Sequence record: PX104378.1
Length of the DNA stretch: 64,000 bases
Source of the DNA: a phage
Reading direction: 5' to 3' (one strand)
The notes under the pieces were generated by a model. That model saw only the letters and a program-made list of their open reading frames with translations. It made no database searches and was not told the origin of the DNA. A program made the position numbers and the translations under genes. Of this stretch, positions 1 to 64,000 are shown piece by piece (positions within the stretch are counted from its first letter, which is position 1; every line of letters begins with the position of its first letter).

Positions 1-1827
<1,827 letters not shown>

Positions 1828-1858
1828 CGATAATGCATAAAAAGATGAGGAAATTCTA

Positions 1859-3853
1859 ATGACTCTATTATCACCGGGTTTCGAAACGAAAGAAACTACT
1901 CTCTCCACTACCATTGTGCAATCTGCGACTGGTCGCGCGGCGCTGGTAGGTAAATTCCAATGGGGTCCAGCTTTCCAGATTATTCAAGTAACTAATGAAG
2001 TTGAGTTAGTTAATAAATTTGGTCAGCCGGATAATAACACCGCAGACTATTTCATGAGCGGGGCTAACTTCCTCCAGTACGGTAATGATCTGCGTGTTGT
2101 TCGTGTATTGAATAAAGAAAAAGCAAAAAACGCAACTACCCTAGCTGGCAACGTAGAGTTTGAAATCACAAACGAAGGTTCAAACTATAAGGTTGGCGAT
2201 ACAATTAAAGTAAAATACAAAAATTCTGAAATTGAAACTGGCGGAAAGATTACAAAAATTTCGTCGGAAGGTAAGATCAAAGGTATTTTTATTCCAACTG
2301 GTAAACTGATTGCACATGCAAAAACAATCGGGGCATATCCAAAACTGGAAGGATACACCGTAGAAATCATTTCTGATAGCGGTAACTCAGGTGCATCGAT
2401 CACTGTATCTGGAATTGTAGTCGACTCCGGTCTTCTGTTAACTGACATGGAAACTTCCCGCGCCAATATAACGAATCAAACTTTCTTGACTAAACTCAAG
2501 AAGTATGATATGCCAGCTGTAAGCGCGATCTATGCTGGTGAGATTGGCAACTCGCTGGAAGTTGAAATTCTGTCGCGTAGTGCGTTTAAGAACACAGCAC
2601 CGGATCTGACCATGTATCCTTATGGTGGCGAGCGCACCGCAGCACGCAACCTGATTCCATATGCACCGCAGAATGATAATCAATATGCGTTCATTGTTCG
2701 TCGCGATGGTGTTGTGGTAGAATCCTATGTATTGTCCACTCTGAAAGGAGATAAAGACGTCTACGGCAATTCTATCTATATGGACGACTTCTTTTCTCGT
2801 GGTGCTAGCCAGTACATCTATGCAACCGCTCAGGGGTGGGTAGATGGCTTCAGTGGCATTATTTCTCTTGCTGGCGGTGTTTCTGCCAACGAAGCAACCG
2901 CTGGTGTTGGTGCTGACCCGTTTGTTAGTGCGATGATGCAAGGCTGGGATCTGTTTGCTGAACGTGAATCTATTCATGTAAACCTTCTGATTGCTGGTGC
3001 ATGTGCTGGTGAAGGTGATGCATTCTCTACCGTACAGAAACATGCTGTTTCTATCGGTGATGAGCGTCAGGATTGCTTAGTAATGGTTTCTCCGCCGCGT
3101 AGCACTGTTGTTAATATTCCGGTGACTACTGCAATTGATAACCTGATTGCATGGCGCGAAGGTTCGGGAAACTATAATGAAAACAACATGAACATTAATA
3201 CCACTTACGCGGTTATTGATGGTAACTACAAGTATCAGTATGACAAATATAACGATGTAAACCGTTGGGTTCCGTTGGCTGCTGATATTGCTGGCTTGTG
3301 TGCTCGTACTGATGCTGTATCCCAGCCGTGGATGAGTCCGGCAGGTTATAACCGTGGTCAGATCATGAACGTGGTTAAACTGGCTATCGAGCCTCGCAAG
3401 GCACACCGTGATCGTCTGTATCAGGCCGCAATTAACCCGGTAATCGGTGCTGGTGGTGAAGGGTTTATCCTGATGGGTGATAAAACCGCTACGACTGTTC
3501 CTAGCCCGTTTGACCGCATTAACGTTCGTCGTCTGTTTAACATGCTGAAAAAGAATATCGGCGATTCAAGCAAATACAAACTGTTTGAAAACAATGATAA
3601 CTTTACTCGCGCTTCCTTCCGTATGGAGGTTTCGCAATATCTCAGCACGATTCGCTCTCTGGGTGGCATTTATGACTTCCGAGTACAATGCGACACCACG
3701 AACAACACGCCGGATGTAATTGATCGTAACGAATTTGTTGCTAGTATGTTCATCAAACCAGCAAAATCGATCAACTATATCATGCTCAATTTCACTGCTG
3801 TTGCAACTGGTGCTGATTTTGACGAAATTATCGGTCCAGCTAACCAGGCATAA
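1859..3853 (+). CDS. 18: Contractile tail sheath protein (gp18-like)
   Basis: 664 aa vs T4 gp18 659 aa; follows terminase as in T4; ATG with SD; TATAAATA upstream. Confidence 0.92.
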   Translation: MTLLSPGFETKETTLSTTIVQSATGRAALVGKFQWGPAFQIIQVTNEVELVNKFGQPDNNTADYFMSGANFLQYGNDLRVVRVLNKEKAKNATTLAGNVEFEITNEGSNYKVGDTIKVKYKNSEIETGGKITKISSEGKIKGIFIPTGKLIAHAKTIGAYPKLEGYTVEIISDSGNSGASITVSGIVVDSGLLLTDMETSRANITNQTFLTKLKKYDMPAVSAIYAGEIGNSLEVEILSRSAFKNTAPDLTMYPYGGERTAARNLIPYAPQNDNQYAFIVRRDGVVVESYVLSTLKGDKDVYGNSIYMDDFFSRGASQYIYATAQGWVDGFSGIISLAGGVSANEATAGVGADPFVSAMMQGWDLFAERESIHVNLLIAGACAGEGDAFSTVQKHAVSIGDERQDCLVMVSPPRSTVVNIPVTTAIDNLIAWREGSGNYNENNMNINTTYAVIDGNYKYQYDKYNDVNRWVPLAADIAGLCARTDAVSQPWMSPAGYNRGQIMNVVKLAIEPRKAHRDRLYQAAINPVIGAGGEGFILMGDKTATTVPSPFDRINVRRLFNMLKKNIGDSSKYKLFENNDNFTRASFRMEVSQYLSTIRSLGGIYDFRVQCDTTNNTPDVIDRNEFVASMFIKPAKSINYIMLNFTAVATGADFDEIIGPANQA

Positions 3854-3926
3854 TCAGTAAATTAGCATAGATTAAAAGTTAAATCAAGCGGGGAGAAAAT
3901 CCCCGCTCTATTAAGGAATATCAATT

Positions 3927-4421
3927 ATGGCACTCGATTTGAATGATATTACACGCGGTTTCGAGTCTGGCGATTTTGCTCGTCCTAACCTGTTTGAAGT
4001 TGAGATCCCATATCTGGGGCAAAACTTTAAGCTGATGTGTAAAGCGGCAACTGTCCCTGCTGCTACCGTAGAAAAAATCGCTGTAGGTTATCAAAACCGT
4101 AAAATTAACATCGCTGGCGACCGTGTATACGACGACTGGACCATCACTGTATTCAACGATGACGCACACAAGATCCGTGATGCTATCGTTGCATGGAGCG
4201 ATCAGACACATGGCACTGGTTCGGCGATCACGGGTGCAACTCCTGCACAATATAAGAAACAAGCTATTGTTCGTCAACTTAACCGTAACACCGAATCAAC
4301 TAGCGAAAAAACATTGTACGGTATTTTCCCGACCAACGTTGGTGAAGTAACCCTCGATTGGGAACAAAACAACGAAGTTGAAACGTTTGAAGTTACTTTT
4401 GCTATCGATTGGGTAGAATAA
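3927..4421 (+). CDS. 19: Tail tube protein (gp19-like)
   Basis: 164 aa, same size and position as T4 gp19. Confidence 0.9.
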   Translation: MALDLNDITRGFESGDFARPNLFEVEIPYLGQNFKLMCKAATVPAATVEKIAVGYQNRKINIAGDRVYDDWTITVFNDDAHKIRDAIVAWSDQTHGTGSAITGATPAQYKKQAIVRQLNRNTESTSEKTLYGIFPTNVGEVTLDWEQNNEVETFEVTFAIDWVE

Positions 4422-4479
4422 ATATATTATCATGCGGGGAGAAGTTCCCCGCTTAATTTCTCCCAATTCGAGGTGAATA

Positions 4480-6045
4480 ATGTTTAGTAGATTAAAAATG
4501 CTTGCGCGTTGGGCTGATTTTGACAACGACAAATACGAAGAACAAATTAAAGATAAAGCAGAGTCTATCGCCGCACCTAAAAACAATGATGGTGCTACGG
4601 AAGTAGAAATTAATGATAACTCTCCGGCTAGCGCGTGGAACTCTCTTACCCAGCAATTTTACAGCACCGACCAGAAAATCAGTACAACTAAGCAATTGGT
4701 TAACACATATCGCGGTTTGATGAATAACCATGAAGTCGAAAACGCTGTACAAAATATCGTTAACGATGCGATTGTATTTGAAGAAGGTCATGACGTTGTT
4801 TCATTAAATCTTGAGGCGACTGGCTTTAGTGAATCTGTAAAAGAGCGCATTCATGAAGAATTTAAAGATCTTTTAAACACTATCCAGTTTGATAAGCGTG
4901 GTCAGGATATGTTCCGTCGCTGGTATGTCGATTCGCGTATTTTCTTCCATAAGATCATCGGTAAAAATCCAAAAGATGGTATCGTAGAATTACGCCAGCT
5001 TGATCCACGAAATCTTGAATATGTTCGCGAGATCATTACAGAAGACACACCGGAAGGTAAAATTTATAAAGCAACGAAAGAATATTTCATTTACACTGTA
5101 GGTAATAGCTCTTATTGCGCAGGTGGTCAAGTATTCTCTCCCAATAGTCGCGTTAAAATCCCGCGTAGTGCTATTACATACGCTCACAGCGGCTTGATGG
5201 ATTGTGATGATAAATATATCATTGGTTATTTGCATCGGGCGGTTAAGCCAGCAAACCAGCTTAAATTGTTGGAAGACGCAATGGTCGTTTATCGTATCAC
5301 GCGTGCACCGGAACGCCGAGTGTTCTTTATTGATACCGGAAACATGAACAACCGCAAGGCTGCACAGCACATGAACTCAGTGGCACAGTCTTTTAAAAAT
5401 CGCGTTGTTTATGATGCATCTACTGGTAAACTTAAAAACCAGCAAGCAAACCTATCAATGACAGAGGACTACTGGTTACAACGTCGAGATGGTAAAGCAA
5501 TCACCGACGTTACTACTTTACCGGGTGCATCCGGTATGAGTGATATCGATGATATTCGCTACTTTAACCGTAAATTATATGAAGCGTTGCGTGTACCATT
5601 GTCACGTAGCAATCTCTCCGATGCTAATATGGTGATCGGTGGTGACGGTTCAGAAATTACTCGCGATGAGTTGGAATTTTCGAAATTCATTAGAACTCTG
5701 CAATCACAGTTTTCGGAAGTATTGCGCGATCCGCTTAAATATAATCTGATTCTCAAAAATGTAATTACGGAAGACGATTGGGATCGTGAAATAAATAATA
5801 TCAAGGTGGTTTTCCATCGGGACTCTTATTATACAGAAGTTAAAGACGCGGAAATTTTAGAACGTCGAATCGGTCTAATCGAACGTATCGCCCCTTACAT
5901 TGGTAAGTATTTCTCTAACCAGACAGTGATGCGTGACATTCTGAAATATACCGATGACCAGATGGACACCGAGAAGAAACAGATCGAAGAAGAAGCGAAC
6001 GATCCGCGCTTTAAACAAACTCCCGATGAAATAGAGGATTTTTAA
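4480..6045 (+). CDS. 20: Portal vertex protein (gp20-like)
   Basis: 521 aa vs T4 gp20 524 aa; SD GAGGTG before ATG. Confidence 0.92.
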   Translation: MFSRLKMLARWADFDNDKYEEQIKDKAESIAAPKNNDGATEVEINDNSPASAWNSLTQQFYSTDQKISTTKQLVNTYRGLMNNHEVENAVQNIVNDAIVFEEGHDVVSLNLEATGFSESVKERIHEEFKDLLNTIQFDKRGQDMFRRWYVDSRIFFHKIIGKNPKDGIVELRQLDPRNLEYVREIITEDTPEGKIYKATKEYFIYTVGNSSYCAGGQVFSPNSRVKIPRSAITYAHSGLMDCDDKYIIGYLHRAVKPANQLKLLEDAMVVYRITRAPERRVFFIDTGNMNNRKAAQHMNSVAQSFKNRVVYDASTGKLKNQQANLSMTEDYWLQRRDGKAITDVTTLPGASGMSDIDDIRYFNRKLYEALRVPLSRSNLSDANMVIGGDGSEITRDELEFSKFIRTLQSQFSEVLRDPLKYNLILKNVITEDDWDREINNIKVVFHRDSYYTEVKDAEILERRIGLIERIAPYIGKYFSNQTVMRDILKYTDDQMDTEKKQIEEEANDPRFKQTPDEIEDF

Positions 6046-6270
6046 ATGAAACAATTTATCGAAGCAATTAAAACTCGCGATCTAACGCTGATCGAAAAAG
6101 AATTTGATAAGATCATGGAGGCTAAAAAAGCCCAGATCATCGAATCCCAGCGTGTCGAAATCGCATCCAGTGTCATGATCGAAGGTGAAGAAGAAAAAGA
6201 CCGCGATGATGAGGACGACGAAGACGAAGATCGCAAAGACGATAAAAAAGACAAAGAAGACGACGAATAA
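6046..6270 (+). CDS. 67: Prohead core protein (gp67-like) with acidic D/E-rich C-terminus
   Basis: 74 aa; TAAATG stop-start junction with gp20; position as in T4. Confidence 0.75.
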   Translation: MKQFIEAIKTRDLTLIEKEFDKIMEAKKAQIIESQRVEIASSVMIEGEEEKDRDDEDDEDEDRKDDKKDKEDDE

Positions 6271-6282
6271 TAGGAAGCCAAC

Positions 6283-6690
6283 ATGATTAAAGATTTTACT
6301 CCTAAAGCTGACTTGGAAACTTTTCTGCCGGAAGCACAGGAAAAATTGGACATGTTGGCTATGTTTGAGTCAGAAGAACTATTGAAAATCGTTGAAGGTA
6401 TCTCCGAAGATGAGCCAGAATTGGCTGTAGCAATGCTGTCTATCATCGATGGAATTACTGTAAACGAAGCAATGGTTAAACATGTAAACGCACGCGGGGA
6501 AGTTGCACGCAAGAAAGATCGCAAAACCCGTGAGCGTAATGCTTACATGACTACTGGCCTAAGCAAAGCTAAACGCCGTCAAATTGCCCGTCGTGCTGCA
6601 AAAACCAAACGTGCAAATCCATCTATCGAACGTCATGCGGAACGTAAGCGCAAAAAAGCAATGCGTAAACGTAAGGCGTTAGGATTATAA
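6283..6690 (+). CDS. 68: Prohead core protein (gp68-like), basic C-terminus
   Basis: 135 aa; position between gp67 and gp21 as in T4. Confidence 0.75.
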   Translation: MIKDFTPKADLETFLPEAQEKLDMLAMFESEELLKIVEGISEDEPELAVAMLSIIDGITVNEAMVKHVNARGEVARKKDRKTRERNAYMTTGLSKAKRRQIARRAAKTKRANPSIERHAERKRKKAMRKRKALGL

Positions 6691-6701
6691 CAGGAAACAA
6701 C

Positions 6702-7397
6702 ATGGAAAAGAACGAATTACTGATCGAACAATGGGGCGTTCCTTGTGCTCGCGGTAGTTCGTCATTGCTTGAATCATTTGATGATAAGGCTACAGGAAAT
6801 CTCTATATTCAAGGGATTTTCCTGCAAGCCGAAACAGTAAACCGTAATAAACGCTGGTATCCTCGCAGCGTTCTAGAAAATGCGGTTACTAAATACATAC
6901 ATGAACAAGTTGAGACACATCAAGCTCTAGGCGAACTTAATCACCCAGCAAGAGCAATGCCAGATCCATCTAATGCTTGCATCATAATTGAAAAATTGTG
7001 GTGGGAAGGTAATAACGTGATGGGTAAAGCCCGTGTTATTGAAGGGGATAAAGGCGCAGGGGATAAACTTGCTGCACTGATTCGCGCTGGCTGGATTCCT
7101 GGCGTTTCCTCCCGTGGGTTGGGTCGGTTGAAAGACTCTGGTCGCGGATACAATATTGTACAGGAAGGTTTTGTGTTGACGGTTGGTGTTGATGTTGTAT
7201 GGGGTCCGAGCGCACCAGATGCGTGGGTAACTCCGGTGGTTGAGTCAACGGATAGCGATTCTAGCGCGTCAGACGCACCAGAAAGCGATAAAACCGAAAA
7301 AGTGACTAACCCTACAGCCTCACAACAAAACATCGTAGAATCGAATAATAGCGCGTTTATGGCGCTCGCAGAAGCGTTATCTAAACGCTATAAATAA
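6702..7397 (+). CDS. 21: Prohead core scaffold/protease (gp21-like)
   Basis: 231 aa; position and size comparable to T4 gp21. Confidence 0.85.
   Translation: MEKNELLIEQWGVPCARGSSSLLESFDDKATGNLYIQGIFLQAETVNRNKRWYPRSVLENAVTKYIHEQVETHQALGELNHPARAMPDPSNACIIIEKLWWEGNNVMGKARVIEGDKGAGDKLAALIRAGWIPGVSSRGLGRLKDSGRGYNIVQEGFVLTVGVDVVWGPSAPDAWVTPVVESTDSDSSASDAPESDKTEKVTNPTASQQNIVESNNSAFMALAEALSKRYK
7389..7396 (+). promoter_or_regulatory. Late promoter (TATAAATA) for gp22
   Basis: Exact TATAAATA upstream of gp22. Confidence 0.6.
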
Positions 7398-7428
7398 TAA
7401 CGTCGTTATCAACAAGAAGGTTATAACC

Positions 7429-8223
7429 ATGCTTAAAGAAATGCTGCTCGAAGAAGCAAAACAGATCACCGTAGACGTTGCTCTCGATGACCTGTTTGAA
7501 TCCGTCGAACTGTCGCCGGAAGTAAAAGAAAATTTTGGTACTATCTACGCTCAAGCGGTAAAAGCTAATGCTGTTGCACTGGCAGAAAGCCACATTGAAA
7601 AAATCGCCGCTAAAGCCGATGAACTGGTAGAATCAAAGGTCGAAGAAGCACGCACCGAGATTGAAACCAAACTGTACGAAGATGCAGATAAATTCCTGAA
7701 TCACTTAGGCGCTAAATGGCTGGCAGAAAATAAAGAAGCCGTTACCCGTAATATTAAAGCGGATCTGTGCGAATCCCTGATTGGTTCTCTGAAAGATGTT
7801 TTCGTTACTCACAATGTTGTAGTACCGGAAGAATCTGTAGATGTTGTTGCTGAACTTGACGAAGCACTGAAAGAAGAAAAAGAGAAAACCGCTGAACTCT
7901 TTGACTCTAAACTGCAACTTGAAAGCGAAATTCGTGGCATGAAGCGCGAACAAGCGATCAATGAAAGCACTCGTGATCTTTCCGATACTCAGAAAGAAAA
8001 AGTAACCGCGCTGATTGAAGGTCTGGAATATAGCGAAACTTTCGATAAGAAATTAACTGCAATTGTCGAAATGGTTGCTAAGAAAGAAGACAAACCAGCG
8101 AAGATTGAAGAATCACTAAATACTGATGCCGACAAGCTGAATGTTATTGCAGAAGCTGTCGAAGAATCAGAGAAAAAGGCAACTGTAGATTCCGGCGTAT
8201 CCCGCTACCTGAATTTCATCTAA
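7429..8223 (+). CDS. 22: Prohead scaffolding protein (gp22-like), acidic coiled-coil
   Basis: 264 aa, E/K-rich helical; TATAAATA upstream; position as in T4. Confidence 0.85.
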   Translation: MLKEMLLEEAKQITVDVALDDLFESVELSPEVKENFGTIYAQAVKANAVALAESHIEKIAAKADELVESKVEEARTEIETKLYEDADKFLNHLGAKWLAENKEAVTRNIKADLCESLIGSLKDVFVTHNVVVPEESVDVVAELDEALKEEKEKTAELFDSKLQLESEIRGMKREQAINESTRDLSDTQKEKVTALIEGLEYSETFDKKLTAIVEMVAKKEDKPAKIEESLNTDADKLNVIAEAVEESEKKATVDSGVSRYLNFI

Positions 8224-8241
8224 TGTAATTCAAATCTACTT

Positions 8242-8249
8242 TATAAATA
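8242..8249 (+). promoter_or_regulatory. Late promoter (TATAAATA) for gp23
   Basis: Exact TATAAATA about 35 bp upstream of gp23 ATG. Confidence 0.65.
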
Positions 8250-8282
8250 CTTTAGGTTAACAACAAACAAGGTTTAAAGAAC

Positions 8283-9881
8283 ATGAAAACTACCAAAGAA
8301 CTGATGGAAAAATGGTCCCCGCTGCTGGAGAACGAAAAACTGCCGGAAATCGCAACTGCGTCTAAGCAGAAACTGGTTGCTAAAATTCTGGAATCTCAGG
8401 AAGCGGATTTTGCTGTAGACCCGATCTATAAAGATGAAAAAGTTGTTGAAGCATTTGGTGGCTTTATCACCGAAGCAGAAGTTGCTGGCGACCACGGTTA
8501 TGATGCATCCAAAATCGCCGCAGGTCAGACTACTGGTGCAATCACCAACGTAGGTCCGGCTGTTATCGGTATGGTTCGCCGTGCTATTCCTAACCTGATC
8601 GCATTTGATATTTGTGGCGTTCAGCCGATGAGCACCCCGACTAGCCAGATCTTTGCAATCCGTTCTGTATACGGTCCAGACCCGCTTGCAGGTGGCAATG
8701 CTCAGAATGTTCGTGAAGCATTCCATCCGATGTATTCTCCGAATGTGTTCCATAGCTCTCTGGCTGCTAAAGATGCAACCACTGGTTCCCCGACTGGTAC
8801 TGCATTCCAGCAACTCCAAATGTCACAAGCAATTCAGCCGGGAGATATTGTACACCATACTTTTGCAGAAACCGGAATTGCATATCTGCAAAACGTACAC
8901 AGTAGCGCAGTAACTCCGTCTAAAGCTGGTTCAGAATCCGAAGATGAAGTGGTCATGAAGCTGATGGAAGAAGGTAAGCTGGCTGAAATCGCTTTCGGTA
9001 TGGCTACTTCCATTGCCGAAATTCAGGAAGGTTTTAACGGTTCCAGCAATAACCCGTGGGCTGAAATGTCAATGCGTATTGACAAACAGGTTGTTGAAGC
9101 GAAATCTCGCCAACTGAAAGCCCGTTATTCTATCGAAGTTGCGCAGGATCTGCGTGCTGTACACGGTATGGATGCTGACGCTGAACTGAATGCTATCCTG
9201 GCTAACGAAGTTCTGCTGGAAATCAACCGTGAAATCGTTGACGTAATCAACTTTACCGCACAGGTTGGTAAAACTGGTATGACTCAGACCGTTGGTTCTA
9301 AAGCTGGTGTATTTGACCTGCAAGACCCGATCGATACTCGCGGTGCTCGTTGGGCTGGTGAATCCTTCAAATCTCTGATCTACCAGATCGACAAAGAAGC
9401 TGCTGAAATCGCTCGTCAGACTGGTCGCGGTGCTGGTAACTTTGTTATCGCTTCCCGTAACGTTGTAAACATTCTGGCTTCTGCTGATCAGGGTATCAGT
9501 GTTGCTATGCAGGGTGCTGCAAAAGGTCTGAATACCGACACAACTAAAGCTGTTTTCGCTGGTGTTCTGGCTGGTAAGTACAAAGTATTCATCGACCAGT
9601 ATGCTCGTCAGGACTACTTCACCGTAGGTTACAAAGGCGACAACGAAATGGATGCTGGTATCTACTATGCTCCGTATGTTGCTCTGACTCCGCTGCGTGC
9701 AACCGATCCGCAGTCTTTCCACCCGGTTCTGGGCTTCAAGACTCGCTACGGCATCGGTATTAACCCGTTTGCAGACAGCAAAACCCAGGCACCGTCCGCT
9801 CGCATCACCTCCGGTATGTTGAGCAAAGACAGCGTAGGTAAAAACGCATACTTCCGCCGTGTATGGGTTAAAGGTTGCTAA
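8283..9881 (+). CDS. 23: Major capsid protein (gp23-like)
   Basis: 532 aa; long identical stretches to T4 gp23 as recalled (MVRRAIPNLIAFDICGVQPM, GIYYAPYVALTPLR, KTRYGIGINPF). Confidence 0.97.
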   Translation: MKTTKELMEKWSPLLENEKLPEIATASKQKLVAKILESQEADFAVDPIYKDEKVVEAFGGFITEAEVAGDHGYDASKIAAGQTTGAITNVGPAVIGMVRRAIPNLIAFDICGVQPMSTPTSQIFAIRSVYGPDPLAGGNAQNVREAFHPMYSPNVFHSSLAAKDATTGSPTGTAFQQLQMSQAIQPGDIVHHTFAETGIAYLQNVHSSAVTPSKAGSESEDEVVMKLMEEGKLAEIAFGMATSIAEIQEGFNGSSNNPWAEMSMRIDKQVVEAKSRQLKARYSIEVAQDLRAVHGMDADAELNAILANEVLLEINREIVDVINFTAQVGKTGMTQTVGSKAGVFDLQDPIDTRGARWAGESFKSLIYQIDKEAAEIARQTGRGAGNFVIASRNVVNILASADQGISVAMQGAAKGLNTDTTKAVFAGVLAGKYKVFIDQYARQDYFTVGYKGDNEMDAGIYYAPYVALTPLRATDPQSFHPVLGFKTRYGIGINPFADSKTQAPSARITSGMLSKDSVGKNAYFRRVWVKGC

Positions 9882-9951
9882 TTAAACTCCGGTCGGGTGC
9901 AATGCCCGACTTATCATAAACCTTATGACAGTGTAAAGTGTTAATTCCAAA

Positions 9952-9982
9952 GGGAAGACTCGAATGGGGTCTTCCCTTTTTG
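9952..9982 (+). terminator. Intrinsic terminator after gp23
   Basis: GGGAAGAC-loop-GTCTTCCC stem followed by TTTTTG. Confidence 0.7.
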
Positions 9983-9997
9983 CGTATTATATCCCGT

Positions 9998-10005
9998 TAT
10001 AAATA
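9998..10005 (+). promoter_or_regulatory. Late promoter (TATAAATA) for the gp23-gp24 insertion genes
   Basis: Exact TATAAATA about 40 bp upstream of ORF 10044..10352, after the gp23 terminator. Confidence 0.6.
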
Positions 10006-10043
10006 AGGTTGCAAGCCTATATTCTAAGGGGAGCGAAAATTAG

Positions 10044-10352
10044 ATGCACACACTTATAAAGACCAAAACTCCAGCCGTTTCCGCGTCGGTAAACTGCGTT
10101 CATAGTACGCATATGACAGTACAGATGACCGTAGAAGGTGCGCGGGAAGGGCAAAAAGTCATTGCGGAAGCCTTGTTAGAAGGTTCCTTAGATGGCAAAG
10201 GTTGGTTCACTATTTCAGAATTGAAAGCTGATGGTAATGAATATGCAACTGATGGTGGAGCGTTTGAAACATTATGGTCATTTATTAGGGCAAAAGTAAA
10301 ATCTGTTTCCAATGATTCTACTGTAACCGTGTATCTTGCTAAACGGGGGTAA
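10044..10352 (+). CDS. Hypothetical late protein
   Basis: 102 aa ORF with ATG start directly downstream of a TATAAATA late promoter. Confidence 0.6.
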   Translation: MHTLIKTKTPAVSASVNCVHSTHMTVQMTVEGAREGQKVIAEALLEGSLDGKGWFTISELKADGNEYATDGGAFETLWSFIRAKVKSVSNDSTVTVYLAKRG

Positions 10353-10359
10353 TTATTAT

Positions 10360-12090
10360 ATGAAGCTAAATCCACAAGCTATCATTAATGCTGGTTCCGT
10401 TAGTGGTGGTTGTTCTGGTGGCGGTATTCAGATCGGAACTAACGTACCTTGCGGAATTAAAAATACTCACCGTTTCGAAAATGAAGAAGCTAGGGATGAA
10501 TATTTTACCGAACATTTTCCAGAATTGGAGAGACTAAAAACAATTATTGTTTGTGGCGAAAAACTCCAATTATGGACGGGTAAAACAGCACAATCTCCCT
10601 ACGATAAATCAAAATGGGTCGATATGACCTGGGTTATTCAGGGTGAACAGGGTATTCCTGGTGAGAAGGGCGAAAATGGACGTGGTATTGCTAGGATCGA
10701 AGCGAGATTGTCCGAGGACGACCGCAACTGGACTCTAGAAGTCACGTACTCAGACGGAACACAGGAGTCTCTTGTATTTCCAGTACCAGAAGTATTAGCT
10801 AACGTTGCGCAGCGTCTATCTGCAATTGAAGTAAAATGGACTACGACGAATCCGATTAATAATCTGGATGTAACCACATCACCCGGACGCTATCCGGTAG
10901 GTGATGCAACCTATGGCAAACCTCCAATGATGGCGAATAAGGGGTCCGCAGATGTATATGTCGTTGATGGTAGCATTCTTCAAGTGGTCCGTTCTATTGA
11001 TGGTGGTGTTTACTCTCGTATCCGACACAATGGTGCATGGCGTGAGTGGAACTCTCAAAGCGGGGAAGGAAGTGGTGGCGGTGGTTTAAATGGTGATCAG
11101 GAGGCGATGTTAACCAGTTTGGGTAAACGTCTACCTGAAATTTCACCCGAAACACTGGACCTAAACACCTTGACTAAACAAGGCCGTTTCTGTTACTTTG
11201 AGGGGTCGGCAAACCGCCCAAATGGAACACAAACACATGGTTCTGTAGATGTTCATGCATGTAAAGATCATGTATTGCAGATCGCAACAAGCATTGATGG
11301 CGTAATGTATCACCGTTCCTATACAAAGAGAACTGATCGATGGACCGAATGGTTACAGATCAGCGATCACACTGGCGGTGCTACCATTTATGCATTCCCT
11401 CGTGTATCAAGCGTGTTTACTACGGCACAAAACCTGATAGAAGTAACTAACCCAGGAACAGGGAACGGTTCATTTTATATTCCGTGGAAATATGTTATTC
11501 ATGATAACTATGGATGCACACCACAAATAAAAGAGCCACAAAGACAGGAAGACGCTGATCATTGGTGGGTCGCGCCTAAATCCGGTAGCTATGATATGGA
11601 ATTGCTTTTTGATATTGGATTTATTAAAACACAACAAACAATTCCACCAATTTTCGTAGTGACCGCATGGCACAGGACCAATGAAGGAAATGAGCGTTTA
11701 GCCGCTCGTTATAATATCGGTTTTGACGTATCAACAAAAAACCAAAAAACCAAATCTCTAAAATTGAGATTGAATCAAATACCATCCGGTGAGATGTTTC
11801 GCTGGCAAGTGACGTTTAGCGGTGGTAGTTGGTCATCAAACGATAACCCAGATGTTTCACTTGTACCATTCCGCACATTGCTGATGGTCGACGAAGTAGA
11901 ACACGACACAGCAAAACGAGTTGGTGCATTGGCGTATAACACATGGGCTAACTTCCAAGCTAAAAAAGGTCTTGCTGCAACCGTAGGTGAGGATGAACTA
12001 CAAAAAGCTCGTCTTAACGCGGTTAAATGGGGTGCTATCATCGAAAGCGTTGAAGCAACTCCGCAAGAAGGCCAGCAACCAGTGCAATAA
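10360..12090 (+). CDS. Fiber-like protein with short collagen-like G-X-Y segment and repeated knob-like modules
   Basis: Start trimmed to ATG after GGGGG SD (table start is TTG); GEQGIPGEKGENGRG segment; two related modules (ILQVVRSIDGGVYSRIRHNGAWREW and HVLQIATSIDGVMYHRSYTKRTDRWTEW); G-rich linkers. Confidence 0.7.
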   Translation: MKLNPQAIINAGSVSGGCSGGGIQIGTNVPCGIKNTHRFENEEARDEYFTEHFPELERLKTIIVCGEKLQLWTGKTAQSPYDKSKWVDMTWVIQGEQGIPGEKGENGRGIARIEARLSEDDRNWTLEVTYSDGTQESLVFPVPEVLANVAQRLSAIEVKWTTTNPINNLDVTTSPGRYPVGDATYGKPPMMANKGSADVYVVDGSILQVVRSIDGGVYSRIRHNGAWREWNSQSGEGSGGGGLNGDQEAMLTSLGKRLPEISPETLDLNTLTKQGRFCYFEGSANRPNGTQTHGSVDVHACKDHVLQIATSIDGVMYHRSYTKRTDRWTEWLQISDHTGGATIYAFPRVSSVFTTAQNLIEVTNPGTGNGSFYIPWKYVIHDNYGCTPQIKEPQRQEDADHWWVAPKSGSYDMELLFDIGFIKTQQTIPPIFVVTAWHRTNEGNERLAARYNIGFDVSTKNQKTKSLKLRLNQIPSGEMFRWQVTFSGGSWSSNDNPDVSLVPFRTLLMVDEVEHDTAKRVGALAYNTWANFQAKKGLAATVGEDELQKARLNAVKWGAIIESVEATPQEGQQPVQ

Positions 12091-12107
12091 TTAGTGAGGG
12101 GTGATCG

Positions 12108-13040
12108 ATGACCGATATTAAAGCAAAGATCAGTAAGTTGCAAAATGAGTTTGTTCAAGGTGAAATTACACATTTCACTGGTAATGAGTCTAATGCTCTA
12201 ATGGAAAGTGATGTTGAAAGAATTTCAAATTCAATAAACACTCAGTTAATTGATCCTGTAATTGATTTTGTTATTGCGTGTGATGACGTAATATCAGAAA
12301 CAGCAAGTTCGGCACACCGAACGGCAGAAGTCGCAAAAAATACGGCTGATGTTGCGGATCGAACGGCAGGGCAATCCATGAGCAAAGCAACTGATGCACT
12401 GACTAAAGCGACTACCGCAGAATCGGAAGCAGCACGAGCACACAGCCGATTGGATGGTTTGAATATTCCACAATTACCAAACCTAGACAATCAAACATGG
12501 AATTGGCTATCACGTTCATTTGATAGTGTCAGTATTAAGCCAGCCGTAGGTGTGACTCTTGTCGATCCGGTAAGCGGAAAACCACACATCACATGGACAC
12601 CAATTAGACAAAACTTTGAAACTGGTCGATATTACGTGGAAGGGCGTTTTGAGGCTAGATTTAAGGTTATGCTTATGGACTGGACACAATCTTCACAAGG
12701 TGGTCATATTCATTATCTAGGCGGTGGTCAAAGTCTGGCGTCATTTAATGGACGAGTAGAACTATCTGGTTTGTCTAACGATGTAATGAAACCAACCAAC
12801 ATACAGGTCAATGCATATACGGCAAAAGATACTCAAGTAATTTTTGGTGCATGTGCTGACGCTGCGATCTCAAATTCTAATGAGATTAAATTAGCGTTCA
12901 TGGTTGATATTGGGTCGGATCGATTTGATAGATTTACAGATCCGGTTTATGTCGACCTTGTTATGACATTCCAGCGTGACGCTAGCGGTAATTTTGGTTT
13001 TGGTACGCTGTTCCCTGAATTAACCCCAAATTCTCCATAA
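12108..13040 (+). CDS. Hypothetical structural protein, N-terminal coiled coil plus C-terminal beta-rich domain
   Basis: 310 aa ORF, ATG with SD; alanine/threonine-rich helical segment. Confidence 0.65.
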   Translation: MTDIKAKISKLQNEFVQGEITHFTGNESNALMESDVERISNSINTQLIDPVIDFVIACDDVISETASSAHRTAEVAKNTADVADRTAGQSMSKATDALTKATTAESEAARAHSRLDGLNIPQLPNLDNQTWNWLSRSFDSVSIKPAVGVTLVDPVSGKPHITWTPIRQNFETGRYYVEGRFEARFKVMLMDWTQSSQGGHIHYLGGGQSLASFNGRVELSGLSNDVMKPTNIQVNAYTAKDTQVIFGACADAAISNSNEIKLAFMVDIGSDRFDRFTDPVYVDLVMTFQRDASGNFGFGTLFPELTPNSP

Positions 13041-13050
13041 GGAGGAATGC

Positions 13051-13203
13051 ATGAGTAAGAAAGAAAACAGCTATGTTATGACTCGTAAGGAATACGACGA
13101 ATTGATGTTAGCATTAGCTTATGCAATTATTCGTTCTGATCATGCAATTAATCTGGTAAACAAAGTTAACCGTAGCGTTGATAATGTTTCTAGGAAGAAG
13201 TAA
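13051..13203 (+). CDS. Small hypothetical protein (50 aa), not in ORF table
   Basis: ATG preceded by strong SD AAGGAGG; translation MSKKENSYVMTRKEYDELMLALAYAIIRSDHAINLVNKVNRSVDNVSRKK; followed by intrinsic terminator. Confidence 0.55.
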   Translation: MSKKENSYVMTRKEYDELMLALAYAIIRSDHAINLVNKVNRSVDNVSRKK

Positions 13204-13211
13204 TTTTATTT

Positions 13212-13240
13212 GGGAATCCTTCGGGATTCCCTTTTCTTTT
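13212..13240 (+). terminator. Intrinsic terminator before gp24 late promoter
   Basis: GGGAATCC-TTCG-GGATTCCC hairpin followed by T-run. Confidence 0.7.
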
Positions 13241-13242
13241 TG

Positions 13243-13250
13243 TATAAATA
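13243..13250 (+). promoter_or_regulatory. Late promoter (TATAAATA) for gp24
   Basis: Exact TATAAATA between terminator and gp24 ATG. Confidence 0.65.
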
Positions 13251-13287
13251 TGATATATCCATTAAGGCAAATACAGGATTCATAAAC

Positions 13288-14529
13288 ATGACTCATATTT
13301 TTACTGAACTGTTGCGGGAATCTACTTCCTCAGTAGCTAACCAGACAGCGCGACCGCAACTATTATCATTAACTCGCGCGGTAAACAACCTGATTTTCTC
13401 TGATCTGGTAGCAATCCAGCCAACGGATCAACCAGTATCTGCATTGTACGGCCTACGTTATCTTAATCATGATGGTCAGATGACTTTCCGAACTGCTGCA
13501 ACCTACGGTGGCGCGGTTGGTGATCGCACAGAGATCGAAGAGTTTTCAAAAGAAAAATCTTATGAAGAAGGCGCACTGTTCAAATCAGGCGATGTTGTAT
13601 ACGAAGTTGTGACCGCTGGTACAGTCGGTGAAGATGCCGCAACTCCAGAAGCTGCGATCTTTAAAGGCGTAATGACAAACAAAATTCGTTTCTATAGCGA
13701 TTGTGCATCGGTAGAATACTTTGAAGATAAAAACACCGAAATTGCGTCTACCTCTATGCAGTTTGACAAGTGGCAAGTTAATGTAGGTTCTCGTAAACTG
13801 AAAACCTCTTTCACCACTGAATTAATGCAGGATCTTGAAGCAAGCCAAATCAACTCTGAAAACTCTGTAATTGATCTTCTGGCTACTGTCGCTTCCGAAG
13901 AGATCAACAAAGATATTATACAGAAGTTGATCACTGTATCATCTCGCTATAAAATTAAAGGGATCACCCCTGATGGCGTACTTTCTCTCGTTAGCGTTCA
14001 GGATGCACCAAAACAAGCTCGCGAACTTTACCGCTATGCTTGCGAAATGAGCAATCAAATGTTGCGGACTTCCTCCTTTGCTGGCACATACGTTTTGGCG
14101 TCTTCTCGCGTGGTTGGCCTCCTGCAATCCACCGGATGGATGGAAGAAACCGACAACGCTCTAAGCGAAGGTCGTCTACGTTGCGGTCTGGAAGTGTATG
14201 CAGACACTGTAACACCTTTCGATTATATGCTCGTTGGTTGTAAGCACATGATCGGTGATATGGAGAGTGTAGGTTCTCTGTTCTACTCCCCATACACAGA
14301 AGCCGATGGTGCTGGCGCGTATAAGAGCGTAATTGACCCTAATAGTTTCCAACATCATGTGGCTATTATGAATCGTTATTCACTCTCTGTCAACCCATAC
14401 ACATCAAAAGTTGATCAGGAAGCACACCAGATCATCAAGGGTGACGATTGGGGTAAAATGGCTGGACGTTCAGAAATGTCCTACATTTTAGGAATCGAAC
14501 TGCCACCGCTTGAGATTGACAACGCTTAA
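13288..14529 (+). CDS. 24: Capsid vertex protein (gp24-like)
   Basis: Start trimmed to ATG (MTHIF) downstream of terminator and TATAAATA; N-terminus colinear with T4 gp24 as recalled (ELLRESTxx ... IQPT.QPV). Confidence 0.92.
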   Translation: MTHIFTELLRESTSSVANQTARPQLLSLTRAVNNLIFSDLVAIQPTDQPVSALYGLRYLNHDGQMTFRTAATYGGAVGDRTEIEEFSKEKSYEEGALFKSGDVVYEVVTAGTVGEDAATPEAAIFKGVMTNKIRFYSDCASVEYFEDKNTEIASTSMQFDKWQVNVGSRKLKTSFTTELMQDLEASQINSENSVIDLLATVASEEINKDIIQKLITVSSRYKIKGITPDGVLSLVSVQDAPKQARELYRYACEMSNQMLRTSSFAGTYVLASSRVVGLLQSTGWMEETDNALSEGRLRCGLEVYADTVTPFDYMLVGCKHMIGDMESVGSLFYSPYTEADGAGAYKSVIDPNSFQHHVAIMNRYSLSVNPYTSKVDQEAHQIIKGDDWGKMAGRSEMSYILGIELPPLEIDNA

Positions 14530-15117
14530 CTAAATATCTAACCAAGACAAGTCAGATCCGCCCAAGATTTTTTCGACGGCGGATCTATTTTCTTGATGAT
14601 ATAAGTTAAAACATGGTATCCCATGTCTACGGGCAACATAAACAGCAATTCGAGTTCCTCCAGAAACAATCCCATTAACTTCTTTCGCCCAAAATAACAC
14701 ACAATCTACAGGATCATCAAGTGTCTCACCTAAGACTTGAGCAACATTTCTAGAAAACAGATTTTGCATGTATAACGGTATAGAACGAGGATTATCATAA
14801 ACGTGTTCTAATTCATCCATCGCCAGATCTTTTTGTTCTAAGGTTTGCCATGCGATCACATCATGACCGTTATGCTTGTGGTCATAAAACTTCCAATTTG
14901 GAATGAAGATTTTTCTATAATCTGGATCGTAATACTTCATGAAAGCATTGTCCATACCGTAAGCCCCTCCAGAATGCGCTACAACGCGATTTTCTGACAA
15001 TACCCTCCCAATGGTACTAGCCATTATCAAAATGTCGCTAGGCGCTTTTCTAGAGCCTATTAAAGCACATCTACGAAGTGGTTTTACTCCAAATAGATCT
15101 TGTAACTGGTCAAACAT
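14530..15117 (-). CDS. Rossmann-fold DprA/Smf/LOG-like (SLOG superfamily-like) protein
   Basis: 195 aa; GSRKAPS ... VVAHSGGAYGMDNAF resembles the DprA/SLOG nucleotide-binding motif; family assignment from motif only. Confidence 0.55.
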   Translation of the reverse strand: MFDQLQDLFGVKPLRRCALIGSRKAPSDILIMASTIGRVLSENRVVAHSGGAYGMDNAFMKYYDPDYRKIFIPNWKFYDHKHNGHDVIAWQTLEQKDLAMDELEHVYDNPRSIPLYMQNLFSRNVAQVLGETLDDPVDCVLFWAKEVNGIVSGGTRIAVYVARRHGIPCFNLYHQENRSAVEKILGGSDLSWLDI

Positions 15118-15500
15118 AATATTTCCTCCATAGAAAGCAATATCATACTACAAGTTAATAACAAATACAAGTATCCGCGTAGCGGAAGCGAGCACAGCGA
15201 GCAATAAAACACTTCCAGTAATTGATTAATAAATGTTCGAAACAAATTTTTATTATTCTATAAGATAAGTCTTCGTTTTGATCATAATTTAATCATACAT
15301 GTAAAAACTACACAAAAGGATATCGCTTCGCGAACTCCTACGGAGTATAACATTTGTGTTACAATATGTATTGATTAATAATTAATCAAAGATACATTTT
15401 CTATGTTCTAAAGATCTTTCTTCGTTTTGATCATAATTTAATCAAACAGTATTAATATTGTGCACATGTAAACTAAAATTATGTCAATAATAGATACGAA

Positions 15501-15528
15501 AAAGCCGCCCCAAAGGACGGCTAATGTT
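15501..15528 (-). terminator. Intrinsic terminator after 15531..15968
   Basis: Minus-strand hairpin GCCGTCC-TTTG-GGGCGGC followed by T-run. Confidence 0.6.
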
Positions 15529-15530
15529 AA

Positions 15531-15968
15531 TTATTTGTTGATAACGATCTGATTTCGGCGAATGGTAACATTACTCTTAGGGATGATCAGATCATCCGGC
15601 ACTACGTTAGTTTTGTATGGCTGGAAGCGAACAAGCATCTGATTGCGTTTAGATCCTTCCTTAATCTTGATTTCCATCTGGATATTGTTGCCTACGTGAG
15701 CAACCGCAATTTCACCTTTATTCTCATAGACCCACTTGCTGGTAACGTCGCCAGCGAAAGCCTTAATAACTTGCAATGCTTCGTCGTATGCGGTAGAGCT
15801 GTGAACGTTCAGAAGACCAGCCGTCGCCAGACGTGAGCAAGTGATCGCCGGAGATTGCCAAACATCAACATTAATTTGCTCAATCAGAGTAACACCGCCC
15901 TGATCAACTGCTTTGAATGCTTCGAACATTGCTTTTTTCATTGCTACGTGGTTTTTACGGAATTTCAT
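15531..15968 (-). CDS. Hypothetical protein
   Basis: 145 aa ORF; ATG with SD AGGTGA; intrinsic terminator downstream. Confidence 0.6.
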   Translation of the reverse strand: MKFRKNHVAMKKAMFEAFKAVDQGGVTLIEQINVDVWQSPAITCSRLATAGLLNVHSSTAYDEALQVIKAFAGDVTSKWVYENKGEIAVAHVGNNIQMEIKIKEGSKRNQMLVRFQPYKTNVVPDDLIIPKSNVTIRRNQIVINK

Positions 15969-16014
15969 AATTAGTCACCTCTATTGATTAGTTATTCAGA
16001 ATATTAATTACAAA

Positions 16015-16290
16015 TTAGGACATTGCCCGTTTGAATGCGTCCATTATAACAGTGTTATTTGGCTTGTCAACACGTTTTTGAACTTTATTTTTAAATTTTT
16101 TGTTGATGTGGTGTTTACGATAAACAACCTTTTCACGGTTGGCGTAAGCCTCTCGTGCATCTTTTACCATCAACCATGCCTTAGCCGCATCTTGTCCGCT
16201 GATCCCGCCAATCTTTTTAGCAATATCAACAAAATTAAGACCGTGGTCTTCGCGTAGCATGTAAACCATTAACGCTGTTTTCTTGTCCAT
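16015..16290 (-). CDS. Hypothetical basic protein, possible helix-turn-helix
   Basis: Start trimmed to ATG (MDKKTAL); its ATG overlaps the stop of the upstream 65-aa gene by 1 nt. Confidence 0.5.
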   Translation of the reverse strand: MDKKTALMVYMLREDHGLNFVDIAKKIGGISGQDAAKAWLMVKDAREAYANREKVVYRKHHINKKFKNKVQKRVDKPNNTVIMDAFKRAMS

Positions 16291-16487
16291 CACTTCGCCC
16301 CATTGACGATTAACAGGATAGTGATCAGTACCGGAAACTGGATCATGACAGTACCAATAAACCGGATAAACGCATTTTCTGACTTCCACACATGACATGC
16401 GACTAGCTGATAGACCATTGTTGCAACCAAAGCCAGAAAATACATCTCGATTGGTGCTTCTTTGATCAATCGTACAATCTCATTCAT
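16290..16487 (-). CDS. Small membrane protein (two hydrophobic segments)
   Basis: 65 aa; ATG with SD GAGGTGA; downstream of a TTGACA/TATAAT promoter. Confidence 0.55.
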   Translation of the reverse strand: MNEIVRLIKEAPIEMYFLALVATMVYQLVACHVWKSENAFIRFIGTVMIQFPVLITILLIVNGAK

Positions 16488-16607
16488 ACTTCACCTCATA
16501 CATTCATAAACACAACAACGAATAGGACAGTAACAGTTATTAAAGCCATTTTCAACCCCATATTCATAATATTTTCCTCATACGGTAACACCCTGTTGTT
16601 GTGTGCC

Positions 16608-16635
16608 ATTATAAGCCACTAAATCACACTGTCAA
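16608..16635 (-). promoter_or_regulatory. Sigma70-like early promoter (TTGACA-N16-TATAAT)
   Basis: Minus strand TTGACA ... TATAAT upstream of the 16290..16487 gene; coords +/-2. Confidence 0.5.
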
Positions 16636-16644
16636 GCACTAAAA

Positions 16645-16672
16645 ACAAAAAAGCCACCCCGAAGGATGGCTG
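16645..16672 (-). terminator. Intrinsic terminator after hoc
   Basis: Minus-strand hairpin GCCATCC-TTCG-GGGTGGC followed by TTTTTTG. Confidence 0.55.
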
Positions 16673-16682
16673 ATAGATTTCA

Positions 16683-17909
16683 TTAAGCAGGAGGCGTTTC
16701 ACGAATGCGTAGAACTCTCTCTAACGTCTCTCGGTCCAGCTTGTGGAACTCTTTGGACTGATACATGAAACCATTGCGAGATTCCATGCAAGTGCAATCA
16801 CTATATTTTTCTTCCGCTGCCGCGATTGTCTCCAGATCTTTGGCGTACTTGCTGGTTGAATAAACTTCTCGGTGACGCCACTCTAAACCAGCCTCATTGA
16901 ATTTAACAATCTCGTCAAATACCCACCATCCAATATAGATGAATGAAGTTTTGCGCCACGGGATCGGGTGCACGTAACGGAACATTTTATGAAGAGATTC
17001 AACAACTTCCATTGAACACTTTCTGCTTGTACGTGCTGCAAGTTCTACTGTTGCGTCTTCGATCTGTTGATATAGTTTAGCAACACACCAGAATTTGGCT
17101 GTATCATCGTAAGTAGCACGCTCTTTGAACAGATGACCGTCTGGCATGATAGAAAATCCTTCCAGTGCTTCTCCGACCTCACTACCGATTAGAGTCGGTG
17201 ACGGTTGCCCTTCGCGCTGCAAATACCAGTTATGTTTGATCGACAATTTAGGCATACCGCTAGAATCGCCTACAATGTCCTCTGACACAACATAATTAAG
17301 TAAGATCTCCTTACCTAGTGCTACGGTCTTTGATTCCACCACATCCTGTTCTACGCTCATTGTTGCCAGCATGATTTTAGTTGATGCGCTATCGGCTGAA
17401 TCTTCCGATTCGCCCCATACTTTGACAGTATACACGCCGTTGTTATCTGCTGTAAATTCTTGGATCGTGATATCCTGTGTCGTGTCTATAACTTCTTCGC
17501 CCTTGCTCCAGCTATAGTGCAATTCATAGTTGTCTGCTGGAGTCTTCCCACCAGAAAATTTTACTGTTGCATGTAATTCTACGTCTGTTTGTGTTGGTAC
17601 GTAGAATTGCGGCGGTTCGGTGATCTTAACGATTAATTCAGCTTCTTCCATACGGAAAACGTCAGATTCTACAGATTCCCCGCTATCGGTATCTTGTACA
17701 GTGACTTTATAGTTACCCGCATTTTCACTTGTTGCACCTGCTACGGTTAGCGTAGCTGTGTTATTTTCGTGTGGTTTGTTGTCTTTTGTCCATGTATAGG
17801 TCAAATTGCTGGGTAATGGTTCGTCACCTGCTATAGTCGCTGTTAAGGTGAAACCATCTCCAGCAAGAAAACATCTTTTGTTAGATTTAATTGATACTGT
17901 GAAAGCCAT
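16683..17909 (-). CDS. hoc: Hoc-like outer capsid protein, Ig-like repeats plus capsid-binding C-terminal domain
   Basis: Start set at MAFTV (T4 Hoc begins M.FTV); C-terminal YVHPIPWRKTSFIYIGWWVFDEI matches T4 Hoc capsid-binding region as recalled. Confidence 0.85.
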   Translation of the reverse strand: MAFTVSIKSNKRCFLAGDGFTLTATIAGDEPLPSNLTYTWTKDNKPHENNTATLTVAGATSENAGNYKVTVQDTDSGESVESDVFRMEEAELIVKITEPPQFYVPTQTDVELHATVKFSGGKTPADNYELHYSWSKGEEVIDTTQDITIQEFTADNNGVYTVKVWGESEDSADSASTKIMLATMSVEQDVVESKTVALGKEILLNYVVSEDIVGDSSGMPKLSIKHNWYLQREGQPSPTLIGSEVGEALEGFSIMPDGHLFKERATYDDTAKFWCVAKLYQQIEDATVELAARTSRKCSMEVVESLHKMFRYVHPIPWRKTSFIYIGWWVFDEIVKFNEAGLEWRHREVYSTSKYAKDLETIAAAEEKYSDCTCMESRNGFMYQSKEFHKLDRETLERVLRIRETPPA

Positions 17910-17922
17910 ATAAAGCCACTCC

Positions 17923-17948
17923 ATAGAAAAGCCGACCCGAAGGTCGGC
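17923..17948 (-). terminator. Intrinsic terminator after the large Hoc paralog
   Basis: Minus-strand hairpin GCCGACC-TTCG-GGTCGGC followed by T-run. Confidence 0.6.
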
Positions 17949-17958
17949 ATTTAATTAA

Positions 17959-20499
17959 TTAAAATAGTTGAGTACCATCGACCAGATAACCATTACGAGA
18001 TTCCAATACATGAGTATTAGAATAGTGATGCAACGAGGCTGCAATAGTCTCGATCTCGTCTGGGTATTTGGTGTGTTCAAAGTCTTCTAACCAGTTAAGC
18101 CCTTCGCGGTTGCAACGATCAATTTCATCAAGTACCCAATAGCCTTGATACTGGAACGAAGTACGACGCCACGGAATCGGGTGTACATAGCGTTTTAATT
18201 TCGCGGTAGTAAACACCACACGAACTTTTTCACTATGTTTAACATGTCCTTCGTCGTCAGTAATTTCTGCATAATAGGTTGCTTGATGTGCATTCTTGCT
18301 AATTCGATCTTGCGGGATAGTATATACCCTATCATTAGCACCTTCAATAACAGTATCCTTACCGCCCTGAATTTTATGCCATTTCCATTGAACTTCTTTT
18401 TCATCATCAACGTGTTCGGCATGAGCTTCTAAGGTAATATCCTGTTTCTGCCCTTCTTTAGCAACCACATCCACCGGATGTTTCAGAATATTGATATTTG
18501 AATGATGAGTCATTGTCACTAATGCAGGATTAGATTCAATGGTATTCTCACCAGCCGTAATTACCGCTGTGTAGCTGCCTACGTCAGACGGTTTTGCGTG
18601 TTCAATGATCAATACATCTGAATTTGCGCCAGGAATAATCTCACCGTCTTTTTTCCATTGATATGATGGTTTAATACCAATAGATGTTTGTGCGGCAGCG
18701 TGTAACATAATTTTTTCATTATATTTCACATGCGCATCTTGTGGGTGAGTTGTGACCTCTAGGTCATTTGGAACAACCGTCACATCGTCGGAGATCAGCA
18801 CACGAACAGCATCCGACATTTTAGAAACTCGATGTTCACCGAATCCAGCCGATACACGGCATGTATAAACGCCAGTAGATGTTAATTGTGCATGGTCTTC
18901 GCCATATACGTTTCGTTGTTCAATTCCTGCCGGGAAAAGATCCACACCATCTTTAAACCAACGGTAGCGAACTGGCAAAGCATCATTAGACGTTGCTGTG
19001 ATGGTCAGCGCCCACTGTCCACCTGAACGAACTTTAACTGCTTTCGGTTGCACAGTGATTTCAAGATTTGCTCTTGAGTTGTCTACCGTCACCTGAACTT
19101 CGTTAGATTCCTTAGAAATACGATGATTCTGTATACCCATAGAAACCTTACATTTATAACGTCCTTCGTCAGATTTGGCGATTGAAGAGAAATGTAATGT
19201 TTTCGAAGTTTTTCCTGGTAACAATTCATCGTCTTTATACCACTGATAATCAAGTTTATAATGCTCATAGGTAGTTTCTGCCTCACAAATTAAAGTTTGT
19301 GAAGAACTAACGCGAACGTTATTGATTGCTTGTGGTTGTTTTGTGATTCTAATTTCAGGAGCGGCACCAACTAAAAGATCGGCCTCGTCCGATTCCGCAA
19401 CCTGATTATCACCGTAAGTCACCTTAGCCTTATATTTCGCCTGACTTAAATCTTGCGTGGCAGGGACAATGTGAAGATCTTTATTAGTTGCGCCAACAAT
19501 TGGTTTAAATTCATCTTCACCATTTTTCTTGATGTACCATTGAACTTTTACCGGTTCGTAGTTGGTTGCAAAATCAACACTGAACAAACCTAAAGCACCC
19601 GCACCCACATTTAACGGTTGTGGTTGTTTAGTGAAGCGGAAAAACGCTCGTCCTTGTATTGTAACATGACAATCTTTTGAATAGATCGTAGTTTCTGCTT
19701 GACGAACTTCAAGACGCCAGACACCCTCATCTTTTTTTGTAACATGCGGTATAATCAGTGCGGTCCCGTCTTGATCCAGTACCATCCTGTCATTATGAAT
19801 CCACACGTAAGACAATGGTCGCGTTTTGTCGTCGGTTGTGACAGACACTTCAAGATCCAATCGCGTGTCCTCTGCCACTGTAACCGCTGATGGGTAATGT
19901 TCCTGAATATGAACTTTAGGAGCATCTTTATTTTGTTCCACTACTACCGGACTGATCCAATAGTGAGAACGTGCATCATCGGTAACAAATACCTTACAAG
20001 TATAGTTACCAAAATCCTCATAACCAACTCGATCTACATGGACATTTTTTTCTCTAACTTTATTAGGATCTAACTGAATATGGTTTTTATACCAAATAGT
20101 ATCAAACTCTTTATCATCTTCGATGAACGGAGTAACAAAAATATCCAATTCTTCGCCTAAACGCTTATAAATGTAGGTAGGAGATTGATCATGTGGTGCA
20201 AGGAAGGTGCGACGTTCAACAAGAATAGGCTTAATATCAACCGATTCAAGCGGATTATCTTTCAGCTTAACTTTCGCTGTATATGTTCCGAATTGATCTT
20301 GAGTCATTTCAGCAATATACAGAGATTGATCTGGTTCTGCAACCTGATCTGATGGTACGCTTTGACCGTTTAGCTTCCATTCTACGATATAGTCTTTAAA
20401 ATCTGCGGTACTTACTACGAGCTTAAGAACAAGTTCATGTCCTACAGACGCGTAGACCGGACCCATAGTTTGATGTAAAATATTGATTTTATCAGACAT
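17959..20499 (-). CDS. Large Hoc paralog (846 aa) with about eight Ig-like repeats and Hoc capsid-binding C-terminus
   Basis: Repeated ~90-aa units with W..Y/C-x-A motifs; C-terminus YVHPIPWRRTSFQYQGYWVLDEI paralogous to adjacent hoc. Confidence 0.8.
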   Translation of the reverse strand: MSDKINILHQTMGPVYASVGHELVLKLVVSTADFKDYIVEWKLNGQSVPSDQVAEPDQSLYIAEMTQDQFGTYTAKVKLKDNPLESVDIKPILVERRTFLAPHDQSPTYIYKRLGEELDIFVTPFIEDDKEFDTIWYKNHIQLDPNKVREKNVHVDRVGYEDFGNYTCKVFVTDDARSHYWISPVVVEQNKDAPKVHIQEHYPSAVTVAEDTRLDLEVSVTTDDKTRPLSYVWIHNDRMVLDQDGTALIIPHVTKKDEGVWRLEVRQAETTIYSKDCHVTIQGRAFFRFTKQPQPLNVGAGALGLFSVDFATNYEPVKVQWYIKKNGEDEFKPIVGATNKDLHIVPATQDLSQAKYKAKVTYGDNQVAESDEADLLVGAAPEIRITKQPQAINNVRVSSSQTLICEAETTYEHYKLDYQWYKDDELLPGKTSKTLHFSSIAKSDEGRYKCKVSMGIQNHRISKESNEVQVTVDNSRANLEITVQPKAVKVRSGGQWALTITATSNDALPVRYRWFKDGVDLFPAGIEQRNVYGEDHAQLTSTGVYTCRVSAGFGEHRVSKMSDAVRVLISDDVTVVPNDLEVTTHPQDAHVKYNEKIMLHAAAQTSIGIKPSYQWKKDGEIIPGANSDVLIIEHAKPSDVGSYTAVITAGENTIESNPALVTMTHHSNINILKHPVDVVAKEGQKQDITLEAHAEHVDDEKEVQWKWHKIQGGKDTVIEGANDRVYTIPQDRISKNAHQATYYAEITDDEGHVKHSEKVRVVFTTAKLKRYVHPIPWRRTSFQYQGYWVLDEIDRCNREGLNWLEDFEHTKYPDEIETIAASLHHYSNTHVLESRNGYLVDGTQLF

Positions 20500-20577
20500 G
20501 TAATATCCTCTTTTTTAATTGCATAACGGAACTACAATTAAAAACATAACAAATATTTCACAACTTTTACACTCTTA

Positions 20578-21303
20578 TTATTTAAGAGTGTGGAATTGGC
20601 TGTGTTTAGTCTCTCTCACCTTGACAGACCCATCGCGTTTGATATAATAGATCAGTGACTTGAGGGTGTCGTGTACATACGCGTGCGGGAAACGCTCTGG
20701 GTACTTCTTCCAATCTGGGGTATTAACGATCCAGTCGAAAATCCACCACGGGCAGGAGTAGTAACCACGACCGCCACCGATCAAGCAAATGGTCGGACGG
20801 AAACCAGTAAGATCACAAAATGAATCAGTGTCATGTGCTGGGGAACGATGCTCTGCTTCGTCAGAGAAAATGTTGGCTACCGGAGATTCCACTTTAACTT
20901 CCGGTGCTTCTTCAACATCTGACTTAACTTCTTCGACCACTGATTCAACTGCCGGAGATTCTTCTTTTGTTTCTTCAATGACGATCTCAGGTTCTTTCAT
21001 TGCTTCAACCAGAGACGGATCAACTTCGTCGAATACCACTTTATCATCTGCGGTATCTGCTGCCAGAATAAGATCGTTAATACTGGTTCCTTCTGCCGGA
21101 GTTTCTTCTTCCATTTCGGAAGCCAGTTTAGTTAATTCGGTTTCTACGAACTCGATCATGTTCTCTAGTGATAGCGTCTTTTTGACCTTGATATCAAATT
21201 GTTTTGCGTAGTCAGCTAATTCTGTTTTAGCTGTTTTCTGTGCTTCTTTGTCGTCGGACGCCGCAATAGCGCGGAGTTCTTCGAAATATTCTTTATCAAA
21301 CAT
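20578..21303 (-). CDS. Acidic hypothetical protein (position of T4 inh region)
   Basis: 241 aa; E-rich central region, Cys/Trp-rich C-terminus; ATG with SD AGGAGA. Confidence 0.6.
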   Translation of the reverse strand: MFDKEYFEELRAIAASDDKEAQKTAKTELADYAKQFDIKVKKTLSLENMIEFVETELTKLASEMEEETPAEGTSINDLILAADTADDKVVFDEVDPSLVEAMKEPEIVIEETKEESPAVESVVEEVKSDVEEAPEVKVESPVANIFSDEAEHRSPAHDTDSFCDLTGFRPTICLIGGGRGYYSCPWWIFDWIVNTPDWKKYPERFPHAYVHDTLKSLIYYIKRDGSVKVRETKHSQFHTLK

Positions 21304-21329
21304 GTTATTCTCCTGATTGGGGGTGTTTG

Positions 21330-21337
21330 TATAAATA
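21330..21337 (+). promoter_or_regulatory. Late promoter (TATAAATA) for uvsW
   Basis: Exact TATAAATA about 35 bp upstream of uvsW ATG. Confidence 0.55.
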
Positions 21338-21373
21338 TTTGTATACTGTATTTATTGAGTGAGGCTATTCGCT

Positions 21374-22876
21374 ATGCAAGATATTAAAATTCACTTTCTG
21401 AACTACTCCCATGTTCAAATTGAATGTAGCGATTCAATTTTATTAGAAATGCGAGATTATTTTAGTTTTGAAGTCGAGGGAGCGCGGTTTCAAAAGCGAG
21501 TAAAATACGGCGGCTGGGATGGGCGTATTCGTCTTTTAGATTACAATGGAAAGTTGCCAATCGGCCTAACTAAAACCGTGGGAATCTTCGCTAAAAATAT
21601 GGGCTATAGCGTATGGGTAGACCCTCGCTTATTCGAAAAAGAACAAGTTACAGAAGAAGAAATTACAAAATGGTGTAATGATCTGGAATTATATTCCGGT
21701 GCTAACAGGATCACCCCGCATTGGTATCAATCAAAGGCTGTCTTTGAAGGTATTCATCATAAACGCCGTATGTTAGTTTTGCCTACGTCCGCTGGTAAAT
21801 CTGCGATTGCTTGTATGTTGTCTCGTTGGTACTTAGAGAACTACGAAGGGAAAGTGCTGATCATCGTTCCTACCACGTCGCTAGTGCTGCAAATGCGTGA
21901 TGATTTTGTTGATTATCGCCAGTTTCCTTATGAAGCAATTCATACTATCATGAGCGGTACTAGTAAACACGTAGGTGATCGCCTGATCGTTGTTAGTACG
22001 TGGCAATCGGCATGTAAACAGCCTCGTGAGTGGTTCCAACAATTCGGGATGGTTATTGTTGACGAATGTCACAAGGCCACTGCTAAAAACCTGCTAAACA
22101 TCGTTACTGACATGGATCATTGCCAATTTAAGATCGGCATGACTGGTTCCCCTCGTGACGGGAAAGCTAACATGATGCAGTATGTCGGGCTTTTCGGTGA
22201 TATTTCTAAGATCGTGAGTATTGACCGCCTGATGGAAGAAGGGCAGGTGACAAAACTGAAAATTAACTGTCTTTTCCTTCGTTATACCGATGAGGAATGT
22301 AGCGCGGTTAAGGGGCGAGAATATGCGGAAGAGATCAAGTATATTACATCTAACCCACGACGAAATAAGTTTGCTTGTAATTTGGCGCTAAAACTCGCTA
22401 AGAAGGGCGAAAACGTATTCCTTATGTTCCGCAATACTAAGCACGGAAAACTTATGTATGACGCGTTACAGAAGGTACACGACAAGGTTTATTATATTGA
22501 CGGTGGAGTTAAGACAGAAGAACGTGATGAATTTAAGAAAATGGCGGAGGGTGACACCGGGATCATTTGTGTTGCGTCTTATGGTGTGTTCTCTACTGGT
22601 GTTTCAATTAAGAATTTGCATCATGTTATTTTCGGTCATCCAGTGAAGGAATCAACTATCGTTCGTCAGAGTATCGGTCGTGCATTGCGTAAACATGGTT
22701 CTAAAGACATTGCAACGGTCTGGGATCTTATCGATCATTTGGCGGTTAAGACAAAGAGCAAGAATGCTAAGAAACAGTTTAGCCACCTTAATTATGCTCT
22801 TAAACATGCCCTTGAAAGAATAAAAATTTACAACACCGATCGCTTCGAATATGTAACGAAAACTATCGAGATTTAA
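21374..22876 (+). CDS. uvsW: UvsW helicase (SF2)
   Basis: Start trimmed to ATG (MQDIKIHF); near-colinear with T4 UvsW as recalled (GRIRLLDYNGKLP, LPTSAGKS, VDECH, GKANMMQYVG, KIYNTDRFEYVTKTI). Confidence 0.95.
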   Translation: MQDIKIHFLNYSHVQIECSDSILLEMRDYFSFEVEGARFQKRVKYGGWDGRIRLLDYNGKLPIGLTKTVGIFAKNMGYSVWVDPRLFEKEQVTEEEITKWCNDLELYSGANRITPHWYQSKAVFEGIHHKRRMLVLPTSAGKSAIACMLSRWYLENYEGKVLIIVPTTSLVLQMRDDFVDYRQFPYEAIHTIMSGTSKHVGDRLIVVSTWQSACKQPREWFQQFGMVIVDECHKATAKNLLNIVTDMDHCQFKIGMTGSPRDGKANMMQYVGLFGDISKIVSIDRLMEEGQVTKLKINCLFLRYTDEECSAVKGREYAEEIKYITSNPRRNKFACNLALKLAKKGENVFLMFRNTKHGKLMYDALQKVHDKVYYIDGGVKTEERDEFKKMAEGDTGIICVASYGVFSTGVSIKNLHHVIFGHPVKESTIVRQSIGRALRKHGSKDIATVWDLIDHLAVKTKSKNAKKQFSHLNYALKHALERIKIYNTDRFEYVTKTIEI

Positions 22877-22882
22877 TAAATA

Positions 22883-22905
22883 GGGGCTTTAATGCCCCTT
22901 TATTC
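22883..22905 (+). terminator. Putative terminator after uvsW
   Basis: AGGGGC-TTTAAT-GCCCCT hairpin followed by TTATTC. Confidence 0.5.
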
Positions 22906-22919
22906 TACGGAGATTAAAA

Positions 22920-23156
22920 ATGATTAGCTTTAAACGTTTTTTGGTTGAGGCCGCTATTGACGGTTTTATGAGTAAGATTTATTCTTGTAATACTATCGAG
23001 GGATTAAATGAACTTGAGGCATATTATGAGAAGCGCAAGAAAGAAACAGAATTGAAACCTGCTGATGATATTTCGATCCGTGATGCTATCGCTGGACGCC
23101 GTAAGCAATTGGAAGCGGACAACGAGCCAGAAGAGGAGCCGGAAGAGGATTTTTAA
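22920..23156 (+). CDS. uvsW.1: UvsW.1-like small protein
   Basis: 78 aa immediately after uvsW as in T4. Confidence 0.7.
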   Translation: MISFKRFLVEAAIDGFMSKIYSCNTIEGLNELEAYYEKRKKETELKPADDISIRDAIAGRRKQLEADNEPEEEPEEDF

Positions 23157-23160
23157 GATA

Positions 23161-23186
23161 TAAAAAAGCCCCATCAATGATGGGGC
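23161..23186 (-). terminator. Intrinsic terminator after uvsY operon
   Basis: Minus-strand hairpin GCCCCATC-ATTGA-TGGGGC followed by TTTTTT. Confidence 0.6.
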
Positions 23187-23219
23187 AAAATAAACCAATT
23201 AAAATCGGTTATCAACAAA

Positions 23220-23396
23220 TTACATTAACAGCATTGTTTGCTCTACGAGTTGTTCTTGTTCTTCGCCGTTCGCATCTTCACTAATCGAACGTTCTGTTAC
23301 TAGCTGTAAGCAGTAGCCAGTGTGAACAACGCCGTTTTCTGTCTGGACGGCTAACGCATCCTCGACAGGTTGTTTACAACAAATACAGATTTTCAT
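23220..23396 (-). CDS. Small Cys-containing protein (58 aa), not in ORF table; position of T4 uvsY.-1/.-2
   Basis: ATG with SD AGGAGG; MKICICCKQPVEDALAVQTENGVVHTGYC...; terminator downstream. Confidence 0.55.
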   Translation of the reverse strand: MKICICCKQPVEDALAVQTENGVVHTGYCLQLVTERSISEDANGEEQEQLVEQTMLLM

Positions 23397-23416
23397 AAAA
23401 TTCCTCCTGCATGTAT

Positions 23417-23824
23417 TTAGCGACCAGATTCCAGCATACGCAATTCTATAGCATTCTTGATCGCAAATCCACGAGATTTAACGATATCAAGTGCGCGACC
23501 AGCGAAATCCATTACCATCTGGTAATATGCAATTTTCGTATCAAGTGGCAAGATCTCGTCGTCTGCTGCCATGACAACTTTCAATTCTGATTTCTCATAT
23601 TCAGCGCGACACCAGTCATCACTACGGTTAGTGTAAAAGTCAAGACGATTTTTCATAGCCTTTTTCTTTTTAGCCTCAAGAGCAATCGTCTCTCTTTTCG
23701 CCTCGCTGTAAATCCTTAACCACTTTGAGTATACTACCGGATTATTCAGCGCCTCCCATTGCAACTTAGTCGCATCGATCTTCATGTCAGCTTCTAATTG
23801 TTCTTTCAAATCGTTTAGGTCCAT
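23417..23824 (-). CDS. uvsY: UvsY recombination mediator
   Basis: 135 aa; colinear with T4 UvsY as recalled (KLQWEA.NN...YSKWL; KSRGFAIK). Confidence 0.93.
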   Translation of the reverse strand: MDLNDLKEQLEADMKIDATKLQWEALNNPVVYSKWLRIYSEAKRETIALEAKKKKAMKNRLDFYTNRSDDWCRAEYEKSELKVVMAADDEILPLDTKIAYYQMVMDFAGRALDIVKSRGFAIKNAIELRMLESGR

Positions 23825-23871
23825 AATATCCCCTTATTCACACTAAGACCTATATCATATCACACACAAAA

Positions 23872-24258
23872 TCACTTTGCAAGTCTTATGCGTAGTTGTT
23901 CAAGATCATCTGGGTTATCTATTACTGAAAAGTAGATTGATACTATGATTGAATTATCGTCGTACTGCGGAGTTACTTCTACTGTCAGGTTTCGGACCCG
24001 TGGTTCATAGTTTCGGATCGCCTCATTGATGTTTTTTGATAAGGTATCCACCGTCAGTGGGTTCATGTTCTCAAACAGTGATTTATTGAGATCACATCCA
24101 AACAGTGGATCAAATGGACGAGATCCCTTGCGAGTAGTAACGATCAGTAGAATAGAATCCTTAACCGCTTTAATCCCTATGTTCTTTTTAACGTCGTTAT
24201 TCCACGATCTGGATATATTGAGATCCAAATCAGTATACATCTGATTAATAGTTGCCAT
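23872..24258 (-). CDS. 25: Baseplate wedge protein gp25-like
   Basis: Start trimmed to ATG (MATINQ; table start is TTG); TTRKGSRPFDP.FGCDL matches T4 gp25 as recalled. Confidence 0.92.
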   Translation of the reverse strand: MATINQMYTDLDLNISRSWNNDVKKNIGIKAVKDSILLIVTTRKGSRPFDPLFGCDLNKSLFENMNPLTVDTLSKNINEAIRNYEPRVRNLTVEVTPQYDDNSIIVSIYFSVIDNPDDLEQLRIRLAK

Positions 24259-24266
24259 GTTATACC

Positions 24267-24896
24267 TCAAAGAATTTTAAGGAAACTGGATAGACCTGAT
24301 AATGAATATACACCAGATTCCCCGCATTCGCACTTGATCGGTACTGCCAGTGTGATTTGATTTCTTGTTAGCTCGTCGATCACTTCTTCCACTTTATCCG
24401 TGGTAAGCATATCCAGCACGCGGTCAAAGTCCTGTGCGTTCAGGTCGTCTATATTGAATTGCTGATCGCCGATCACGATATATTCGATACATGCAATTAC
24501 CATCTGCATAATATCAACATCTTCTGTAAATTTAGGTTGACGAAACTTGATTTTTACTTGTCCTAAGTCCAGAATATACGGTTCAACTTCTGGTATCTGT
24601 GTGCGTGAAACATCAAGAGAATATACTTTCTCTTTATTGCATACACCACATACCCAAGTAGCATCAATTTTCATCTTATTGAGGCTGTGACACCATAAGA
24701 GAAGAAAAATATATTCTGCTTCACATTTCTCTAGCTCTAATGCATTGATCCCCGTACATTCATGTATGATCTCTATAACAACCTCTGACAGCTTGCCAGT
24801 CTCTTTTGCTGCTACCAGTTTTTGAAATTCGCCGAAGGTGAAAGCACGGGCGTGTATCAACTTTTCGCCTAATTGGATCTTGAAAAAGTATTGCAT
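24267..24896 (-). CDS. 26: Baseplate hub protein gp26-like
   Basis: 209 aa vs T4 gp26 208 aa; position between gp25 and gp51. Confidence 0.8.
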   Translation of the reverse strand: MQYFFKIQLGEKLIHARAFTFGEFQKLVAAKETGKLSEVVIEIIHECTGINALELEKCEAEYIFLLLWCHSLNKMKIDATWVCGVCNKEKVYSLDVSRTQIPEVEPYILDLGQVKIKFRQPKFTEDVDIMQMVIACIEYIVIGDQQFNIDDLNAQDFDRVLDMLTTDKVEEVIDELTRNQITLAVPIKCECGESGVYSLSGLSSFLKIL

Positions 24897-24938
24897 AATA
24901 AAACACCCTTTATAAACACATAGAATTATTTAGTATTT

Positions 24939-24946
24939 TATAAATA
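24939..24946 (+). promoter_or_regulatory. Late promoter (TATAAATA) for gp51
   Basis: Exact TATAAATA about 22 bp upstream of gp51 ATG. Confidence 0.55.
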
Positions 24947-24967
24947 CCCGAAAGGGGGGATTATACC

Positions 24968-25738
24968 ATGAATATTATCCGAATAAAACTGCCGGAAGGT
25001 GTGCAGAGATTTAAACCATTCACGGTAAAAGATTATAGAGATTTCCTTCTGGTGTCAACTGAAATTAAGATGAATCCAGAAGAAGAACAAACTATCCTGG
25101 ATGAGCTACTAGAAGAAATATATCCAGATGTAGACCCTGCATTTCGTGAATACATTTTCCTGAACGTTTTTACTAGCTCAATTGGTAAAACTAAGATACC
25201 ACTTTGCTTTACTTGTCCGACTTGCAACAAAGAAAGAAAAATGTTGCTCAACTTACAGGTCGAAGCACTAAAACCAATCGTTCTGGAGGCCGCAGGGCTT
25301 AAAATAACTTTCCGGTATGTTAAACCATCAACCGACTATGCAAAAACGTTTCTGGATGCGATAGAGCGTGTATCTGATGGTATTAATGATTATCTATGGA
25401 CTGAATTACCGGAAGAAGTTAGAGAACAGGTTATCGATTCAATCTCATTTGCTGAATTTGAAGAAGTTGTTAAGCAGATGCACACGATCAAGATCGAACA
25501 AAAGATATCTTGTTGTGAAAGTCATGACCTGAAATACATAGGTCTTCTTCCATTATTCAAATTGTTGTTGAATCCAGATGAGTTATTCATCTTTTATCGA
25601 ATAAACCATCTATTGGCAAAATCAAATTATTCTATCAGTGATCTTATGGATATGTTACCCGTCGAGAGAAACATTGCACTGACACTGGTCGAGAAAGACG
25701 TAAAAGAGGCAAACAATGCAAAGAACGGGGTTTCCTAA
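24968..25738 (+). CDS. 51: Baseplate hub assembly protein gp51-like
   Basis: 256 aa; divergent from gp26 as in T4; TATAAATA upstream. Confidence 0.8.
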   Translation: MNIIRIKLPEGVQRFKPFTVKDYRDFLLVSTEIKMNPEEEQTILDELLEEIYPDVDPAFREYIFLNVFTSSIGKTKIPLCFTCPTCNKERKMLLNLQVEALKPIVLEAAGLKITFRYVKPSTDYAKTFLDAIERVSDGINDYLWTELPEEVREQVIDSISFAEFEEVVKQMHTIKIEQKISCCESHDLKYIGLLPLFKLLLNPDELFIFYRINHLLAKSNYSISDLMDMLPVERNIALTLVEKDVKEANNAKNGVS

Positions 25739-26825
25739 TGTCTCAATAAAACTTTATCAGGATTATGAGGCATTTCTAAATCATCGCTTTATAGAATTGG
25801 GTGCTACCTTTGTTACAATGACTCTGCGTGATTCGATTCGTGGGGTGAACGAAGGATTGTTGCAATTCTATGATAATAAGGCGATGCATACAAAATTAAA
25901 CGGGAGAGAGATCATTCAGATTTCGCTATCCACTGCTAATACAGATGAAGTGTTTAACCGAATCTATGGGATCTCTCATAGTAATGTAACAATTGACCAA
26001 AAATCCGACAACATTTTAACATTCCAGTTAAAGAGCTATCACGAAACACTAAACCTTAAATTTTCTCGCTCATTAACAAATAACGCTGTTAATAACGTAA
26101 CTAGCATGATTGATGCCATCTATAAGGAAGTTCCTTTATGGAAACCTAGTATAAAGGGTGATAACGTTGTTATTCCTCGTTGTCCGTGGGTTAGTACCAT
26201 AAATGACTATATGGATTTTGTGAGGGCATACGGGCAAAGCGTAGAAACCGAGTCTTTCGTGTATTGCTGGGAAGATTTTGATGGTATAACGATCGCTGGA
26301 CACGATACAATATTAAAAAATGAGCCAATACCAGCTATAATCTGTGAGCCTAGACTCATGGGGCAATTTATTGATATGTCGCCTAATCTGATGGTTTTTA
26401 ATTTCGAGTGGCAGACTAAGAGCAATGCTAAAGTTAAAAATTCATTTAGCAATGTGACATACACAGCTATTGATTTTGTTACTAAGCAGTATAATAAAAT
26501 TGTTGTTGGTAATGGGGATAATATTGCACACTTTGCTCATGGTGGCGCTTACGGCGATTTAACTTATAAGAATGCGTTTTTGGAAGGTTCTAAACTTGCC
26601 ACAATAGAACAATATGATTCGTATGCTACCGCCGTGTGTCACGGTAATTTTTCGTTGCGCCCGGGTATGGTTATTCGATTCTTTGATGAGAAACAACAAG
26701 CACGCAATGATTTTATTGTTGACGAAGTTGTGCATGAAATTAGCCGAGAGCAATCATTAACTCACCTGTATATGATCGGTAACAGCGAAGAATTACAGGA
26801 AGTCAAATTTGAAGGTAAGATATAA
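25716..26825 (+). CDS. 27: Baseplate hub protein gp27-like
   Basis: 369 aa; N-terminus MQRTGFPNVSIKL and long blocks match T4 gp27 as recalled. Confidence 0.92.
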   Translation: MQRTGFPNVSIKLYQDYEAFLNHRFIELGATFVTMTLRDSIRGVNEGLLQFYDNKAMHTKLNGREIIQISLSTANTDEVFNRIYGISHSNVTIDQKSDNILTFQLKSYHETLNLKFSRSLTNNAVNNVTSMIDAIYKEVPLWKPSIKGDNVVIPRCPWVSTINDYMDFVRAYGQSVETESFVYCWEDFDGITIAGHDTILKNEPIPAIICEPRLMGQFIDMSPNLMVFNFEWQTKSNAKVKNSFSNVTYTAIDFVTKQYNKIVVGNGDNIAHFAHGGAYGDLTYKNAFLEGSKLATIEQYDSYATAVCHGNFSLRPGMVIRFFDEKQQARNDFIVDEVVHEISREQSLTHLYMIGNSEELQEVKFEGKI

Positions 26826-27343
26826 TGACAGAAACTAAACCTATGTTAAAATTTGTTGTTCCTGTAAAAAAATTAGAGATAAACGGGAAACATATCAAGA
26901 TCCCAAAAATGGGGATTAAGCAACATCGATTATTAAAAGATGTTCGTAGCTGTGATGAAACATTAAAGATTCTTCTTGATTCAATCTGTCCTGGGTTAAA
27001 CGCTGCCGAGTCTGAATTGGTTATGCTTAACCTTTGTGCGTTTAATGGTAAGTGTCTGGAAGAAAAAGATGGTCTTAAGCTGTCTGATGTGTATATTTGT
27101 ACAGAGACGGAATTTACTTTAAATGGTAAAGTCTTTAAATTTAAAAATCCAATGTATACTTCTGACCCCATTATCGATGACGCTGATTTCTTGAGTCATC
27201 ATTATCACGATCCTAGTGTAGACTTCCATGATTTCCCAGCTTTTATTATGGATTGGGCTACAGGATTAAGAAAAACTATTGCACTGGATACACCGGAAGG
27301 TACTATCTATGGTGGAATTAACATATTGGATCGCCTATCATGA
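26825..27343 (+). CDS. 28: Baseplate hub distal subunit gp28-like
   Basis: 172 aa vs T4 177 aa; ATGA start-stop coupling with gp27. Confidence 0.8.
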   Translation: MTETKPMLKFVVPVKKLEINGKHIKIPKMGIKQHRLLKDVRSCDETLKILLDSICPGLNAAESELVMLNLCAFNGKCLEEKDGLKLSDVYICTETEFTLNGKVFKFKNPMYTSDPIIDDADFLSHHYHDPSVDFHDFPAFIMDWATGLRKTIALDTPEGTIYGGINILDRLS

Positions 27344-29073
27344 ATGACGCATTAACATCATTTCGCGGGATGCGCAAGGAAGCGGAAGAAAACCCGATTG
27401 ATAAACTTAACAAATTAGATAAACTTGATTCTATTGATAATTTGCAAGCCGCTACCGAATTGGTGGCGGAGACAGTAGAACAAAAATCTAATGAAGTTGT
27501 TGGTGCGGTAGAGGATAACACCGCAGCCAATGAATTGACGGCAGAGAATACCCAATCTACCGCGGGCAATACCCAAAAAACTTATGAAGAATTGCAAAAA
27601 CTCAATAATTTCTCTTCTCAGATGAATGAGAAATTACGTGGTTTTGGTGTTATGATGGAACGTAGATTTGGTGTTGTCAGTAAAATGGCTAGCGGTATTG
27701 GTGCGATTGAAGAAGCACTGAAAAAACCGGAACAACCGCAAACAATGCCATCACCTCAGCCAGTTTTGCCTACTGTACCGGAACAGCCTAATAATGACAA
27801 CTATCAAGGTCTTCCAAAGAAAAAACCAGATGTTGAGGAACGGAAGAAAAAGAATGCCGCAGATAAGCGCAATGCGGATTCTATGGAAAATCTTCTTAAA
27901 GTTGTTCGTGGAGGATTTAAAGAAACCATAGGTATCTCTAATAAGGTCTTAGGGATGTTATTTAAGATCACCTTGACCGCTATGGCAGAAGCTGCAAAAT
28001 GGGGCGCTATTTTGATGGGTATTGTTTTTGCCATCGACACCCTTATGATTCATTTCAGATATTGGAGTGATTTATTCGAAACAAAATTCGATGAATTTAT
28101 GGATAAGGCCGGAGAATGGGCTGGACCAATTAGTGATATTCTAACAACTATTCGTCAAGTTCGAGATTATTGGTCTAAAGGTGAATATGGAGAATTAATT
28201 AAATCTCTTGTTATGGGTATTGGTGATGCATTCTATAAAACCTTTATACAACTTGATCGAATTATCACTACTGGTATTGCTAAAATTCTTCGCATGATCC
28301 CTGGTATGGGTGATTATGCCGATAAGTTAGAATATGGTGCTTTAAAATCTGCTGTCGCTCAAGGCTATACGCCAAATGAAAGAGAACTCGAATTAATGGA
28401 TAAGGTCGAGTCTGAACACGAAGAGGACAAATACGGGGAGCGTACTGGTTGGACCGGAAAAGCCCGTGATATTGGCGAAGCTATCGGTGATTCTATTAAG
28501 GATAAAGTTAACGAAGGTCTTGTTAGTCTGGGCTGGAGAGATCAAAAGGATGTTGACGCAGAGAAGCGACAAGAAGAATTAAAACGCGGGGAATATGAGT
28601 CTGTTTCTGCTGAACAACGATCTGCTAGTCGTAAACTTAGAATTAAAAGCGAGGGCGCGATCAATAATATTAATGAAGTTATGGAGAACTTGAGCGGTGA
28701 TTATGACAAAGAAAGAATGGGAGAGTTGAAGAAGGATATTGATGTTTACCGTGAGAAAGTTCAAGATCCTACATTAGTTGAAAGTGATCGTTCTCAGTTA
28801 GAGCGTCTTATTGAAAAATTTGATGAGATGTATGCTGATAAAACTAAGGGTGTGGTTCCAGCTAAACCTGTTCCTGCAACTGAAACGGAAACAGCAAAAC
28901 AAGCGGACCGTACTGAACAAATGCAGAAACAAGCTGCAATCCAGCAACAAACGACAAATCAGACCTCAAACGTAAATAATACACAAATTGTAACAAACAA
29001 TAGAACTATTAAACAGGGTGCACCAACAACTAGAATTGATGCCCCCGGTACAATTAATATGGGGAACTTTTAA
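27340..29073 (+). CDS. 29: Tail tube tape measure/baseplate hub protein gp29-like
   Basis: 577 aa vs T4 590 aa; position. Confidence 0.8.
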   Translation: MNDALTSFRGMRKEAEENPIDKLNKLDKLDSIDNLQAATELVAETVEQKSNEVVGAVEDNTAANELTAENTQSTAGNTQKTYEELQKLNNFSSQMNEKLRGFGVMMERRFGVVSKMASGIGAIEEALKKPEQPQTMPSPQPVLPTVPEQPNNDNYQGLPKKKPDVEERKKKNAADKRNADSMENLLKVVRGGFKETIGISNKVLGMLFKITLTAMAEAAKWGAILMGIVFAIDTLMIHFRYWSDLFETKFDEFMDKAGEWAGPISDILTTIRQVRDYWSKGEYGELIKSLVMGIGDAFYKTFIQLDRIITTGIAKILRMIPGMGDYADKLEYGALKSAVAQGYTPNERELELMDKVESEHEEDKYGERTGWTGKARDIGEAIGDSIKDKVNEGLVSLGWRDQKDVDAEKRQEELKRGEYESVSAEQRSASRKLRIKSEGAINNINEVMENLSGDYDKERMGELKKDIDVYREKVQDPTLVESDRSQLERLIEKFDEMYADKTKGVVPAKPVPATETETAKQADRTEQMQKQAAIQQQTTNQTSNVNNTQIVTNNRTIKQGAPTTRIDAPGTINMGNF

Positions 29074-30131
29074 TGAAAATTAGTGTTATCAATGATGCCG
29101 TTGATAGCTTTAAAGCGGGGGTTAAAACCTCCGCTGGTTTTACCTCAAAAAATAAAGGGAAAACATTAACCGCTCAATTCCCCGCTGAACGTGCTAGCGG
29201 TAATGATGCTAGCGGTTATTATATCAACGACTTATATAATAATGGTCTGTTATTCACTGCATACGATTACACATCTCGTACTACTGGATCGCTGCGTGAT
29301 TTCAGGAAAAAGAAAAATGTTGCTAGCGGTTTTGGTGGTAGTGTTAATATCGCTGGTTTTGATTTAAATTTGGGAGGGAGAAATGCTGCATTTGACCGCG
29401 AGGCAATTGCTAATATTCTTCTTCCTCGTAGTCAATCTGACGTTGACGCTGCTAGCCATAAGTTTAATGATGTTGGTGAATCTGTTATTTCTCGCGGCGG
29501 TGGTACTTTAGGCGGTGCTCTTTCTAATATGGCATCTACTGCCGTTTTTGGTGGTATCGAAAGTATTACTGGTGGATACCTTGCCGATCACGGTGAACAG
29601 ATTTATAATACTGCAAGAAGCATGTATGCTGGTGCTGACTCACGAACTAAAAACTACGTATGGCATCTAACCCCACGTAGTATTGAAGACCTTCGTAATA
29701 TTCTGATCATATACGAAACGTTTTTAGAATTGTCTTATGGTTCTAGTGGTATTTCCAGCACCGCAAAAGAATTAAAAGCGGAAGTTGATGCGTGGTATAA
29801 AAATACACTATTGAGAAAATCCACCCCAGAGGAAGCGAAGAGAAATGATACTCTGTTTGAAGGGATCACCGATTTTCTATCAAACGTAATTACTGTATCT
29901 AACCCGACAATATGGATGATCTCTAACTTCGGCAAGCGTACATCGTTTGAAGGGCGTAGCGATGCATTTGGTCCCGCTCAGATCTCAAGTGTACGTCTGG
30001 ACAAGTCGCCGGATGGTAAGTTTAATGGCCTTGCTATTTCTCCTAACTTGCCTAGTACATTTGTTCTGGAAGTATCATTTAGAGAGATCTTGACACTTTC
30101 CCGTGGTACTATATTTGGGAGTGCGGCATAA
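29073..30131 (+). CDS. 48: Baseplate tail tube cap gp48-like
   Basis: 352 aa vs T4 364 aa; coupled to gp29 and gp54. Confidence 0.8.
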   Translation: MKISVINDAVDSFKAGVKTSAGFTSKNKGKTLTAQFPAERASGNDASGYYINDLYNNGLLFTAYDYTSRTTGSLRDFRKKKNVASGFGGSVNIAGFDLNLGGRNAAFDREAIANILLPRSQSDVDAASHKFNDVGESVISRGGGTLGGALSNMASTAVFGGIESITGGYLADHGEQIYNTARSMYAGADSRTKNYVWHLTPRSIEDLRNILIIYETFLELSYGSSGISSTAKELKAEVDAWYKNTLLRKSTPEEAKRNDTLFEGITDFLSNVITVSNPTIWMISNFGKRTSFEGRSDAFGPAQISSVRLDKSPDGKFNGLAISPNLPSTFVLEVSFREILTLSRGTIFGSAA

Positions 30132-31063
30132 TGTTTGATTTAAATGACTTTAACGAACAAGCCGCTAACCTTGACTTTCAGCGATCGAACTTATTCAGCG
30201 TGGCATTTGCCACCACTCCAAGTAATAAGACACAAGCGATCCTAGAAAGTATGGGCGGTGCGGTATATGATATTATACCAAATGCATTAAATGACTATTT
30301 CGGGATTACTCGTGGTGATTATACTGACGCATTAACAAATCTTGCTGTACAGGGTGTTAGGCGTGCTGTTGATTCATCCGGTGTCAAAAAGTATCTTTTA
30401 GGTGCAATGTCATCCCGCGTAGTTCAATCTCTTCTGGGGCAATTTGATGTTGGTACATATGCGCTTGACTGGTTCAATATGGCATATAAGACAAGCGGTC
30501 TTCTGGTGTATGCTGTTAAGGTTCCAGAAAACAGATTGAGTTATGAAATGGACCGTAACCACAATGCGCCAAACATTCGAATTACCGGACGTGATTTTGA
30601 TCCGCTTGTATTGAGCTTTAGAATGGACTCTAGCGCATCAAACTATAGAGCAATGCAGGATTGGGTTAACTCAGTAGAAGACCCTGTTACAGGGCTTCGT
30701 GCGCTTCCTGTTGACGTTGAAGCAGATATTCAGGTTAATTTACATAACCGAATGGGAGTTCCTCACACGATCATGATGTTTAATGGTTGTGTTCCTGTTG
30801 GTGTGAGTGCACCGGAATTAACCTATGAAAATAACAACGAAATCACAACATTCGATGTTACTTTCGCATATCGTTCTATGCAAACTGGTGCTGTAGGAGA
30901 GCAAGCCGCGCGAGAATGGATTGAGGATAAGGCAATAAACGCAATAACAAACACTTTCGGCAATAATTTACTTGATAGTGGGTTATCTGCTGCTGGTAAT
31001 GCTTTATCGCGTCTAAATGGCGTTGGTGGGCGTGTGGTGAATACTGTAACTAACTGGTTCTGA
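30131..31063 (+). CDS. 54: Baseplate tail tube initiator gp54-like
   Basis: 310 aa vs T4 320 aa; terminator follows. Confidence 0.8.
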   Translation: MFDLNDFNEQAANLDFQRSNLFSVAFATTPSNKTQAILESMGGAVYDIIPNALNDYFGITRGDYTDALTNLAVQGVRRAVDSSGVKKYLLGAMSSRVVQSLLGQFDVGTYALDWFNMAYKTSGLLVYAVKVPENRLSYEMDRNHNAPNIRITGRDFDPLVLSFRMDSSASNYRAMQDWVNSVEDPVTGLRALPVDVEADIQVNLHNRMGVPHTIMMFNGCVPVGVSAPELTYENNNEITTFDVTFAYRSMQTGAVGEQAAREWIEDKAINAITNTFGNNLLDSGLSAAGNALSRLNGVGGRVVNTVTNWF

Positions 31064-31068
31064 TAAGC

Positions 31069-31099
31069 GAAAGGCGGGGATTATCCCCGCCTTTTTATT
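31069..31099 (+). terminator. Intrinsic terminator after gp54 (convergent junction)
   Basis: GGCGGGGA-TTAT-CCCCGCC hairpin followed by TTTTTATTTT. Confidence 0.65.
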
Positions 31100-31580
31100 T
31101 TGCTAAATCATTGCAATATTTTAGTGCCTTAGCTTGAAATTCTGCGCTGTTAAGTTCTTCATAACGGGCATAATCACCGTTTAATGCTGCCTTTCTTGCT
31201 TCTTGCTCTATCTGCATGTCAGACATGATAATACACCGATCCCGTGCTTTCATCTTCTCAAGTTGTATAGACTCTTCTTTCTGCTTGCGCAATTCTTCTT
31301 GACGCTTCTTTTCTTCTCGTGCTTTCTCTTCACGCGCTTCTTTGATTGCATCCTTGAACATCTGCGTTTGTGGTGATAAACCAACTTTAACGCGATCCAC
31401 GTCTCGACGTTCCATTTTAGAAATAAAGCACGATTCGATCTGACCATCGCTTGCATATGCTGCTTTACATTCACGAAGCAAGAAAACCGGATCTGATTTA
31501 GCATTCATCATAGCTTCCATGTTAGCACAACCAGTAAGCATGAATGCAGCCGCAAGACCAATCAGTTTAATAATTTTCAT
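31095..31580 (-). CDS. Predicted lipoprotein, charged coiled-coil rich
   Basis: Signal peptide MKIIKLIGLAAAFMLTGC with lipobox LTGC; ATGA overlap with upstream ADP-ribosyltransferase paralog. Confidence 0.65.
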   Translation of the reverse strand: MKIIKLIGLAAAFMLTGCANMEAMMNAKSDPVFLLRECKAAYASDGQIESCFISKMERRDVDRVKVGLSPQTQMFKDAIKEAREEKAREEKKRQEELRKQKEESIQLEKMKARDRCIIMSDMQIEQEARKAALNGDYARYEELNSAEFQAKALKYCNDLAK

Positions 31581-32401
31581 TTAGTCACCTCACCGAAAAT
31601 TGTAAATTGTCTACGATTCTCATCGCCGAAGGATTCTACTACGTCGTTTACCTTTATGCAAGTCCCGCGCGGTAAAATTACTTCACATTCGCAAGGATTC
31701 CACGCAATCGACCCAACAACAAAACCTTTATGATCTTTTACATCAATTACCCATGATACATTACAAGAATGTTGCATCTTTCCGGTCATCGATTCATATC
31801 GATTCTCACAATAAAGGCTAGTGCTGTTTGAAAGCCATCCTCCAAAGATGATCGGTGTCATGCTGGTCGACACAAAGTTTTTAAAGGTAAACTCCTTATC
31901 TTCAATGATACGCTCTATTGTCTGAATGTCAAGATGTTGACCGCGATAAAGAGTACCGTTTAACTTTTCGGTTTTATCCATGACGCAATCCATCAAATCA
32001 ACAATTTCTGATATCTCGTCGGTCATGTCTTCTTCCCCTAAGAGAGCACCATTTACCCATTCGTATTGTTCAGACACATAATCACAGATTGCATTATATT
32101 CTGCTGGGGTTATGTTGTTATGTTTGTAATATTTGAATACATTATCTCCAAAATCTTCGGAGTGTACTTCATACATCACATTAATGATTTTCTTGACAAA
32201 TCCATAATCTTGTGTCTCGCGCTCAAGGAAGCGGATAATCTTCACATAATCATCAAAGTTAATCTGATCGCTGATCATCTCAGTGATCATGTAACCATTA
32301 ATACCCTCAATGCCATATGTTTCGATGTAATTATCCATACGTTCCATCATTGATTCGCGTGAATCTTCTGAAAGACGAAAATCCTGTAATTGTTTGAACA
32401 T
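31577..32401 (-). CDS. Short ADP-ribosyltransferase (Alt paralog, ModA/ModB-sized)
   Basis: 274 aa; C-terminal region paralogous to the adjacent Alt catalytic domain: LYRGQ, FKNFVSTS, IFGGW, ECEVILPRG. Confidence 0.8.
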   Translation of the reverse strand: MFKQLQDFRLSEDSRESMMERMDNYIETYGIEGINGYMITEMISDQINFDDYVKIIRFLERETQDYGFVKKIINVMYEVHSEDFGDNVFKYYKHNNITPAEYNAICDYVSEQYEWVNGALLGEEDMTDEISEIVDLMDCVMDKTEKLNGTLYRGQHLDIQTIERIIEDKEFTFKNFVSTSMTPIIFGGWLSNSTSLYCENRYESMTGKMQHSCNVSWVIDVKDHKGFVVGSIAWNPCECEVILPRGTCIKVNDVVESFGDENRRQFTIFGEVTK

Positions 32402-32420
32402 TTTAAACCTCCCATATAAC

Positions 32421-32453
32421 AGAAAACGGGGCTAGTATAAAACTAGTCCCCGT
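32421..32453 (-). terminator. Intrinsic terminator after alt
   Basis: Minus-strand hairpin AACGGGGACTAGT-loop-ACTAGCCCCGTT followed by T-run. Confidence 0.6.
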
Positions 32454-32479
32454 TTGAGTCAACCATTATTTCTTAAAAA

Positions 32480-34531
32480 TTACATTTTAAATTTATCTGG
32501 CATTGCGTCTACAGATACCAGATCAGCGATAAGCTGACGTAGAGTTGCCTTATCTGCTTTCTTACGTTCGGTTTTAGCTTCGGTAATAAAGCTGGAGAAA
32601 GACAGGTCAGAAGCAGGTTTAACAACACCTTCACGGATGAATGCATCACCGTCCGCGATCATCTCGCCAGATTCTTGTAATGCTGCCAGTTCATTTTTGT
32701 TCATAATATGTGCCTCAATGTAATAAGTTTCTTGTGAATCCGTCGATGCCGTAGCACGAGTTACCGTATCAAAGGATAACACAACACCGCGAGGAAGTAA
32801 AATCTCGCATTCTTTGTAAGCAAATGCTTTGTTACCTACTGGCAATACGGGGATGTTTTCCGCGCCAGCAATGGAGAAAGCAACATTAGCGCCACCTTCA
32901 CCGCGAGATCCAGCCATAGAATCTACACCAGCAACGGCACTAGCCACGTTTGCATTCCAGCCGCCAAAAATGTTAGGTGCAAGGGAAGTGCTCACATAGT
33001 TTTTAAAGTAAAACGCTTTTTGCTTACGTGCAGTTTCCCACATTTGCGACCGGAAGTCCATACCACGATACAGAATAGTACCAGGATCAAGTTTAACGCC
33101 ATAGTTGGAGAAGGCATTATCCAGTGCATCGCACATCTTGACCAATTCTTCTGGATCTGCGATGCCTTCAAACTCTTCCAGCTTACGGTCGGTTAGGAAG
33201 TTGTTCATATTGATGTATGCTGCATCGGCATATTCGCTCAACACAAAACCTTCCGCGCCCGGCAGATCAAGATCAATATCTGCCATCATTTCACCCATGT
33301 TGCTAGCAATTGCTTCAAACATACCGGAAGCAACATTACGTAGGGCATCGGTTTTAATCTGTGTGATGTGACTACGCAGCATTTCAGCTTTTACATCTGC
33401 TGGCATAGACTGGTCTACTCGATCCATTGCCAGGGCGGTGATCTTGTTTTCGAATACTTCCTCGCTCATGATTTCTTTTAAGCGTTTGATTGATGCTGCG
33501 ATAACTTCCGCAGACAACGGATCATATTGATCCTGAACTTTTACCAGTTCGCTTACTGCATATTTTGCATCGGCTTCGCTTTCAAAAATAGTACGCATGA
33601 AACCATAGCGAGTGATAATATCACTTGTCCAGTCATTCAGAGAACGAGCGGTTGAACGTTCTAAGGCTTGACGATCAATCAGAGTATTAAACTGTTTCTT
33701 AGGTTCGGCTTCGGTGATATCTTCTTCTGGTTTAAGATTAATTTTTTCTGGATGATTCACGTAGTCGCTGTTATATGTCGCTTGAGTTTTCAGCATTTCT
33801 TCTTTAGTCAAACGAGATTTAGCCGCTACGCGTTGTTCCGCTTCCGCGTTTCGTTCTTCTTCTGACACAAGACTAGCCGCATACGCCTCATCTTTAGTCA
33901 GAGATTCACCAGTAGCCTTAGATACCCAGCGATCACCTAAATCACTTTCTACTTTAGTGAACAAGGATTCATCAAGTTTAATCCCTTTAATCTTATCAAT
34001 CGCCATCCCGCGACGCTTGACAACAACTAAAGCGATCTTTTTGCTGGTCATTACTTCCTGCTGGAATACTTCAAACTTCGGTGTACGACGCACCAAACGC
34101 TCTATAACGCGCTTAACCAGTTCGGTCTTACCTTTCATGCGGGATACGTTAAAACGGAACATAACAGCGTCTAATTGCGCTTTACGGGCTGTTTCCATAA
34201 CCACATCAAAAGCACTTGCCATAACTGCAATCGGGTTATCGCCTAGACCATTTTTAAGCTGTACAATACGACCGCTTTTGTTCATTTCGCACAGTACAAC
34301 ATGTGCGGTCTTGTCACCCATACGAATGATTTTAGGTGTTTTGTTGGTGAAGTTACAAAGACGGACAATCACATCTTTATCGCGTGTCTGTACTGCAAAA
34401 AGCTGTTTAGGATTCTGCTTAGGCTTTAAGCACTGTACCGGAGCAATACTGCCAAAGTTTTCTTCCTCTTCCGTCAACAGCCATTTCTCGAAAGATTCAA
34501 TCATTAGATCGTCGATTTCTAAGTTAAACAT
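32480..34531 (-). CDS. alt: ADP-ribosyltransferase Alt
   Basis: 683 aa vs T4 Alt 682 aa; position after gp54; R-S-E motifs YRGM, YVSTS, ECEILLPRG. Confidence 0.88.
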   Translation of the reverse strand: MFNLEIDDLMIESFEKWLLTEEEENFGSIAPVQCLKPKQNPKQLFAVQTRDKDVIVRLCNFTNKTPKIIRMGDKTAHVVLCEMNKSGRIVQLKNGLGDNPIAVMASAFDVVMETARKAQLDAVMFRFNVSRMKGKTELVKRVIERLVRRTPKFEVFQQEVMTSKKIALVVVKRRGMAIDKIKGIKLDESLFTKVESDLGDRWVSKATGESLTKDEAYAASLVSEEERNAEAEQRVAAKSRLTKEEMLKTQATYNSDYVNHPEKINLKPEEDITEAEPKKQFNTLIDRQALERSTARSLNDWTSDIITRYGFMRTIFESEADAKYAVSELVKVQDQYDPLSAEVIAASIKRLKEIMSEEVFENKITALAMDRVDQSMPADVKAEMLRSHITQIKTDALRNVASGMFEAIASNMGEMMADIDLDLPGAEGFVLSEYADAAYINMNNFLTDRKLEEFEGIADPEELVKMCDALDNAFSNYGVKLDPGTILYRGMDFRSQMWETARKQKAFYFKNYVSTSLAPNIFGGWNANVASAVAGVDSMAGSRGEGGANVAFSIAGAENIPVLPVGNKAFAYKECEILLPRGVVLSFDTVTRATASTDSQETYYIEAHIMNKNELAALQESGEMIADGDAFIREGVVKPASDLSFSSFITEAKTERKKADKATLRQLIADLVSVDAMPDKFKM

Positions 34532-34571
34532 TTTATATCCTCTAGTTGATAACCTATAAACCTATATTTAT

Positions 34572-34593
34572 GAAAAAGGGGCTTTACGCCCCT
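34572..34593 (-). terminator. Intrinsic terminator after 34598..34810
   Basis: Minus-strand hairpin AGGGGCG-TAAA-GCCCCT followed by TTTTT. Confidence 0.55.
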
Positions 34594-34597
34594 TTTA

Positions 34598-34810
34598 TTA
34601 TAATGCACCATCAAGCAATTGCTCTAAGGTGTATCCTGAATAGTCTTTTTCAATCAGGATATATTTTCCTACTCGTTTAATCCAGCCACGCATTTCAACG
34701 TATTCTGCGTAGTTGATGGTACGAGTTGTTCCATCTTCCAGTAATGCAGTACCGATTTCGTTGATGCGGTCATAAGTTACGTCGGTAATGATGATTTCGA
34801 TGTTAGCCAT
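34598..34810 (-). CDS. Small early protein
   Basis: 70 aa; ATG with SD directly downstream of promoter cassette; terminator downstream. Confidence 0.6.
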   Translation of the reverse strand: MANIEIIITDVTYDRINEIGTALLEDGTTRTINYAEYVEMRGWIKRVGKYILIEKDYSGYTLEQLLDGAL

Positions 34811-34846
34811 TTGATACTCCTTAGTAGTTCGTTTCGGTATGTGTGC

Positions 34847-34875
34847 ATTATAGGGGATCGATGATCCCCTGTCAA
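34847..34875 (-). promoter_or_regulatory. Early promoter cassette P1 (TTGACA-N17-TATAAT, GC palindrome in spacer)
   Basis: Minus strand TTGACAggggatcatcgatccccTATAAT then conserved leader gcacacataccgaaacgaa; drives 34598..34810. Confidence 0.6.
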
Positions 34876-34882
34876 CAACTTT

Positions 34883-35401
34883 TTAGTTATTTTTTAATTG
34901 CTCATCTTGCAATAAAGCAATCACATGCTGGCGATGTTCTTCCGATTGAGGCACACCGAAAAAGTTTGTTTTGTAGAAATACTCTAATCGGTCTTCTCGT
35001 GTGCTCTCTTCCATCATGATCGCGGGTAGTCCGAGATTTCGGAAACGTCGCTTTTCTGCTGGCGTAAAATCGCTGTAATACAGCATAGAATCATCATTAC
35101 CAGCAATGCTAAACTCATCCTTCATGAAGGAGAATATTGCGTTTAAACGCTGTTTACCGTCCACTATTTCGATTTCATAGCGAGAGCCATCATCAATCTT
35201 AGCCATTGCGATAGCACCAACCGGAAAATCATTAATCAGGTTTTCGATAAACATACGTTTGTTTTCGGTGTCCCATACCAAAGGACGCTGATAATCTGGG
35301 TTCATGTTGATATAGCCATCTTCTAACCACGCCTCATAAACAGAGATGACAAAGTTTTTAGTATTGGTATAGTAACGGCGTTTAGGAGTTAAACGGTTCA
35401 T
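34883..35401 (-). CDS. DUF262/ParB-like (GmrSD N-terminal domain-like) protein
   Basis: 172 aa; motifs PDYQRPLVWD and VDGKQRLNA (DGQQR-type); ATGA overlap with upstream ORF. Confidence 0.7.
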   Translation of the reverse strand: MNRLTPKRRYYTNTKNFVISVYEAWLEDGYINMNPDYQRPLVWDTENKRMFIENLINDFPVGAIAMAKIDDGSRYEIEIVDGKQRLNAIFSFMKDEFSIAGNDDSMLYYSDFTPAEKRRFRNLGLPAIMMEESTREDRLEYFYKTNFFGVPQSEEHRQHVIALLQDEQLKNN

Positions 35402-35577
35402 AGTGTGCTTACCTTTTCAATATATGCGTCCGCATACTGGCGAATGCTCATTTCTTCTCGTACTGCTGCTACAAATTCTTTCATGGATTCAAACCATTTG
35501 TAGGTGTCGCGATACATGACCAACTCTTCCCAAGTAAGATCGCAAATCTCTTTACCGTGTAGTTGTGGTGTTATCAT
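35398..35577 (-). CDS. Small hypothetical protein (59 aa), not in ORF table
   Basis: ATG overlaps stop of zinc-ribbon gene (ATGA) and its stop overlaps ATG of DUF262 gene; translation MITPQLHGKEICDLTWEELVMYRDTYKWFESMKEFVAAVREEMSIRQYADAYIEKVSTL. Confidence 0.5.
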   Translation of the reverse strand: MITPQLHGKEICDLTWEELVMYRDTYKWFESMKEFVAAVREEMSIRQYADAYIEKVSTL

Positions 35578-35912
35578 AATATAGTTCTCCTGAATGGATC
35601 ATCACGTAAATCAATATCTTTTAAGAACTCATCCCATGAATAGCGGATATTGTTCTTAATTCTCCAGATAAGCGCAGGGATTGAACGCTCTCCCATCTGG
35701 AAGTATGGATCGTATGATCCGTATGCCCAATATGCTACTACAATTCCACAATCAGCGCAATAGTATTCTATTTCACTTGCTGGCGACAAAAGTCCATCAA
35801 TATGATCAGTGATCTTGCTTTCGATGTTATGGCTATGACAATCAGGGCAACGGATGCAATGACCTTGTTTATCGTAATTTGACGTTAGCGAATACTTAAA
35901 CAATCTCATCAT
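35574..35912 (-). CDS. Zinc-ribbon protein
   Basis: 112 aa; CIRCPDCHSH ... YYCADCG; ATGA overlap with upstream methyltransferase-like gene. Confidence 0.65.
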   Translation of the reverse strand: MMRLFKYSLTSNYDKQGHCIRCPDCHSHNIESKITDHIDGLLSPASEIEYYCADCGIVVAYWAYGSYDPYFQMGERSIPALIWRIKNNIRYSWDEFLKDIDLRDDPFRRTIL

Positions 35913-36625
35913 AGATCCTTATTGGCTTCAAATACTGCCTTTGCGAATCCTCGCGGGGTAAGTGACCTGATAGTCTTTGTTCTGGTTCCTTTCCCGCCTA
36001 GCTTAGAATGCTGTTTACTGTACCCTTTCTCAATCGGCAACGGTTTCTTTTCTGGCATTATAAAGCCTTGTCCGGTCCATAAGCAAGTCTTTTTCGGGTA
36101 CATATCACGGGCGGCAATATACTCAGGAAACGTAGGATGTATATCATCTTCCGGCAAATAACCGCCATATTCCCACGGGTGGAACATGTAATCAGGCTTA
36201 CGCCACATGCTAGAGATAACGCTTACAGGATTCTCTATCATGTAGGGAACTCCTAGCCATTCACCCAAATAAGCGGTTATTTTAGCTGCCCGTACATCAT
36301 GAACTTGAATTAATGGTCCTTGCTCTCGTTTCTTTCGTTCAAAGTGTGCAGCGCCACTAACAGCTAAATTGGTACACGGTGGGAATGCAAAGATAATATC
36401 CGGTTTCCCCCATTCAAGGTCCATTGCTCTTTCCAGCCAATTCAAATCAATCCATGTGTTTACATAGGTAATGTTTGGATGTTCAAATCGGGTATTATAT
36501 TTTTTGTATGTACCGTGGTCGCCGTCGTCAGCATTGAAGCAGATCACCTTATGACCTGCTTTAGCCCATTCTAGCCCCATTATCCCCGATCCGTCAAAGT
36601 TGCAGAATATTAATTTTTGTTTCAT
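35909..36625 (-). CDS. C5-pyrimidine methyltransferase-fold protein (Dcm-like catalytic core, no obvious target-recognition domain)
   Basis: 238 aa; motif I-like FDGSGIMG, motif IV-like FPPCTNLAVSG (Pro-Cys), ENV-like IENPV. Confidence 0.6.
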   Translation of the reverse strand: MKQKLIFCNFDGSGIMGLEWAKAGHKVICFNADDGDHGTYKKYNTRFEHPNITYVNTWIDLNWLERAMDLEWGKPDIIFAFPPCTNLAVSGAAHFERKKREQGPLIQVHDVRAAKITAYLGEWLGVPYMIENPVSVISSMWRKPDYMFHPWEYGGYLPEDDIHPTFPEYIAARDMYPKKTCLWTGQGFIMPEKKPLPIEKGYSKQHSKLGGKGTRTKTIRSLTPRGFAKAVFEANKDL

Positions 36626-36867
36626 ATACGCCCCTTTAACCCAACACAGATTTTAGAAGGTTCTTTACCGTGCCACATTAAGTAAAGTCCGTTAGTGCGG
36701 CCTTGTTTTGTATATGATTCTTTTCTAATCTTCTTATAGTGTCGTGCTTCCTCAACCGATTGTTTAGAATACCAATCATAAAGGAAGATGAACAAAGGCC
36801 AACCATTAGCGGCCTTAATGCAGTTATTAAGAAATTCCTTATTGCGTTTAATTAATTTTCTTTTCAC
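36622..36867 (-). CDS. Small basic hypothetical protein
   Basis: 81 aa ORF; apparent GTG start overlapping stop of upstream gene; start uncertain. Confidence 0.45.
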   Translation of the reverse strand: MKRKLIKRNKEFLNNCIKAANGWPLFIFLYDWYSKQSVEEARHYKKIRKESYTKQGRTNGLYLMWHGKEPSKICVGLKGRI

Positions 36868-37115
36868 GCTGCCCCCGTTGGTTTGATAGTAACAGAATCT
36901 AAAAGACCTTTGTTAGCCAGTTCGCGGCAAGTTTTCAGATCCGCAACTTCCCAGCCAGCCGCAATCAGGTTATCTATGAGGCTGTTAGCAACTTCCTCGC
37001 TCATGAAAGAGCACTGTTTGCCGATGGTGTAGCGTACACGCTGTAATTTCAGTTTACGGAAGCCTTTAACGTTCAGGTCTTTAGCGATTTTCTTTGCGGT
37101 TTCGATGTTAGCCAT
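36864..37115 (-). CDS. Small early protein
   Basis: 83 aa; ATG with SD downstream of promoter cassette. Confidence 0.6.
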   Translation of the reverse strand: MANIETAKKIAKDLNVKGFRKLKLQRVRYTIGKQCSFMSEEVANSLIDNLIAAGWEVADLKTCRELANKGLLDSVTIKPTGAA

Positions 37116-37155
37116 TGTTTGATTCTCCTAAGTGGTATCTCGTCTTGATGGTTGT

Positions 37156-37184
37156 ATTGTAGGGGAGTTATCCTCCCCTGTCAA
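37156..37184 (-). promoter_or_regulatory. Early promoter cassette P2 (TTGACA-N17-TACAAT, palindromic spacer)
   Basis: Same architecture upstream of 36864..37115; coords +/-2. Confidence 0.55.
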
Positions 37185-37198
37185 CACTTTTTATAAAA

Positions 37199-37366
37199 TT
37201 ATTTGTTAATTTCTGGTGCGTTGCTAGGATAGTAACCTTCTTTAACTCCGAGGTATTTCGCAACCATCCCTACAATCTTCTGTGCTACTACAATGTCAAA
37301 TTTCAGATAATCTTCGCCGTGGGTTTCAATGATATATGCTTCACATGCTGCTTTAGTCTCGAACAT
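37199..37366 (-). CDS. Small early protein (55 aa), copy A of a duplicated gene; not in ORF table
   Basis: MFETKAACEAYIIETHGEDYLKFDIVVAQKIVGMVAKYLGVKEGYYPSNAPEINK; about 85-90 percent identical to 40461..40628; promoter cassette upstream. Confidence 0.6.
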   Translation of the reverse strand: MFETKAACEAYIIETHGEDYLKFDIVVAQKIVGMVAKYLGVKEGYYPSNAPEINK

Positions 37367-37399
37367 TTTGATTCTCCTATTTCGTTTCGGTATGTGTGT

Positions 37400-37428
37400 A
37401 TTATAGGGGATCTCCCGATCCCCGTCAA
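37400..37428 (-). promoter_or_regulatory. Early promoter cassette P3 (TTGACG-N17-TATAAT, palindromic spacer)
   Basis: Upstream of 37199..37366; conserved leader. Confidence 0.55.
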
Positions 37429-37442
37429 CAACTTTTTTAAAA

Positions 37443-37724
37443 TTATTCGTGATTAGTTTCGATGTTGTACATTTTGCACCAGTTCAGCCAATCGCCCAGA
37501 TCTTGATAGTTGATGCTTTTATCTGCGGCCATCGTTTTTGTCTTGATACCCATATGTGCGTTATGAGTAAGCATTTTTACAGTGAACTCAATTTTATCGC
37601 CTTTAGCTTTAACATCAACCAGTTTGGTCCACTGGCTACCAGCACCGCGAATGTTCATACCAACGATGTTTCCGATGTATGCTTCTTTGTTTTTCAGGAT
37701 TTCGGTTGCTTTGATGAATTTCAT
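37443..37724 (-). CDS. Small early protein
   Basis: 93 aa; ATG with SD downstream of promoter cassette. Confidence 0.6.
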   Translation of the reverse strand: MKFIKATEILKNKEAYIGNIVGMNIRGAGSQWTKLVDVKAKGDKIEFTVKMLTHNAHMGIKTKTMAADKSINYQDLGDWLNWCKMYNIETNHE

Positions 37725-37757
37725 TTTTGATTCTCCAGTTCGTTTCGGTATGTGTGT

Positions 37758-37786
37758 ATTATGCTATGTTCTTACTTTGGTGTCAA
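37758..37786 (-). promoter_or_regulatory. Early promoter cassette P4 (TTGACA-N17-CATAAT)
   Basis: Upstream of 37443..37724; conserved leader; no palindrome. Confidence 0.55.
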
Positions 37787-37795
37787 CAACTTTTT

Positions 37796-38065
37796 TTAGA
37801 TATTTTCAGAAATAAATTTTAAAACTTGACGTAAATGTTTCTCATCTTTGATGGTAGCCGGAAGTTCTTCTTTTACTTCCTGTGCAAGATAGATATTTCC
37901 GTTCCAAGTGAAAGATCCGTCTTCGTTTACTCGATAGCTGAACATCCACTCGCAATCATTTTCGATTTCATATACACACAGAAGGGTGTAATCGTTAAAG
38001 CTATTGATTTCAAGGTCGAAGCCGTGACGTTTTGCAAAGTTGGTAGTGGTTTTAGTCAGTGCCAT
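37796..38065 (-). CDS. Small early protein
   Basis: 89 aa; ATG with SD downstream of promoter cassette. Confidence 0.6.
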   Translation of the reverse strand: MALTKTTTNFAKRHGFDLEINSFNDYTLLCVYEIENDCEWMFSYRVNEDGSFTWNGNIYLAQEVKEELPATIKDEKHLRQVLKFISENI

Positions 38066-38105
38066 TGTTTGATTCTCCTAAGTGGTATCTCGTTTCGATG
38101 TGTGT

Positions 38106-38134
38106 ATTATGCTATAGGCTAGACCAGGTGTCAA
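38106..38134 (-). promoter_or_regulatory. Early promoter cassette P5 (TTGACA-N17-CATAAT)
   Basis: Upstream of 37796..38065. Confidence 0.55.
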
Positions 38135-38160
38135 CAACTTTTTTTAATTTTTTTGGAAAT

Positions 38161-38184
38161 AAAAAAGCCGACGCTAAGGTCGGC
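38161..38184 (-). terminator. Intrinsic terminator after 38193..38501
   Basis: Minus-strand hairpin GCCGACC-TTAGC-GTCGGC followed by TTTTTT. Confidence 0.6.
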
Positions 38185-38192
38185 TAATAAAA

Positions 38193-38501
38193 TCATTTAG
38201 ACAAATAATCATTCTGTGCAATCCGGTCGGCGTATGCTGGTGTTACGTCAATCGCAATCACTTTAACGCGTGCTTTCTTGCGACCTGGGTTTTCTCGTAA
38301 CCAGTGCTCATGACCGTGAACATTTTTATACTGCGATGCTTCTTCGAAGGTACGGATCGGACCTGGGTAATCAGCGTAAAGGATCTCTAGATCTTCGGTG
38401 ATGTAAAAATATACATCGTAATTGCTGTTCTCTAGCTTAAGCAGAGACTTTCGGAACATTGGGAGATTTTCGCGGGTAAATTCAAAGATATTATCTTTCA
38501 T
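38193..38501 (-). CDS. HxHxHW-family small protein (paralog 1 of 6)
   Basis: 102 aa; YDVYFYITEDL ... HGHEHWL ... VIAIDV; terminator downstream. Confidence 0.65.
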   Translation of the reverse strand: MKDNIFEFTRENLPMFRKSLLKLENSNYDVYFYITEDLEILYADYPGPIRTFEEASQYKNVHGHEHWLRENPGRKKARVKVIAIDVTPAYADRIAQNDYLSK

Positions 38502-38524
38502 AGTATTATCCTCAATAGTTGGAT

Positions 38525-38546
38525 GAAAAGGGGGCTTAACGCCCCC
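38525..38546 (-). terminator. Intrinsic terminator after 38552..38839
   Basis: Minus-strand hairpin GGGGGCG-TTAA-GCCCCC followed by TTTTC. Confidence 0.55.
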
Positions 38547-38551
38547 ATATA

Positions 38552-38839
38552 TTAAAACAGTCCTTCTTGTACGCCGTAGTAGAGTTCGTCGCTGATAATT
38601 TCATTAATGCGACGGTGTGCATATTCCTGATTTGCGAAGTTGTCAGCAAGTTCTACTTTAGTTTCGCCGTCATGAGTCCATTTAGTGATAACTTTACCAT
38701 CTGCAAATTTGAAGTTGAACTCTTTAGCTACTGCATCGCGTACCAGACGTGCAAACTTGTTGTTACGGATTGCATTATCGGTTTCGTGTGCAGCGTGAGC
38801 AAATTTGTTAACTTTCAGCGTGATAGTGATGTATGCCAT
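38552..38839 (-). CDS. Small early protein
   Basis: 95 aa; ATG with SD downstream of promoter cassette; terminator downstream. Confidence 0.6.
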   Translation of the reverse strand: MAYITITLKVNKFAHAAHETDNAIRNNKFARLVRDAVAKEFNFKFADGKVITKWTHDGETKVELADNFANQEYAHRRINEIISDELYYGVQEGLF

Positions 38840-38885
38840 AATTTGATTCTCCTAGTTAGAAAGTGTATCTCGTTTCGATGGGTGT

Positions 38886-38914
38886 ATTATGCTATACACC
38901 CGATCTTATGTCAA
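38886..38914 (-). promoter_or_regulatory. Early promoter cassette P6 (TTGACA-N17-CATAAT)
   Basis: Upstream of 38552..38839. Confidence 0.55.
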
Positions 38915-38920
38915 CACTTT

Positions 38921-39199
38921 TTATAAAATAATTTTTTGATATTTTTCTATGATGTTCGTGTAATCCACATCAACCGCTATCACCGTTGCTTCGAATCCAC
39001 CGTTTAGCCAATGGCTATGGTCATGATCGTGAAAGAAACCAAGACCAGTACGAAGACCTTCTTTATATTCGGCGCGTACATTTAGATCATCATCGATAAA
39101 CAGATAAAACCATGAATTTTTACTAGGATTGATGATACAACCTTTCAGATTAGGGAGAATATCACGACTAAGAATAAACTTATCACCTACTTTGAACAT
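38921..39199 (-). CDS. HxHxHW-family small protein (paralog 2)
   Basis: Start trimmed to ATG with SD GAGGA (table start is GTG); WFYLFIDDDL ... HDHDHSHWL ... VIAVDV. Confidence 0.65.
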   Translation of the reverse strand: MFKVGDKFILSRDILPNLKGCIINPSKNSWFYLFIDDDLNVRAEYKEGLRTGLGFFHDHDHSHWLNGGFEATVIAVDVDYTNIIEKYQKIIL

Positions 39200-39203
39200 A
39201 ATA

Positions 39204-39524
39204 TTAGTCCTCACTTATAAGGTCAAACCAATTGTTTTTCGCATAATGCTTAATGCGTGCTTGATCTGCTTCTGCTGGTGATAGATTCCATGCAACCACT
39301 ACAACTTCTGACGCATCGTCATCCGTTTCTGATACCCAATGATTATGATTCATACAATTGTTTGCTATCGCGTGAGCAAATGATTTCATCACTGGAGACG
39401 TATAATCATAGTAACGGATTTTCAGATTTTCATCAACGTACAAATAGATCGTATAAGGTTTATATTCAGTAACCAGTAACAGACAGTTACGCAATTCTGG
39501 GAAAATATTTTTAGTTAATTTCAT
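39204..39524 (-). CDS. HxHxHW-family small protein (paralog 3)
   Basis: 106 aa; TIYLYVDENL ... NHNHWV ... VVVAWN; ATGA coupling to upstream gene. Confidence 0.6.
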   Translation of the reverse strand: MKLTKNIFPELRNCLLLVTEYKPYTIYLYVDENLKIRYYDYTSPVMKSFAHAIANNCMNHNHWVSETDDDASEVVVVAWNLSPAEADQARIKHYAKNNWFDLISED

Positions 39525-39727
39525 ATTCTAGTTCTCCGTAATACACGGTAATCCATTTTTTCTTCATACTTTGTATCTTTCCAACACACAATCCCGTTTA
39601 CTGTGCAATCTTTGGAATTGACGAATGATTCATATTGTTCTGCATCTTCCATCATTGCATGAGCGGTCTTTTCATCGAATATATCGCAGATCGCTTTATA
39701 TGCTCGATAATCTTTAAATTTGCTCAT
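39521..39727 (-). CDS. MSKFKDY-family small protein (tandem paralog B)
   Basis: Start trimmed to MSKFKDYRAY; paralogous to adjacent 39730..39939. Confidence 0.55.
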   Translation of the reverse strand: MSKFKDYRAYKAICDIFDEKTAHAMMEDAEQYESFVNSKDCTVNGIVCWKDTKYEEKMDYRVLRRTRI

Positions 39728-39729
39728 AA

Positions 39730-39939
39730 TTAAGACCACTCAAGAGTTTTTGAAAACACATCTATCCATTGTTGAGTATATGCGGTTTCTTTCCATGATA
39801 CAATACCAGTCGAATAATGGTTTTTGTTTCCAGAAAAGGACGGGCATTTTGAGGCATCTTCCATCATCTTTTCGGCGAACTCTGGTTCGTATACTCGCAA
39901 GATCTGTTGATATGCTTTATAATCTTTAAATTTGCTCAT
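39730..39939 (-). CDS. MSKFKDY-family small protein (tandem paralog A)
   Basis: 69 aa; MSKFKDYKAYQQIL..EKMMEDAS; overlaps stop of upstream gene. Confidence 0.55.
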   Translation of the reverse strand: MSKFKDYKAYQQILRVYEPEFAEKMMEDASKCPSFSGNKNHYSTGIVSWKETAYTQQWIDVFSKTLEWS

Positions 39940-40204
39940 AATTGTTAACTACCTTATCAGCTTCTTTTATTGTTTTTACATCAACTGCGATAATCCGTAA
40001 AGGTTCGTCGAAGGTCCACCAATGATCGTGATTATCAGCTTGTGATTTATCACCAAAGGAATCACGAATATCATTTTTACATTTATAGCTAATGTGACCT
40101 TCATAGTCAACATAAAGGTAATTATCAAAAATCGGCGTTTTTAAGATCATACCGAAAAATCTTTCTTTGTGTGTCTTATCCAGCGTTGCAGTAATTCGCA
40201 TCAT
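39926..40204 (-). CDS. HxHxHW-family small protein (paralog 4)
   Basis: 92 aa; NYLYVDYEGH ... DNHDHWW ... IIAVDV. Confidence 0.65.
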   Translation of the reverse strand: MMRITATLDKTHKERFFGMILKTPIFDNYLYVDYEGHISYKCKNDIRDSFGDKSQADNHDHWWTFDEPLRIIAVDVKTIKEADKVVNNYEQI

Positions 40205-40216
40205 AATATATTCCTC

Positions 40217-40396
40217 TTAGAAAGGGATGGTCATTTCTTGAGCTTGTACATTCTCGTTAGGATTAAACTTCATCCAACCGATATTGTCTACCAGCATATG
40301 CACATTTTTATCATATCCTACGTGAGTAGTCAATACTGTATGTGCTTTACCTTCAACGATGATTTCCATGTACTTCTGAACTTCGATAGCTTTCAT
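40217..40396 (-). CDS. Small early protein (59 aa), not in ORF table
   Basis: ATG with SD downstream of promoter-like cassette; MKAIEVQKYMEIIVEGKAHTVLTTHVGYDKNVHMLVDNIGWMKFNPNENVQAQEMTIPF. Confidence 0.5.
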   Translation of the reverse strand: MKAIEVQKYMEIIVEGKAHTVLTTHVGYDKNVHMLVDNIGWMKFNPNENVQAQEMTIPF

Positions 40397-40428
40397 TTTG
40401 ATTCTCCGTTTGTTGTCTTGATGGGAGT

Positions 40429-40457
40429 ATCTTACTACTCCCTTTAATCATTGTCAA
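40429..40457 (-). promoter_or_regulatory. Promoter-like cassette P7 (TTGACA, weak -10 TAAGAT, palindromic spacer)
   Basis: Upstream of 40217..40396; degenerate -10. Confidence 0.4.
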
Positions 40458-40460
40458 CGA

Positions 40461-40628
40461 TTATTTGTTAATTTCCGGTGCGTTGCTTGGATAGTAACCT
40501 TCTTTAACACCCAGATATTTTGCAACCATTCCGGTGATCTTCTGTGCTACTACGATATCGAATTTCAGGTAGTCTTCACCGTGGTTTGCTACAATGTATG
40601 CTTCGCATTCTGCTTTAGTCTGGAACAT
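40461..40628 (-). CDS. Small early protein (55 aa), copy B of duplicated gene
   Basis: Start trimmed to MFQTKAECEAY (table start lies inside the promoter); near-identical to 37199..37366. Confidence 0.6.
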   Translation of the reverse strand: MFQTKAECEAYIVANHGEDYLKFDIVVAQKITGMVAKYLGVKEGYYPSNAPEINK

Positions 40629-40662
40629 TTTTGATTCTCCTATATCTCGTTGGTATGTGTGC

Positions 40663-40692
40663 ATTATAGGGGATCGGTGACCCCCCTGTCAA
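40663..40692 (-). promoter_or_regulatory. Early promoter cassette P8 (TTGACA-N18-TATAAT, GC-rich spacer)
   Basis: Upstream of 40461..40628; conserved leader. Confidence 0.55.
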
Positions 40693-40699
40693 CAACTTT

Positions 40700-41002
40700 T
40701 TATTCTTCGTCTTTATCTTTATATGCGTATTTCATAAATTTGTCTGCCACTTCGTCCGCGTTTTCAGGTTCTACGTCTGACGCTAGGACAACAGCTAGTT
40801 CGGTTTTGTCGTTTCCATCATACCAATGATTATGAGTGTCGTTTTCTTCGATATAAAACGAATCATTTGGATATGGGCGACAATATACGTCTAAATTCCC
40901 ATCGATATAAAAGATCCAATCCGAATACAAAATGATTGTTTTAGCCAGATTTTTATTGTCTCTTACAAAAGGTTCCGCGACAAATAGCTTAGTTTGTTCC
41001 AT
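40700..41002 (-). CDS. HxHxHW-family small protein (paralog 5)
   Basis: Start trimmed to ATG after SD GAGGAG (MEQTKLF); IFYIDGNLDV ... DTHNHWY ... VVLASDV. Confidence 0.6.
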   Translation of the reverse strand: MEQTKLFVAEPFVRDNKNLAKTIILYSDWIFYIDGNLDVYCRPYPNDSFYIEENDTHNHWYDGNDKTELAVVLASDVEPENADEVADKFMKYAYKDKDEE

Positions 41003-41018
41003 AGTAATCTCCTCAAAA

Positions 41019-41210
41019 TTATACAACTTCGTAAACTTCCCAATGTCCAACACCGGAACGCTTAACGAAAAGGTTTTCTTTGATGTTATTCATAAACGTC
41101 TGGATGGATTTAATGCGGTTGGAAGGTTTCCAGTCTTCGTTGGCATTGCGGCGATACATAATAACATTACCAGTTCTCTTATATTCAGCAACCATTTTAA
41201 GACCACACAT
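41019..41210 (-). CDS. Small hypothetical protein
   Basis: 63 aa; ATG with SD GAGGA. Confidence 0.45.
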   Translation of the reverse strand: MCGLKMVAEYKRTGNVIMYRRNANEDWKPSNRIKSIQTFMNNIKENLFVKRSGVGHWEVYEVV

Positions 41211-41267
41211 AATATTATCCTCAATTTATGGGAGAGTATTACCCCTCCCAATGATTGTTATATTACA

Positions 41268-41588
41268 TCACACAAAATGGCGTTTCAATGCTTCTTTTGC
41301 GGTTCCGCTAAGACTTTCGATCTCGCCTGGCATAACATCAACTGCCAGAACTTCTACAACATCCTCTGACCCCAACCAGTGAGTATGACCTTTGTAGAAC
41401 TTGATAACCAGACTACCTTCCTCATCCCATTTAACGCTATCGCTAGCCCACCACACATCACCGTCGATAAAGTTGATGTAAAGCACACTACGCCACATTG
41501 AATTAATTACTTTCAATACTGCGCCTTTCATATCTTCCACGGTGTGGTCTTCCATTTTGAAGACCTCGCCTACCTGAACTTTTGCCAT
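41268..41588 (-). CDS. HxHxHW-family small protein (paralog 6)
   Basis: 106 aa; LYINFIDGDV ... GHTHWL ... VLAVDV; ATG with SD AGGTGA. Confidence 0.65.
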   Translation of the reverse strand: MAKVQVGEVFKMEDHTVEDMKGAVLKVINSMWRSVLYINFIDGDVWWASDSVKWDEEGSLVIKFYKGHTHWLGSEDVVEVLAVDVMPGEIESLSGTAKEALKRHFV

Positions 41589-41605
41589 TTAGTCACCTCT
41601 CTTTA

Positions 41606-41785
41606 TTACATAACAATCACGCCAGCCGTTGAAAGTTGATGTTTCAACTGAGCATTTTCTGCTACTGTCAAATCAATGATTTCTTGTGACGCTGCAATCA
41701 TATAACCATTGGTGATATTGTTTTGCATCAGTTCAATGGTTTCTTCGTTGTAGCGGATTTTAGCGATGATTTCGTTGAAGTTCAT
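41606..41785 (-). CDS. Small early protein (59 aa), not in ORF table
   Basis: ATG with SD downstream of promoter cassette; MNFNEIIAKIRYNEETIELMQNNITNGYMIAASQEIIDLTVAENAQLKHQLSTAGVIVM. Confidence 0.5.
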   Translation of the reverse strand: MNFNEIIAKIRYNEETIELMQNNITNGYMIAASQEIIDLTVAENAQLKHQLSTAGVIVM

Positions 41786-41819
41786 GTTTGATTCTCCTAG
41801 TTCGTTTCGGTATGTGTGT

Positions 41820-41848
41820 AGTATAGGGGATCACCGATCCCCTGTCAA
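41820..41848 (-). promoter_or_regulatory. Early promoter cassette P9 (TTGACA-N17-TATACT, palindromic spacer)
   Basis: Upstream of 41606..41785; conserved leader. Confidence 0.55.
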
Positions 41849-41861
41849 CAACTTTTTTGAA

Positions 41862-42338
41862 TTATTTTTCTTGATGCTCGCGCTCGTACTTTTCGAAATA
41901 AAATTCTACTGGCTGGTCGTGGATTGACAGTAAGCCAAAGCGTTTAGCCGCTCGCAACCCCATATTGCGCTGAATGTACTTCTGGAAGTTCTCGCGTATA
42001 CACTTACGCCAGTATTCTAAGCCCATACAGCTTTTATAAAGATTGCATTGCACACACGCCGGATTCATGTTATCAAGTATATCATGCTCCGGTTTATGCA
42101 TTCCTACAACCTTATACTTCCACGATCCATCATCATTACGGGCAATTCGTCCATTTTCATCATAGACTACTTTTGAGCGTCGTAATACTGGTTTGATGTG
42201 GTCTGCGTGCCAGCGATCCCCTAGTTCCTCGCCACAATAGGCACAACGTCCACCATATTTCATTTTCAGGATCTGGCGTTGCTCTTTCTTTGACAATTTT
42301 TTAGGTTTAGGGGCTTTCGCCCCTTCATTATCACACAT
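41862..42338 (-). CDS. HNH endonuclease
   Basis: 158 aa; CAYCGEEL ... HADHIKPV ... CVQCNLYK; 8-nt overlap with DNA ligase stop. Confidence 0.75.
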   Translation of the reverse strand: MCDNEGAKAPKPKKLSKKEQRQILKMKYGGRCAYCGEELGDRWHADHIKPVLRRSKVVYDENGRIARNDDGSWKYKVVGMHKPEHDILDNMNPACVQCNLYKSCMGLEYWRKCIRENFQKYIQRNMGLRAAKRFGLLSIHDQPVEFYFEKYEREHQEK

Positions 42339-43833
42339 CGAATACCTCTTTTACTGTATTTGCAGTGGTCTTGTCGTAGCGAATACGTTTGATGATCGGG
42401 AGAAATAAAGAGAACTCCGGTTCATCTTCTTTACGTGATTTGCTGCGGATATACCCGTTGCATGTCATCTCAATGACTTTTCCAATCAGGTTATGACGGT
42501 CAGCCCATAACATTTCTCGGTCAAGTTCATTTCGACGATCGAACGGAATTACACGTTCGATACCATCATCACCTTTTTCGGTTGTAGTGTCGGTTAATCC
42601 CGATCCGGTGTTAGTCATCATTCGTCCACACGCACTACGGACAGTAAAACCGCCTACCTTATTGGGGTCTTTACTATGCGGATATACATCAACAATTTCC
42701 GCGTCGAAGTCAATCACTTCTTTAAATTTAACCTGATCTTTACTACGGCGATCTTCAAATACACCATGCAGATTTTTAAGGATAATACCTTCTAAGCCCA
42801 TGTTTACATAGCGATGATATACTTCGCGAGCTTCATCGATATTGTTAACTACAGTATTTTCGATTATCTGAACACGAGGATCGTTAAGTTCTTCAACAAT
42901 CTGTTTTAGTTCTTCGAATCGATCTTTATATTGCTTCGTTGCTCTCTCGTTTCCGTAATACACATCACGGTCGATAACATCCCAGACAGTGTAAACAATA
43001 CATTGGGCTTCTTCTTTTGGAATAGTTCCTTTCAGTGATTTGTTGAGGATACCATTTCCGGTCTGACGATCCGCAACAACGGATTCTTTTACTGCTTCCG
43101 CTACTGGCGTTAATGGTATTTCCTCTTCTTCAAATATCCATGACAGAGTACCATCATAAACGCTCTCAACGAAGTTCTGCGCTGGTGTTTGCGAAAGGGT
43201 AGGCATATATACCAATTCGCCATCTAGAACAATTCCACGGCCTCGTAGACGCTCTAAAACAGAAAACAAATCATCCAGCCCCTGGTAGGTATTACCTGAA
43301 CGGGTATAGATTGCTAATGTTTCCCCGTCAATATCAGCCATACCACGAGCGCCATCACTTTTAAGCTGTGCATATGCCGGATATTTGATATTAGCAATAG
43401 CCTTATCAGAATATGACGATGCAAGGTGGCATGGTTGCTGGGGGATCAGTTTCTTCCATACCTTGTTTGCAGTGGTAGCGGAACAACCGCATTCCAGATC
43501 ACGATTCAGGACCATCATTGCAACTTTAGCATCATCTTCTGACAAGCAAGTCAGAGTATCGGTAACTAGCTGTAATGCTGCATTACCAGTTACTTGACGC
43601 GTGGCAAGTTTATTTTTAAAGACCTGCAATGCACCGGATAAAGACAATACAGACGAATAGCGCGATGGTTTATCGTATTTCTTTACGCCAAACGTAACCT
43701 GTTTGCAATATGCCAGATAAAAGCATTCTTTCAGCGTTTCATTGCTTGCAGATTCTTTCAGGATCTTTTCTTTCAGCGATGTTTTGTCGGTCGCTGCAAG
43801 CTGGTTAATGATATTAAGAATTGACATTTTCAC
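42331..43833 (-). CDS. 30: ATP-dependent DNA ligase (gp30-like)
   Basis: 500 aa vs T4 487 aa; adenylation motif KSDGAR (KxDGxR); N-terminus colinear with T4 gp30 as recalled. Confidence 0.9.
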   Translation of the reverse strand: MKMSILNIINQLAATDKTSLKEKILKESASNETLKECFYLAYCKQVTFGVKKYDKPSRYSSVLSLSGALQVFKNKLATRQVTGNAALQLVTDTLTCLSEDDAKVAMMVLNRDLECGCSATTANKVWKKLIPQQPCHLASSYSDKAIANIKYPAYAQLKSDGARGMADIDGETLAIYTRSGNTYQGLDDLFSVLERLRGRGIVLDGELVYMPTLSQTPAQNFVESVYDGTLSWIFEEEEIPLTPVAEAVKESVVADRQTGNGILNKSLKGTIPKEEAQCIVYTVWDVIDRDVYYGNERATKQYKDRFEELKQIVEELNDPRVQIIENTVVNNIDEAREVYHRYVNMGLEGIILKNLHGVFEDRRSKDQVKFKEVIDFDAEIVDVYPHSKDPNKVGGFTVRSACGRMMTNTGSGLTDTTTEKGDDGIERVIPFDRRNELDREMLWADRHNLIGKVIEMTCNGYIRSKSRKEDEPEFSLFLPIIKRIRYDKTTANTVKEVFDV

Positions 43834-44293
43834 CTCGTTTTGTTAAACGTTCACGAATATCATTGAGGATACTACAAAATTCCGATTCGGTCAATATGGT
43901 CTTTAACGGATCAGTTCCACCTATGCTATGACGCAATTTCTTATTTCCGGTAGCGAGTAATGCTTTACAAAATTCTGGGTTATTCCGTGCCATCGTAACA
44001 AATGCCAGATGTACCAGTCTGTAATAATGCTCACTCATTCTATGAATCGGGCGACCCTGAAAATATAGCATGTGATTCTCTATCTTTTCAGCCCTTCCGG
44101 TTCTTTTTGCTTTGCCACCGTGCATCAAAAAGATTTCTCTTTGTCTCTGAGGGTTCTTAAATCTTAGCCCCTGTAAAAATCCTTCTGTGCTGTTAATATC
44201 GCAACCAAATAGACGGAATGGTCTTTTATTGAAATTACTCAATTCACCCGATGGATAAGGTCCACCCGCATAGATATCAATTTCAGAAGTCAT
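43814..44293 (-). CDS. NADAR (YbiA-like) domain protein
   Basis: 159 aa; GELSNF..PF..G..FLQGLRF pattern typical of NADAR/DUF1768 N-glycosidase fold. Confidence 0.6.
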   Translation of the reverse strand: MTSEIDIYAGGPYPSGELSNFNKRPFRLFGCDINSTEGFLQGLRFKNPQRQREIFLMHGGKAKRTGRAEKIENHMLYFQGRPIHRMSEHYYRLVHLAFVTMARNNPEFCKALLATGNKKLRHSIGGTDPLKTILTESEFCSILNDIRERLTKRGENVNS

Positions 44294-44447
44294 TGAAACT
44301 AATCTCGCTAATCATAGAGAACGGATCATAATCGTCATGAGGAATATCGATAGTAATCGAATGAGGATTTACCCATACACCAAACTGGTCTTCTTCGGTG
44401 AATACTTCGGTATGGATTTCGTGGATGTTTACATTCATAGTTTTCAT
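44283..44447 (-). CDS. Small hypothetical protein (54 aa), not in ORF table
   Basis: ATG with SD AAGGA; overlaps NADAR start by about 11 nt; MKTMNVNIHEIHTEVFTEEDQFGVWVNPHS... Confidence 0.4.
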   Translation of the reverse strand: MKTMNVNIHEIHTEVFTEEDQFGVWVNPHSITIDIPHDDYDPFSMISEISFNDF

Positions 44448-44529
44448 AATAAAATTCCTTAATAATCAATAACTTACAAAATCATATAGCCAAAATATAG
44501 GCGGGATTATTTCCCGCCGTTTAAAATCA

Positions 44530-44853
44530 TTAACCGTAAACTACCACAATATTCTGTTTGTGCGTTACAGTCCATTTCAGGTCGATCTCTTCTTCCTTCT
44601 TAACGCCGTTAATAACGTCTGGATGAGGAACTTTATTCATCTTGCCATGTGGCAGTAGAACAATTTTACCCAGCAATTCTTTATCTACAGTTTCACCAAT
44701 ATCAATAATCTTACCTACCAGCGGAATCTCGCCCATAGTGCGCTTTTGCTCAATAATGATCCCCATAGAGCTTTTTACTTCGGTCCCTGCGCTTTCTGCT
44801 TTAGCTTCGATAATTACATAATCACCAAGTGCTTTAGGAGTTTTAACGGTCAT
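44530..44853 (-). CDS. 31: Co-chaperonin GroES-like (gp31-like)
   Basis: 107 aa vs T4 gp31 111 aa; GroES-like length and position next to cd. Confidence 0.75.
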   Translation of the reverse strand: MTVKTPKALGDYVIIEAKAESAGTEVKSSMGIIIEQKRTMGEIPLVGKIIDIGETVDKELLGKIVLLPHGKMNKVPHPDVINGVKKEEEIDLKWTVTHKQNIVVVYG

Positions 44854-44894
44854 AATTTTATTACCTCTTCAAATCAATACAGTTTAATGATGAA

Positions 44895-45209
44895 TTATTT
44901 ATAAATTTCGACGATCTGCGCTGGAGTCAGCCCGTCTACATTAATCAGACTATCAAGCCCAAAACTACGGAAACCTTCAACTGCAATTTCATATACTGGC
45001 AAAGATGTTTCTGATTCTTTACGCGGTTTTTCAACATTCGGAACTAACCACTTTTCGTATGTTTCAAACGGCATCAGTGCCGGATCTCTCGTAGCGATCA
45101 TCTCGCGGACAGTACCATCTTTCTTAGTAAACTGCAAAGAGTGAGTACCGACCGAAAACATTTTCTTTAGTGCTTCACGAAGTGCGATATTATCAATTTG
45201 TTCGGTCAT
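44895..45209 (-). CDS. Hypothetical protein
   Basis: Start trimmed to ATG (MTEQI; table start is TTG). Confidence 0.5.
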   Translation of the reverse strand: MTEQIDNIALREALKKMFSVGTHSLQFTKKDGTVREMIATRDPALMPFETYEKWLVPNVEKPRKESETSLPVYEIAVEGFRSFGLDSLINVDGLTPAQIVEIYK

Positions 45210-45708
45210 TATCAATACCCTTCAAATCAGTCAATAATGCTTTTGGAATACGCGTGATCGTAATATCTGCATTATTAAGAATATCAGCCCAATCACGCCC
45301 ACCATTTCGATCATATGTGTCGCAATAGTATAGATGTTTAATTCCACTGTTTGCAATTGCTTTAGCGCAATCTGGACACGGTGAAGCAGTACACCACATA
45401 CTAGCACCTTCAATCGATACACCGCTACGGGCAGCAAACAAAATAGCATTTAATTCAGCATGGATCTCGTTTTTCTGTGACCATGCACTATGTTCTGGTC
45501 GTTTTTCTGGGATCATTTTGCCGTCATCATCCAGCCAACCGCTTTTATGTGCATGACAGCTACAATTTACTTGCCCTGCTGGAGTGCCGTTAAATCCAGT
45601 AGAAATGATTCGCCCGTCTTTTTCAATTAGTGCGCCTACCTTCCACGAAACGCATTTAGAGTTCTTTGCGATTAGATAGGCGATCTGCATGTAAGTTTGT
45701 GACAACAT
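45193..45708 (-). CDS. cd: dCMP deaminase
   Basis: 171 aa; zinc-binding HAE (EIHAELNAI) and PCxxC (SPCPDCAKAI); N-terminus QIAYLIAKNSKC..SWKVGALIEK matches T4 Cd as recalled. Confidence 0.92.
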   Translation of the reverse strand: MLSQTYMQIAYLIAKNSKCVSWKVGALIEKDGRIISTGFNGTPAGQVNCSCHAHKSGWLDDDGKMIPEKRPEHSAWSQKNEIHAELNAILFAARSGVSIEGASMWCTASPCPDCAKAIANSGIKHLYYCDTYDRNGGRDWADILNNADITITRIPKALLTDLKGIDNDRTN

Positions 45709-45729
45709 AATATAATCCTCACATATTAA

Positions 45730-45933
45730 TTAACCGTATACGCGAAAGTATTCTACTGATCCGTCGCTATACTGTTTTACATTGAATGTATTCACACCAT
45801 GATCATTGCTCATAATGACATATACACTACGACGCTCATCACCAAACGGGTTAACTGGTGCGGGTTCAATTTCAACATTAAAACCACGTTTAGCAAGTGC
45901 TTCGCCTAATTGCTTGAGTTTATCGGTAAACAT
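45730..45933 (-). CDS. Small hypothetical protein
   Basis: 67 aa ORF, ATG; 1-nt overlap with pseT stop. Confidence 0.5.
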   Translation of the reverse strand: MFTDKLKQLGEALAKRGFNVEIEPAPVNPFGDERRSVYVIMSNDHGVNTFNVKQYSDGSVEYFRVYG

Positions 45934-46811
45934 TAAAAGTCTCCGTAGTTAACCTGAAAACATTCTACACCAATTGATCGGTACATGTCAACCACTTGAT
46001 CACGGTCATCTACTGCCAACACAACATGATAACGCGGTGCAATTTCAGAGAAGAAAATCTCTTTCTTCACTTCATGATCAGGACGACGATCATTAGTTTC
46101 ACGTTGAAAGTGATCACTAGGTTCGATACCTTGTTCACGCAACCATTGCAGCGTATCTTCCTCGCAAACATCCTCACGTCCTGAGCACGTAATGATACGA
46201 TAGCCATTATCACGATACAGTTTAAGCATTTCGATCACTTGCGGACGCGGTTTATCTTCTTTGACCTTTGTCCAGTCAAACGGATGACGACCGCCCTTAT
46301 CCGCTAATGTTCCATCAATATCAAAGATCACTGCCTTCGGCAGCATGGTATTCGGTTTGTATACTTCTTGACCCATATATTCCTGCATCAGATAAAATTG
46401 GTTACGCAAATGAGAAAGTGGAATTGCTTTCTCGCCGCGATAGAAATTACGTTTCTTTAGTGTCTCAAATGATTCATTGAACACTTGTTCAGTATACACC
46501 GCGTTAAATTCTTTTGCAAGTTCTTTGTAGAATACACGATGTTTTTCTTTCAGGTTGGTATCGGAGATAATGATACTCAATCCGCGTGATAGAGTCTCAC
46601 GAGCAATCATTCTCTGAATAGACTCTACCAGCTTTTCTTTTTCCTTAGTATACTTGTATTTCAAAAGTGAGTCAACACCAAACAACATAAGACGAAGATC
46701 ATCGCGATTCACATTACGATAATTACTAAACCGTTTACATGTTTCCATAGCCCATGTAGTTTTACCGGACCCAGAACAACCAACGGTTAAAATCACTTCA
46801 CATTTCGGCAT
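45933..46811 (-). CDS. pseT: Polynucleotide 5'-kinase/3'-phosphatase
   Basis: Start trimmed to ATG (MPKCEV) with SD; P-loop GCSGSGKTTWA; HAD phosphatase motif VIFDIDGTLA; C-terminus GVECFQVNYGDF as in T4 PseT as recalled. Confidence 0.92.
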   Translation of the reverse strand: MPKCEVILTVGCSGSGKTTWAMETCKRFSNYRNVNRDDLRLMLFGVDSLLKYKYTKEKEKLVESIQRMIARETLSRGLSIIISDTNLKEKHRVFYKELAKEFNAVYTEQVFNESFETLKKRNFYRGEKAIPLSHLRNQFYLMQEYMGQEVYKPNTMLPKAVIFDIDGTLADKGGRHPFDWTKVKEDKPRPQVIEMLKLYRDNGYRIITCSGREDVCEEDTLQWLREQGIEPSDHFQRETNDRRPDHEVKKEIFFSEIAPRYHVVLAVDDRDQVVDMYRSIGVECFQVNYGDF

Positions 46812-47263
46812 TATTTCTCCTTCGGTTTGCACCGTTCCTCATTAAGTTCTTTGCGATAATAACACATGATCAACTTACTTTCAAGTGTATATCTCTTAAT
46901 ATCCGCAAGCCAGACTCTGAATTTTTGGGAGTCCTCCCACGACATAGAAACTCTAGGTTTACCGTCTATTGTATCCACTTTCAGGTTAATGTCAACTTTT
47001 TCTATTGGTGCTGGTAGTGGAGGATGTAATTTCGGTTCCTGTGAATAATGGTCCATTGTACACGAAGAAAGAGCAAATACAATAGGCACAGCGAAGACAT
47101 GGATTATGGCGGTCTGAAAATTCTTATGTGCTTTCTTAAACATCCAGTGTATCACGAAAATTGAAAACACCATAAGGATAATAATGCTTGCACCTATCCC
47201 CAGATAATCAACCAGATTAAAATTGCTTATCTGCTCTTGCGTAGGCAATATTTCTATGCTCAT
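46811..47263 (-). CDS. Membrane/lipoprotein, probable o-spanin (possible internal start near 47143)
   Basis: Hydrophobic segment then lipobox-like ALSSC; ATGA coupling with upstream i-spanin candidate; T4 has pseT.3/pseT.2 spanins at this position. Confidence 0.45.
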   Translation of the reverse strand: MSIEILPTQEQISNFNLVDYLGIGASIIILMVFSIFVIHWMFKKAHKNFQTAIIHVFAVPIVFALSSCTMDHYSQEPKLHPPLPAPIEKVDINLKVDTIDGKPRVSMSWEDSQKFRVWLADIKRYTLESKLIMCYYRKELNEERCKPKEK

Positions 47264-47583
47264 TTAGTAGCCTCCTTTAATTCTTCGGTAAACTCCTTAA
47301 ATGAATCATTAAGCTGTTTCTCTACCAACTTGGGTTTTTGTGCTACTACATAGCCTCGTGTAGCGTCTTTCATTGCTTTGTTTTGTTCTTCGGCAAACTT
47401 AGTTCTTATTCCGTACATCTCCTTTTGTAGTGAGTCTACGACCTTCATCTTTTCATCTGTCTTTTTCTTATACTCTGTAAATTCCTGATTCAGTCGATCT
47501 ACCTCCTTTTTATTTTCCCACCACATATTGCCACCTATCCCCAACAACACAGATATGATAACAATGTATATCAGCTTTGACAT
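47260..47583 (-). CDS. Probable i-spanin (N-terminal TM plus coiled coil)
   Basis: Start trimmed to ATG (MSKLIYIVIISVLLGIGG) with SD GGGGG; charged helical C-terminal part. Confidence 0.5.
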   Translation of the reverse strand: MSKLIYIVIISVLLGIGGNMWWENKKEVDRLNQEFTEYKKKTDEKMKVVDSLQKEMYGIRTKFAEEQNKAMKDATRGYVVAQKPKLVEKQLNDSFKEFTEELKEATK

Positions 47584-47596
47584 ATTACCCCCAACG

Positions 47597-47621
47597 ACAA
47601 AAGGCGGGGAACTAGCCCCGC
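47597..47621 (-). terminator. Intrinsic terminator after rnlA
   Basis: Minus-strand hairpin GCGGGGC-TAGT-TCCCCGC followed by CTTTTG. Confidence 0.55.
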
Positions 47622-47627
47622 TTATTA

Positions 47628-48797
47628 TTACCAATCAATCTTATCAGCCGGAATTAGTTTCTTATAATTCCGTAGATAGTAAGTTTTCATTGAAGCCAGA
47701 ATACGGTCATAATCAAGACCATCAAATGCAATCATCAGACACATGAAAATATATGCTTGTGCATCACCATGTTTACGTGATTCGATAGTCGCATTGGATG
47801 CATATGTCTTTCTGTCTTCTCCCGCGTGTGCGTTATAAAATTCTGTTGCTGTCGTAAAGGCATTGCGAAGAATGGACCTGAATGCTTCCTCGAATAGCTC
47901 GATTCGTTCCAGTGCTTCCGGTTCGCCTTCATATGCAGCACGCAAATCATCGGTTTCGCTTTCTACGACATAGTAGATCAGGTTATTAGGAAACATCGAT
48001 GTGTTTTTAATGTTATGCACACCAATATACCATTCACTCTTCACCTTGAACATTTGACCGTCTTTAGTGCGTGCAACAATTCCTTCGATACCTTCTGCGG
48101 TCCTAACTTCATCAAGAATATTGCTAAAACGCGCTGAATCAACCTGTAACGCATTTACCATATGAGGACGTAGGATTGCATCAGCAAATAGCATTTGATG
48201 CGGTACATACTCTCCTGTGACGTTATGGCGTACATTCAGAAGTGTCAGCGACGGTTCAGAATATTCTACAACAATTCGGTTGCTGGGTGCTGTATATTCA
48301 AAGTTGAAAGTATAATCAGACCCAATATCGGCGATCTTAGCGCGTAGATCCGCATACTTCTCTGAATACAGAAGACCGTTTGCTCTCTCTGCCTGGCTTG
48401 AGTACAAGGCCGCTTTAGACTTCAACTGAACATAGCCGTTATCAATGTATGTGCTTACTAGACTACCGTCCATTTTGTCCATGACCATTTCCACATCTTC
48501 CGGCTTAAAGCGAGCGCGATCATTCTCACCCAAATTAAAAAACTTCTCCATAGGACGAGATGCAATGCGGACCGGACGACCTTTATCGTCAATTTCAAAC
48601 ATGATCCCGCGACACTCTAACGCATCTGGTTTATTCCACATTTCCGGTTTGCTCAAGTACAGATAGCTAAAAATGCGCATACGGGTTTGCATCGCCGTAA
48701 TTTCATCTTTGTAATAGAACGTATCAGATCCGTCACATAGTGCCATCAGATTTTTGAACAATGCTAAAATTTTTTTGTTGTTTTCTTTTGTTGACAT
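47628..48797 (-). CDS. rnlA: RNA ligase 1
   Basis: 389 aa; ligase motif KMDGSL; long identical block PDALECRGIMFE...VRIASRPMEKFFNL to T4 Rnl1 as recalled. Confidence 0.92.
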   Translation of the reverse strand: MSTKENNKKILALFKNLMALCDGSDTFYYKDEITAMQTRMRIFSYLYLSKPEMWNKPDALECRGIMFEIDDKGRPVRIASRPMEKFFNLGENDRARFKPEDVEMVMDKMDGSLVSTYIDNGYVQLKSKAALYSSQAERANGLLYSEKYADLRAKIADIGSDYTFNFEYTAPSNRIVVEYSEPSLTLLNVRHNVTGEYVPHQMLFADAILRPHMVNALQVDSARFSNILDEVRTAEGIEGIVARTKDGQMFKVKSEWYIGVHNIKNTSMFPNNLIYYVVESETDDLRAAYEGEPEALERIELFEEAFRSILRNAFTTATEFYNAHAGEDRKTYASNATIESRKHGDAQAYIFMCLMIAFDGLDYDRILASMKTYYLRNYKKLIPADKIDW

Positions 48798-49194
48798 AAT
48801 TTGTGTTCCATTCCGGTTTAAATTTGGTGATCAAAACAGGTTCTTCGATATCGGCAGTGCTTATAATATCTTTACCCGTTGGATTCTCTATGTACAACTC
48901 AAAGCACTGGCGGTAATAGAATGTTACTGTCTTCCCTTCCTCTAGCGCCTTATGAATATTCTTACTCTTGCGAGTATCCGCCGTTGGTGTCTGTCTGTTA
49001 ATGCTAGTCCGGTAATAGTTGATCCGCTTTCTGAGATTAACAGTCTGACCAATATATACCAGTTCATCATCAACCACAATAGCGTAAAGAACATTTAAAC
49101 GGTTCTTCTGAGGCGGTAGAATCACATCACCATCTTTACACTCTAAACATGAATATTTAACGAATCCATAGTTTTCTATTAGCTCATTAATCAT
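48733..49194 (-). CDS. denA: Endonuclease II (GIY-YIG)
   Basis: 153 aa; VLYAIVVDDELVYIGQTVNLRKRINYYRT matches T4 EndoII GIY-YIG core as recalled; C-terminal extension overlaps rnlA start. Confidence 0.9.
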   Translation of the reverse strand: MINELIENYGFVKYSCLECKDGDVILPPQKNRLNVLYAIVVDDELVYIGQTVNLRKRINYYRTSINRQTPTADTRKSKNIHKALEEGKTVTFYYRQCFELYIENPTGKDIISTADIEEPVLITKFKPEWNTNYVNKRKQQKNFSIVQKSDGTM

Positions 49195-49214
49195 TATCCT
49201 TTCCTCACGTCACA

Positions 49215-49238
49215 ACAAAGGCGGGATTTCTCCCGCCC
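49215..49238 (-). terminator. Intrinsic terminator after 49245..49643
   Basis: Minus-strand hairpin GGCGGGA-GAAA-TCCCGCC followed by TTTGTTG. Confidence 0.55.
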
Positions 49239-49244
49239 ACCTTA

Positions 49245-49643
49245 TTAACTTTCCAGAATATCGCGAGCTTCGTTACGCTCCTTGATGATTTTCAGGACAA
49301 ATTCCAGTTTTTCTTTGTTCAGTGTTCCGTTTTCCATTGCTTCTTTGACGGTAAACACTCCGCCACCTTGCCCGTATACAGTGACAGTGATTTCACCTAA
49401 CATCGTGGTATGAAAACCGCCAATTTTCGGTGATTCGAAAGAAACAATTACCTCGCGGACAGTATTACCGTCGTTGATTTCTGAGAGGGTAATGTCGTTT
49501 TTGTAGGCGGTTGCTTTAACCATACGGATCAGCATAGTCTGATCTGGGGAGATGGTCATTTTGTCCATTGCATGTTGCAATGCAGCGTAACCGAAAACTT
49601 TAACGAAATCCAGAACGTCTTTGCGAGTTTGAAATTTAATCAT
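49245..49643 (-). CDS. Hypothetical early protein
   Basis: 132 aa; ATG with SD downstream of promoter cassette; terminator downstream. Confidence 0.6.
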   Translation of the reverse strand: MIKFQTRKDVLDFVKVFGYAALQHAMDKMTISPDQTMLIRMVKATAYKNDITLSEINDGNTVREVIVSFESPKIGGFHTTMLGEITVTVYGQGGGVFTVKEAMENGTLNKEKLEFVLKIIKERNEARDILES

Positions 49644-49684
49644 CTTGATACTCCTTAGTAAGTTAGTTTCGTTTCGATGGGGGT

Positions 49685-49713
49685 ATATTACTACCCCCGT
49701 TCCATGCTGTCAA
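49685..49713 (-). promoter_or_regulatory. Early promoter cassette P10 (TTGACA-N17-TAATAT, palindromic spacer)
   Basis: Upstream of 49245..49643; -35 abuts stop codon of upstream gene. Confidence 0.5.
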
Positions 49714-49932
49714 CTACTTTTTAATGACAAGTTCGAATTTTGCTACCTTGCGTCCTCTTTTATTGAAAGCAACCCACGGACGGTTTTCAATGTAGAACAA
49801 TTCTTCGCCAATAAAGAATACTGGCTGATTGTAAAGGCGACCCATCAGGTCACGCTGGCGAATGGTAGTAGATTCGTATACTTCTCCTACTACAAAGTGT
49901 TTGCTGATAGAGTCGGTGCAAGTAAATTTCAT
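49714..49932 (-). CDS. Small early protein
   Basis: 72 aa; promoter cassette upstream. Confidence 0.55.
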   Translation of the reverse strand: MKFTCTDSISKHFVVGEVYESTTIRQRDLMGRLYNQPVFFIGEELFYIENRPWVAFNKRGRKVAKFELVIKK

Positions 49933-49965
49933 TTTGATTCTCCTTTGTTTCTTTTCGATGGGGGT

Positions 49966-49994
49966 ATATTACTACCCCCGTTATTCAGTGTCAA
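49966..49994 (-). promoter_or_regulatory. Early promoter cassette P11 (near copy of P10)
   Basis: Upstream of 49714..49932. Confidence 0.5.
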
Positions 49995-50001
49995 CTACTT
50001 T

Positions 50002-50220
50002 TTACTTGTTGTATTCATTCCACCATTGGGTGAGCTTATCAATTATTTTTGTGTTTCTATCCAACTTATCCCACCGTTTTCGAGGGTTTATCAACCGGAA
50101 TAGGTAAGGTGTACTTGTTAAGTGGACTCGGTCAATATAGTGATTGATGTACTGTTTTTCGATTCTAAGTTTCATCTTTTTACGATGAAAATATGCAATG
50201 ACTTGTTCTTCTGTTTCCAT
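50002..50220 (-). CDS. Small early protein
   Basis: 72 aa; promoter cassette upstream. Confidence 0.55.
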   Translation of the reverse strand: METEEQVIAYFHRKKMKLRIEKQYINHYIDRVHLTSTPYLFRLINPRKRWDKLDRNTKIIDKLTQWWNEYNK

Positions 50221-50244
50221 ATGTTCCTCCGTTTCGATGTGCGT

Positions 50245-50273
50245 ATTATGCTATGGCAAGATCCTATTGTCAA
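50245..50273 (-). promoter_or_regulatory. Early promoter cassette P12 (TTGACA-N17-CATAAT)
   Basis: Upstream of 50002..50220. Confidence 0.5.
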
Positions 50274-50284
50274 CACCCAATAAC

Positions 50285-50308
50285 AAAAAAGTCGCCACTA
50301 TGGGCGAC
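50285..50308 (-). terminator. Intrinsic terminator after 50321..50797
   Basis: Minus-strand hairpin GTCGCCC-ATAG-TGGCGAC followed by TTTTTT. Confidence 0.6.
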
Positions 50309-50320
50309 TTTGAACAAACA

Positions 50321-50797
50321 TTAATCATGACCGTGATTTGCAATATCCGCTCGCGTCGTATCTTTGTGATTTCCTACGTCAAAGACACGATAACCATTTT
50401 CACGCAAAACTTTAATCACTTCTGGGTTATCTTCGAATACTCCCACCACTTCATCTTTATCAAATGATTTAATTACTTCCAGTTTGATGTGATAGTCTTT
50501 ACGGGAATCGGTACGGCCTCTCATAAAGATTTTATCAAAACACACCCCGTTAGAAATTAACCAATCCAGTGTTTCCATGTAAGCATGTGAACTTCGTCCG
50601 GTGAGGATGTAAATCAAATGCCCGTTGTCGGAAAGAGCATTGATAACACGGATTACATCGTAAATGGGGGAATCTCCCCCACATGCCTTGTTATATTCGA
50701 TCCATGACTCGACTTTATCAAGATTTTCGGTTGGCATCTTTGCTAGTCGATGCGTTGGATCTGTGATCGTAAAATCTAAATCGACAAAATATATCAT
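50321..50797 (-). CDS. HAD-like phosphatase/nucleotidase-like protein
   Basis: 158 aa; N-terminal VDLDFTITD resembles HAD motif I; ATGA coupling to nrdB. Confidence 0.45.
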   Translation of the reverse strand: MIYFVDLDFTITDPTHRLAKMPTENLDKVESWIEYNKACGGDSPIYDVIRVINALSDNGHLIYILTGRSSHAYMETLDWLISNGVCFDKIFMRGRTDSRKDYHIKLEVIKSFDKDEVVGVFEDNPEVIKVLRENGYRVFDVGNHKDTTRADIANHGHD

Positions 50798-51954
50798 AGA
50801 TATTTCCCGAATCGGTTGTAGTCGTCGTCTGTTAAATCGGTATTAACCTGAGATACCAGATACATGATCTCTACTTCTTGCGCCGCGTTTTGAACTTCGT
50901 CAGAGTTTAACCACTTACGCATCCACGGTAAAGGATGACGACGAACACTAAACGGGCTTTTCAGTCCGGCAGCACGCATACGGGAATCTGCCAGGTATTC
51001 TACATAGGTTTTCAGAATTTCCGGTGACAGATTAGGAATTGCCCCCATTGCGAATAAGTGATCTACCCATTCTTTTTCTTGCTCGACAACATCCAGAAAG
51101 ATTTTCGTTGCTTCGTCTTCAAGTTCTTCCGCAATCTGTTTCCACTCATCACCATCAGCCCCCGTTTGCCATTGACGAATAATGTATTGTGTGCCTTTTA
51201 AGTGAAGTTGTTCATCACGCGCAATAAATTTCATGATCTTCGCGTTGCCTTCCAGTAAACCACGTTCGGCAAAGCTGAAAGTACACGCAAAGGACACATA
51301 AAAACGGATTGCTTCCAGTGCATTGACGCAGTGTGCACACAGATAAATCGAAGCCATCAGATCTCGTTTTGTATCTTCAAAAAATCTTCTTGCATCATCT
51401 AATGCTGTCGGGTCGTCTCGTTCTTCCCAATAGCGGAGATCTTCTTTTGCGTTCTCATACTTACGAATCCAATAGAGAACATCATCATAATATTGCCCGA
51501 TAGATTCTGCTCGCTTCATGATAGCCGGGTTATCGATGATCTGGTCGAACTCACTAGCCGGATCAATGAAACAGTTACGCATAATGTGAGTATAACTGCG
51601 GCTATGAATCGTTTCGCTGAATGTCCATGTTTGCAACCATGTATCAAGAGTCGGATCGGATACAATTGGACCAAATGCTGCGGACGGTGCGCGACCTTGA
51701 ATAGAATCAAGTAATGTCTGATACTTCAAGTTTTCTGTGAAGAAACGCTTTTCAACGTCACCCATATTAAGATATTGAATACGGTCGGTTGCAAGTGAAA
51801 TTTCTTCGGGACGCCAGAAAAATGACAGAGATTTTTCGATCAGTTCTTCAAATACTTGATGACGCTGAATATCATAGCGAGCGATACCCAACCCACTACC
51901 CAGAAACATCGGTTCGTTCATAATATCAACATGTTCGCGGTTAAATACGCTCAT
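50794..51954 (-). CDS. nrdB: Ribonucleotide reductase beta subunit
   Basis: 386 aa vs T4 NrdB 388 aa; ferritin-like fold; position before nrdA. Confidence 0.88.
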   Translation of the reverse strand: MSVFNREHVDIMNEPMFLGSGLGIARYDIQRHQVFEELIEKSLSFFWRPEEISLATDRIQYLNMGDVEKRFFTENLKYQTLLDSIQGRAPSAAFGPIVSDPTLDTWLQTWTFSETIHSRSYTHIMRNCFIDPASEFDQIIDNPAIMKRAESIGQYYDDVLYWIRKYENAKEDLRYWEERDDPTALDDARRFFEDTKRDLMASIYLCAHCVNALEAIRFYVSFACTFSFAERGLLEGNAKIMKFIARDEQLHLKGTQYIIRQWQTGADGDEWKQIAEELEDEATKIFLDVVEQEKEWVDHLFAMGAIPNLSPEILKTYVEYLADSRMRAAGLKSPFSVRRHPLPWMRKWLNSDEVQNAAQEVEIMYLVSQVNTDLTDDDYNRFGKYL

Positions 51955-51969
51955 TAATTCACCTCACTA

Positions 51970-52137
51970 TCACTTTTTAACACAAAAGAACTTAGTATTT
52001 CTGTTTATTTCGTTATCCTGTTGCAATTCCTGCACGGCTTCAAAACAACTTTGATGTGATGAAAACTCCACGCTGGTAACAGTTCCTTTATTATATAAGC
52101 CTACGCTAACGGAAAGCAATAACCATATTGTGGCCAT
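51970..52137 (-). CDS. Small protein (55 aa), tandem paralog; not in ORF table
   Basis: MATIWLLLSVSVGLYNKGTVTSVEFSSHQSCFEAVQELQQDNEINRNTKFFCVKK; start overlaps stop of upstream paralog. Confidence 0.5.
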   Translation of the reverse strand: MATIWLLLSVSVGLYNKGTVTSVEFSSHQSCFEAVQELQQDNEINRNTKFFCVKK

Positions 52138-52310
52138 TAGTTCACCTTCTGCTTTTCAACACAGTACAGATTCATAAAGCGTTTATTGTCTTCGCGGATA
52201 ATCTCGCGAGCTTTAACGCAATCCTGCTTTGTTGCAAATTCAATGCTTGACATATTTCCGTAATTATACATTGAATTGCTGATTGCAATCAATAACCATA
52301 CAGTAGCCAT
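52137..52310 (-). CDS. Small protein (57 aa), tandem paralog; not in ORF table
   Basis: MATVWLLIAISNSMYNYGNMSSIEFATKQDCVKAREIIREDNKRFMNLYCVEKQKVN; hydrophobic N-terminus. Confidence 0.5.
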   Translation of the reverse strand: MATVWLLIAISNSMYNYGNMSSIEFATKQDCVKAREIIREDNKRFMNLYCVEKQKVN

Positions 52311-52477
52311 TATTCGACAACCTCAAAGCATTTATCATCAGGAAGAATAGCCCATTCTACGCCGTATTCATCCTCAACGTAGTAGCAAGCCCCATCATGT
52401 CGAGCATCATATACATCACCGACAACAAAGCTATCGGCTAGTTCAAAATCTACAGCAACACATTTTAATTTGATCAT
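52310..52477 (-). CDS. Small protein (55 aa)
   Basis: Start trimmed to ATG (MIKLKCVAVDF) with SD GAGGA; promoter-like element upstream. Confidence 0.5.
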   Translation of the reverse strand: MIKLKCVAVDFELADSFVVGDVYDARHDGACYYVEDEYGVEWAILPDDKCFEVVE

Positions 52478-52508
52478 AATAAAATCCTCACTTGTTTTTG
52501 ATGGTTGA

Positions 52509-52537
52509 ATTATAGCGGGGATTTCTCCCCGCGTCAA
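52509..52537 (-). promoter_or_regulatory. Promoter-like cassette P15 (TTGACG-N17-TATAAT, palindromic spacer) just after nrdA stop
   Basis: Upstream of 52310..52477; the hairpin may double as a post-nrdA structure. Confidence 0.45.
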
Positions 52538-52545
52538 CACTTATT

Positions 52546-54789
52546 TTACAGCTTGCAAGATGAACATTCGCTAGCGTCTTCCGTACCATCAGCACCATCA
52601 CGCACGTTAGCGTAATACAGTGTCTTGAGGCCGTAATATTGAGCAAACAACATATCATCTAATACATCAGCAATATCGACTTTACCAGTCTTATAAGTGC
52701 TTGGATCGTAGGATGTATTGGAACTAATCGCCTGATCTACAAACTTCTGCATGATCGCTGCCAGTGTCAGATAAGGCTTGTTACCTTTCTTGATCAGTGT
52801 CCAAAGCAGGTCAATAACATCAGCATTATTCTCTACGTTCGGAATAACCTGATTAAATTGCCCTTCTTTCGATCCTTTAACCGATACAATCCCGCGAGGC
52901 GGTTCAATACCGTTTGTACTGTTAGACACCTGAGAAGACGACTCACAAGGCATCAGCGCCGAAAGCGTACTGTTACGAATGCCATATTTTTTCAGGTCTT
53001 CGCGCAGTTCTTCCCAATCCATCTCATACACCGGGTCAACCAGTTCATCTACTGTCTTTTTGTACCAGTCGATAGGCAGTTCACCGCGTCCATAACGTGT
53101 TTCGTGTATCAGTTCGCAAGCACCTTTCTCTTTAGCCAGTTGCACACTAGCCTTAATCAGAGCATATTGCAAGCGTTCAAACGTTTTATGCGTAAACTCG
53201 TTAGCGTCTTCATATGTGAAGAAATTATCCGCCAGATATGATGCAAAGTTAGTCACACCAACACCCAGAGAGCGACGTTTTTTGGCTGTCAGAGCTTGTT
53301 CTACAGGATAATCCTGATAATCTAACAGGTTGTCAAGTGCACGCACCATAACCATAGCGATCCGCTCTACTTCTTCCATATTTTCGATATCGAAATTACC
53401 TAAAACATATGCTGCCAAAGTACATAGGCTGATCTCTGAATCATCACGACCCATCGGTTTTGTCGGCAGAGCAATTTCACAACACAGGTTAGATTGTTTA
53501 ATCGGTGCTACATTACGAATAAACGCCCCGTGATTGTTCATGTTGTCTGTGAACGCTGGATAGATTCGACCAGTGTTAAAACGTTCAATTGCCACCGCTA
53601 AAAACAGGTCTTCGGCTTTAACACGAGTTTTACGAACACTCGGATCTTTTTCCAGTTTTTCGTAAAGCTGGCGGAAACCTTCCTCATCTCGGAAGTACAG
53701 ATCCCACAACAAGCCACCCGCAACATCTGGACTAAACAGAGTAATGTAATCCCGTTTAAGGAATCGCTCTACCATCAGGTTATTAATCTGTACGCCGTAG
53801 TCAAGATGGCGAATGCGGTTATCTTCCACGCCCTTATTGTTCTTTAACACAATCAGACTTTCAAACTCTAAATGCCACATTGGGTAATAGAGTGTCGCTG
53901 CCCCGCCACGAATACCGCCTTGTGAGCATGACTTAACGGCAGTCTGAAAATGTTTCCAGAATGGGATAACGCCAGTATGACGAACTTCACCATGCCCGAT
54001 CTTAGATCCTTCCGCGCGAATCATACCAGCATTGATACCGATGCCAGCACGCTTGCTAATATACTTGATGATTGCATTTGCGGTTTCATTAATACCCTGC
54101 AATGAATCATCAGATTCGATCACCACACACGAACTAAATTGTCGTGTTGGAGTACGCACACCAGCCATAATCGGAGTAGGCAGAGAGATTTGCTTATTCG
54201 CAACAGCATTATAAAAATCAATCACATGTTCAAGTCGATTTTCTGTCTCTTCTTGATGCAAGCACATACCGATCAGCATATACGCAAATTGCGGTGTTTC
54301 GATGATTTTCTTAGTGCTGCGATCCTGAACAAGATACTTCTCTTTTAACTGCATTGCACCCGCATAGGTCATTTTAAAATCAAGTTTATGGTCGATGAAT
54401 TTCTCCAGATATTCCACTTCTTCACGGGAATATTTTTGCAGAATTTCGCGATCATATTTTCCGGTTGCAATATTACGCTCAATATGGCTATAAAAATCAA
54501 TAGGTTGGAATTGACCGTATACTGATTTACGAAGTGCGAACATTGCAAGGTTACTTGCTACATATTGATAATCAGGTGTTTCTACAGTAATGTTATCTGC
54601 GGCGACCTTAATCAATACTTTCTGGATATCATTGGTAGACATACCTTCTGTCAGAAGTGGTTCAACCATATCAAACAATTCATATGGATCAACGTTATGA
54701 CCTTCGGCTGCCGCTTCCAGAATTTTCATTACTTTTTCTTTTTCAAACGGAACAGTCAGACCGGAAGACTTAACAACATTTTTAATCAT
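52546..54789 (-). CDS. nrdA: Ribonucleotide reductase alpha subunit
   Basis: 747 aa vs T4 NrdA 754 aa; ATP-cone N-terminus; C-terminal CSSCKL redox tail. Confidence 0.92.
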   Translation of the reverse strand: MIKNVVKSSGLTVPFEKEKVMKILEAAAEGHNVDPYELFDMVEPLLTEGMSTNDIQKVLIKVAADNITVETPDYQYVASNLAMFALRKSVYGQFQPIDFYSHIERNIATGKYDREILQKYSREEVEYLEKFIDHKLDFKMTYAGAMQLKEKYLVQDRSTKKIIETPQFAYMLIGMCLHQEETENRLEHVIDFYNAVANKQISLPTPIMAGVRTPTRQFSSCVVIESDDSLQGINETANAIIKYISKRAGIGINAGMIRAEGSKIGHGEVRHTGVIPFWKHFQTAVKSCSQGGIRGGAATLYYPMWHLEFESLIVLKNNKGVEDNRIRHLDYGVQINNLMVERFLKRDYITLFSPDVAGGLLWDLYFRDEEGFRQLYEKLEKDPSVRKTRVKAEDLFLAVAIERFNTGRIYPAFTDNMNNHGAFIRNVAPIKQSNLCCEIALPTKPMGRDDSEISLCTLAAYVLGNFDIENMEEVERIAMVMVRALDNLLDYQDYPVEQALTAKKRRSLGVGVTNFASYLADNFFTYEDANEFTHKTFERLQYALIKASVQLAKEKGACELIHETRYGRGELPIDWYKKTVDELVDPVYEMDWEELREDLKKYGIRNSTLSALMPCESSSQVSNSTNGIEPPRGIVSVKGSKEGQFNQVIPNVENNADVIDLLWTLIKKGNKPYLTLAAIMQKFVDQAISSNTSYDPSTYKTGKVDIADVLDDMLFAQYYGLKTLYYANVRDGADGTEDASECSSCKL

Positions 54790-54859
54790 ATTACCTCACT
54801 TCATATTTTAGCAGGAACAAGTTTATCCTCCATATTGGGGGGCTTTCGCCCCCTTTTGT

Positions 54860-56092
54860 TTATACTGCCATTTGAGCGGTGATTGCTGGATGGCTTTGAT
54901 AGTTGTGAATTTTAAAGTCTTTCGGAGTCTTTGTCAATACCTCATCTAAAGATTTAAATTCCGGCAACTCAATTGTTGGTTTATCAAACGGAACACGGCT
55001 TAACTGTTCAATAACTTGATCAAAATGGTTTTTGTAAATGTGAGTATCTCCACCAGAGAAAATCAGTTCTCCTACCTCAAGATCACACATTTTCGCTATG
55101 ATGTGAGTTAACAGCGCATAGCTGGCAACATTAAAGGGCAAGCCCAAAAAGCTGTCTACGCTTCGCTGAAACCACATACAAGACAGTTTACCTTCATTGA
55201 CATAGAATTGCACGAACGGATGACATACACCTAATACAGCATTATGTGTTCCTTGTACGTTCCATGAGTCAATAATGATCCGGCGATCCGTTGGATTGTT
55301 TTTAATTTGTTCAATCACGTTTTGTAATTGGTCTTCCCAAATCTTCGGGCGATAGACATATTCTTCATCGTCTTTAGTGCTCGATGTGTCTACGTCCATA
55401 CTAGCAAAAATCGTGGTATCTGGTGCTAAAATATCCCCACCCAGATAATCACTATCAAGTAGATAACCGAAATAACCATCATCTACCCATTCCTGGAATC
55501 CCCACAAGCAATATGCATCATTAACAAAATTAGATTGAGTCTTCCAGTGGTCTGCTACTAAGAATAGATTATATTCAGAATCAAACTCTTCATAACGCAT
55601 ACCACGCCAGATAGCACATAAACGGTCTTCTGTGTCGTTGGTTGGCGTAAAGTCTTCTACCCACGGGTGTTTAAATGTATGTGTATATTTGCTCTTAACG
55701 CGCTTAATTTTGATTTCACCGTGTGGGTGAATCGGTTTGCGTCGCCACGCCATACCATACATATTGCCGACATTATAACCATTGAATCGCAAAGGATTCT
55801 TTTCTTTCATATCAAGACAGTTGCCGCGCCAAATGTCGAAGGCTTCTTCGTCAAACTTACCGCGTGTAATTTCCTGTAAGCGACGGCGGTCAAGTGATCC
55901 CTCCATAAACCATATCAACTCGCCAATTACAGAGGCTGTAGCCATCTTTTTAGTGGTCAGTAAGGGGAAACCCTTTCTTAAATCAATTCGCATCTCTGCG
56001 CCGAATTTAGAGAGCGTACCTACCCCCGTGCGGTCTTCACGAGGCCAGCCATTATCAAGAACATCACGCAACAGTTTCAAATATTCTTTCAT
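54860..56092 (-). CDS. td: Thymidylate synthase with about 130-aa internal insertion
   Basis: 410 aa; TS motifs DRTGVGT, ELIWFMEG, RRIIIDSWN, VCHPFVQFYV, SVDSFLGLPFNVASYALL, GDTHIYKNH; insertion between MYGMAWRR and DQLQNVIEQ. Confidence 0.9.
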   Translation of the reverse strand: MKEYLKLLRDVLDNGWPREDRTGVGTLSKFGAEMRIDLRKGFPLLTTKKMATASVIGELIWFMEGSLDRRRLQEITRGKFDEEAFDIWRGNCLDMKEKNPLRFNGYNVGNMYGMAWRRKPIHPHGEIKIKRVKSKYTHTFKHPWVEDFTPTNDTEDRLCAIWRGMRYEEFDSEYNLFLVADHWKTQSNFVNDAYCLWGFQEWVDDGYFGYLLDSDYLGGDILAPDTTIFASMDVDTSSTKDDEEYVYRPKIWEDQLQNVIEQIKNNPTDRRIIIDSWNVQGTHNAVLGVCHPFVQFYVNEGKLSCMWFQRSVDSFLGLPFNVASYALLTHIIAKMCDLEVGELIFSGGDTHIYKNHFDQVIEQLSRVPFDKPTIELPEFKSLDEVLTKTPKDFKIHNYQSHPAITAQMAV

Positions 56093-56333
56093 CCCACATC
56101 ACCTTTTTCTTATTGATTGCTTTCTTACGCAGTTTTGCGACTGTCTCGTCAATATCGATAAAGACAACGCCAGGATCGAATACAGTAACAGGTCTTGAAA
56201 TGTCGCTATTTTCCTGTACTGGAAGCCATGACGCTTTAGCTTCATCATAGAGATATTGTAACCCGTAATAATCTACGGCTACTGCGTAGTTTTCACTGGT
56301 AGCTGACCATAATTGAATAATGGTTATTTTCAT
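56064..56333 (-). CDS. Hypothetical protein (frd.x-like position)
   Basis: Start trimmed to ATG (MKITIIQLW); overlaps td start by 29 nt. Confidence 0.45.
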   Translation of the reverse strand: MKITIIQLWSATSENYAVAVDYYGLQYLYDEAKASWLPVQENSDISRPVTVFDPGVVFIDIDETVAKLRKKAINKKKVMWDERIFETVA

Positions 56334-56425
56334 TATTGTTCCCGTCCACAATGTAAACACCGACTACCAGCAAACATCAAAGATTCACCACAATGTTTGC
56401 ACTCATAATCTGTCAGAATTTTCAT
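56333..56425 (-). CDS. Mini zinc-ribbon ORF (30 aa), not in ORF table
   Basis: MKILTDYECKHCGESLMFAGSRCLHCGREQ with two CxxC pairs; sits between frd stop and next ATG with 1-nt overlap. Confidence 0.35.
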   Translation of the reverse strand: MKILTDYECKHCGESLMFAGSRCLHCGREQ

Positions 56426-56426
56426 G

Positions 56427-56996
56427 TTACGCCTTCTTACGTTCCAAAATTTGCTCACTGATCAGGTAATTATCAAGGAAGTAATTATGTTCTTCTTTGG
56501 TTACAAAGTCAAAATATAATTCCTGAATCATTTCCTTAGAGATACCAACATCATATTCAAATGGATCGTTGATTCCTGAACGTTGAACATACGTTAACAC
56601 AATACGGTCCGAAAAGTCAACCGCTTTTTCAATCAGGGAAGGTCCACCGATAACACTTACCAAACCTTGCGTTTTCTCCAGGACTTTTAACAGATCCTTT
56701 AATTCAATTCCAGTATACACATCTGGTTGGTCGCCGTTTTTGGCTTTCGGTGTCGGCTTGCTGGCATCGGTACTAATAACCACATTCACACGACCTTCCA
56801 GTGCTTTAGGAAGACTTTCAAAGGTATTACGTCCCATTACAACCGCCGCAAGACCAACATCTCCCATAGTGCGCATTTTAAAGTTTTCCATATCTTTTTT
56901 GATTGGACGACCCCACGGTAAACCGCCTTTAAAACCAAACGCCCAATTTTCATCTGACATTTTAGTGTCACCAATCGCAAATACACATTGAATCAT
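56427..56996 (-). CDS. frd: Dihydrofolate reductase
   Basis: 189 aa vs T4 Frd 193 aa; DHFR hallmarks LPW, VVMGRNTFESLP, VIGGPSL. Confidence 0.9.
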   Translation of the reverse strand: MIQCVFAIGDTKMSDENWAFGFKGGLPWGRPIKKDMENFKMRTMGDVGLAAVVMGRNTFESLPKALEGRVNVVISTDASKPTPKAKNGDQPDVYTGIELKDLLKVLEKTQGLVSVIGGPSLIEKAVDFSDRIVLTYVQRSGINDPFEYDVGISKEMIQELYFDFVTKEEHNYFLDNYLISEQILERKKA

Positions 56997-57009
56997 AATA
57001 TATCTCCTA

Positions 57010-57339
57010 TCAGATCATTTTAAAGTAGTTTTCGTTAACGTTTTCTTCATTAATTTCTGATTTAAACACTGTGCCATCATCAGGACAGACATAATATCGT
57101 TCTGAATAGTCACGATACTTTTTCAGTAGGCTGACACCAACGTTAACACCATTTTCCCAGAAACGAAAGATAATTTTATCGGCAGTGTAACGATAATCAC
57201 TTTGAATCAGGCTACCATCACCGCGACGAGACTCATAAATTGTAATACAATTGCGGTTGGCTGTATTAAGACATTCCTCAATAGTACCACAAGACAGAAT
57301 TTCGATTGATCCGTTAACTTCTTGTTCTACAGTCCACAT
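57010..57339 (-). CDS. Hypothetical protein
   Basis: 109 aa ORF. Confidence 0.5.
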   Translation of the reverse strand: MWTVEQEVNGSIEILSCGTIEECLNTANRNCITIYESRRGDGSLIQSDYRYTADKIIFRFWENGVNVGVSLLKKYRDYSERYYVCPDDGTVFKSEINEENVNENYFKMI

Positions 57340-57361
57340 AATGTAATCCTCACTTTGTATT

Positions 57362-57685
57362 TCACTGTTTTTTGCTCATATTATATGCTTCTAGTGACAG
57401 GTCGTCAACCATCGAAGAAATCTCATTAAGAAAATCTTTTTCCATATATGCCATCAAAGAGTTTGATTCTTTGATATGTTGTATAGCAGTCTCACTTAGA
57501 ACTCCTTCCCCTAAAAATAATGCAACAAGAACACTATCTGGGATATGAATCTCATCATAATCATCGATTCCTTTCTGTACTCGAATAGTGGCTTTTGTTG
57601 TGTTGTGTGTCATGTCTAATTTTGAGAAAAGTTCTACGTTCGGATACTTGTTACTTTTCTTATGCAGTGTCGCGTTCAATAACAT
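57362..57685 (-). CDS. Hypothetical early protein
   Basis: Start trimmed to ATG (MLLNATL; table start is TTG) with SD GGAGGA; promoter cassette upstream. Confidence 0.55.
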   Translation of the reverse strand: MLLNATLHKKSNKYPNVELFSKLDMTHNTTKATIRVQKGIDDYDEIHIPDSVLVALFLGEGVLSETAIQHIKESNSLMAYMEKDFLNEISSMVDDLSLEAYNMSKKQ

Positions 57686-57715
57686 AGGCAAGTTCCTCCA
57701 TTGTTTCGATGTTTG

Positions 57716-57744
57716 TATTATACAATACTATGTTACTTTGTCAA
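57716..57744 (-). promoter_or_regulatory. Early promoter cassette P13
   Basis: TTGACA with TAATAC/ATAATA-like -10 upstream of 57362..57685. Confidence 0.45.
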
Positions 57745-58323
57745 CTCTTTTTCAAAAGATTTTACGATATACATGATAGTGCTCAATTCGGACGGTGCTA
57801 CTGTTTCTGTGTAGCCATCCGGCATATCTTTTTTTGAGATATAGGAAGTTTTACCTTTCATCGCTTCCTTGATCTTGTTCTCTAATTCTAAGATCTTTTG
57901 ACCGTCTTGTAAAGTCAATTCATAAAAGATCTCATGGTCGAATTTAGAAACACGAGATTGGTCTTTCATTCGTGCTTTAGTTGTTAAGTTAGTTATTCCA
58001 AATTTAACACCAACAAAATTATTATTGTTGATTAGTCTCTGGATATACAGAGTTCCAATTTTTAATGTATTGTATCCATAGTGGGCACATTTAGGGCAAC
58101 GTCTTCCTTTCTGAAACTCCATTATTGGTTGAGTGTATGTATGCCCTTCGCTACATGTCAAATTTAATTTTGTCTTATTACCTTTCCATTCTCCAATGAA
58201 TCCATTGAAGGTTATATTTTCTTTTTCAAAGACTGGTTTCAATCTTTCATAATATTCAATTGGCGATATAGAACGATTGCTTTTTCTTACCCATTCAATC
58301 TCATGTGCTTGACGTACTAACAT
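57733..58323 (-). CDS. Hypothetical protein with zinc-finger-like CxxC...CPKC and possible degenerate GIY-YIG-like segment
   Basis: Start trimmed to ATG (MLVRQ) with SD GGAGGA because the longer table start lies inside the promoter -10/-35; KIGTLYIQRL..FVGVKFGITN. Confidence 0.5.
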   Translation of the reverse strand: MLVRQAHEIEWVRKSNRSISPIEYYERLKPVFEKENITFNGFIGEWKGNKTKLNLTCSEGHTYTQPIMEFQKGRRCPKCAHYGYNTLKIGTLYIQRLINNNNFVGVKFGITNLTTKARMKDQSRVSKFDHEIFYELTLQDGQKILELENKIKEAMKGKTSYISKKDMPDGYTETVAPSELSTIMYIVKSFEKELTK

Positions 58324-58353
58324 AATTTTATCCTCCGTTGTTTCGATGAGTTC

Positions 58354-58381
58354 ATTATACATTACCTCGCCAACATGTCAA
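58354..58381 (-). promoter_or_regulatory. Early promoter cassette P14 (TTGACA-N16-TATAAT)
   Basis: Upstream of 57733..58323; overlaps the longer table ORF start, which was therefore rejected. Confidence 0.5.
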
Positions 58382-58407
58382 CACCTTTTTCATAAATTTT
58401 TAGGCAA

Positions 58408-58432
58408 TAAAAAAGCCTCCCCGAAGGGAGGC
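58408..58432 (-). terminator. Intrinsic terminator after gene 32
   Basis: Minus-strand hairpin GCCTCCC-TTCG-GGGAGGC followed by TTTTTT. Confidence 0.65.
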
Positions 58433-58443
58433 TGTAAAATTCA

Positions 58444-59391
58444 TTACATCGCTAACAGAGAGTCCAGGTCATCCAGATCAGAAGCGGAGGAAGTACCGCC
58501 ACCCAGGTCCAGAGATGCCATCAGATCATCAGCGGAAGAATCGGATGTTGTGCTAGTTGCGGTAGTACCAGCGTCGAATGCATTCATCTGTGCATCGAAA
58601 TCGTCAAGCTGGTTGTTAATCGCTGCCGCAGCACCAGAAGCCGCAGCACCAGCTACCAGGCTTACACCTTTAACTTTCTTAAATTTAGCATCCAGTTCCT
58701 CGAAAGATTTAAACTGGTCTTTTGCTACGATAACATCAATATCTACCATGTTTTCGAACAGATATTTCTGGAATGCTTCATCTTCGATGTTCGGAATCGC
58801 TGATTGCTGCATGAAACGTGAATCATCGTAGTTCAGGAATTTATCTACTTTCTTAGCTTTCAGAAGGAAGTTAGCGCCTTCGAACGGACATACGATGTTT
58901 ACAGGTTTTTCGCCCAATTCCGTGTTTACGTTGCTCATTGCCAGAATCTTATCATAAATTTTCTTACCGAAGCGGTATTTAAATACTTTACCTTCGTTTT
59001 CCGGCGCTTTCGGATCTTTCATTACCAGAATGTTTGCGAAGTAAGAAGATTTACGCTTAACATCTTGATATTCTTTATTGTTGGTGTTGTACAGATCATT
59101 TTCGCTAATGTATTTGCACACAGGGCAAGAATCAAAATCACCGTGGGTGCTAGGGCAGTTTTCCCAATAATACTTACCATTTACTTTGAAAGAATGGTTT
59201 ACAAGGTTGATGATCGGTAAACCGTCTTCGGTGCGTGCTGGAAGAAAACGAATCACCGCTTCACCGTTACCCGCCGCGTCAGTTTTAATCTTCCACTCTT
59301 TCGGATCTTCTTTGGAGAAGCCGTTGCTACCTTTCAGTGCTGCCAGTTGAGCTTGCAGTTTGGAAGAATCTTGACGACGAAAAATGTTCAT
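58444..59391 (-). CDS. 32: Single-stranded DNA-binding protein gp32
   Basis: Start set at MNIF with SD AAGAGG; extensive identity to T4 gp32 as recalled ([31 protein letters not shown]); acidic C-terminus; terminator downstream. Confidence 0.95.
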
Positions 59392-59457
59392 AATTATACC
59401 TCTTTTATACATTAACTATTAATTTGCTAGACTATTATACAGATTTAAATTTACTTG
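59392..59457 (-). promoter_or_regulatory. AU-rich 5' leader of gene 32 (candidate translational operator)
   Basis: 66-bp strongly A/T-rich region between gp59 stop and gp32 ATG, ending in SD AAGAGG. Confidence 0.4.
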
Positions 59458-60138
59458 TCAACTATTTGTTTCGGCTTTTAATTGAGATATTTCTTTACAC
59501 TCTTTAACTACTTTAACAAATAATGCTCTTGCTTTTGCGGCGTCAATAACAAGTAGTTTCTTGTACGCCTTCATTTTAACACTATAAGTTTGCCAAATCA
59601 AGTCTTTGGCTACCTTGTCGTGTTCGTCGATTATATTTAGAAAGCTATCTAACAACATAAACGACTCAAACGATATAATCCGATTTTGCAGTAGTTTAAA
59701 GATACCGCTAGTTTCGGTTGCGGGATTGTATGTAATTAGCTCTTTAAGAGTAACCCCGCGTTTCTCTGAGAAGTATACCAGACTTTTAATGTCATCGTCA
59801 AATCGTGTTGCAGCATCAGTGATCTTACCGATATACTCCATGTAAAATCCGTATGCGTCAACATCGGTGATTTCACCTACCCATGCATCGGTATTAGCTA
59901 CCAGATTGCTTAGGAATAGGAAGTATAATTCTCTTAGATTGTACTTTTCCGCTAATTTTGCGAAATAATACTTATCTCTGCGTTTATTGAATGCGGCATC
60001 AGACAACCGCATCCTCCAATTGTATTTTACGCAATCATAACGCCCGTTCATATGAGCTTTCATCATGCAATATAACATATACACAGATTTAGCATTAATT
60101 CGCATATCTGGATCTGGAGGAAGACGGTTTCTGATCAT
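59458..60138 (-). CDS. 59: Helicase loader gp59
   Basis: 226 aa; colinear with T4 gp59 as recalled (KSVY.LY.M.K.HMNG.YD..KYNW.MR.SDAA..KRRDKY.F.KL.EKY; IISFE.F.LLDSFLNIID). Confidence 0.92.
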   Translation of the reverse strand: MIRNRLPPDPDMRINAKSVYMLYCMMKAHMNGRYDCVKYNWRMRLSDAAFNKRRDKYYFAKLAEKYNLRELYFLFLSNLVANTDAWVGEITDVDAYGFYMEYIGKITDAATRFDDDIKSLVYFSEKRGVTLKELITYNPATETSGIFKLLQNRIISFESFMLLDSFLNIIDEHDKVAKDLIWQTYSVKMKAYKKLLVIDAAKARALFVKVVKECKEISQLKAETNS

Positions 60139-60147
60139 ACATACCCC

Positions 60148-60417
60148 TTAAATATCGAGAGTGTTGGTCGGTTCGTCGATCACTCCCTTCCTGAGCGTTC
60201 TATTCACTATACATTCTTGTGTGATCTTGTCAATAATGGACACCGGAATATACTTCTGATAGTGACCATATTCTATAGAGTTTTCCTCTACAAACTGAGT
60301 TGTCGCTTCAAGATAAGTCAATCCCTCTTCAACAACCAGTTTTTCGATTGCAAGACCGTTTGCTGTTTTATTCGCGGCTTTTACCGCATGTTCATTAAGC
60401 ATTGAACACCCGATCAT
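60148..60417 (-). CDS. 33: Late transcription co-activator gp33-like
   Basis: C-terminal YLEATT.F.EENSI and position after gp59 as in T4; start uncertain (alternative ATG at 60402). Confidence 0.75.
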   Translation of the reverse strand: MIGCSMLNEHAVKAANKTANGLAIEKLVVEEGLTYLEATTQFVEENSIEYGHYQKYIPVSIIDKITQECIVNRTLRKGVIDEPTNTLDI

Positions 60418-60670
60418 AGAGTTCTACCGCTTCATCGCGTTCTGCTTCGAAGGTTTCTCGCTGTTGCTGGTGATACAGTTTAAACAGAATGCCCCACATT
60501 TTACCATCTACGCCTAATTCTTCTTTAGCACGCTGTTTGATCTCTTTGATCTTATCGCCATATGCTTCTTGAATGGTTTTCTGATCGCTGGCTTCTTTAA
60601 TCAGTTGTGCCAGGGTATTTCCGTGCACTGCTTCGTCAAATACTACTTTTTCTTTTTTCTGTTCAGTCAT
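60395..60670 (-). CDS. dsbA: Small protein at dsbA position (dsDNA-binding protein DsbA-like)
   Basis: 91 aa, charged helical; assignment by size and position only. Confidence 0.5.
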   Translation of the reverse strand: MTEQKKEKVVFDEAVHGNTLAQLIKEASDQKTIQEAYGDKIKEIKQRAKEELGVDGKMWGILFKLYHQQQRETFEAERDEAVELYDRVFNA

Positions 60671-60674
60671 AATA

Positions 60675-61274
60675 TTAACCCTCTTTAGTCATTAATTGAA
60701 AACCACGTTCAGCTTTTGAGATTTCGCTAGGACTTAAATCGTCACCCACATATTCTAGCATCATTTCTCGGATAATGTCAAGTGCTTTTTCATCACCTGA
60801 TTTTAACTCGAACTCAAGTTCATAATGAGCAGTGTCGCCCAATCCTTCGCCTACTTTGCCATAATAGAAAGTGTCTTTGCACATTTCCACTATACCGCAA
60901 CCCATATCTAGAGTCAATGACTTGCGATATGTCATTACTTGCATTATTGTAGTGATATAGTCGGAGTTTACCCCTAGACTATCAATAAAATGGACGAACT
61001 CATCCCAATTTGAAAATGTCATTTCCTCGCGGTTGAATAGTCCAGATTCATTATCACCCATTTTGACCATGATCTCTGATTTTCGACAGTCAAGTCGTGC
61101 ATAAATTCCTTTTTGACGTAGCGCATGATCTTCGGTATCATAATAAAATTCGTGTTTTAGAATGTTATCACGGTCTACGAGATTGTACCCGTCATACATT
61201 GCTACCCACAAATCACAGATGGTTTCGACGCCAATTTGTGAGTGTGCATAGTATTTTAATTCAAGTTCTTTCAT
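60675..61274 (-). CDS. CYTH-like (triphosphate tunnel metalloenzyme-like) protein
   Basis: 199 aa; N-terminal ELELKY (ExExK) and C-terminal YELEFEL (ExExE) acidic-strand motifs typical of CYTH domains; motif-based only. Confidence 0.5.
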   Translation of the reverse strand: MKELELKYYAHSQIGVETICDLWVAMYDGYNLVDRDNILKHEFYYDTEDHALRQKGIYARLDCRKSEIMVKMGDNESGLFNREEMTFSNWDEFVHFIDSLGVNSDYITTIMQVMTYRKSLTLDMGCGIVEMCKDTFYYGKVGEGLGDTAHYELEFELKSGDEKALDIIREMMLEYVGDDLSPSEISKAERGFQLMTKEG

Positions 61275-61284
61275 GTGTCAACCC

Positions 61285-62232
61285 TTAGAACTCACCAATT
61301 TTCTGCAACATTTTAACTAACGCATTTGTTACAAAATAGTTATAAATTTTACCGCGTGGTGCTGGTTTAGATTTTTCCCATGACTCCAGAATCTGATTCT
61401 GAATATTGTCTGGGATGTAATCGAAATCAATAAGTTCGCGGTTTTCATCAAATCGACGTGCTTCTTCCTCTGTCATCAAAGACTTTGGATCTTCGGCATC
61501 GAAGATTTGCTCTAACCATTTGGTCGCAACTGGTTTAGCTCGTTCACCTTCCAATCGAGAGATAATAAAATCACTACGGCACTTGACAGAAGCTACACCG
61601 TCTTTTGCGTCACCCTTAACACATTTTACCATAAGGTCTTTGTACGGGCTACCGTATTTGCATTTCTTCCATGCTTTTTGTACTGGTGCCCACTGCTTCA
61701 CATTTTTGTATTTGTGCAACTGTGTGTAGTCACCATCGCCGGAGTTGATCAGCACCTGACGACCTTCTACAGAAAACTTTTTAGTTAGCACAGCGATTAT
61801 ATCATCCGCTTCAACTTTGTCAACCTTAATAACGTGATAAGGCATGTTCTCTTTAAACTCTTCGGTGATCTTATTGATCGCAGCAAAGATCATCTCCCAA
61901 TCACGCGGATCTGCGTCTCGTTTTTCCTTACGGTTGCGTTTATAGTAAGGGGCGATATCACGTCGCCAGTAACCTTTGCTTGAATCAAAAGCAAGTACCG
62001 TAATAGGGTATTGCTCTTTGAATTTTGTCATATTATAACGCATGGTGTCAAGAATAAGATGACGGATCATGCCTTCACTAATAGGATCTTCCGGTTTAAA
62101 GGTATGCGAGATAGTAGCAATCATAAGCTGCGACATATCAATCAAATGCACACCTTCCGGTAGTTTATCTTCTGGGTCATCGAAGAAATCATTAAGTGTA
62201 GCGGTAGTTTTTGTAAACGGGTTATACGTCAT
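61285..62232 (-). CDS. rnh: RNase H (5'-3' exonuclease/flap endonuclease)
   Basis: 315 aa vs T4 RNase H 305 aa; blocks YMPY.V...DK.EADD.IAVL.KKFS.EG, DGD.TQLHKY.NVKQW.P, VKVRSDF, IDFDYIPDNI match T4 as recalled. Confidence 0.93.
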   Translation of the reverse strand: MTYNPFTKTTATLNDFFDDPEDKLPEGVHLIDMSQLMIATISHTFKPEDPISEGMIRHLILDTMRYNMTKFKEQYPITVLAFDSSKGYWRRDIAPYYKRNRKEKRDADPRDWEMIFAAINKITEEFKENMPYHVIKVDKVEADDIIAVLTKKFSVEGRQVLINSGDGDYTQLHKYKNVKQWAPVQKAWKKCKYGSPYKDLMVKCVKGDAKDGVASVKCRSDFIISRLEGERAKPVATKWLEQIFDAEDPKSLMTEEEARRFDENRELIDFDYIPDNIQNQILESWEKSKPAPRGKIYNYFVTNALVKMLQKIGEF

Positions 62233-62234
62233 AA

Positions 62235-62420
62235 TTAAGTTCTCTCCACTCTCACAACAACATATTCGCCAAACGAGTTAGATACTTCACGATCATAACC
62301 GTACTTCTCCATAACTCGCAGAATTGCATTGTTTAATTCGGCACGGAAATAATTGTAATCCTTATCTGGGATTCTGTCAACTATCCATTTTGCACCGTCT
62401 GACAAATCAACTTTAACCAT
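62235..62420 (-). CDS. Small hypothetical protein
   Basis: 61 aa ORF immediately downstream of rnh. Confidence 0.45.
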   Translation of the reverse strand: MVKVDLSDGAKWIVDRIPDKDYNYFRAELNNAILRVMEKYGYDREVSNSFGEYVVVRVERT

Positions 62421-62458
62421 AATATATCATCCTCTTTTGTTTCTATCAAGCCTTATTT

Positions 62459-62466
62459 TATAAATA
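62459..62466 (+). promoter_or_regulatory. Late promoter (TATAAATA) for gp34
   Basis: Exact TATAAATA about 30 bp upstream of gp34 ATG. Confidence 0.6.
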
Positions 62467-62494
62467 TGAACATACTATAAAAGGAGACCCAATA

Positions 62495-64000
62495 ATGGCA
62501 GATTTTTCTCAACATTTCAAGGCCACATTTGGCTTTGACGCTGGTAATGAAAAGGTCGTCAATGTAGCATTGGCTGATAAGAATGTCAACACCGATGCGG
62601 TCAACGTTGAATTTTTCAATTACCATAATGGTATTACTCAGTATGACACAACTCGCGGTTATGATCAATACGGAACTACAATCTATCAAAACCGTCCGTA
62701 TTATGCAAAAGAAGATATCACAAAGCCAGCAGGTGATTTTGACCCGACTAAATGGCAAGCACTGCGCACCGATCCACGTTGGGATTATATTGCAGCAACT
62801 TCCGGTGATACTCCTTTAAAGTCTGGTGATTATATCGCAGCAGATGGTCAATTTGCAAACTTGACTTTCTCCATGCCAAACAAACCAGCAGAGGGAGACA
62901 CTATAACAGTAAAAGATATCGGTGGCAAGTGTGGTGTTAATGAATTATCGTTCTTGAGTTCAGGTCATGAGTTTTATCATAACGGTAATGTGTATAACCG
63001 CAAATGGTATTGCACTACCCCGTATGCAATGAACTATTTCATCTTTGTTCGTAATCGTTGGCATGTTTATCAGACAGGAACAGAGCCACGCGGTGTGTAC
63101 GCACAGCCAGCGATTGATGCTATTCAAATGCAGAATGGTGATCAGGTATTTCGTCGTAGTTCGTTGGGTAATATTACCTTAGTGCTTCCTAAGTTTGCCA
63201 ACAATGGCGACATGATCCAGACCACAGACCTTGACGGGTTAACCGCAACCAACCACGTTACGGTTAAAGTTCATGAGCACGCAGAAGAACAATCAATTGG
63301 CACGTTCGGATTAAAAGAGATTATCGGTAAGCGTAGCGGTCATGGTGTATTCATCTTTGATAAGCCTGAAAACTTATGGCGTGTGTGGGATGGTGATCAG
63401 TCTGTTCGTCTTAAACCGATCATCGATGACACTCGCTTGCAACCTAATAGTTATGTTGCTGTATTTGGTGATCATGATGTTACTCTGACGCTACCGACCA
63501 ATGTCGAGCCGGGTGATCGTATTCAAGTTTCTATGCAGTATATGCACGGAAACCAGAATTGCCGTATTATCACCGCCGCAGAGGATACAAAAATCCTTAT
63601 GCAGAAAAATATGGTTCAGTTTCCTAAGCGTAGCGAGTACCCATTCAACGGGACCGAGACATGGAAGGAAGTGTCTGAATTGTCGTTCAATGCGGCTAGT
63701 GATTATGTACCTTATCTGGAGTTCTCTTATTCAGAAGGTGATGATGGTAAAAAACACTGGTTGGTAGCACATGCTCACCCGATTGTAGAACGAGTAGATC
63801 CGACTCGTAAAGCGCGTGTTGGTGTAATTGCACTGGCTACCCAGACTGAAACGAATAAAAACCATGAAGAGAATCCTAGCGACGAAGTTGCAGTAACACC
63901 AAAAATGCTGGCTAATAAAACCGCCAACGAAACTCGACGCGGTATTGCTCGCATTGCGACTCAGGAGGAAACGCATCAAGATACTGGTTCCAGCTTCCTG
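62495..64000 (+). CDS. 34: Long tail fiber proximal subunit gp34 (5' partial, runs off window end)
   Basis: Not in ORF table because no stop in window; SD AAGGAG then ATG; translation MADFSQHFKATFGFDAGNEKVVNVALADKNVNTDAVNVEF... colinear with T4 gp34 N-terminus as recalled, ending TETRRGIARIATQEE; TATAAATA upstream. Confidence 0.9.
   Translation, partial: MADFSQHFKATFGFDAGNEKVVNVALADKNVNTDAVNVEFFNYHNGITQYDTTRGYDQYGTTIYQNRPYYAKEDITKPAGDFDPTKWQALRTDPRWDYIAATSGDTPLKSGDYIAADGQFANLTFSMPNKPAEGDTITVKDIGGKCGVNELSFLSSGHEFYHNGNVYNRKWYCTTPYAMNYFIFVRNRWHVYQTGTEPRGVYAQPAIDAIQMQNGDQVFRRSSLGNITLVLPKFANNGDMIQTTDLDGLTATNHVTVKVHEHAEEQSIGTFGLKEIIGKRSGHGVFIFDKPENLWRVWDGDQSVRLKPIIDDTRLQPNSYVAVFGDHDVTLTLPTNVEPGDRIQVSMQYMHGNQNCRIITAAEDTKILMQKNMVQFPKRSEYPFNGTETWKEVSELSFNAASDYVPYLEFSYSEGDDGKKHWLVAHAHPIVERVDPTRKARVGVIALATQTETNKNHEENPSDEVAVTPKMLANKTANETRRGIARIATQEETHQDTGSSFL

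What the first reader, a model, noticed from the sequence alone, without database searches (positions are those of the whole stretch)
10044..13203. Late-promoter-driven insertion between gp23 and gp24 encoding a collagen-like, knob-repeat fiber protein
T4 carries only segD between genes 23 and 24. Here a TATAAATA late promoter follows the gp23 terminator and drives four ORFs, including a 576-aa protein with a G-X-Y collagen-like segment, glycine-rich linkers and two related knob-like modules ending in ..R.W.EW. A strong terminator precedes the gp24 promoter. Placement in the head module and late expression suggest a virion-associated head fiber or accessory adhesin, possibly host-range related.
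Basis: partly seen in the sequence, partly recalled or inferred. Interest (0 to 1): 0.6.

Follow-up and report, generated by a model that had tools for sequence, protein, structure and literature searches.

The report
Accessory fibre genes between gp23 and gp24
A T4-like (Krischvirus) phage carries, inside its head-gene cluster, a late operon for two knob-tipped fibre proteins and a small partner protein; this is an old, selected accessory adhesin module that most sequenced relatives have deleted, and where it sits on the virion is still unknown.

Summary
Between the gp23 terminator and the gp24 promoter lie a TATAAATA late promoter, four ORFs with ribosome-binding sites (102, 576, 310 and 50 aa) and a terminator.

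- **ORF3 (310 aa)** is a second fibre: an alanine-zipper coiled coil plus a β-sandwich that resembles pyocin and phage receptor-binding "foot" domains.
- **ORF1 (102 aa)** belongs to a family that directly precedes a fibre gene after gp23 in Aeromonas and Stenotrophomonas T4-like phages. In a Pseudomonas phage it is fused to the N-terminus of an SGNH esterase.

The segment is not an insertion:
- The four-gene order persists in homologues down to 46% identity.
- dN/dS is about 0.1.
- The common "short" Krischvirus locus (e.g. GEC-3S) is this cassette with two microhomology-flanked deletions, which left ORF2 and ORF3 fragments behind.

My best reading is a set of virion-displayed accessory adhesin fibres that the phage can lose without harm on laboratory hosts. 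Head attachment is plausible but untested, and tail or neck attachment is about equally likely. This is a new member of a known kind, of moderate interest.

The parts
8283..9881 (+). gp23 major capsid protein (left flank; not part of the module)
   Evidence: ORF list. Annotated as major capsid protein in Brandy and GEC-3S.
9949..9981 (+). Intrinsic terminator after gp23
   Evidence: 13-bp hairpin plus U-run, -20.9 kcal/mol, z = -4.8. Annotated as a terminator in GEC-3S and G2248.
9998..10005 (+). T4-type late promoter TATAAATA for the cassette
   Evidence: Exact match. Its 46-nt spacing to the ORF1 start is close to the 40-45 nt spacing of the motifs before gp22, gp23 and gp24. It is conserved in GEC-3S.
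10044..10352 (+). ORF1, 102 aa, phrog_16217 family: small β-rich partner of fibre genes (putative adaptor or carbohydrate-binding subunit)
   Evidence: phrog_16217 E = 2.5e-21. Homologues lie directly after gp23 in Aeromonas phages 44RR2.8t and 31 and in IME13, each followed by a fibre gene. The domain is fused to the N-terminus of an SGNH esterase in Pseudomonas phage Orisa03. dN/dS is 0.07-0.12.
10360..12090 (+). ORF2, 576 aa, modular fibre protein
10360..10641 (+). ORF2 N-terminal region, aa 1-94: the most conserved part and the putative docking and trimer-initiation region
   Evidence: Mean pairwise identity is 74%, the highest of all ORF2 domains. Profile positions 30-108 match the N-termini of many collagen-like fibre proteins. 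The first 10 residues, MKLNPQAIIN, resemble MILNPKAVLN of the 44RR2.8t fibre that also follows an ORF1 homologue.
10642..10686 (+). Five G-X-Y triplets (aa 95-109)
   Evidence: Regex run. Four of the five triplet glycines are invariant and the fifth (G104) is kept in at least 90% of sequences. No Pfam Collagen hit.
10840..11058 (+). Knob domain 1 (aa 161-233), pyocin-knob type
11146..11367 (+). Knob domain 2 (aa 263-336), paralogue of knob 1
   Evidence: BLASTP of knob 1 against knob 2 gives E = 1e-11 at 31% identity. pLDDT is 72-81.
11392..11949 (+). ORF2 C-terminal TNF/C1q-like jelly-roll head (aa 345-530)
12108..13040 (+). ORF3, 310 aa, second fibre: N-terminal domain, alanine-zipper coiled coil (aa 34-117) and β-sandwich head (aa 135-295)
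13051..13203 (+). ORF4, 50 aa, phrog_16600, function unknown: co-transcribed, but kept almost unchanged in phages that lost the fibres
   Evidence: phrog_16600 E = 8e-38. Nearly identical DNA in GEC-3S.
13212..13231 (+). Intrinsic terminator ending the cassette
   Evidence: 8-bp GC-rich stem with a UUCG loop and a U-run. -14.2 kcal/mol, z = -3.6.
13243..13250 (+). Late promoter of gp24 (right flank)
   Evidence: gp24 starts at 13288.

Best explanation
The 3.2-kb segment is a self-contained late operon (promoter at 9998, terminator at 13212) that encodes an accessory fibre set displayed on the virion.

**Components**
- ORF2 probably forms a trimeric fibre. A conserved N-terminus docks it. A short G-X-Y stretch and a β-domain start the shaft. 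Two pyocin-type knobs extend it. A TNF/C1q-like jelly-roll head at the tip binds a ligand.
- ORF3 forms a second, shorter coiled-coil fibre with its own N-terminal docking domain and a lectin-like β-sandwich tip.
- ORF1 is the small partner that accompanies such fibres. It is probably the adaptor that fixes ORF2 to the particle, or else a sugar-binding subunit.
- ORF4 is co-transcribed but appears to act independently of the fibres.

**Proposed function**
The fibres give extra, reversible binding to surface glycans on hosts or in their surroundings. That helps in nature but is not needed on laboratory strains, so the module is repeatedly lost.

**What is shown and what is inferred**
- Shown: the operon anatomy, the domain folds, purifying selection, ancestral status and the deletions.
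- Inferred: trimer formation, display on the virion, the adhesin function and the role of ORF1.

**Attachment site**
This is unresolved. I put the capsid (hexamer, or the gp24 vertex as in PRD1 and adenovirus) at about 0.35-0.4 and the tail, neck or baseplate at about 0.35.
For: - **Operon anatomy.** Late promoter, four ORFs with Shine-Dalgarno sequences, and terminators on both sides.
- **ORF2 against viral structures.** The named matches are mostly tail fibre, receptor-binding, C1q-domain and collagen-repeat proteins, with 278 hits at E <= 0.001.
- **ORF2 is modular.** The profile search finds 295 proteins that share the N-terminal, knob or head modules separately.
- **ORF3.** It has a long helix plus a β-sandwich whose best matches are pyocin and phage receptor-binding foot or head domains. 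Its N-terminal domain is shared with a paralogous 614-aa coiled-coil protein in JK32 that has a different tip, which is typical of interchangeable fibres using one docking site.
- **ORF1 accompanies fibres.** An ORF1 homologue followed by a fibre with an Sf6-type knob (PF16532, E = 4e-27) lies between gp23 and gp24 in Aeromonas phage 44RR2.8t. A decayed copy of the same pair is in IME13. The ORF1 domain is fused N-terminally to an SGNH esterase next to a collagen-like fibre gene in Orisa03.
- **Selection.** dN/dS is 0.07-0.15, similar to gp23. Synteny is kept at 46% identity. The N-terminus is the most conserved part and the distal parts are more variable.
- **Dispensability.** GEC-3S-type phages carry two deletions, of window 10053-11537 and 11699-12878, with microhomology at the junctions and with remnant ORFs. 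Brandy has a 1-nt frameshift. The IME13 fibre gene is fragmented.
Against: - No experimental or proteomic evidence places any of these proteins in virions. The literature searches found none.
- The ORF2 model is only moderately confident (mean pLDDT 60.6), and the N-terminal 115 residues are unresolved.
- The folds of ORF1 and ORF4 were not predicted.
- Gene position is weak evidence for the attachment site. Sf6-knob fibre genes lie in early-gene regions in fHe-Yen9-01 and RB43. Homologues of the ORF2 N-terminal module lie in tail-fibre loci of a crAss-like phage and a Vibrio phage.
- The ORF1 family gives weak discoidin (F5/8 type C) hits (best E = 0.002). ORF1 could therefore be a sugar-binding module rather than an anchor.
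Confidence: 0.65

Rival explanations
1. The proteins are the same, but they are auxiliary tail, baseplate or neck fibres: extra receptor-binding proteins or whisker-like fibres. They are not capsid decorations. The position between gp23 and gp24 is only a permissive gap bounded by a terminator and a promoter, and it was inherited by descent.
For: - Every recognisable module comes from tail appendages: pyocin fibre knobs and foot, phage receptor-binding heads, and the Sf6 needle knob in the Aeromonas counterpart.
- Homologues of the ORF2 N-terminal module sit after baseplate J and Mu gp48 in Vibrio phage 1.017.O, and in the tail-fibre region of a crAss-like contig.
- T4 uses the same gap for an unrelated selfish gene, segD.
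- Sf6-knob fibre genes of other T4-like phages lie far from the head genes.
Against: - The ORF1-plus-fibre pair is kept directly after gp23 in three Straboviridae genera: Krischvirus, Biquartavirus and Tulanevirus.
- T4-type accessory structural genes tend to lie next to their partners, for example hoc near gene 24 and wac near genes 13 and 14 (established T4 map).
- No docking partner on the tail has been identified.
- The Vibrio fibre cassette also occurs between the head-tail adaptor and tail-completion genes in phage 489E54-1.
Confidence: 0.35
2. The proteins are not part of the virion. They are late-made soluble or cell-bound lectin-like proteins, for example decoys released at lysis that mask receptors or debris, or factors that act on the cell envelope.
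For: - There is no virion evidence at all.
- The ORF1 family gives weak carbohydrate-binding (discoidin) hits and is fused to an esterase in Orisa03.
- C1q/TNF-like and lectin-like heads also occur in soluble proteins.
Against: - The architecture, with a conserved N-terminus, shaft elements and variable distal heads, is that of virion fibres.
- No signal peptide or membrane segment is evident in the sequences.
- The operon is placed and timed together with the structural genes.
Confidence: 0.08
3. The segment is a recently acquired mobile insertion (a moron), with no stable role for the phage.
For: - Only 6 of 59 matching phage records carry the cassette.
- The modules are shared with distant phages.
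Against: - The short form retains internal fragments of ORF2 (aa 417-443) and ORF3 (aa 265-296), with microhomology at the junctions. It is therefore a deletion derivative.
- The same four-gene order is present at 46-59% protein identity.
- dN/dS is about 0.1.
- There is no mobility gene, and G+C is unremarkable: 42.4% in the cassette, 40.7% in the window, 44.6-48.3% in the neighbouring genes.
Confidence: 0.03

Closest known systems
R-type and F-type pyocin / phage tail fibre knob and foot domains (PDB 6CL5, 6CL6, 6CT8/6CU2, 6CXB)
   Same: - ORF2 carries two tandem knob domains. Their profile retrieves pyocin fibres as its four best PDB hits, and their predicted fold matches the R2 pyocin fibre.
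- The ORF3 head most resembles the R1 pyocin foot.
- The overall plan, knobs followed by a distal binding domain, is the same.
   Different: - Sequence similarity is marginal (E = 0.006-0.05).
- The distal domain of ORF2 is a TNF/C1q jelly roll, not the pyocin foot.
- The N-terminal part is unrelated.
- The genes lie in the head cluster of a T4-type phage, not beside baseplate genes.
Collagen-stalked trimers with a C1q/TNF-like head: PRD1 vertex protein P5, BclA, C1q, collagen VIII NC1
   Same: - A Gly-X-Y stretch lies upstream, and the N-terminus is conserved.
- PRD1 P5 is a trimeric vertex fibre on a penton, which is the model for a fibre attached to gp24.
   Different: - There are only five G-X-Y triplets and no Pfam Collagen or C1q sequence match.
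- Two knob domains are interposed between the stalk and the head.
- Attachment to a vertex is not shown.
Aeromonas phage 44RR2.8t ORF162w/ORF163w, with the decayed copy in Stenotrophomonas phage IME13
   Same: - An ORF1 homologue (36% identity, phrog_16217) lies directly after gp23 and is followed by a fibre gene before gp24.
- The fibre N-terminus MILNPKAVLN resembles MKLNPQAIIN of ORF2, and the distal knob is also a jelly roll.
   Different: - There is one short fibre (288 aa) built from tail-fibre repeats and an Sf6-type knob.
- There is no ORF3 or ORF4 equivalent.
- Apart from the first ~10 residues, the fibre is not detectably homologous to ORF2.
- These genes are likewise uncharacterised.
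Known head fibres and spikes: phi29 gp8.5, RcGTA head spikes, T4 Hoc
   Same: Non-essential, late-made surface appendages that increase adsorption and are readily lost. This comparison rests on published knowledge of those systems, not on tests here. The T4 hoc gene lies close to gene 24.
   Different: - No sequence or fold match to these proteins appeared in any search.
- A capsid location for ORF2 and ORF3 has not been shown.

Membership tests
Pyocin-knob domain (tail fibre knob of R/F pyocins and phages) | Sequence similarity to the knob profile, with the motif ..G....P...G.l.V......Q.......Y.R.....W..W | tested here: met
   A profile of the 24 knob segments finds 6CL5 (E = 0.0056), 6CT8 (0.014), 6CL6 (0.019) and the F2-pyocin fibre 25VE (0.055) as its four best PDB hits. 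The E-values are marginal but the ranking is specific. The local Pfam and NCBIfam copies give no hit. PF27308 is precomputed on three homologues, but its name is not available here.
Pyocin-knob domain (tail fibre knob of R/F pyocins and phages) | Knob fold | tested here: met
   [not shown]
Pyocin-knob domain (tail fibre knob of R/F pyocins and phages) | Homotrimeric assembly within a fibre | not testable with these tools
   Only monomer prediction is available.
C1q/TNF-like jelly-roll head domain | Ten-strand jelly-roll fold | tested here: met
   [not shown]
C1q/TNF-like jelly-roll head domain | Sequence membership of Pfam C1q or TNF | tested here: not met
   No Pfam hit at E <= 1. Identity to the structural matches is 6-14%. 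This is fold-level resemblance only.
Collagen triple-helix repeat (PF01391) | A long uninterrupted G-X-Y run that matches the Pfam model | tested here: not met
   Only five triplets, at aa 95-109, and no Pfam Collagen hit. Proteins that share the N-terminal module do have true collagen repeats, for example P0066 at E = 2e-17.
Phage fibre / receptor-binding protein (functional class) | Conserved N-terminal docking part, a shaft, and exchangeable distal binding domains | tested here: met
   Identity by domain is 74% in the N-terminus and 49-61% distally. The modules occur separately in other fibre proteins. ORF3 and JK32 gp162 share the N-terminal domain but differ in shaft and tip.
Phage fibre / receptor-binding protein (functional class) | Physical presence on the virion and binding to a host receptor | not testable with these tools
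   No proteomic or structural study of a cassette-bearing phage was found.
Capsid decoration proteins of T4-type phages (Hoc, Soc) | Sequence or domain similarity: Ig-like domains with a capsid-binding domain (Hoc), or the Soc fold | tested here: not met
   None of the four ORFs gives a Pfam, PHROG or NCBIfam match to Hoc or Soc. Ig-domain Hoc-like genes lie elsewhere, downstream of gp24 on the opposite strand, in a related contig.
Mobile insertion / moron | Sporadic presence with intact empty sites, a mobility gene or compositional anomaly, and no conserved synteny | tested here: not met
   The 'empty' sites contain ORF2 and ORF3 fragments. Synteny is kept at 46% identity. There is no mobility gene, G+C is 42.4% against 40.7% for the window, and dN/dS is about 0.1.

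The most novel reading that the evidence does not exclude
The module builds true head fibres on a T4-type capsid. ORF1 would act as an adaptor on gp23 hexamers or on the gp24 vertex pentamer. It would hold trimeric ORF2 fibres, in the way PRD1 P5 and adenovirus fibres sit on pentons with a symmetry mismatch, and possibly ORF3 fibres as well. This would be a second capsid-display system, independent of Hoc, that is ancestral to several Straboviridae genera (Krischvirus, Biquartavirus, Tulanevirus) and was lost in the laboratory-favoured RB49 clade.
Probability: 0.33. Interest if true: 0.7.

Novelty: new member of a known kind. Interest (0 to 1): 0.45.

Why it matters
T4-type phages are the best-studied virions, yet this conserved late structural module has no annotation beyond "hypothetical protein" in any record I found.

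- **Adsorption.** If the fibres are on the particle, they add one or two glycan-binding specificities. That would affect adsorption, host range or retention on surfaces for Krischviruses now used in phage therapy and biocontrol (UPWr_E1, SSG23).
- **Differences between close relatives.** It would also explain how near-identical phages that carry or lack the cassette can differ.
- **Loss in isolates.** The repeated decay (a double deletion, a frameshift, a fragmented gene) shows how isolation on laboratory hosts can strip accessory adhesins.
- **Engineering.** If the fibres sit on the capsid, the module would offer a new display scaffold and a new case of symmetry-mismatched vertex fibres.

Tried and rejected
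- **Direct sequence annotation of ORF2.** Pfam, NCBIfam and PDB phmmer gave nothing. The whole-protein profile against PDB gave only sub-threshold pyocin hits (E about 0.7-0.9). A knob-only profile was needed to get further.
- **ORF3 against PDB sequences.** Only noise.
- **ORF1 profile against PDB.** Noise. ORF1 Pfam hits to the FlgD Tudor domain and P2 GpU are insignificant. The discoidin hint (best E = 0.002, for the Orisa03 domain alone) is recorded but not relied on.
- **ORF1 against the small ORFs before the Vibrio phage fibre.** No similarity.
- **44RR2.8t ORF163w against the ORF2 and ORF3 profiles by hhalign.** Low probability (2-10%). Only the extreme N-terminus and an SFNGR motif align, so homology beyond the N-terminal peptide is not claimed.
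- **Orisa03 esterase against the ORF2 profile.** Nothing.
- **Names for remote module homologues.** None are recorded in the source databases.
- **Word-indexed homologue search for ORF1.** It found only five close relatives. The wider family came from tblastn and PHROGs.
- **Literature.** There is no description of these genes, no virion proteome for a cassette-bearing phage, and no report of head fibres in Krischvirus or Biquartavirus.
- **Inferring head attachment from gene position.** This was weakened by finding Sf6-knob fibre genes in early-gene regions of fHe-Yen9-01 and RB43.
- **The "recent insertion" reading.** Rejected.


Full report
**What the window is**

The window comes from a Krischvirus, an RB49-like member of the Straboviridae. 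The segment 9880-13300 is 97% identical to phage Brandy and 93-96% identical to SSG23, SFHK24 and UPWr_E1. The surrounding genes are the T4-type head cluster:
- gp21 at 6702-7397
- gp22 at 7429-8223
- gp23 at 8283-9881
- gp24 at 13288-14529

**The observation**

- A strong hairpin with a U-run follows gp23 (about 9949-9981, -20.9 kcal/mol, z = -4.8).
- TATAAATA is at 9998-10005. It lies 46 nt before the ORF1 ATG. The motifs before gp22, gp23 and gp24 lie 40-45 nt before their starts, which argues that the site is a working late promoter. By count alone the motif is not enriched in the window (9 found, 5.7 expected).
- Four ORFs with Shine-Dalgarno sequences follow: ORF1 at 10044-10352 (102 aa), ORF2 at 10360-12090 (576 aa), ORF3 at 12108-13040 (310 aa) and ORF4 at 13051-13203 (50 aa).
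- A GC-rich hairpin with a UUCG loop and a U-run (13212-13231) ends the unit just before the gp24 late promoter at 13243.
- ORF2 has five G-X-Y triplets (aa 95-109), two glycine-rich linkers, and two paralogous ~75-aa modules that end in R..W.EW (31% identity, E = 1e-11).
- T4 has segD in the equivalent gap.

**ORF2 is a modular fibre**

Direct sequence searches of ORF2 gave nothing. The large protein collection holds 21 clusters of full-length homologues of 555-576 aa at 46-99% identity.

An AlphaFold2 model built on their alignment is confident for aa 163-233, 263-335 and 345-530. It is not confident for the first 115 residues.

A profile built only from the 24 knob segments retrieves R1, R2 and F2 pyocin fibres as its four best PDB sequence hits (E = 0.0056-0.055). 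The two repeats are therefore pyocin-type knob domains.

Foldseek against viral predicted structures mostly returns, among the named targets, tail fibre, receptor-binding, C1q-domain and collagen-repeat proteins.

An exhaustive profile search shows that the protein is a mosaic:
- The N-terminal module (profile positions 30-108) starts many collagen-like fibre proteins. Examples are a 1025-aa protein of Vibrio phages and a protein in a crAss-like contig.
- The knobs occur in hundreds of proteins.
- The head domain forms the C-terminus of ~300-aa proteins in T7-like contigs.

Within the family the N-terminus is the most conserved part (74% mean pairwise identity). The distal parts are at 49-61%. 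This is the usual pattern for fibres, where the virion-proximal end is constrained.

**ORF3 is a second fibre**

- The ORF3 model (mean pLDDT 75.9) has one long helix, aa 34-117, which gives a sub-threshold match to the alanine-zipper model. A β-sandwich follows at pLDDT about 90.
- Phage JK32 has an extra gene in the cassette. It encodes a 614-aa coiled-coil protein whose first ~60 residues match the ORF3 N-terminus, within a 116-aa alignment at E = 3e-15. Its shaft and tip differ. Two fibres that share a docking domain is the hallmark of interchangeable virion appendages.

**ORF1 accompanies fibres**

- ORF1 belongs to phrog_16217.
- Homologues lie directly after gp23 in Aeromonas phages 44RR2.8t and 31 (Biquartavirus). 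There they are followed, before gp24, by a 288-aa protein with tail-fibre repeats and an Sf6-type needle knob (PF16532, E = 4e-27).
- That fibre begins MILNPKAVLN and ORF2 begins MKLNPQAIIN. Nothing else in the two proteins aligns. I take the shared N-terminal peptide as a possible docking signal. This is an inference.
- Stenotrophomonas phage IME13 (Tulanevirus) has an unannotated ORF1 homologue and a fragmented copy of that fibre.
- In Pseudomonas phage Orisa03 the ORF1-like domain is the N-terminus of a 594-aa SGNH/GDSL esterase, next to a collagen-like fibre gene.

The family is thus tied to surface appendages in three contexts. It may be an anchor. Given weak discoidin hits (best E = 0.002), it may instead be a sugar-binding module. 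That question stays open.

**Not an insertion**

- The homologue with 46% identity lies in the same order: gp23, then genes of 100, 561, 303 and 43 aa, then gp24.
- dN/dS against G2248 and JK32 is 0.07-0.15 for ORF1-3, comparable with gp23.
- The common short locus is a deletion derivative. GEC-3S aligns to window 9884-10052, 11538-11698 and 12879-13300 in one contiguous stretch. It therefore lacks 10053-11537 and 11699-12878.
- Short direct repeats lie at both junctions. The ORF1 start codon is mutated to ATA. The small annotated ORFs of GEC-3S are fragments of ORF2 (aa 417-443) and ORF3 (aa 265-296).
- Nearly all cassette-less records share the same ORF3 remnant, aa ~261-310. This points to one ancestral loss in the RB49, phi1, JSE and GEC-3S clade.
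- Brandy has a 1-nt deletion that splits ORF2.
- ORF4 and both promoters survive unchanged in the short form, so ORF4 probably has a role of its own.

**Mechanism**

My best-supported reading is a late-expressed set of virion-displayed accessory fibres with lectin-like tips. They would add reversible binding to surface glycans and are not needed on laboratory hosts.

The anatomy, folds, selection and evolutionary history are shown. Trimer formation, virion display, ligand binding and the role of ORF1 are inferred.

The attachment site is open.
- For the capsid: the ORF1-plus-fibre pair is kept next to gp23 and gp24 in three genera, and the ORF2 plan resembles PRD1 P5.
- For the tail or neck: all homologous modules come from tail appendages. 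Relatives of the ORF2 N-terminal module lie in tail-fibre loci. Sf6-knob fibre genes of fHe-Yen9-01 and RB43 lie in early-gene regions, so gene position is a weak guide.

I put the capsid at about 0.35-0.4, the tail or neck at about 0.35, and a non-virion role at about 0.1.

**Comparison with known systems and novelty**

The domains are new members of known fold families: the pyocin knob, the C1q/TNF-like head, and the coiled-coil fibre with a receptor-binding foot. Membership of Pfam Collagen, C1q, Hoc or Soc is not met at the sequence level.

No paper in the library describes these genes or a virion proteome for a cassette-bearing phage. All database records call them hypothetical.

I rate this a new member of a known kind, of moderate interest. 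It would rise to a notable new variant if the fibres prove to sit on the T4-type capsid.

Noticed in passing
L001 (Brandy MZ504876), equivalent to window 11088: A single-nucleotide deletion in an A-run (TTTAAATGG to TTTAATGG) at ORF2 codon 243 splits the fibre gene into two annotated CDS. It is either a sequencing error or early pseudogenisation.
   Followed up: partly
L002 (GEC-3S) 3168-3450; window 11538-11698 and 12879-13040: The 32-aa and 45-aa 'hypothetical proteins' annotated in GEC-3S-type Krischviruses (the 45-aa one is phrog_20809) are leftover fragments of ORF2 and ORF3. They are unlikely to be real genes.
   Followed up: yes
window 13051-13203 (ORF4): The 50-aa ORF4 (phrog_16600) is kept almost unchanged, with its strong ribosome-binding site and the late promoter, in phages that deleted the fibre genes. 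It probably has a separate, unknown late function.
   Followed up: partly
L004 (JK32 MK962753) 7189-9033: JK32 carries an extra 614-aa coiled-coil ('tropomyosin-like') gene between ORF3 and ORF4. It shares the ORF3 N-terminal domain and is a third fibre variant in the same cassette.
   Followed up: partly
L011 (IME13 NC_029000) 3447-4654: There is an unannotated ORF1 homologue after gp23. The downstream Sf6-knob fibre gene is broken into a 72-aa N-terminal ORF and a 139-aa knob ORF.
   Followed up: partly
L005 (Vibrio phage 1.017.O) 6625-12977 and L006 (Vibrio phage 489E54-1) 6668-12953: A seven-gene block with the same gene sizes and order, headed by a ~1015-1025-aa fibre with an ORF2-like N-terminus, appears in two places. 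In one phage it lies after baseplate J and Mu gp48. In the other it lies between the head-tail adaptor and tail-completion genes. This looks like a mobile fibre cassette; only the fibre of 1.017.O was compared with ORF2.
   Followed up: no
L010 (Pseudomonas phage Orisa03) 6974-12019: After the lysis genes lies a cluster of appendage-like genes: an ORF1-like domain fused to an SGNH esterase, a small gene annotated surE, a collagen-like fibre protein and a 627-aa unknown.
   Followed up: partly
L016 (fHe-Yen9-01) 3623-4441; L017 (RB43) 3743-4444: Solitary genes for Sf6-type knob proteins lie on the opposite strand, embedded among oppositely oriented genes (early-type functions such as rI, tk and regB in fHe-Yen9-01; unannotated genes in RB43). 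These may be further unrecognised accessory fibres.
   Followed up: no
window 14530-15117 (minus strand): Directly after gp24, where T4 has rnlB, this phage has a 195-aa gene that GEC-3S annotates as a DprA-like recombination mediator.
   Followed up: no
L007 12677-15686 (minus strand): In the divergent Krischvirus-like contig, two Ig-domain proteins (411 aa and at least 841 aa) lie downstream of gp24. They are probably Hoc plus a much larger Hoc-like protein.
   Followed up: no

What the first reader, a model, noticed from the sequence alone, without database searches (positions are those of the whole stretch)
14530..15117. DprA/SLOG-like Rossmann protein after gp24
The 195-aa protein has GSRKAPS followed by VVAHSGGAYGMDNAF, resembling the nucleotide-binding signature of DprA/Smf and LOG-like (SLOG) proteins. 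It does not match the T4 gene I would expect here (rnlB). SLOG-type domains in phages have been linked to nucleotide or NAD-derived signalling and DNA processing.
Basis: partly seen in the sequence, partly recalled or inferred. Interest (0 to 1): 0.45.

Follow-up and report, generated by a model that had tools for sequence, protein, structure and literature searches.

The report
Phage DprA-like SLOG nucleotide-binding protein
This is a real, strongly conserved phage gene for a small DprA-like (SLOG-fold) nucleotide-binding protein that public annotation already names as such; its function has never been tested, and relatives often sit beside or are fused to ADP-ribose-removing enzymes and nucleic-acid ligases.

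Summary
The ORF is real: window 14530-15117, on the minus strand, 195 aa, with both quoted motifs. It abuts and converges on gp24. dN/dS is 0.06-0.12. It is present in all 59 Krischvirus (RB49/JSE-like) records, and RefSeq already names it "DprA-like DNA recombination-mediator protein" (PHROG 768, E=2e-60).

Relatives are fused to NADAR, Macro, DUF4326 or RecJ. In 18 of 43 lineages they lie within 2.5 kb of such genes, Nampt, Rnl2 or NAD-dependent DNA ligase.

Best reading (about 0.4): a non-catalytic module that binds single-stranded nucleic acid or a nucleotide and assists ADP-ribose removal or nick repair, rather than loading RecA. Main rival (about 0.3): a binder or processor of soluble ADP-ribose derivatives. 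The finding is already known and of modest interest.

The parts
14530..15117 (-). CDS of the 195-aa DprA-like SLOG protein (single domain)
15125..15129 (-). Shine-Dalgarno GGAGG, 7 nt upstream of the ATG at 15117-15115
   Evidence: Read directly from the sequence.
15040..15066 (-). Motif I, ALIGSRKAP (aa 18-26). R23 corresponds to the gate arginine R52 of H. pylori DprA.
   Evidence: G21 is invariant and R23 and P26 are at least 90% conserved in 135 relatives. Mapping by hhalign and chain numbering. Role of R52 from PMC3950713.
14941..14973 (-). Motif II, SGGAYGMDNAF (aa 49-59), the DprA-type SGxAxGxD loop. D56 is the only conserved acidic residue.
   Evidence: The same motif is invariant in the DprA/ShosA alignment A3.
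14728..14760 (-). Motif III, LFSRNVAQVLG (aa 120-130). R123-N124 correspond to HpDprA R143-N144, which hold the inserted base. Q127 is family-specific.
   Evidence: R123 in 134/135, N124 in 129/135, Q127 in 131/135. hhalign mapping. PMC3950713.
14632..14664 (-). Motif IV, SGGTRIAVYVA (aa 152-162). G153 corresponds to HpDprA G164. The position of the LOG catalytic Glu is A158.
   Evidence: G153, G154 and T155 each in 134/135, A158 in 127/135. Local alignment to the E. coli PpnN motif PGGVGTAEE.
15118..15530 (-). 413-nt non-coding leader upstream of the gene. It holds two 79-nt direct repeats (15221-15299 and 15370-15448) and a TTGATTAATTATTAATCAA palindrome. No sigma-70-like site of at least 9/12 lies on the coding strand.
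   Evidence: No meaningful Rfam match. JSE annotates no CDS here.
15503..15522 (-). Terminator-like GC hairpin plus T-run that ends the upstream gene (ORF 15531-15968). Transcription of the SLOG gene probably reads through it (inferred).
13288..14529 (+). gp24 capsid-vertex gene, the convergent neighbour. The probable true start is ATG 13288, with the late promoter TATAAATA at 13243-13250.
   Evidence: Pfam Gp23 family E=4.6e-88. The length matches JSE gp24, 1242 nt. Late-promoter motif.
43814..44293 (-). gp30.3-family (NADAR-related) gene beside the DNA ligase gene. It is the only member of the family's usual partner classes found in this window. It is context, not a shown partner.
   Evidence: PF08010 E=2.2e-38. 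Weak tblastn match to the NADAR part of a NADAR-SLOG fusion. ORFs.

Best explanation
The gene encodes a stand-alone, single-domain SLOG Rossmannoid protein of the DprA branch. It keeps the DprA pocket that grips one nucleotide: R23 as gate and phosphate contact, and R123, N124 and G153 around the base. It has no conserved residues that would add catalysis. I therefore infer a non-catalytic binding module that holds single-stranded nucleic acid, or a nucleotide unit on it, by inserting one base into this pocket. It is probably made early in infection. It most likely serves as an accessory to nucleic-acid repair and counter-defence enzymes, namely ADP-ribose-removing NADAR or Macro enzymes and nick-sealing ligases, by finding or holding their substrate. 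It probably does not load a recombinase as bacterial DprA does. Shown here: the fold, pocket conservation, purifying selection, and the family-wide fusions and neighbourhoods. Inferred: nucleic-acid binding, lack of catalysis, early timing, and the repair or counter-defence role.
Against: Nothing was measured: there is no binding or activity data for any member in the papers searched. Similarity to DprA is remote, with TM about 0.5, about 130 of 195 residues superposed, and Pfam below threshold. The equivalents of HpDprA K137 and F140 are only partly conserved: position 118 is K or R in 56% of relatives but Q in this protein. The protein is mildly acidic, with pI 6.1 and net charge -3. It lacks the SAM and C-terminal domains, and its dimer interface could not be assessed. 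The HpDprA core needs 15-20 nt or more for measurable ssDNA binding (Table 1) and binds as a dimer. Nampt or Prs-like NAD-salvage neighbours in 4 lineages fit a small-molecule ligand better. In this window the gene has none of the partner genes nearby; the gp30.3 gene is 29 kb away. No single partner is universal: 25 of 43 lineages have none within 2.5 kb.
Confidence: 0.4

Rival explanations
1. It binds, or hydrolyses, a soluble NAD+/ADP-ribose-derived molecule such as a cADPR isomer, ADPR or Appr>p. It would blunt host NAD-based immune signalling or feed NAD+ salvage, as Iyer et al. predicted for viral SLOG domains.
Against: The motif set is DprA-type, not YpsA, YAcAr or LOG type. No conserved catalytic residue exists beyond those of non-enzymatic DprA. 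The ligase and RecJ links point to nucleic acid. NADAR and Macro enzymes also act on ADP-ribosylated DNA, so the fusions do not discriminate.
Confidence: 0.3
2. It is a true recombination mediator, as the database name says: it binds ssDNA and loads UvsX or host RecA.
For: Homology to DprA and pocket conservation. RefSeq and PHROG name it so. uvsW and uvsY lie 4-6 kb away in JSE. PMC7824862 suggested that phage DprA/Smf could be an extra ssDNA-binding protein.
Against: It fails TIGR00732 (14 bits against a cutoff of 191) and the Pfam threshold. It has no SAM or C-terminal domain. These phages already encode the mediator UvsY. No recombinase gene appears among the recurrent neighbours.
Confidence: 0.12
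3. It is an orphan antitoxin mimic. It would replace the unstable DprA-like antitoxins ShosA or PsyrA and so disarm the ShosTA or PsyrTA abortive-infection systems.
Against: The matches cover only the shared N-terminal motif of about 45 aa. It is no closer to ShosA than to DprA. It lacks the SAM domain that ShosA needs for stability, and ShosA also needs dimerisation and RecA binding. No PRTase toxin turned up among the recurrent neighbours in 20 bacterial loci, though only the 25 commonest families were listed.
Confidence: 0.06
4. It is a LOG or PpnN-like phosphoribohydrolase that cleaves the N-glycosidic bond of nucleoside monophosphates.
Against: hhalign against PpnN gives E=0.48. None of 135 relatives hits the Pfam LOG model. 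The position of the catalytic Glu is a near-invariant Ala, and no other conserved Glu exists.
Confidence: 0.05

Closest known systems
Bacterial DprA/Smf Rossmann-fold core (H. pylori DprA 4LJR/4LJK, R. palustris 3MAJ, S. pneumoniae 3UQZ)
   Same: It has the same SLOG Rossmannoid core. It shares the motif set GSR / SGxAxGxD / RN / (S/G)G. The one-nucleotide pocket residues are conserved.
   Different: Identity is only about 20% and TM about 0.5, and it scores below the Pfam and TIGRFAM thresholds. It has no SAM or C-terminal winged-helix domain. It carries a family-specific insert at about aa 60-115 and family-specific invariant residues Q127, T155 and N171. It occurs in lytic phages that already have UvsY.
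PHROG 768 phage 'DprA-like DNA recombination-mediator protein' (e.g. JSE YP_002922241.1)
   Same: This is the family the gene belongs to. The match is full-length at E=2.3e-60, with 97-99.5% identity to annotated Krischvirus genes.
   Different: There is no difference. The family name is a homology label, and no member was found to have been tested.
ShosA / PsyrA DprA-like antitoxins of the ShosTA and PsyrTA defence systems (8ZVA)
   Same: It shares the DprA-type core and the conserved arginines that ShosA needs for ssDNA binding.
   Different: ShosA has a SAM domain, an extra C-terminal helix, a dimer interface, RecA binding and a PRTase toxin partner. None of these was found here.
Viral SLOG domains linked to Macro, NADAR and DUF4326 (Iyer et al. 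2022, PMC9503650) and YAcAr (PF10686)
   Same: It has the same kinds of fusion partners and neighbourhoods and the same superfamily.
   Different: That paper places most viral SLOGs in the YpsA-like clade. This family matches DprA models, not YpsA or YAcAr models. Two giant proteins carry this domain alongside YAcAr and LDcluster4 domains as separate modules.
LOG / PpnN nucleotide phosphoribohydrolases and the ThsA SLOG sensor
   Different: It has no catalytic Glu and no significant profile similarity. It is not fused to SIR2 or another effector.

Membership tests
SLOG superfamily (Rossmannoid; DprA, LOG, MCP, YpsA, ThsA-SLOG) | A three-layer alpha/beta Rossmannoid fold whose closest structures are SLOG members | tested here: met
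SLOG superfamily (Rossmannoid; DprA, LOG, MCP, YpsA, ThsA-SLOG) | Gly-rich or polar loops after strands 1 and 2, and a GG(T) motif at the start of a later helix | tested here: met
   GSR, SGGAxGxD and GGT are at least 90% conserved in 135 relatives.
PHROG 768 (phage DprA-like proteins) | A significant full-length match to the family profile | tested here: met
   E=2.3e-60, aa 15-187 against profile positions 4-181 of 191.
DprA/Smf (Pfam PF02481, TIGR00732) | A score above the curated family thresholds | tested here: not met
   PF02481 scores 22.3 bits against a cutoff of 29.6 and matches only aa 15-60. TIGR00732 scores 14.3 bits against a cutoff of 191.
DprA/Smf (Pfam PF02481, TIGR00732) | The conserved nucleotide or ssDNA pocket (HpDprA R52, R143, N144, G164) | tested here: met
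   The equivalents R23, R123, N124 and G153 are each conserved in at least 95% of 135 relatives.
DprA/Smf (Pfam PF02481, TIGR00732) | Accessory domains: an N-terminal SAM domain and/or a C-terminal winged-helix (DML1) domain | tested here: not met
   The protein is 195 aa and the model shows one domain. The alignment to DprA spans aa 15-174.
DprA/Smf (Pfam PF02481, TIGR00732) | Dimerisation, ssDNA binding and RecA loading | not testable with these tools
   This needs biochemistry or multimer modelling. The monomer-only predictor could not address it.
LOG / PpnN phosphoribohydrolases | The PGGxGTxxE motif with the catalytic Glu, and profile similarity | tested here: not met
   hhalign gives E=0.48, and the Glu position is A158 (127/135 Ala) or the variable residue 160. 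None of 135 relatives hits the LOG Pfam model.
ShosA / PsyrA antitoxins | A full-length match to the PADLOC models and an adjacent PRTase-type toxin gene | tested here: not met
   Only aa 15-61 match, at E=4e-5 and 4e-4. The neighbours here are gp24 and an ORF with no Pfam hit. No PRTase appears among the 25 commonest neighbour families in 20 bacterial loci.
Viral ADP-ribose-linked SLOG domains (Iyer et al. 2022) | Fusion to, or operon with, Macro, NADAR or DUF4326 | tested here: inconclusive
   This is met for the family: fusions, and 12 of 43 lineages with such genes or Nampt within 2.5 kb. It is not met for this gene, whose only such gene in the window (gp30.3) is 29 kb away.

The most novel reading that the evidence does not exclude
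The family, present in more than 1,200 sequenced phages, could be an unrecognised class of counter-defence protein. One possibility is a reader that recognises ADP-ribosylated or adenylated nucleic-acid lesions and hands them to NADAR or Macro enzymes or to ligases. Another is a sponge for ADP-ribose-derived immune signals. The conserved Rnl2-SLOG gene pair would then also give the first functional clue to the long-unexplained T4-type RNA ligase 2.
Probability: 0.25. Interest if true: 0.65.

Novelty: already known. Interest (0 to 1): 0.3.

Why it matters
The gene and its DprA/SLOG assignment are already in public annotation, so the finding adds no new kind of element. It matters only as a pointer. 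The family is very widespread in phages and under strong purifying selection, and nobody has tested it. The database name "recombination mediator" is probably misleading. The family's repeated coupling to ADP-ribose-removing enzymes, NAD-salvage genes, RNA ligase 2 and NAD-dependent DNA ligase makes it a cheap, well-defined target for binding assays and phage knockouts against DarTG, Thoeris and NAD-depleting defences.

Tried and rejected
1. pI and net charge, as a test for DNA binding, were uninformative. True DprA cores range from pI 5.7 to 9.2, the family median is 8.4, and the query is 6.1.

2. The LOG-type enzyme reading is rejected.

3. The ShosA/PsyrA antitoxin-mimic reading is weakly supported only by the shared N-terminal motif. 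No toxin partner was found.

4. A search for one universal partner gene found none. BLAST clustering and a Pfam scan of the +/-2 neighbours in 43 lineages show only minority associations.

5. A first greedy gene-caller missed overlapping genes, for example the NADAR gene in Stubb. I replaced it with HMM searches over all ORFs.

6. A promoter scan of the 413-nt leader found no sigma-70-like site of at least 9/12 on the coding strand and no TATAAATA late promoter. Expression timing therefore remains inferred.

7. An Rfam scan of the leader gave only a chance-level match.

8. No remnant of rnlB, and no Nampt or DUF4326 gene, is in the window. The rest of the genome was not checked.

9. The Aeromonas PX29 389-aa upstream protein is not detectably Rnl2.

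10. The AFDB fold library was unavailable.

11. The NARP1, NARP3 and RyR-domain papers do not mention this family.

Full report
**Observation**

Window 14530-15117 holds an ATG-initiated ORF of 195 aa on the minus strand. A GGAGG ribosome-binding site lies 7 nt upstream of the ATG. The gene converges on gp24, a Gp23-family protein (E=4.6e-88), and the two stop codons abut.

The window is a Krischvirus, the RB49/JSE group of T4-like coliphages. It is 97-98.5% identical in nucleotides to phages Brandy, JEP8 and JSE. The gene is present in all 59 Krischvirus records of the phage collection. Against four orthologues dN/dS is 0.06-0.12, so it is a real gene under strong purifying selection.

**What is already on record**

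PHROG 768, "DprA-like DNA recombination-mediator protein", matches over the full length at E=2.3e-60. RefSeq already gives that name to the JSE and KFS-EC orthologues.

The family is very common in phages. tblastn finds it in 1272 phage records, including T4-like, T5-like, N4-like and rV5-like phages and Pakpunavirus. An exhaustive profile search finds 4343 cluster representatives, mostly stand-alone proteins of 165-200 aa. It is rare on plasmids, with 23 records. A pattern-limited scan of bacterial genomes found 20 loci.

**Fold and family placement**

With a 33-sequence alignment, AlphaFold2 gives pLDDT 94.2 and pTM 0.89.
- Foldseek ranks H. pylori DprA first at E=1.6e-5 with TM about 0.5.
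- In the viral structure library the same fold recurs at TM 0.73-0.80 in many phage proteins.

Sequence profiles separate the SLOG clades.
- hhalign of the family against five DprA/ShosA cores gives E=4.3e-5 over 143 columns.
- Against the LOG-family enzyme PpnN it gives E=0.48.
- Of 135 diverse relatives, 90 give weak hits to Pfam DprA and 18 to SLOG cluster 4. None hits LOG, YpsA or YAcAr.

The query fails the curated thresholds of Pfam DprA (22.3 against 29.6 bits) and TIGR00732 (14 against 191 bits). It consists of the core domain alone. It is therefore a distinct family next to DprA, not a DprA orthologue.

**The pocket**

In the H. pylori DprA-ssDNA structure one thymine inserts into the most conserved pocket. 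Y108, R143, N144 and G164 hold it there and R52 acts as a gate. The R52E and R143E mutations reduce ssDNA affinity 315-fold and 173-fold (PMC3950713).

Chain numbering and the profile alignment give these equivalents: R52 = R23, R143-N144 = R123-N124, and G164 = G153. In 135 relatives these residues are present in 132, 134, 129 and 134 sequences.

The only conserved acidic residue is D56, and DprA shares it. The position of the LOG catalytic Glu is a near-invariant Ala. I infer a binding module rather than a LOG-type hydrolase. The equivalents of HpDprA K137 and F140 are only partly kept: position 118 is K or R in 56% of relatives but Q in this protein.

**Context**

In this window the gene has no informative neighbour.
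- Upstream lie a 413-nt non-coding stretch with two 79-nt repeats, then a 145-aa ORF with no Pfam match (its only strong match is PHROG 15652, function unknown), a 24.3-like gene and hoc.
- T4 has rnlB in the same slot.
- Several other T4-like genera have both genes, with Rnl2 overlapping the start of the SLOG gene. In one genus the pair lies next to gp24 and in another it lies elsewhere in the genome.
- T5-like phages have the order SLOG, LigA half, NADAR, LigB half.
- Pakpunavirus has Prs-like, Nampt-like and Macro genes upstream of it.

Fusion partners among relatives are as follows.
- NADAR occurs in five of the 150 best representatives. Two of these are proteins of about 1,480 aa that also carry YAcAr and LDcluster4 SLOG domains.
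- DUF4326 and RecJ are also fused.
- Macro is fused in two plasmid copies.

I analysed 88 loci falling into 43 lineages at 60% identity.
- NADAR, Macro, DUF4326 or Nampt lie within 2.5 kb in 12 lineages.
- Rnl2 or NAD-dependent ligase lie within 2.5 kb in 8 lineages.
- The union is 18 lineages.
- Of the 17 NAD/ADP-ribose co-occurrences inside the +/-8 kb windows, 16 lie within 2.5 kb and all are on the same strand (P=1e-7).

No partner is universal. Copies in bacterial genomes sit in mobile-element regions with integrases, a relaxase, SSB and RdgC, and one lies beside Gad1. NADAR and DUF4326 recur there and no PRTase toxin appears among the recurrent neighbours. The window itself has a gp30.3-family (NADAR-related) gene beside the DNA ligase gene, 29 kb away.

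**Literature**

- Iyer et al. 2021 noted phage DprA/Smf as a possible extra ssDNA-binding protein.
- Iyer et al. 2022 predicted that viral SLOG domains fused to Macro, NADAR or DUF4326 act on ADP-ribose derivatives, and stated that this is untested.
- ShosA, the antitoxin of the ShosTA defence system, is a DprA-like ssDNA and RecA binder.
- I found no experiment on any phage member.

**Interpretation**

Homology and pocket conservation argue for binding a nucleotide unit in the DprA manner. The absence of extra catalytic residues argues against an enzyme.

The partners are NADAR and Macro (de-ADP-ribosylation, including of DNA bases), RecJ, Rnl2 and LigA. These share nucleic-acid substrates, which favours a nucleic-acid-binding accessory role in repair or counter-defence (confidence about 0.4).

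The NAD-salvage neighbours and the ThsA precedent keep a soluble ADP-ribose-ligand role alive (about 0.3). A classical recombination-mediator role is less likely (about 0.12). The protein lacks DprA's accessory domains, these phages encode UvsY, and no recombinase gene recurs nearby. The antitoxin-mimic and LOG-enzyme readings are minor (about 0.06 and 0.05).

**Verdict**

The gene is an ordinary, already annotated member of a known but functionally untested phage family. Interest is modest.

Noticed in passing
window 10336-13203 (+): Two sizeable ORFs lie between the gp23 region and gp24: a 584-aa ORF with a collagen-like GEQGIPGEKGENGRG stretch, and a 310-aa ORF with an alanine-zipper, tail-fibre-like coiled coil. 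A 50-aa ORF follows them. JSE has only two tiny ORFs there. The full insert occurs in only 5 of 59 Krischvirus records (Brandy, SSG23, SFHK24, UPWr_E1, G2248). They could be fibre-like head or decoration proteins.
   Followed up: partly
window 17959-20499 (-) and 16683-17924 (-): A second Hoc-like protein of 846 aa with many Ig-like repeats sits next to the ordinary 413-aa hoc. Both end in the same motif, RYVHPIPWR(K/R)TSF.Y.GWWV.DEI. The large paralogue is full-length in only 4 of 59 Krischvirus records.
   Followed up: partly
window 15118-15530: The 413-nt non-coding gap upstream of the SLOG gene holds two 79-nt direct repeats (15221-15299 and 15370-15448, 73% identical) and a perfect palindrome, TTGATTAATTATTAATCAA. 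A related 15-mer recurs at 15982-15996, just upstream of the next gene. There is no meaningful Rfam match and no clear promoter. It may be a regulatory or mobile cassette remnant.
   Followed up: partly
window 16608-16671 and 16043-16070 (-); hairpins 16652-16671 and 15503-15522 (-): Two perfect TTGACA-16-TATAAT promoters lie on the minus strand, the first just downstream of a GC-hairpin terminator-like site at 16671-16652. A second such hairpin (15522-15503) ends the next gene downstream. From memory of the RB49-group literature, this layout resembles the promoter-early stem-loop (PeSL) cassettes described for those phages; I did not check that paper here.
   Followed up: no
window 13210-13290 (+): The mechanical gp24 ORF (TTG at 13210, 439 aa) is over-extended. 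ATG 13288 gives 1242 nt, the length of JSE gp24. The late-promoter motif TATAAATA at 13243-13250 lies 38 nt upstream of that ATG.
   Followed up: yes
window 43814-44293 (-) and 42331-43833 (-): A gp30.3-family (PF08010, NADAR-related) gene overlaps the start of the DNA ligase gene. The same ligase-NADAR pairing appears in T5-like phages, where a NADAR gene sits between the two halves of the split NAD-dependent ligase.
   Followed up: partly
L003:2497-4052, L004:2438-4052 (also L023, L027): In several T4-like genera the RNA ligase 2 gene overlaps the start of the SLOG gene by 1-11 nt, which suggests translational coupling. The pair sits in two different genome contexts. T4 keeps only rnlB and Krischvirus keeps only the SLOG gene in that slot. 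This could be a clue to the unknown in vivo role of Rnl2.
   Followed up: partly
window 14527-14532: gp24 (+) and the SLOG gene (-) converge with abutting stop codons and no intergenic terminator. Klebsiella phage Mexia has an annotated terminator between the same two genes. Convergent transcripts would therefore overlap here.
   Followed up: no

What the first reader, a model, noticed from the sequence alone, without database searches (positions are those of the whole stretch)
15118..15530. 413-bp AT-rich noncoding region with a 25-bp direct repeat
Between two minus-strand genes there is an unusually long noncoding interval for this compact genome. It contains two copies of CTTCGTTTTGATCATAATTTAATCA about 150 bp apart (near 15271 and 15420) plus short GC-rich islands. 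Candidates are iterons of a replication origin, binding sites for a regulator, or a small RNA locus. No tRNA-like cloverleaf was evident.
Basis: seen in the sequence. Interest (0 to 1): 0.4.

Follow-up and report, generated by a model that had tools for sequence, protein, structure and literature searches.

The report
Tandem promoter cassettes with Fis-type sites
The repeat is real: it is the conserved core of a small promoter-like cassette, present twice in tandem in an RB49-like T4-type coliphage, whose central palindromes fit the binding consensus of the host protein Fis. This points to an undescribed but testable host-dependent control region rather than a tRNA or a classic iteron origin.

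Summary
Window 15118-15530 is a 413-bp gene-free spacer (29.5% GC). It holds an exact 26-bp repeat at 15270-15295 and 15419-15444, inside a 149-bp tandem duplication.

The window is a Krischvirus (RB49-like). The spacer lies between a DprA-like gene (RB49 ORF164c) and a 145-aa gene (ORF165c).

Read in gene direction (minus strand), each unit has:
- a 15-bp palindrome that exactly fits the E. coli Fis consensus GNNYAWWWWWTRNNC;
- a 17-19 nt spacer and a -10-like hexamer (TAGAAT / TAGAAC), with no -35;
- a second Fis-type site;
- two GC-rich mini-hairpins with three-base loops.

This architecture recurs in at least eight diverged lineages, with two or three units each. Together they hold 30 exact Fis-consensus matches in 3.6 kb, against about 0.06 expected per region. 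The hairpins show compensatory changes.

RB49 has two further dispersed copies, and some E. coli prophages carry a homologue.

Most likely this is a stacked, host-factor-controlled promoter cassette, a variant of the "PeSL" cassettes already described in RB49-type phages, sitting upstream of the DprA-like gene. Small-RNA genes and R-loop replication origins are not excluded. No binding or transcription was measured.

The parts
15503..15522 (-). Intrinsic terminator of the upstream 145-aa gene (ORF165c-like): GC stem-loop followed by a T run.
   Evidence: Scan. Annotated as a terminator in GEC-3S, G2248 and G2494 and predicted for RB49 by Nolan 2006.
15321..15469 (-). Unit A of the 149-bp tandem duplication.
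   Evidence: Homologous units are present in 8 lineages.
15172..15320 (-). Unit B of the tandem duplication.
15420..15444 (.). 25-bp exact repeat, copy in unit A. On the minus strand it comprises Fis-type site 1 plus the AAAACGAAG spacer.
   Evidence: CAAAACGAAGA is invariant in four paralogues/homologues.
15271..15295 (.). 25-bp exact repeat, copy in unit B.
15429..15443 (.). Fis-consensus palindrome, site 1 of unit A (GATTAAATTATGATC on the minus strand).
   Evidence: Exact match to GNNYAWWWWWTRNNC. Among 17 aligned Krischvirus sequences, one variable position is at an N position (15430) and one violates a W (15434, 2 genomes).
15373..15387 (.). Fis-consensus palindrome, site 2 of unit A (GATTAATAATTAATC).
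   Evidence: The flanking 19-bp perfect palindrome is not conserved, but the consensus is.
15280..15294 (.). Fis-consensus palindrome, site 1 of unit B.
15224..15238 (.). Fis-consensus palindrome, site 2 of unit B (GAACATTTATTAATC on the minus strand).
15449..15463 (.). One-mismatch Fis-type site ('site 0'), 20 bp upstream of site 1 of unit A.
   Evidence: It lies in a stretch that is hypervariable among Krischvirus genomes, so it is weak in this lineage.
15405..15410 (-). -10-like hexamer TAGAAC of unit A, 18 nt after site 1, with no -35 hexamer.
   Evidence: Read from the sequence. The stretch 15405-15428 is invariant in 16 genomes.
15255..15260 (-). -10-like hexamer TAGAAT of unit B, 19 nt after site 1.
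   Evidence: The same hexamer is present in RB49 copies 3 and 4 and in the E. coli prophage homologue.
15427..15455 (+). Opposite-strand promoter-like element TTGATC-17-TATTAA. It is degenerate here but is consensus TTGATN-16/17-TATAAT in relatives.
15278..15307 (+). Opposite-strand promoter-like element TTGATC-18-TAAAAA (degenerate).
15334..15346 (.). Mini-hairpin a (minus strand ACTCC-GTA-GGAGT).
   Evidence: Invariant in 16 Krischvirus genomes. The stem sequence differs between lineages.
15323..15333 (.). Mini-hairpin b (minus strand TCGC-GAA-GCGA).
   Evidence: Compensatory U-A to C-G change in 3 of 7 lineages.
15188..15202 (.). Element c: GCGAGC-ACA-GCGAGC on the plus strand. It forms a hairpin with a tandem G.A mismatch on the plus strand.
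   Evidence: L038 has a perfect hairpin here (GCGAGC-TTTT-GCTCGC) and L016 shows a compensatory change.
15174..15186 (.). Mini-hairpin d (TCCGC-GTA-GCGGA on the plus strand), directly upstream of the promoter of the DprA-like gene.
   Evidence: Stem variants CCGC/GCGG, CGGC/GCCG and CCCGC/GCGGG occur across lineages.
15142..15170 (-). Promoter-like TTGTAT-17-TATGAT for the DprA-like gene, followed by a GGAGG ribosome-binding site (15125-15129) and the ATG (15115-15117).
   Evidence: TTGnnT-17-TATrAT is conserved in WIN, L005 and L013. L016 has TTGATT-17-TATAGT at the same place. L019 has only a poor -35.

Best explanation
The spacer holds two stacked copies of a roughly 110-150-bp regulatory cassette. 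A third, ordinary promoter for the DprA-like gene (RB49 ORF164c) follows them.

Each cassette is built around a promoter without a -35 hexamer. On the gene (minus) strand it has a -10-like TAGAAT or TAGAAC. Where the -35 should be there is a 15-bp palindrome centred near -37 to -40. A second such palindrome lies about 56 bp downstream, and relatives have more at 20-bp steps upstream. Two GC-rich mini-hairpins with three-base loops close each cassette.

The palindromes fit the high-affinity consensus of the host nucleoid protein Fis. The proposed mechanism is as follows. Fis, which is abundant only in fast-growing cells, binds these sites, bends the DNA, and controls RNA polymerase at the cassette promoters. 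It would either substitute for the missing -35 contact or occlude the promoter. The hairpins would attenuate read-through toward the DprA-like gene.

Shown: the sequence architecture, its conservation, the site enrichment, the selective constraint, the dispersed paralogues and the hairpin covariation.

Inferred: that Fis is the binding protein, that the promoters fire, and whether the effect is activation or repression.
For: 1. Exact repeat within a 149-bp tandem unit.

2. The same two- or three-unit architecture sits between the same two genes in lineages whose flanking proteins are only 57-92% identical, while the spacer is otherwise barely alignable.

3. GNNYAWWWWWTRNNC is quoted as the E. 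coli Fis high-affinity sequence (PMC3302801; PMC2816674).
- 4 of the 7 matches in the 64-kb window lie in these 413 bp.
- Relatives have 1-6 matches per spacer, against about 0.06 in dinucleotide shuffles.
- There are 30 matches in 3,585 bp for this geometry, against 0-2 for any altered spacing. Of 51 YAWWWWWTR cores, 30 carry G at -7 and C at +7.

4. The sites lie in register at -40, -20, 0 and +53 to +65.

5. Among 17 aligned Krischvirus sequences, 5 of the 6 variable positions inside the four sites fall at the consensus N positions. The perfect 19-bp palindrome itself is not conserved.

6. The core 15118-15443 has 6.7% variable sites, against 17-21% at third codon positions. The -10/spacer segments and hairpins a and b are invariant or nearly so.

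7. Two more cassette copies exist in RB49, upstream of and co-oriented with gene 3 and a tail-fibre gene. A homologue sits in a divergent intergenic region of an E. coli prophage. All keep CAAAACGAAGA...ATCTTTAGAAT.

8. The hairpins fold in every lineage with different stem sequences.

9. This fits the published 'promoter-early stem-loop' (PeSL) concept for RB49 and phi1 (PMC2839356).
Against: - No binding or transcript data exist for this region.
- The consensus scan finds no sigma-70 promoter on the gene strand in the window, because the -35 is missing.
- Nolan et al. predicted no early, middle or late promoter here in RB49.
- In AT-rich DNA, -10-like hexamers are cheap.
- The upstream 'site 0' pattern can also be explained by an opposite-strand TATAAT promoter.
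- A phage-encoded dimeric protein with Fis-like specificity would give the same sequence signals.
- The sites in different lineages are homologous, so the counts are not independent.
- The E. coli prophage homologue has weaker Fis matches.
- A Fis site centred at -37 to -40 could equally repress.
Confidence: 0.5

Rival explanations
1. Small-RNA genes. Each cassette is an autonomous transcription unit. Its product would be a 60-95-nt non-coding RNA on the gene strand. That RNA would start about 7 nt after TAGAAT, run through the AT-rich segment and the site-2 palindrome, and end at hairpins a and b plus a U-rich stretch. The tandem and dispersed copies would be paralogous sRNA genes.
For: - The transcribed part is strongly conserved within Krischvirus: 15388-15428 and hairpins a and b are invariant.
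- Hairpins a and b show compensatory changes.
- Hairpin b is followed by U-rich sequence in the window, in RB49 copy 3 and in L038.
- Tandem-plus-dispersed paralogues are typical of sRNA families.
- A G-U wobble variant is tolerated on this strand in L009 and L015.
Against: - No Rfam family reaches its gathering score: only E >= 1 matches far below threshold in the window, and one sub-threshold STnc100 match (32.7 vs 47 bits) over a terminator in L016.
- U tracts after hairpin b are absent in most lineages.
- Stems are only 3-7 bp.
- Both strands fold equally well.
- The region between the -10 and the hairpins is poorly conserved between lineages apart from the protein-site-like palindrome.
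- The short ATG-started reading frame in the repeat is not conserved and has no ribosome-binding site.
Confidence: 0.2
2. Replication origin of the T4 type. A promoter lacking a -35 (activator-dependent, as at T4 oriF and oriG) would fire into an AT-rich unwinding element. It would form a persistent R-loop that primes leading-strand synthesis. Fis-type sites would bend or organise the DNA. The three cassette loci in the genome would be the origins of a phage that lacks MotA.
For: - This is the most AT-rich 400 bp of the roughly 164-kb genome.
- The cassette occurs at only three loci.
- It lies 0.6 kb from a strand-switch point where GC skew flips, a property noted for T4 oriE, oriF and oriG. 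oriE uses an early promoter and has repeats (PMC3016281).
- RB49 has no motA and no middle promoters (PMC1524935).
- The E. coli prophage homologue sits next to a run of iteron-like CCTACAC repeats.
Against: - There is no replication data.
- No initiator gene is adjacent.
- Only two copies of the 25-mer exist, 149 bp apart, which is unlike iterons.
- The skew flip is explained by gene orientation alone.
- Copies 3 and 4 sit directly upstream of genes and co-oriented with them, as promoters would.
- Closeness to the T4 origin positions rests on memory of the T4 map and is only to within about 5 kb.
Confidence: 0.12
3. A selfish or neutral dispersed repeat. This would be a MITE-like element or a leftover of PeSL-mediated shuffling. 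It would mark the place where a gene such as rnlB was lost and would have no function of its own.
For: - Morganella phage vB_Mm5 has rnlB at this position and no long spacer.
- L014 has two extra genes inserted here.
- Copy number varies between 2 and 3.
- The cassette is dispersed and is shared with an unrelated prophage.
Against: - Purifying selection is well below the synonymous rate.
- Specific consensus positions are kept while the rest diverges.
- There is no detectable similarity to Rnl2.
- No terminal inverted repeats or target-site duplications were seen.
Confidence: 0.1
4. A long imperfect hairpin or cruciform. Site 1 plus its flank would pair with site 2 plus its flank, and the structure would act as a DNA or RNA element in its own right.
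For: - 31-nt arms are 71% complementary in unit B.
- L016 B has CAAACGTCAT...ATGACGTTTG and L019 has a 14-bp stem.
- The fold z-score is about -3.3 on both strands.
Against: - Two copies of the same palindromic site are complementary to each other by construction.
- The flanking inverted repeat is lineage-specific.
- Most Krischvirus genomes break the perfect palindrome at 15371 and 15386 while keeping the protein-site consensus.
Confidence: 0.03

Closest known systems
PeSL (promoter-early stem-loop) mobile regulatory cassettes of RB49 and phi1 (Arbiol et al. 2010, PMC2839356; Comeau et al. 2014, PMC4122927)
   Same: The same phage group. Both are short intergenic cassettes repeated in the genome, combining an AT-rich stretch, a host-type promoter and a GC-rich stem-loop. 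The promoter of the DprA-like gene, with hairpin d just upstream, fits the description.
   Different: The unit promoters lack the consensus -35 that defines PeSLs. The stems are 4-6 bp hairpins with three-base loops, not polyG/polyC stems. The units carry palindromic Fis-type sites not described for PeSLs. The units stand in tandem without intervening ORFs. The paper does not mention this locus.
Fis-regulated E. coli promoters with multiple phased Fis sites (rrnB P1, tyrT, proP P2, fis P). The positions are recalled from the literature and were not checked here.
   Same: Several 15-bp sites fit GNNYAWWWWWTRNNC, spaced about 20 bp apart or about 56 bp apart. One overlaps the -35 position, as at proP P2 (about -41) or fis P (about -42, with a second site downstream of the start).
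   Different: The context is a virulent T4-type phage genome. Binding has not been tested. The promoters are only predicted. I know of no report of Fis control in T4-like phages, and the literature search found none.
T4 oriF/oriG (MotA-dependent promoter plus a downstream unwinding element) and oriE (early promoter plus 12-nt repeats), as reviewed in PMC3016281
   Same: A promoter that depends on something other than a -35 hexamer, followed by very AT-rich DNA. Repeats are present, the locus is near a strand-switch point, and there are several loci per genome.
   Different: There is no MotA box, no MotA gene in RB49, no evidence of an R-loop or of replication initiation, and no sequence similarity was looked for or shown.
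Tandem paralogous sRNA genes (for example OmrA/OmrB and PrrF1/PrrF2, recalled from the literature)
   Same: Roughly 150-bp tandem units, each with its own promoter-like element and terminal hairpins, and with a perfectly conserved 25-nt block.
   Different: In the predicted gene-strand transcript the conserved block lies upstream of the start, not inside the RNA. No family match was found and no clear terminators are present.

Membership tests
PeSL cassette | Intergenic motif repeated at several places in the genome | tested here: met
   Four copies in an RB49-type genome: two here, one at RB49 ~62.8 kb and one at ~150.0 kb.
PeSL cassette | Sigma-70 consensus promoter with both -35 and -10 (PMC2839356) | tested here: not met
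   The unit promoters have TAGAAT/TAGAAC but no -35. Only the last promoter (TTGTAT-17-TATGAT) comes close.
PeSL cassette | Adjacent stable stem-loop acting as terminator or attenuator | tested here: inconclusive
   GC-rich hairpins a-d are present and conserved. They are short, and termination was not tested.
PeSL cassette | Mediates insertion or deletion of ORFs by recombination | tested here: inconclusive
   L014 carries two extra genes at this junction and copy number varies between 2 and 3. Recombination itself was not shown.
Fis binding-site array | 15-bp sites matching GNNYAWWWWWTRNNC | tested here: met
   Four exact matches in 413 bp and 30 in 3.6 kb of homologous spacers. Altered geometries give 0-2.
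Fis binding-site array | Selection acts on the consensus positions, not on the N positions | tested here: met
   5 of 6 variable positions within the sites are at N positions among 17 aligned Krischvirus sequences.
Fis binding-site array | Fis protein binds and changes transcription | not testable with these tools
   Needs gel shifts or footprinting, and reporters in a fis-deleted host.
Iteron-type replication origin | Three or more regularly spaced direct repeats of about 17-22 bp | tested here: not met
   There are only two copies of the 25-mer, 149 bp apart. The 20-bp-spaced elements are palindromes, and in this window the array has at most two members.
Iteron-type replication origin | Adjacent initiator (Rep) gene | tested here: not met
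   The neighbours are a DprA-like protein (weak PF02481 match), a 145-aa protein with no family, and a DUF2774 protein.
Iteron-type replication origin | AT-rich unwinding region | tested here: met
   Lowest-GC 400 bp of the genome.
T4-type R-loop origin | Origin activity or an R-loop at the site | not testable with these tools
   Needs marker-frequency analysis or DRIP.
Known RNA families or tRNA | Covariance-model or cloverleaf match | tested here: not met
   No Rfam match reaches its gathering score: the window gave only E >= 1 matches far below threshold, and eight related loci gave one sub-threshold STnc100 match in L016. ARAGORN found 0 genes.

The most novel reading that the evidence does not exclude
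The cassette would be the replication-origin module of MotA-less T4-type phages. A Fis-dependent promoter without a -35 would fire into the most AT-rich DNA of the genome and form a priming R-loop. The three cassette loci (RB49 ~62.8, ~97.6 and ~150.0 kb) would be the functional counterparts of T4 oriE, oriF and oriG. This would tie phage replication initiation to the host growth state through Fis.
Probability: 0.1. Interest if true: 0.8.

Novelty: new variant of a known kind. Interest (0 to 1): 0.45.

Why it matters
RB49-type phages are common therapeutic coliphages. They lack the MotA/middle-promoter system of T4, so how they time gene expression after the early phase, and how they start replication, remains open.

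A conserved, dispersed cassette built around high-affinity Fis-type sites would be the first indication that a virulent T4-type phage reads the host growth state through a nucleoid protein. It gives three defined loci where this can be tested with simple experiments: gel shifts, reporters in a fis-deleted host, 5'-end mapping and marker-frequency sequencing.

If the sites turn out to bind a phage protein instead, they define its operator.

Tried and rejected
- **tRNA or tmRNA:** ARAGORN found none.
- **Known RNA families:** none reached threshold in the window or in eight related loci. The only hit was a sub-threshold STnc100 match over a terminator in L016.
- **Conserved mini-ORF:** the repeat starts a short frame (ATG ATC AAA ACG AAG...). 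The ATG is absent in L005, L013 B, L015 and L020, and there is no ribosome-binding site.
- **Pseudogene remnant of rnlB:** tblastn with the Morganella phage Rnl2 gave only chance hits.
- **General promoter motif of the genome:** the 25-mer is not found elsewhere in the window. Nolan 2006 predicted no promoter here.
- **Canonical PeSL:** the consensus -35 is missing.
- **Long hairpin:** explained by two copies of one palindrome. The perfect palindrome is not conserved.
- **GC skew as an origin signal:** the flip at about 14 kb coincides with the switch in gene orientation.
- **Single-unit 'ancestral' form in L015:** this was a contig-end artefact. L038, of the same lineage, has three units.
- **Uniqueness of the locus:** I first thought the Fis cluster was unique in the genome. 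I then found two dispersed cassette copies.
- **More relatives from viral and metagenome contig scans:** these gave few new lineages. Most relatives came from protein homologues and their contigs.

Full report
**What the window is.** The 1.5 kb around the finding is 95-99% identical to 59 phage records of the genus Krischvirus (RB49, phi1, JSE, GEC-3S and others). The finding lies between two minus-strand genes.
- Gene 14530-15117 is RB49 ORF164c, named 'DprA-like' in RefSeq. It has only a weak, below-threshold PF02481 match.
- Gene 15531-15968 is ORF165c, 145 aa, with no family.
- Gene 24 (head vertex) ends at 14529 on the plus strand, so the locus is 0.6 kb from a convergent strand switch.

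**The observation.** It is correct in every detail.
- The 25-mer is present exactly twice, at 15271 and 15420, and nowhere else in the window with up to 3 mismatches. None of 100 shuffles gave a match.
- The identity is 26 bp long and sits inside a 79-nt, 73%-identical repeat with a 149-bp period.
- The spacer is 413 bp and 29.5% GC, against 40.7% for the window.
- It is the second-largest ORF-free gap in the window.
- It is the only 400-bp stretch below 31% GC in the window plus the remaining RB49 sequence.
- No tRNA and no Rfam family is present.

**Anatomy, read in gene direction (minus strand).**
- The terminator of ORF165c comes first (15522-15503, then a T run). Several records and Nolan et al. 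2006 also annotate it.
- Two units follow. Each contains, in order:
  - a 15-bp palindrome, GATTAAATTATGATC ('site 1');
  - the spacer AAAACGAAGA...ATCTT;
  - a -10-like hexamer (TAGAAC at 15410-15405 in unit A, TAGAAT at 15260-15255 in unit B);
  - about 20 AT-rich bases;
  - a second palindrome ('site 2': GATTAATTATTAATC in unit A, GAACATTTATTAATC in unit B);
  - two GC-rich mini-hairpins with three-base loops. These are a and b after unit A (15346-15323), and c and d after unit B (15202-15174).
- Directly after hairpin d comes TTGTAT-17-TATGAT, then GGAGG and the ATG of ORF164c.

**Relatives.** Homologues of the two flanking proteins and their contigs gave at least eight lineages. Their flanking proteins are 57-92% identical to the window's.
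- In all of them the two genes are separated by 330-580 bp of AT-rich DNA with the same plan. There are two units in L005, L013, L016/L017, L019 and L020. L037 starts inside the spacer and shows one complete unit plus the end of another. L038 has three units.
- L015 seemed to have one unit, but this was a contig-end artefact.
- Outside the conserved blocks the spacers are hardly alignable, so the shared blocks reflect constraint.
- Among 16 Krischvirus genomes the core 15118-15443 has 6.7% variable sites, against 17-21% at third codon positions of the flanking genes.
- The -10/spacer segments, the stretch 15388-15404 and hairpins a and b are invariant or nearly so.
- By contrast, 15444-15502 is hypervariable at 37%.

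**The palindromes fit the Fis consensus.** GNNYAWWWWWTRNNC is quoted as the high-affinity sequence of E. coli Fis (PMC3302801; the degenerate form is given in PMC2816674).
- The window has 7 exact matches, and 4 of them are the four palindromes of this spacer.
- The spacers of the relatives have 1-6 exact matches each, against about 0.06 in dinucleotide shuffles.
- Over eight lineages there are 30 matches in 3,585 bp for this geometry. Any version with a longer or shorter centre or arm gives 0-2.
- Of 51 YAWWWWWTR cores, 30 are flanked by G at -7 and C at +7 in DNA that is about 28% GC.
- The sites sit in register at -40, -20, 0 and +53 to +65 relative to site 1.
- Among 17 aligned Krischvirus sequences, 5 of the 6 variable positions inside the four sites are at the consensus N positions. 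If substitutions fell at random, my estimate of the chance of this is about 0.006.
- The perfect 19-bp palindrome at 15371-15389 is broken in most genomes while the 15-bp consensus is kept.
- This pattern argues for a protein site rather than a nucleic-acid hairpin.
- The sites in different lineages are homologous, so the counts are not independent. A phage protein with similar specificity would leave the same trace.

**Promoters.** The consensus scan finds nothing on the gene strand in the window, because there is no -35. Site 1 occupies that position, centred near -37 to -40 relative to a start about 7 nt after the -10-like hexamer.
- The -10-like hexamer is kept at the same distance in all lineages: TATAAT in L015, L016 A and L019; TATAGT or TATAAG in others.
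- On the opposite strand, the right half of site 1 is a -35 (TTGATN), followed after 16-17 nt by TATAAT. This is consensus quality in L005, L013 B, L015, L016 A and L020.
- In the window that opposite-strand element is degenerate (TATTAA, TAAAAA) and lies in the hypervariable stretch.
- Each unit therefore looks like a back-to-back promoter pair sharing a central operator. In this lineage only the gene-direction half appears to be maintained.

**The cassette is dispersed.**
- RB49 has a third copy between two tail-fibre genes (~150.0 kb) and a fourth between ORF130 and gene 3 (~62.8 kb).
- Both are co-oriented with the downstream gene. Both keep one exact and one one-mismatch Fis-type site, TAGAAT, and hairpins a and b.
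- At copy 4 the opposite-strand promoter faces the lone plus-strand ORF130.
- 53 of 5,426 complete E. coli genomes carry a 75-bp homologue (76-81% identity) in a 1.3-kb gene-free, divergent region of a prophage. It sits beside a run of similar GC-rich mini-hairpins and iteron-like CCTACAC repeats.
- CAAAACGAAGA and ATCTT are invariant in all four aligned copies. TAGAAT is kept in three of them, and window unit A has TAGAAC.

**Hairpins.** Hairpins a, b and d fold in every lineage with different stem sequences.
- Hairpin b stems are TCGC/GCGA, TTGC/GCAA and ATGC/GCAT.
- Hairpin d stems are CCGC/GCGG, CGGC/GCCG and CCCGC/GCGGG.
- Element c is a perfect hairpin in L038 and a hairpin with a tandem mismatch elsewhere.
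- All changes are Watson-Crick, so they do not identify the strand. U tracts after the hairpins are inconsistent.

**Interpretation.** The best-supported reading is a stacked regulatory cassette, a variant of the PeSL cassettes described for RB49 and phi1 (PMC2839356). Its promoters lack a -35 and carry Fis-type operators. It stands twice in tandem in front of ORF164c.
- That Fis is the binding protein, and whether it activates or represses, are inferences. Activation would resemble proP P2 and repression would resemble fis P; both examples are recalled from the literature.
- Two other readings remain possible: the cassette's real product is a short RNA, or the promoter-plus-AT-rich module is a T4-type R-loop origin. 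The origin reading fits the extreme AT content, the few loci per genome, the nearby strand switch and the absence of MotA in RB49. There is no replication evidence, and the skew flip is explained by gene orientation.
- A neutral remnant is unlikely given the constraint and the lack of similarity to rnlB, which occupies this position in Morganella phage vB_Mm5.

**Novelty and score.** The terminator is annotated in several records, and PeSLs are published. Neither PeSL paper's text as searched nor Nolan et al. describes this locus, its tandem units, the dispersed copies or the Fis-type sites. A literature search found no report of Fis control in T4-like phages. I rate it a new variant of a known kind, of moderate interest (0.45). 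The most novel reading not excluded is Fis-linked origins, with probability about 0.1.

Noticed in passing
RB49 NC_005066 ~149,990-150,140 (L034 4985-5150) and ~62,770-62,900 (L033 12770-12900); both outside the window: Two further copies of the cassette. One lies between tail-fibre genes p249 and p250, followed by a TATAAATA late promoter. The other lies between ORF130 and gene 3.
   Followed up: partly
L039 2926-4229 (E. coli C325 chromosome NZ_CP124819, prophage inserted in hicB): A 1.3-kb gene-free divergent region holds a 75-bp homologue of the cassette, at least 8 CCTACAC(T) iteron-like repeats (3496-3620), five yTwGAAAGGkATT repeats, and a run of GC-rich mini-hairpins with three-base loops. 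It looks like a control or origin region of an uncharacterised temperate phage.
   Followed up: partly
L005 2265-2440: This relative has an extra ~180-nt leader between the promoter and the start of the DprA-like gene, with repeated GTTTTAG/CTAAAAT motifs that look structured. No Rfam match was found.
   Followed up: no
L014 3496-4310: Two extra genes are inserted between the 145-aa gene and its usual terminator: a 197-aa protein with weak DUF723/CapR matches and a 73-aa protein. This is an example of gene shuffling at this junction.
   Followed up: no
L035 1456-3088 (Morganella phage vB_Mm5): Here RNA ligase 2 (rnlB) sits between the 145-aa-like gene and the DprA-like gene, and the genes overlap. 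Krischvirus has the AT-rich spacer at that position and no rnlB in the window.
   Followed up: yes
window 16043-16141 (minus strand): A perfect TTGACA-16-TATAAT promoter with an extended TG follows a small hairpin (16141-16125), upstream of the 145-aa gene. It is a textbook PeSL-type early promoter.
   Followed up: no
window 15444-15502: This stretch is hypervariable among 16 Krischvirus genomes (37% variable sites). One genome has a replaced block at 15478-15493. The rest of the spacer is strongly conserved.
   Followed up: partly
window 14530-15117 and its homologues in other records: The DprA-like CDS is annotated with different lengths in different records: 717 nt in UPWr_E1, 426 nt in ELT3 and 588 nt elsewhere. 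Some records place small hypothetical CDSs inside the spacer.
   Followed up: no
window 62820-63500 and 51955-52309: These are other long ORF-free gaps in the window (681 bp and 355 bp at a 60-aa cut-off). They were not examined.
   Followed up: no
L016 2887-2993: A sub-threshold Rfam match to STnc100 (32.7 bits against a gathering score of 47) lies over the 3' end and terminator of the 151-aa gene. It is probably driven by the terminator.
   Followed up: no
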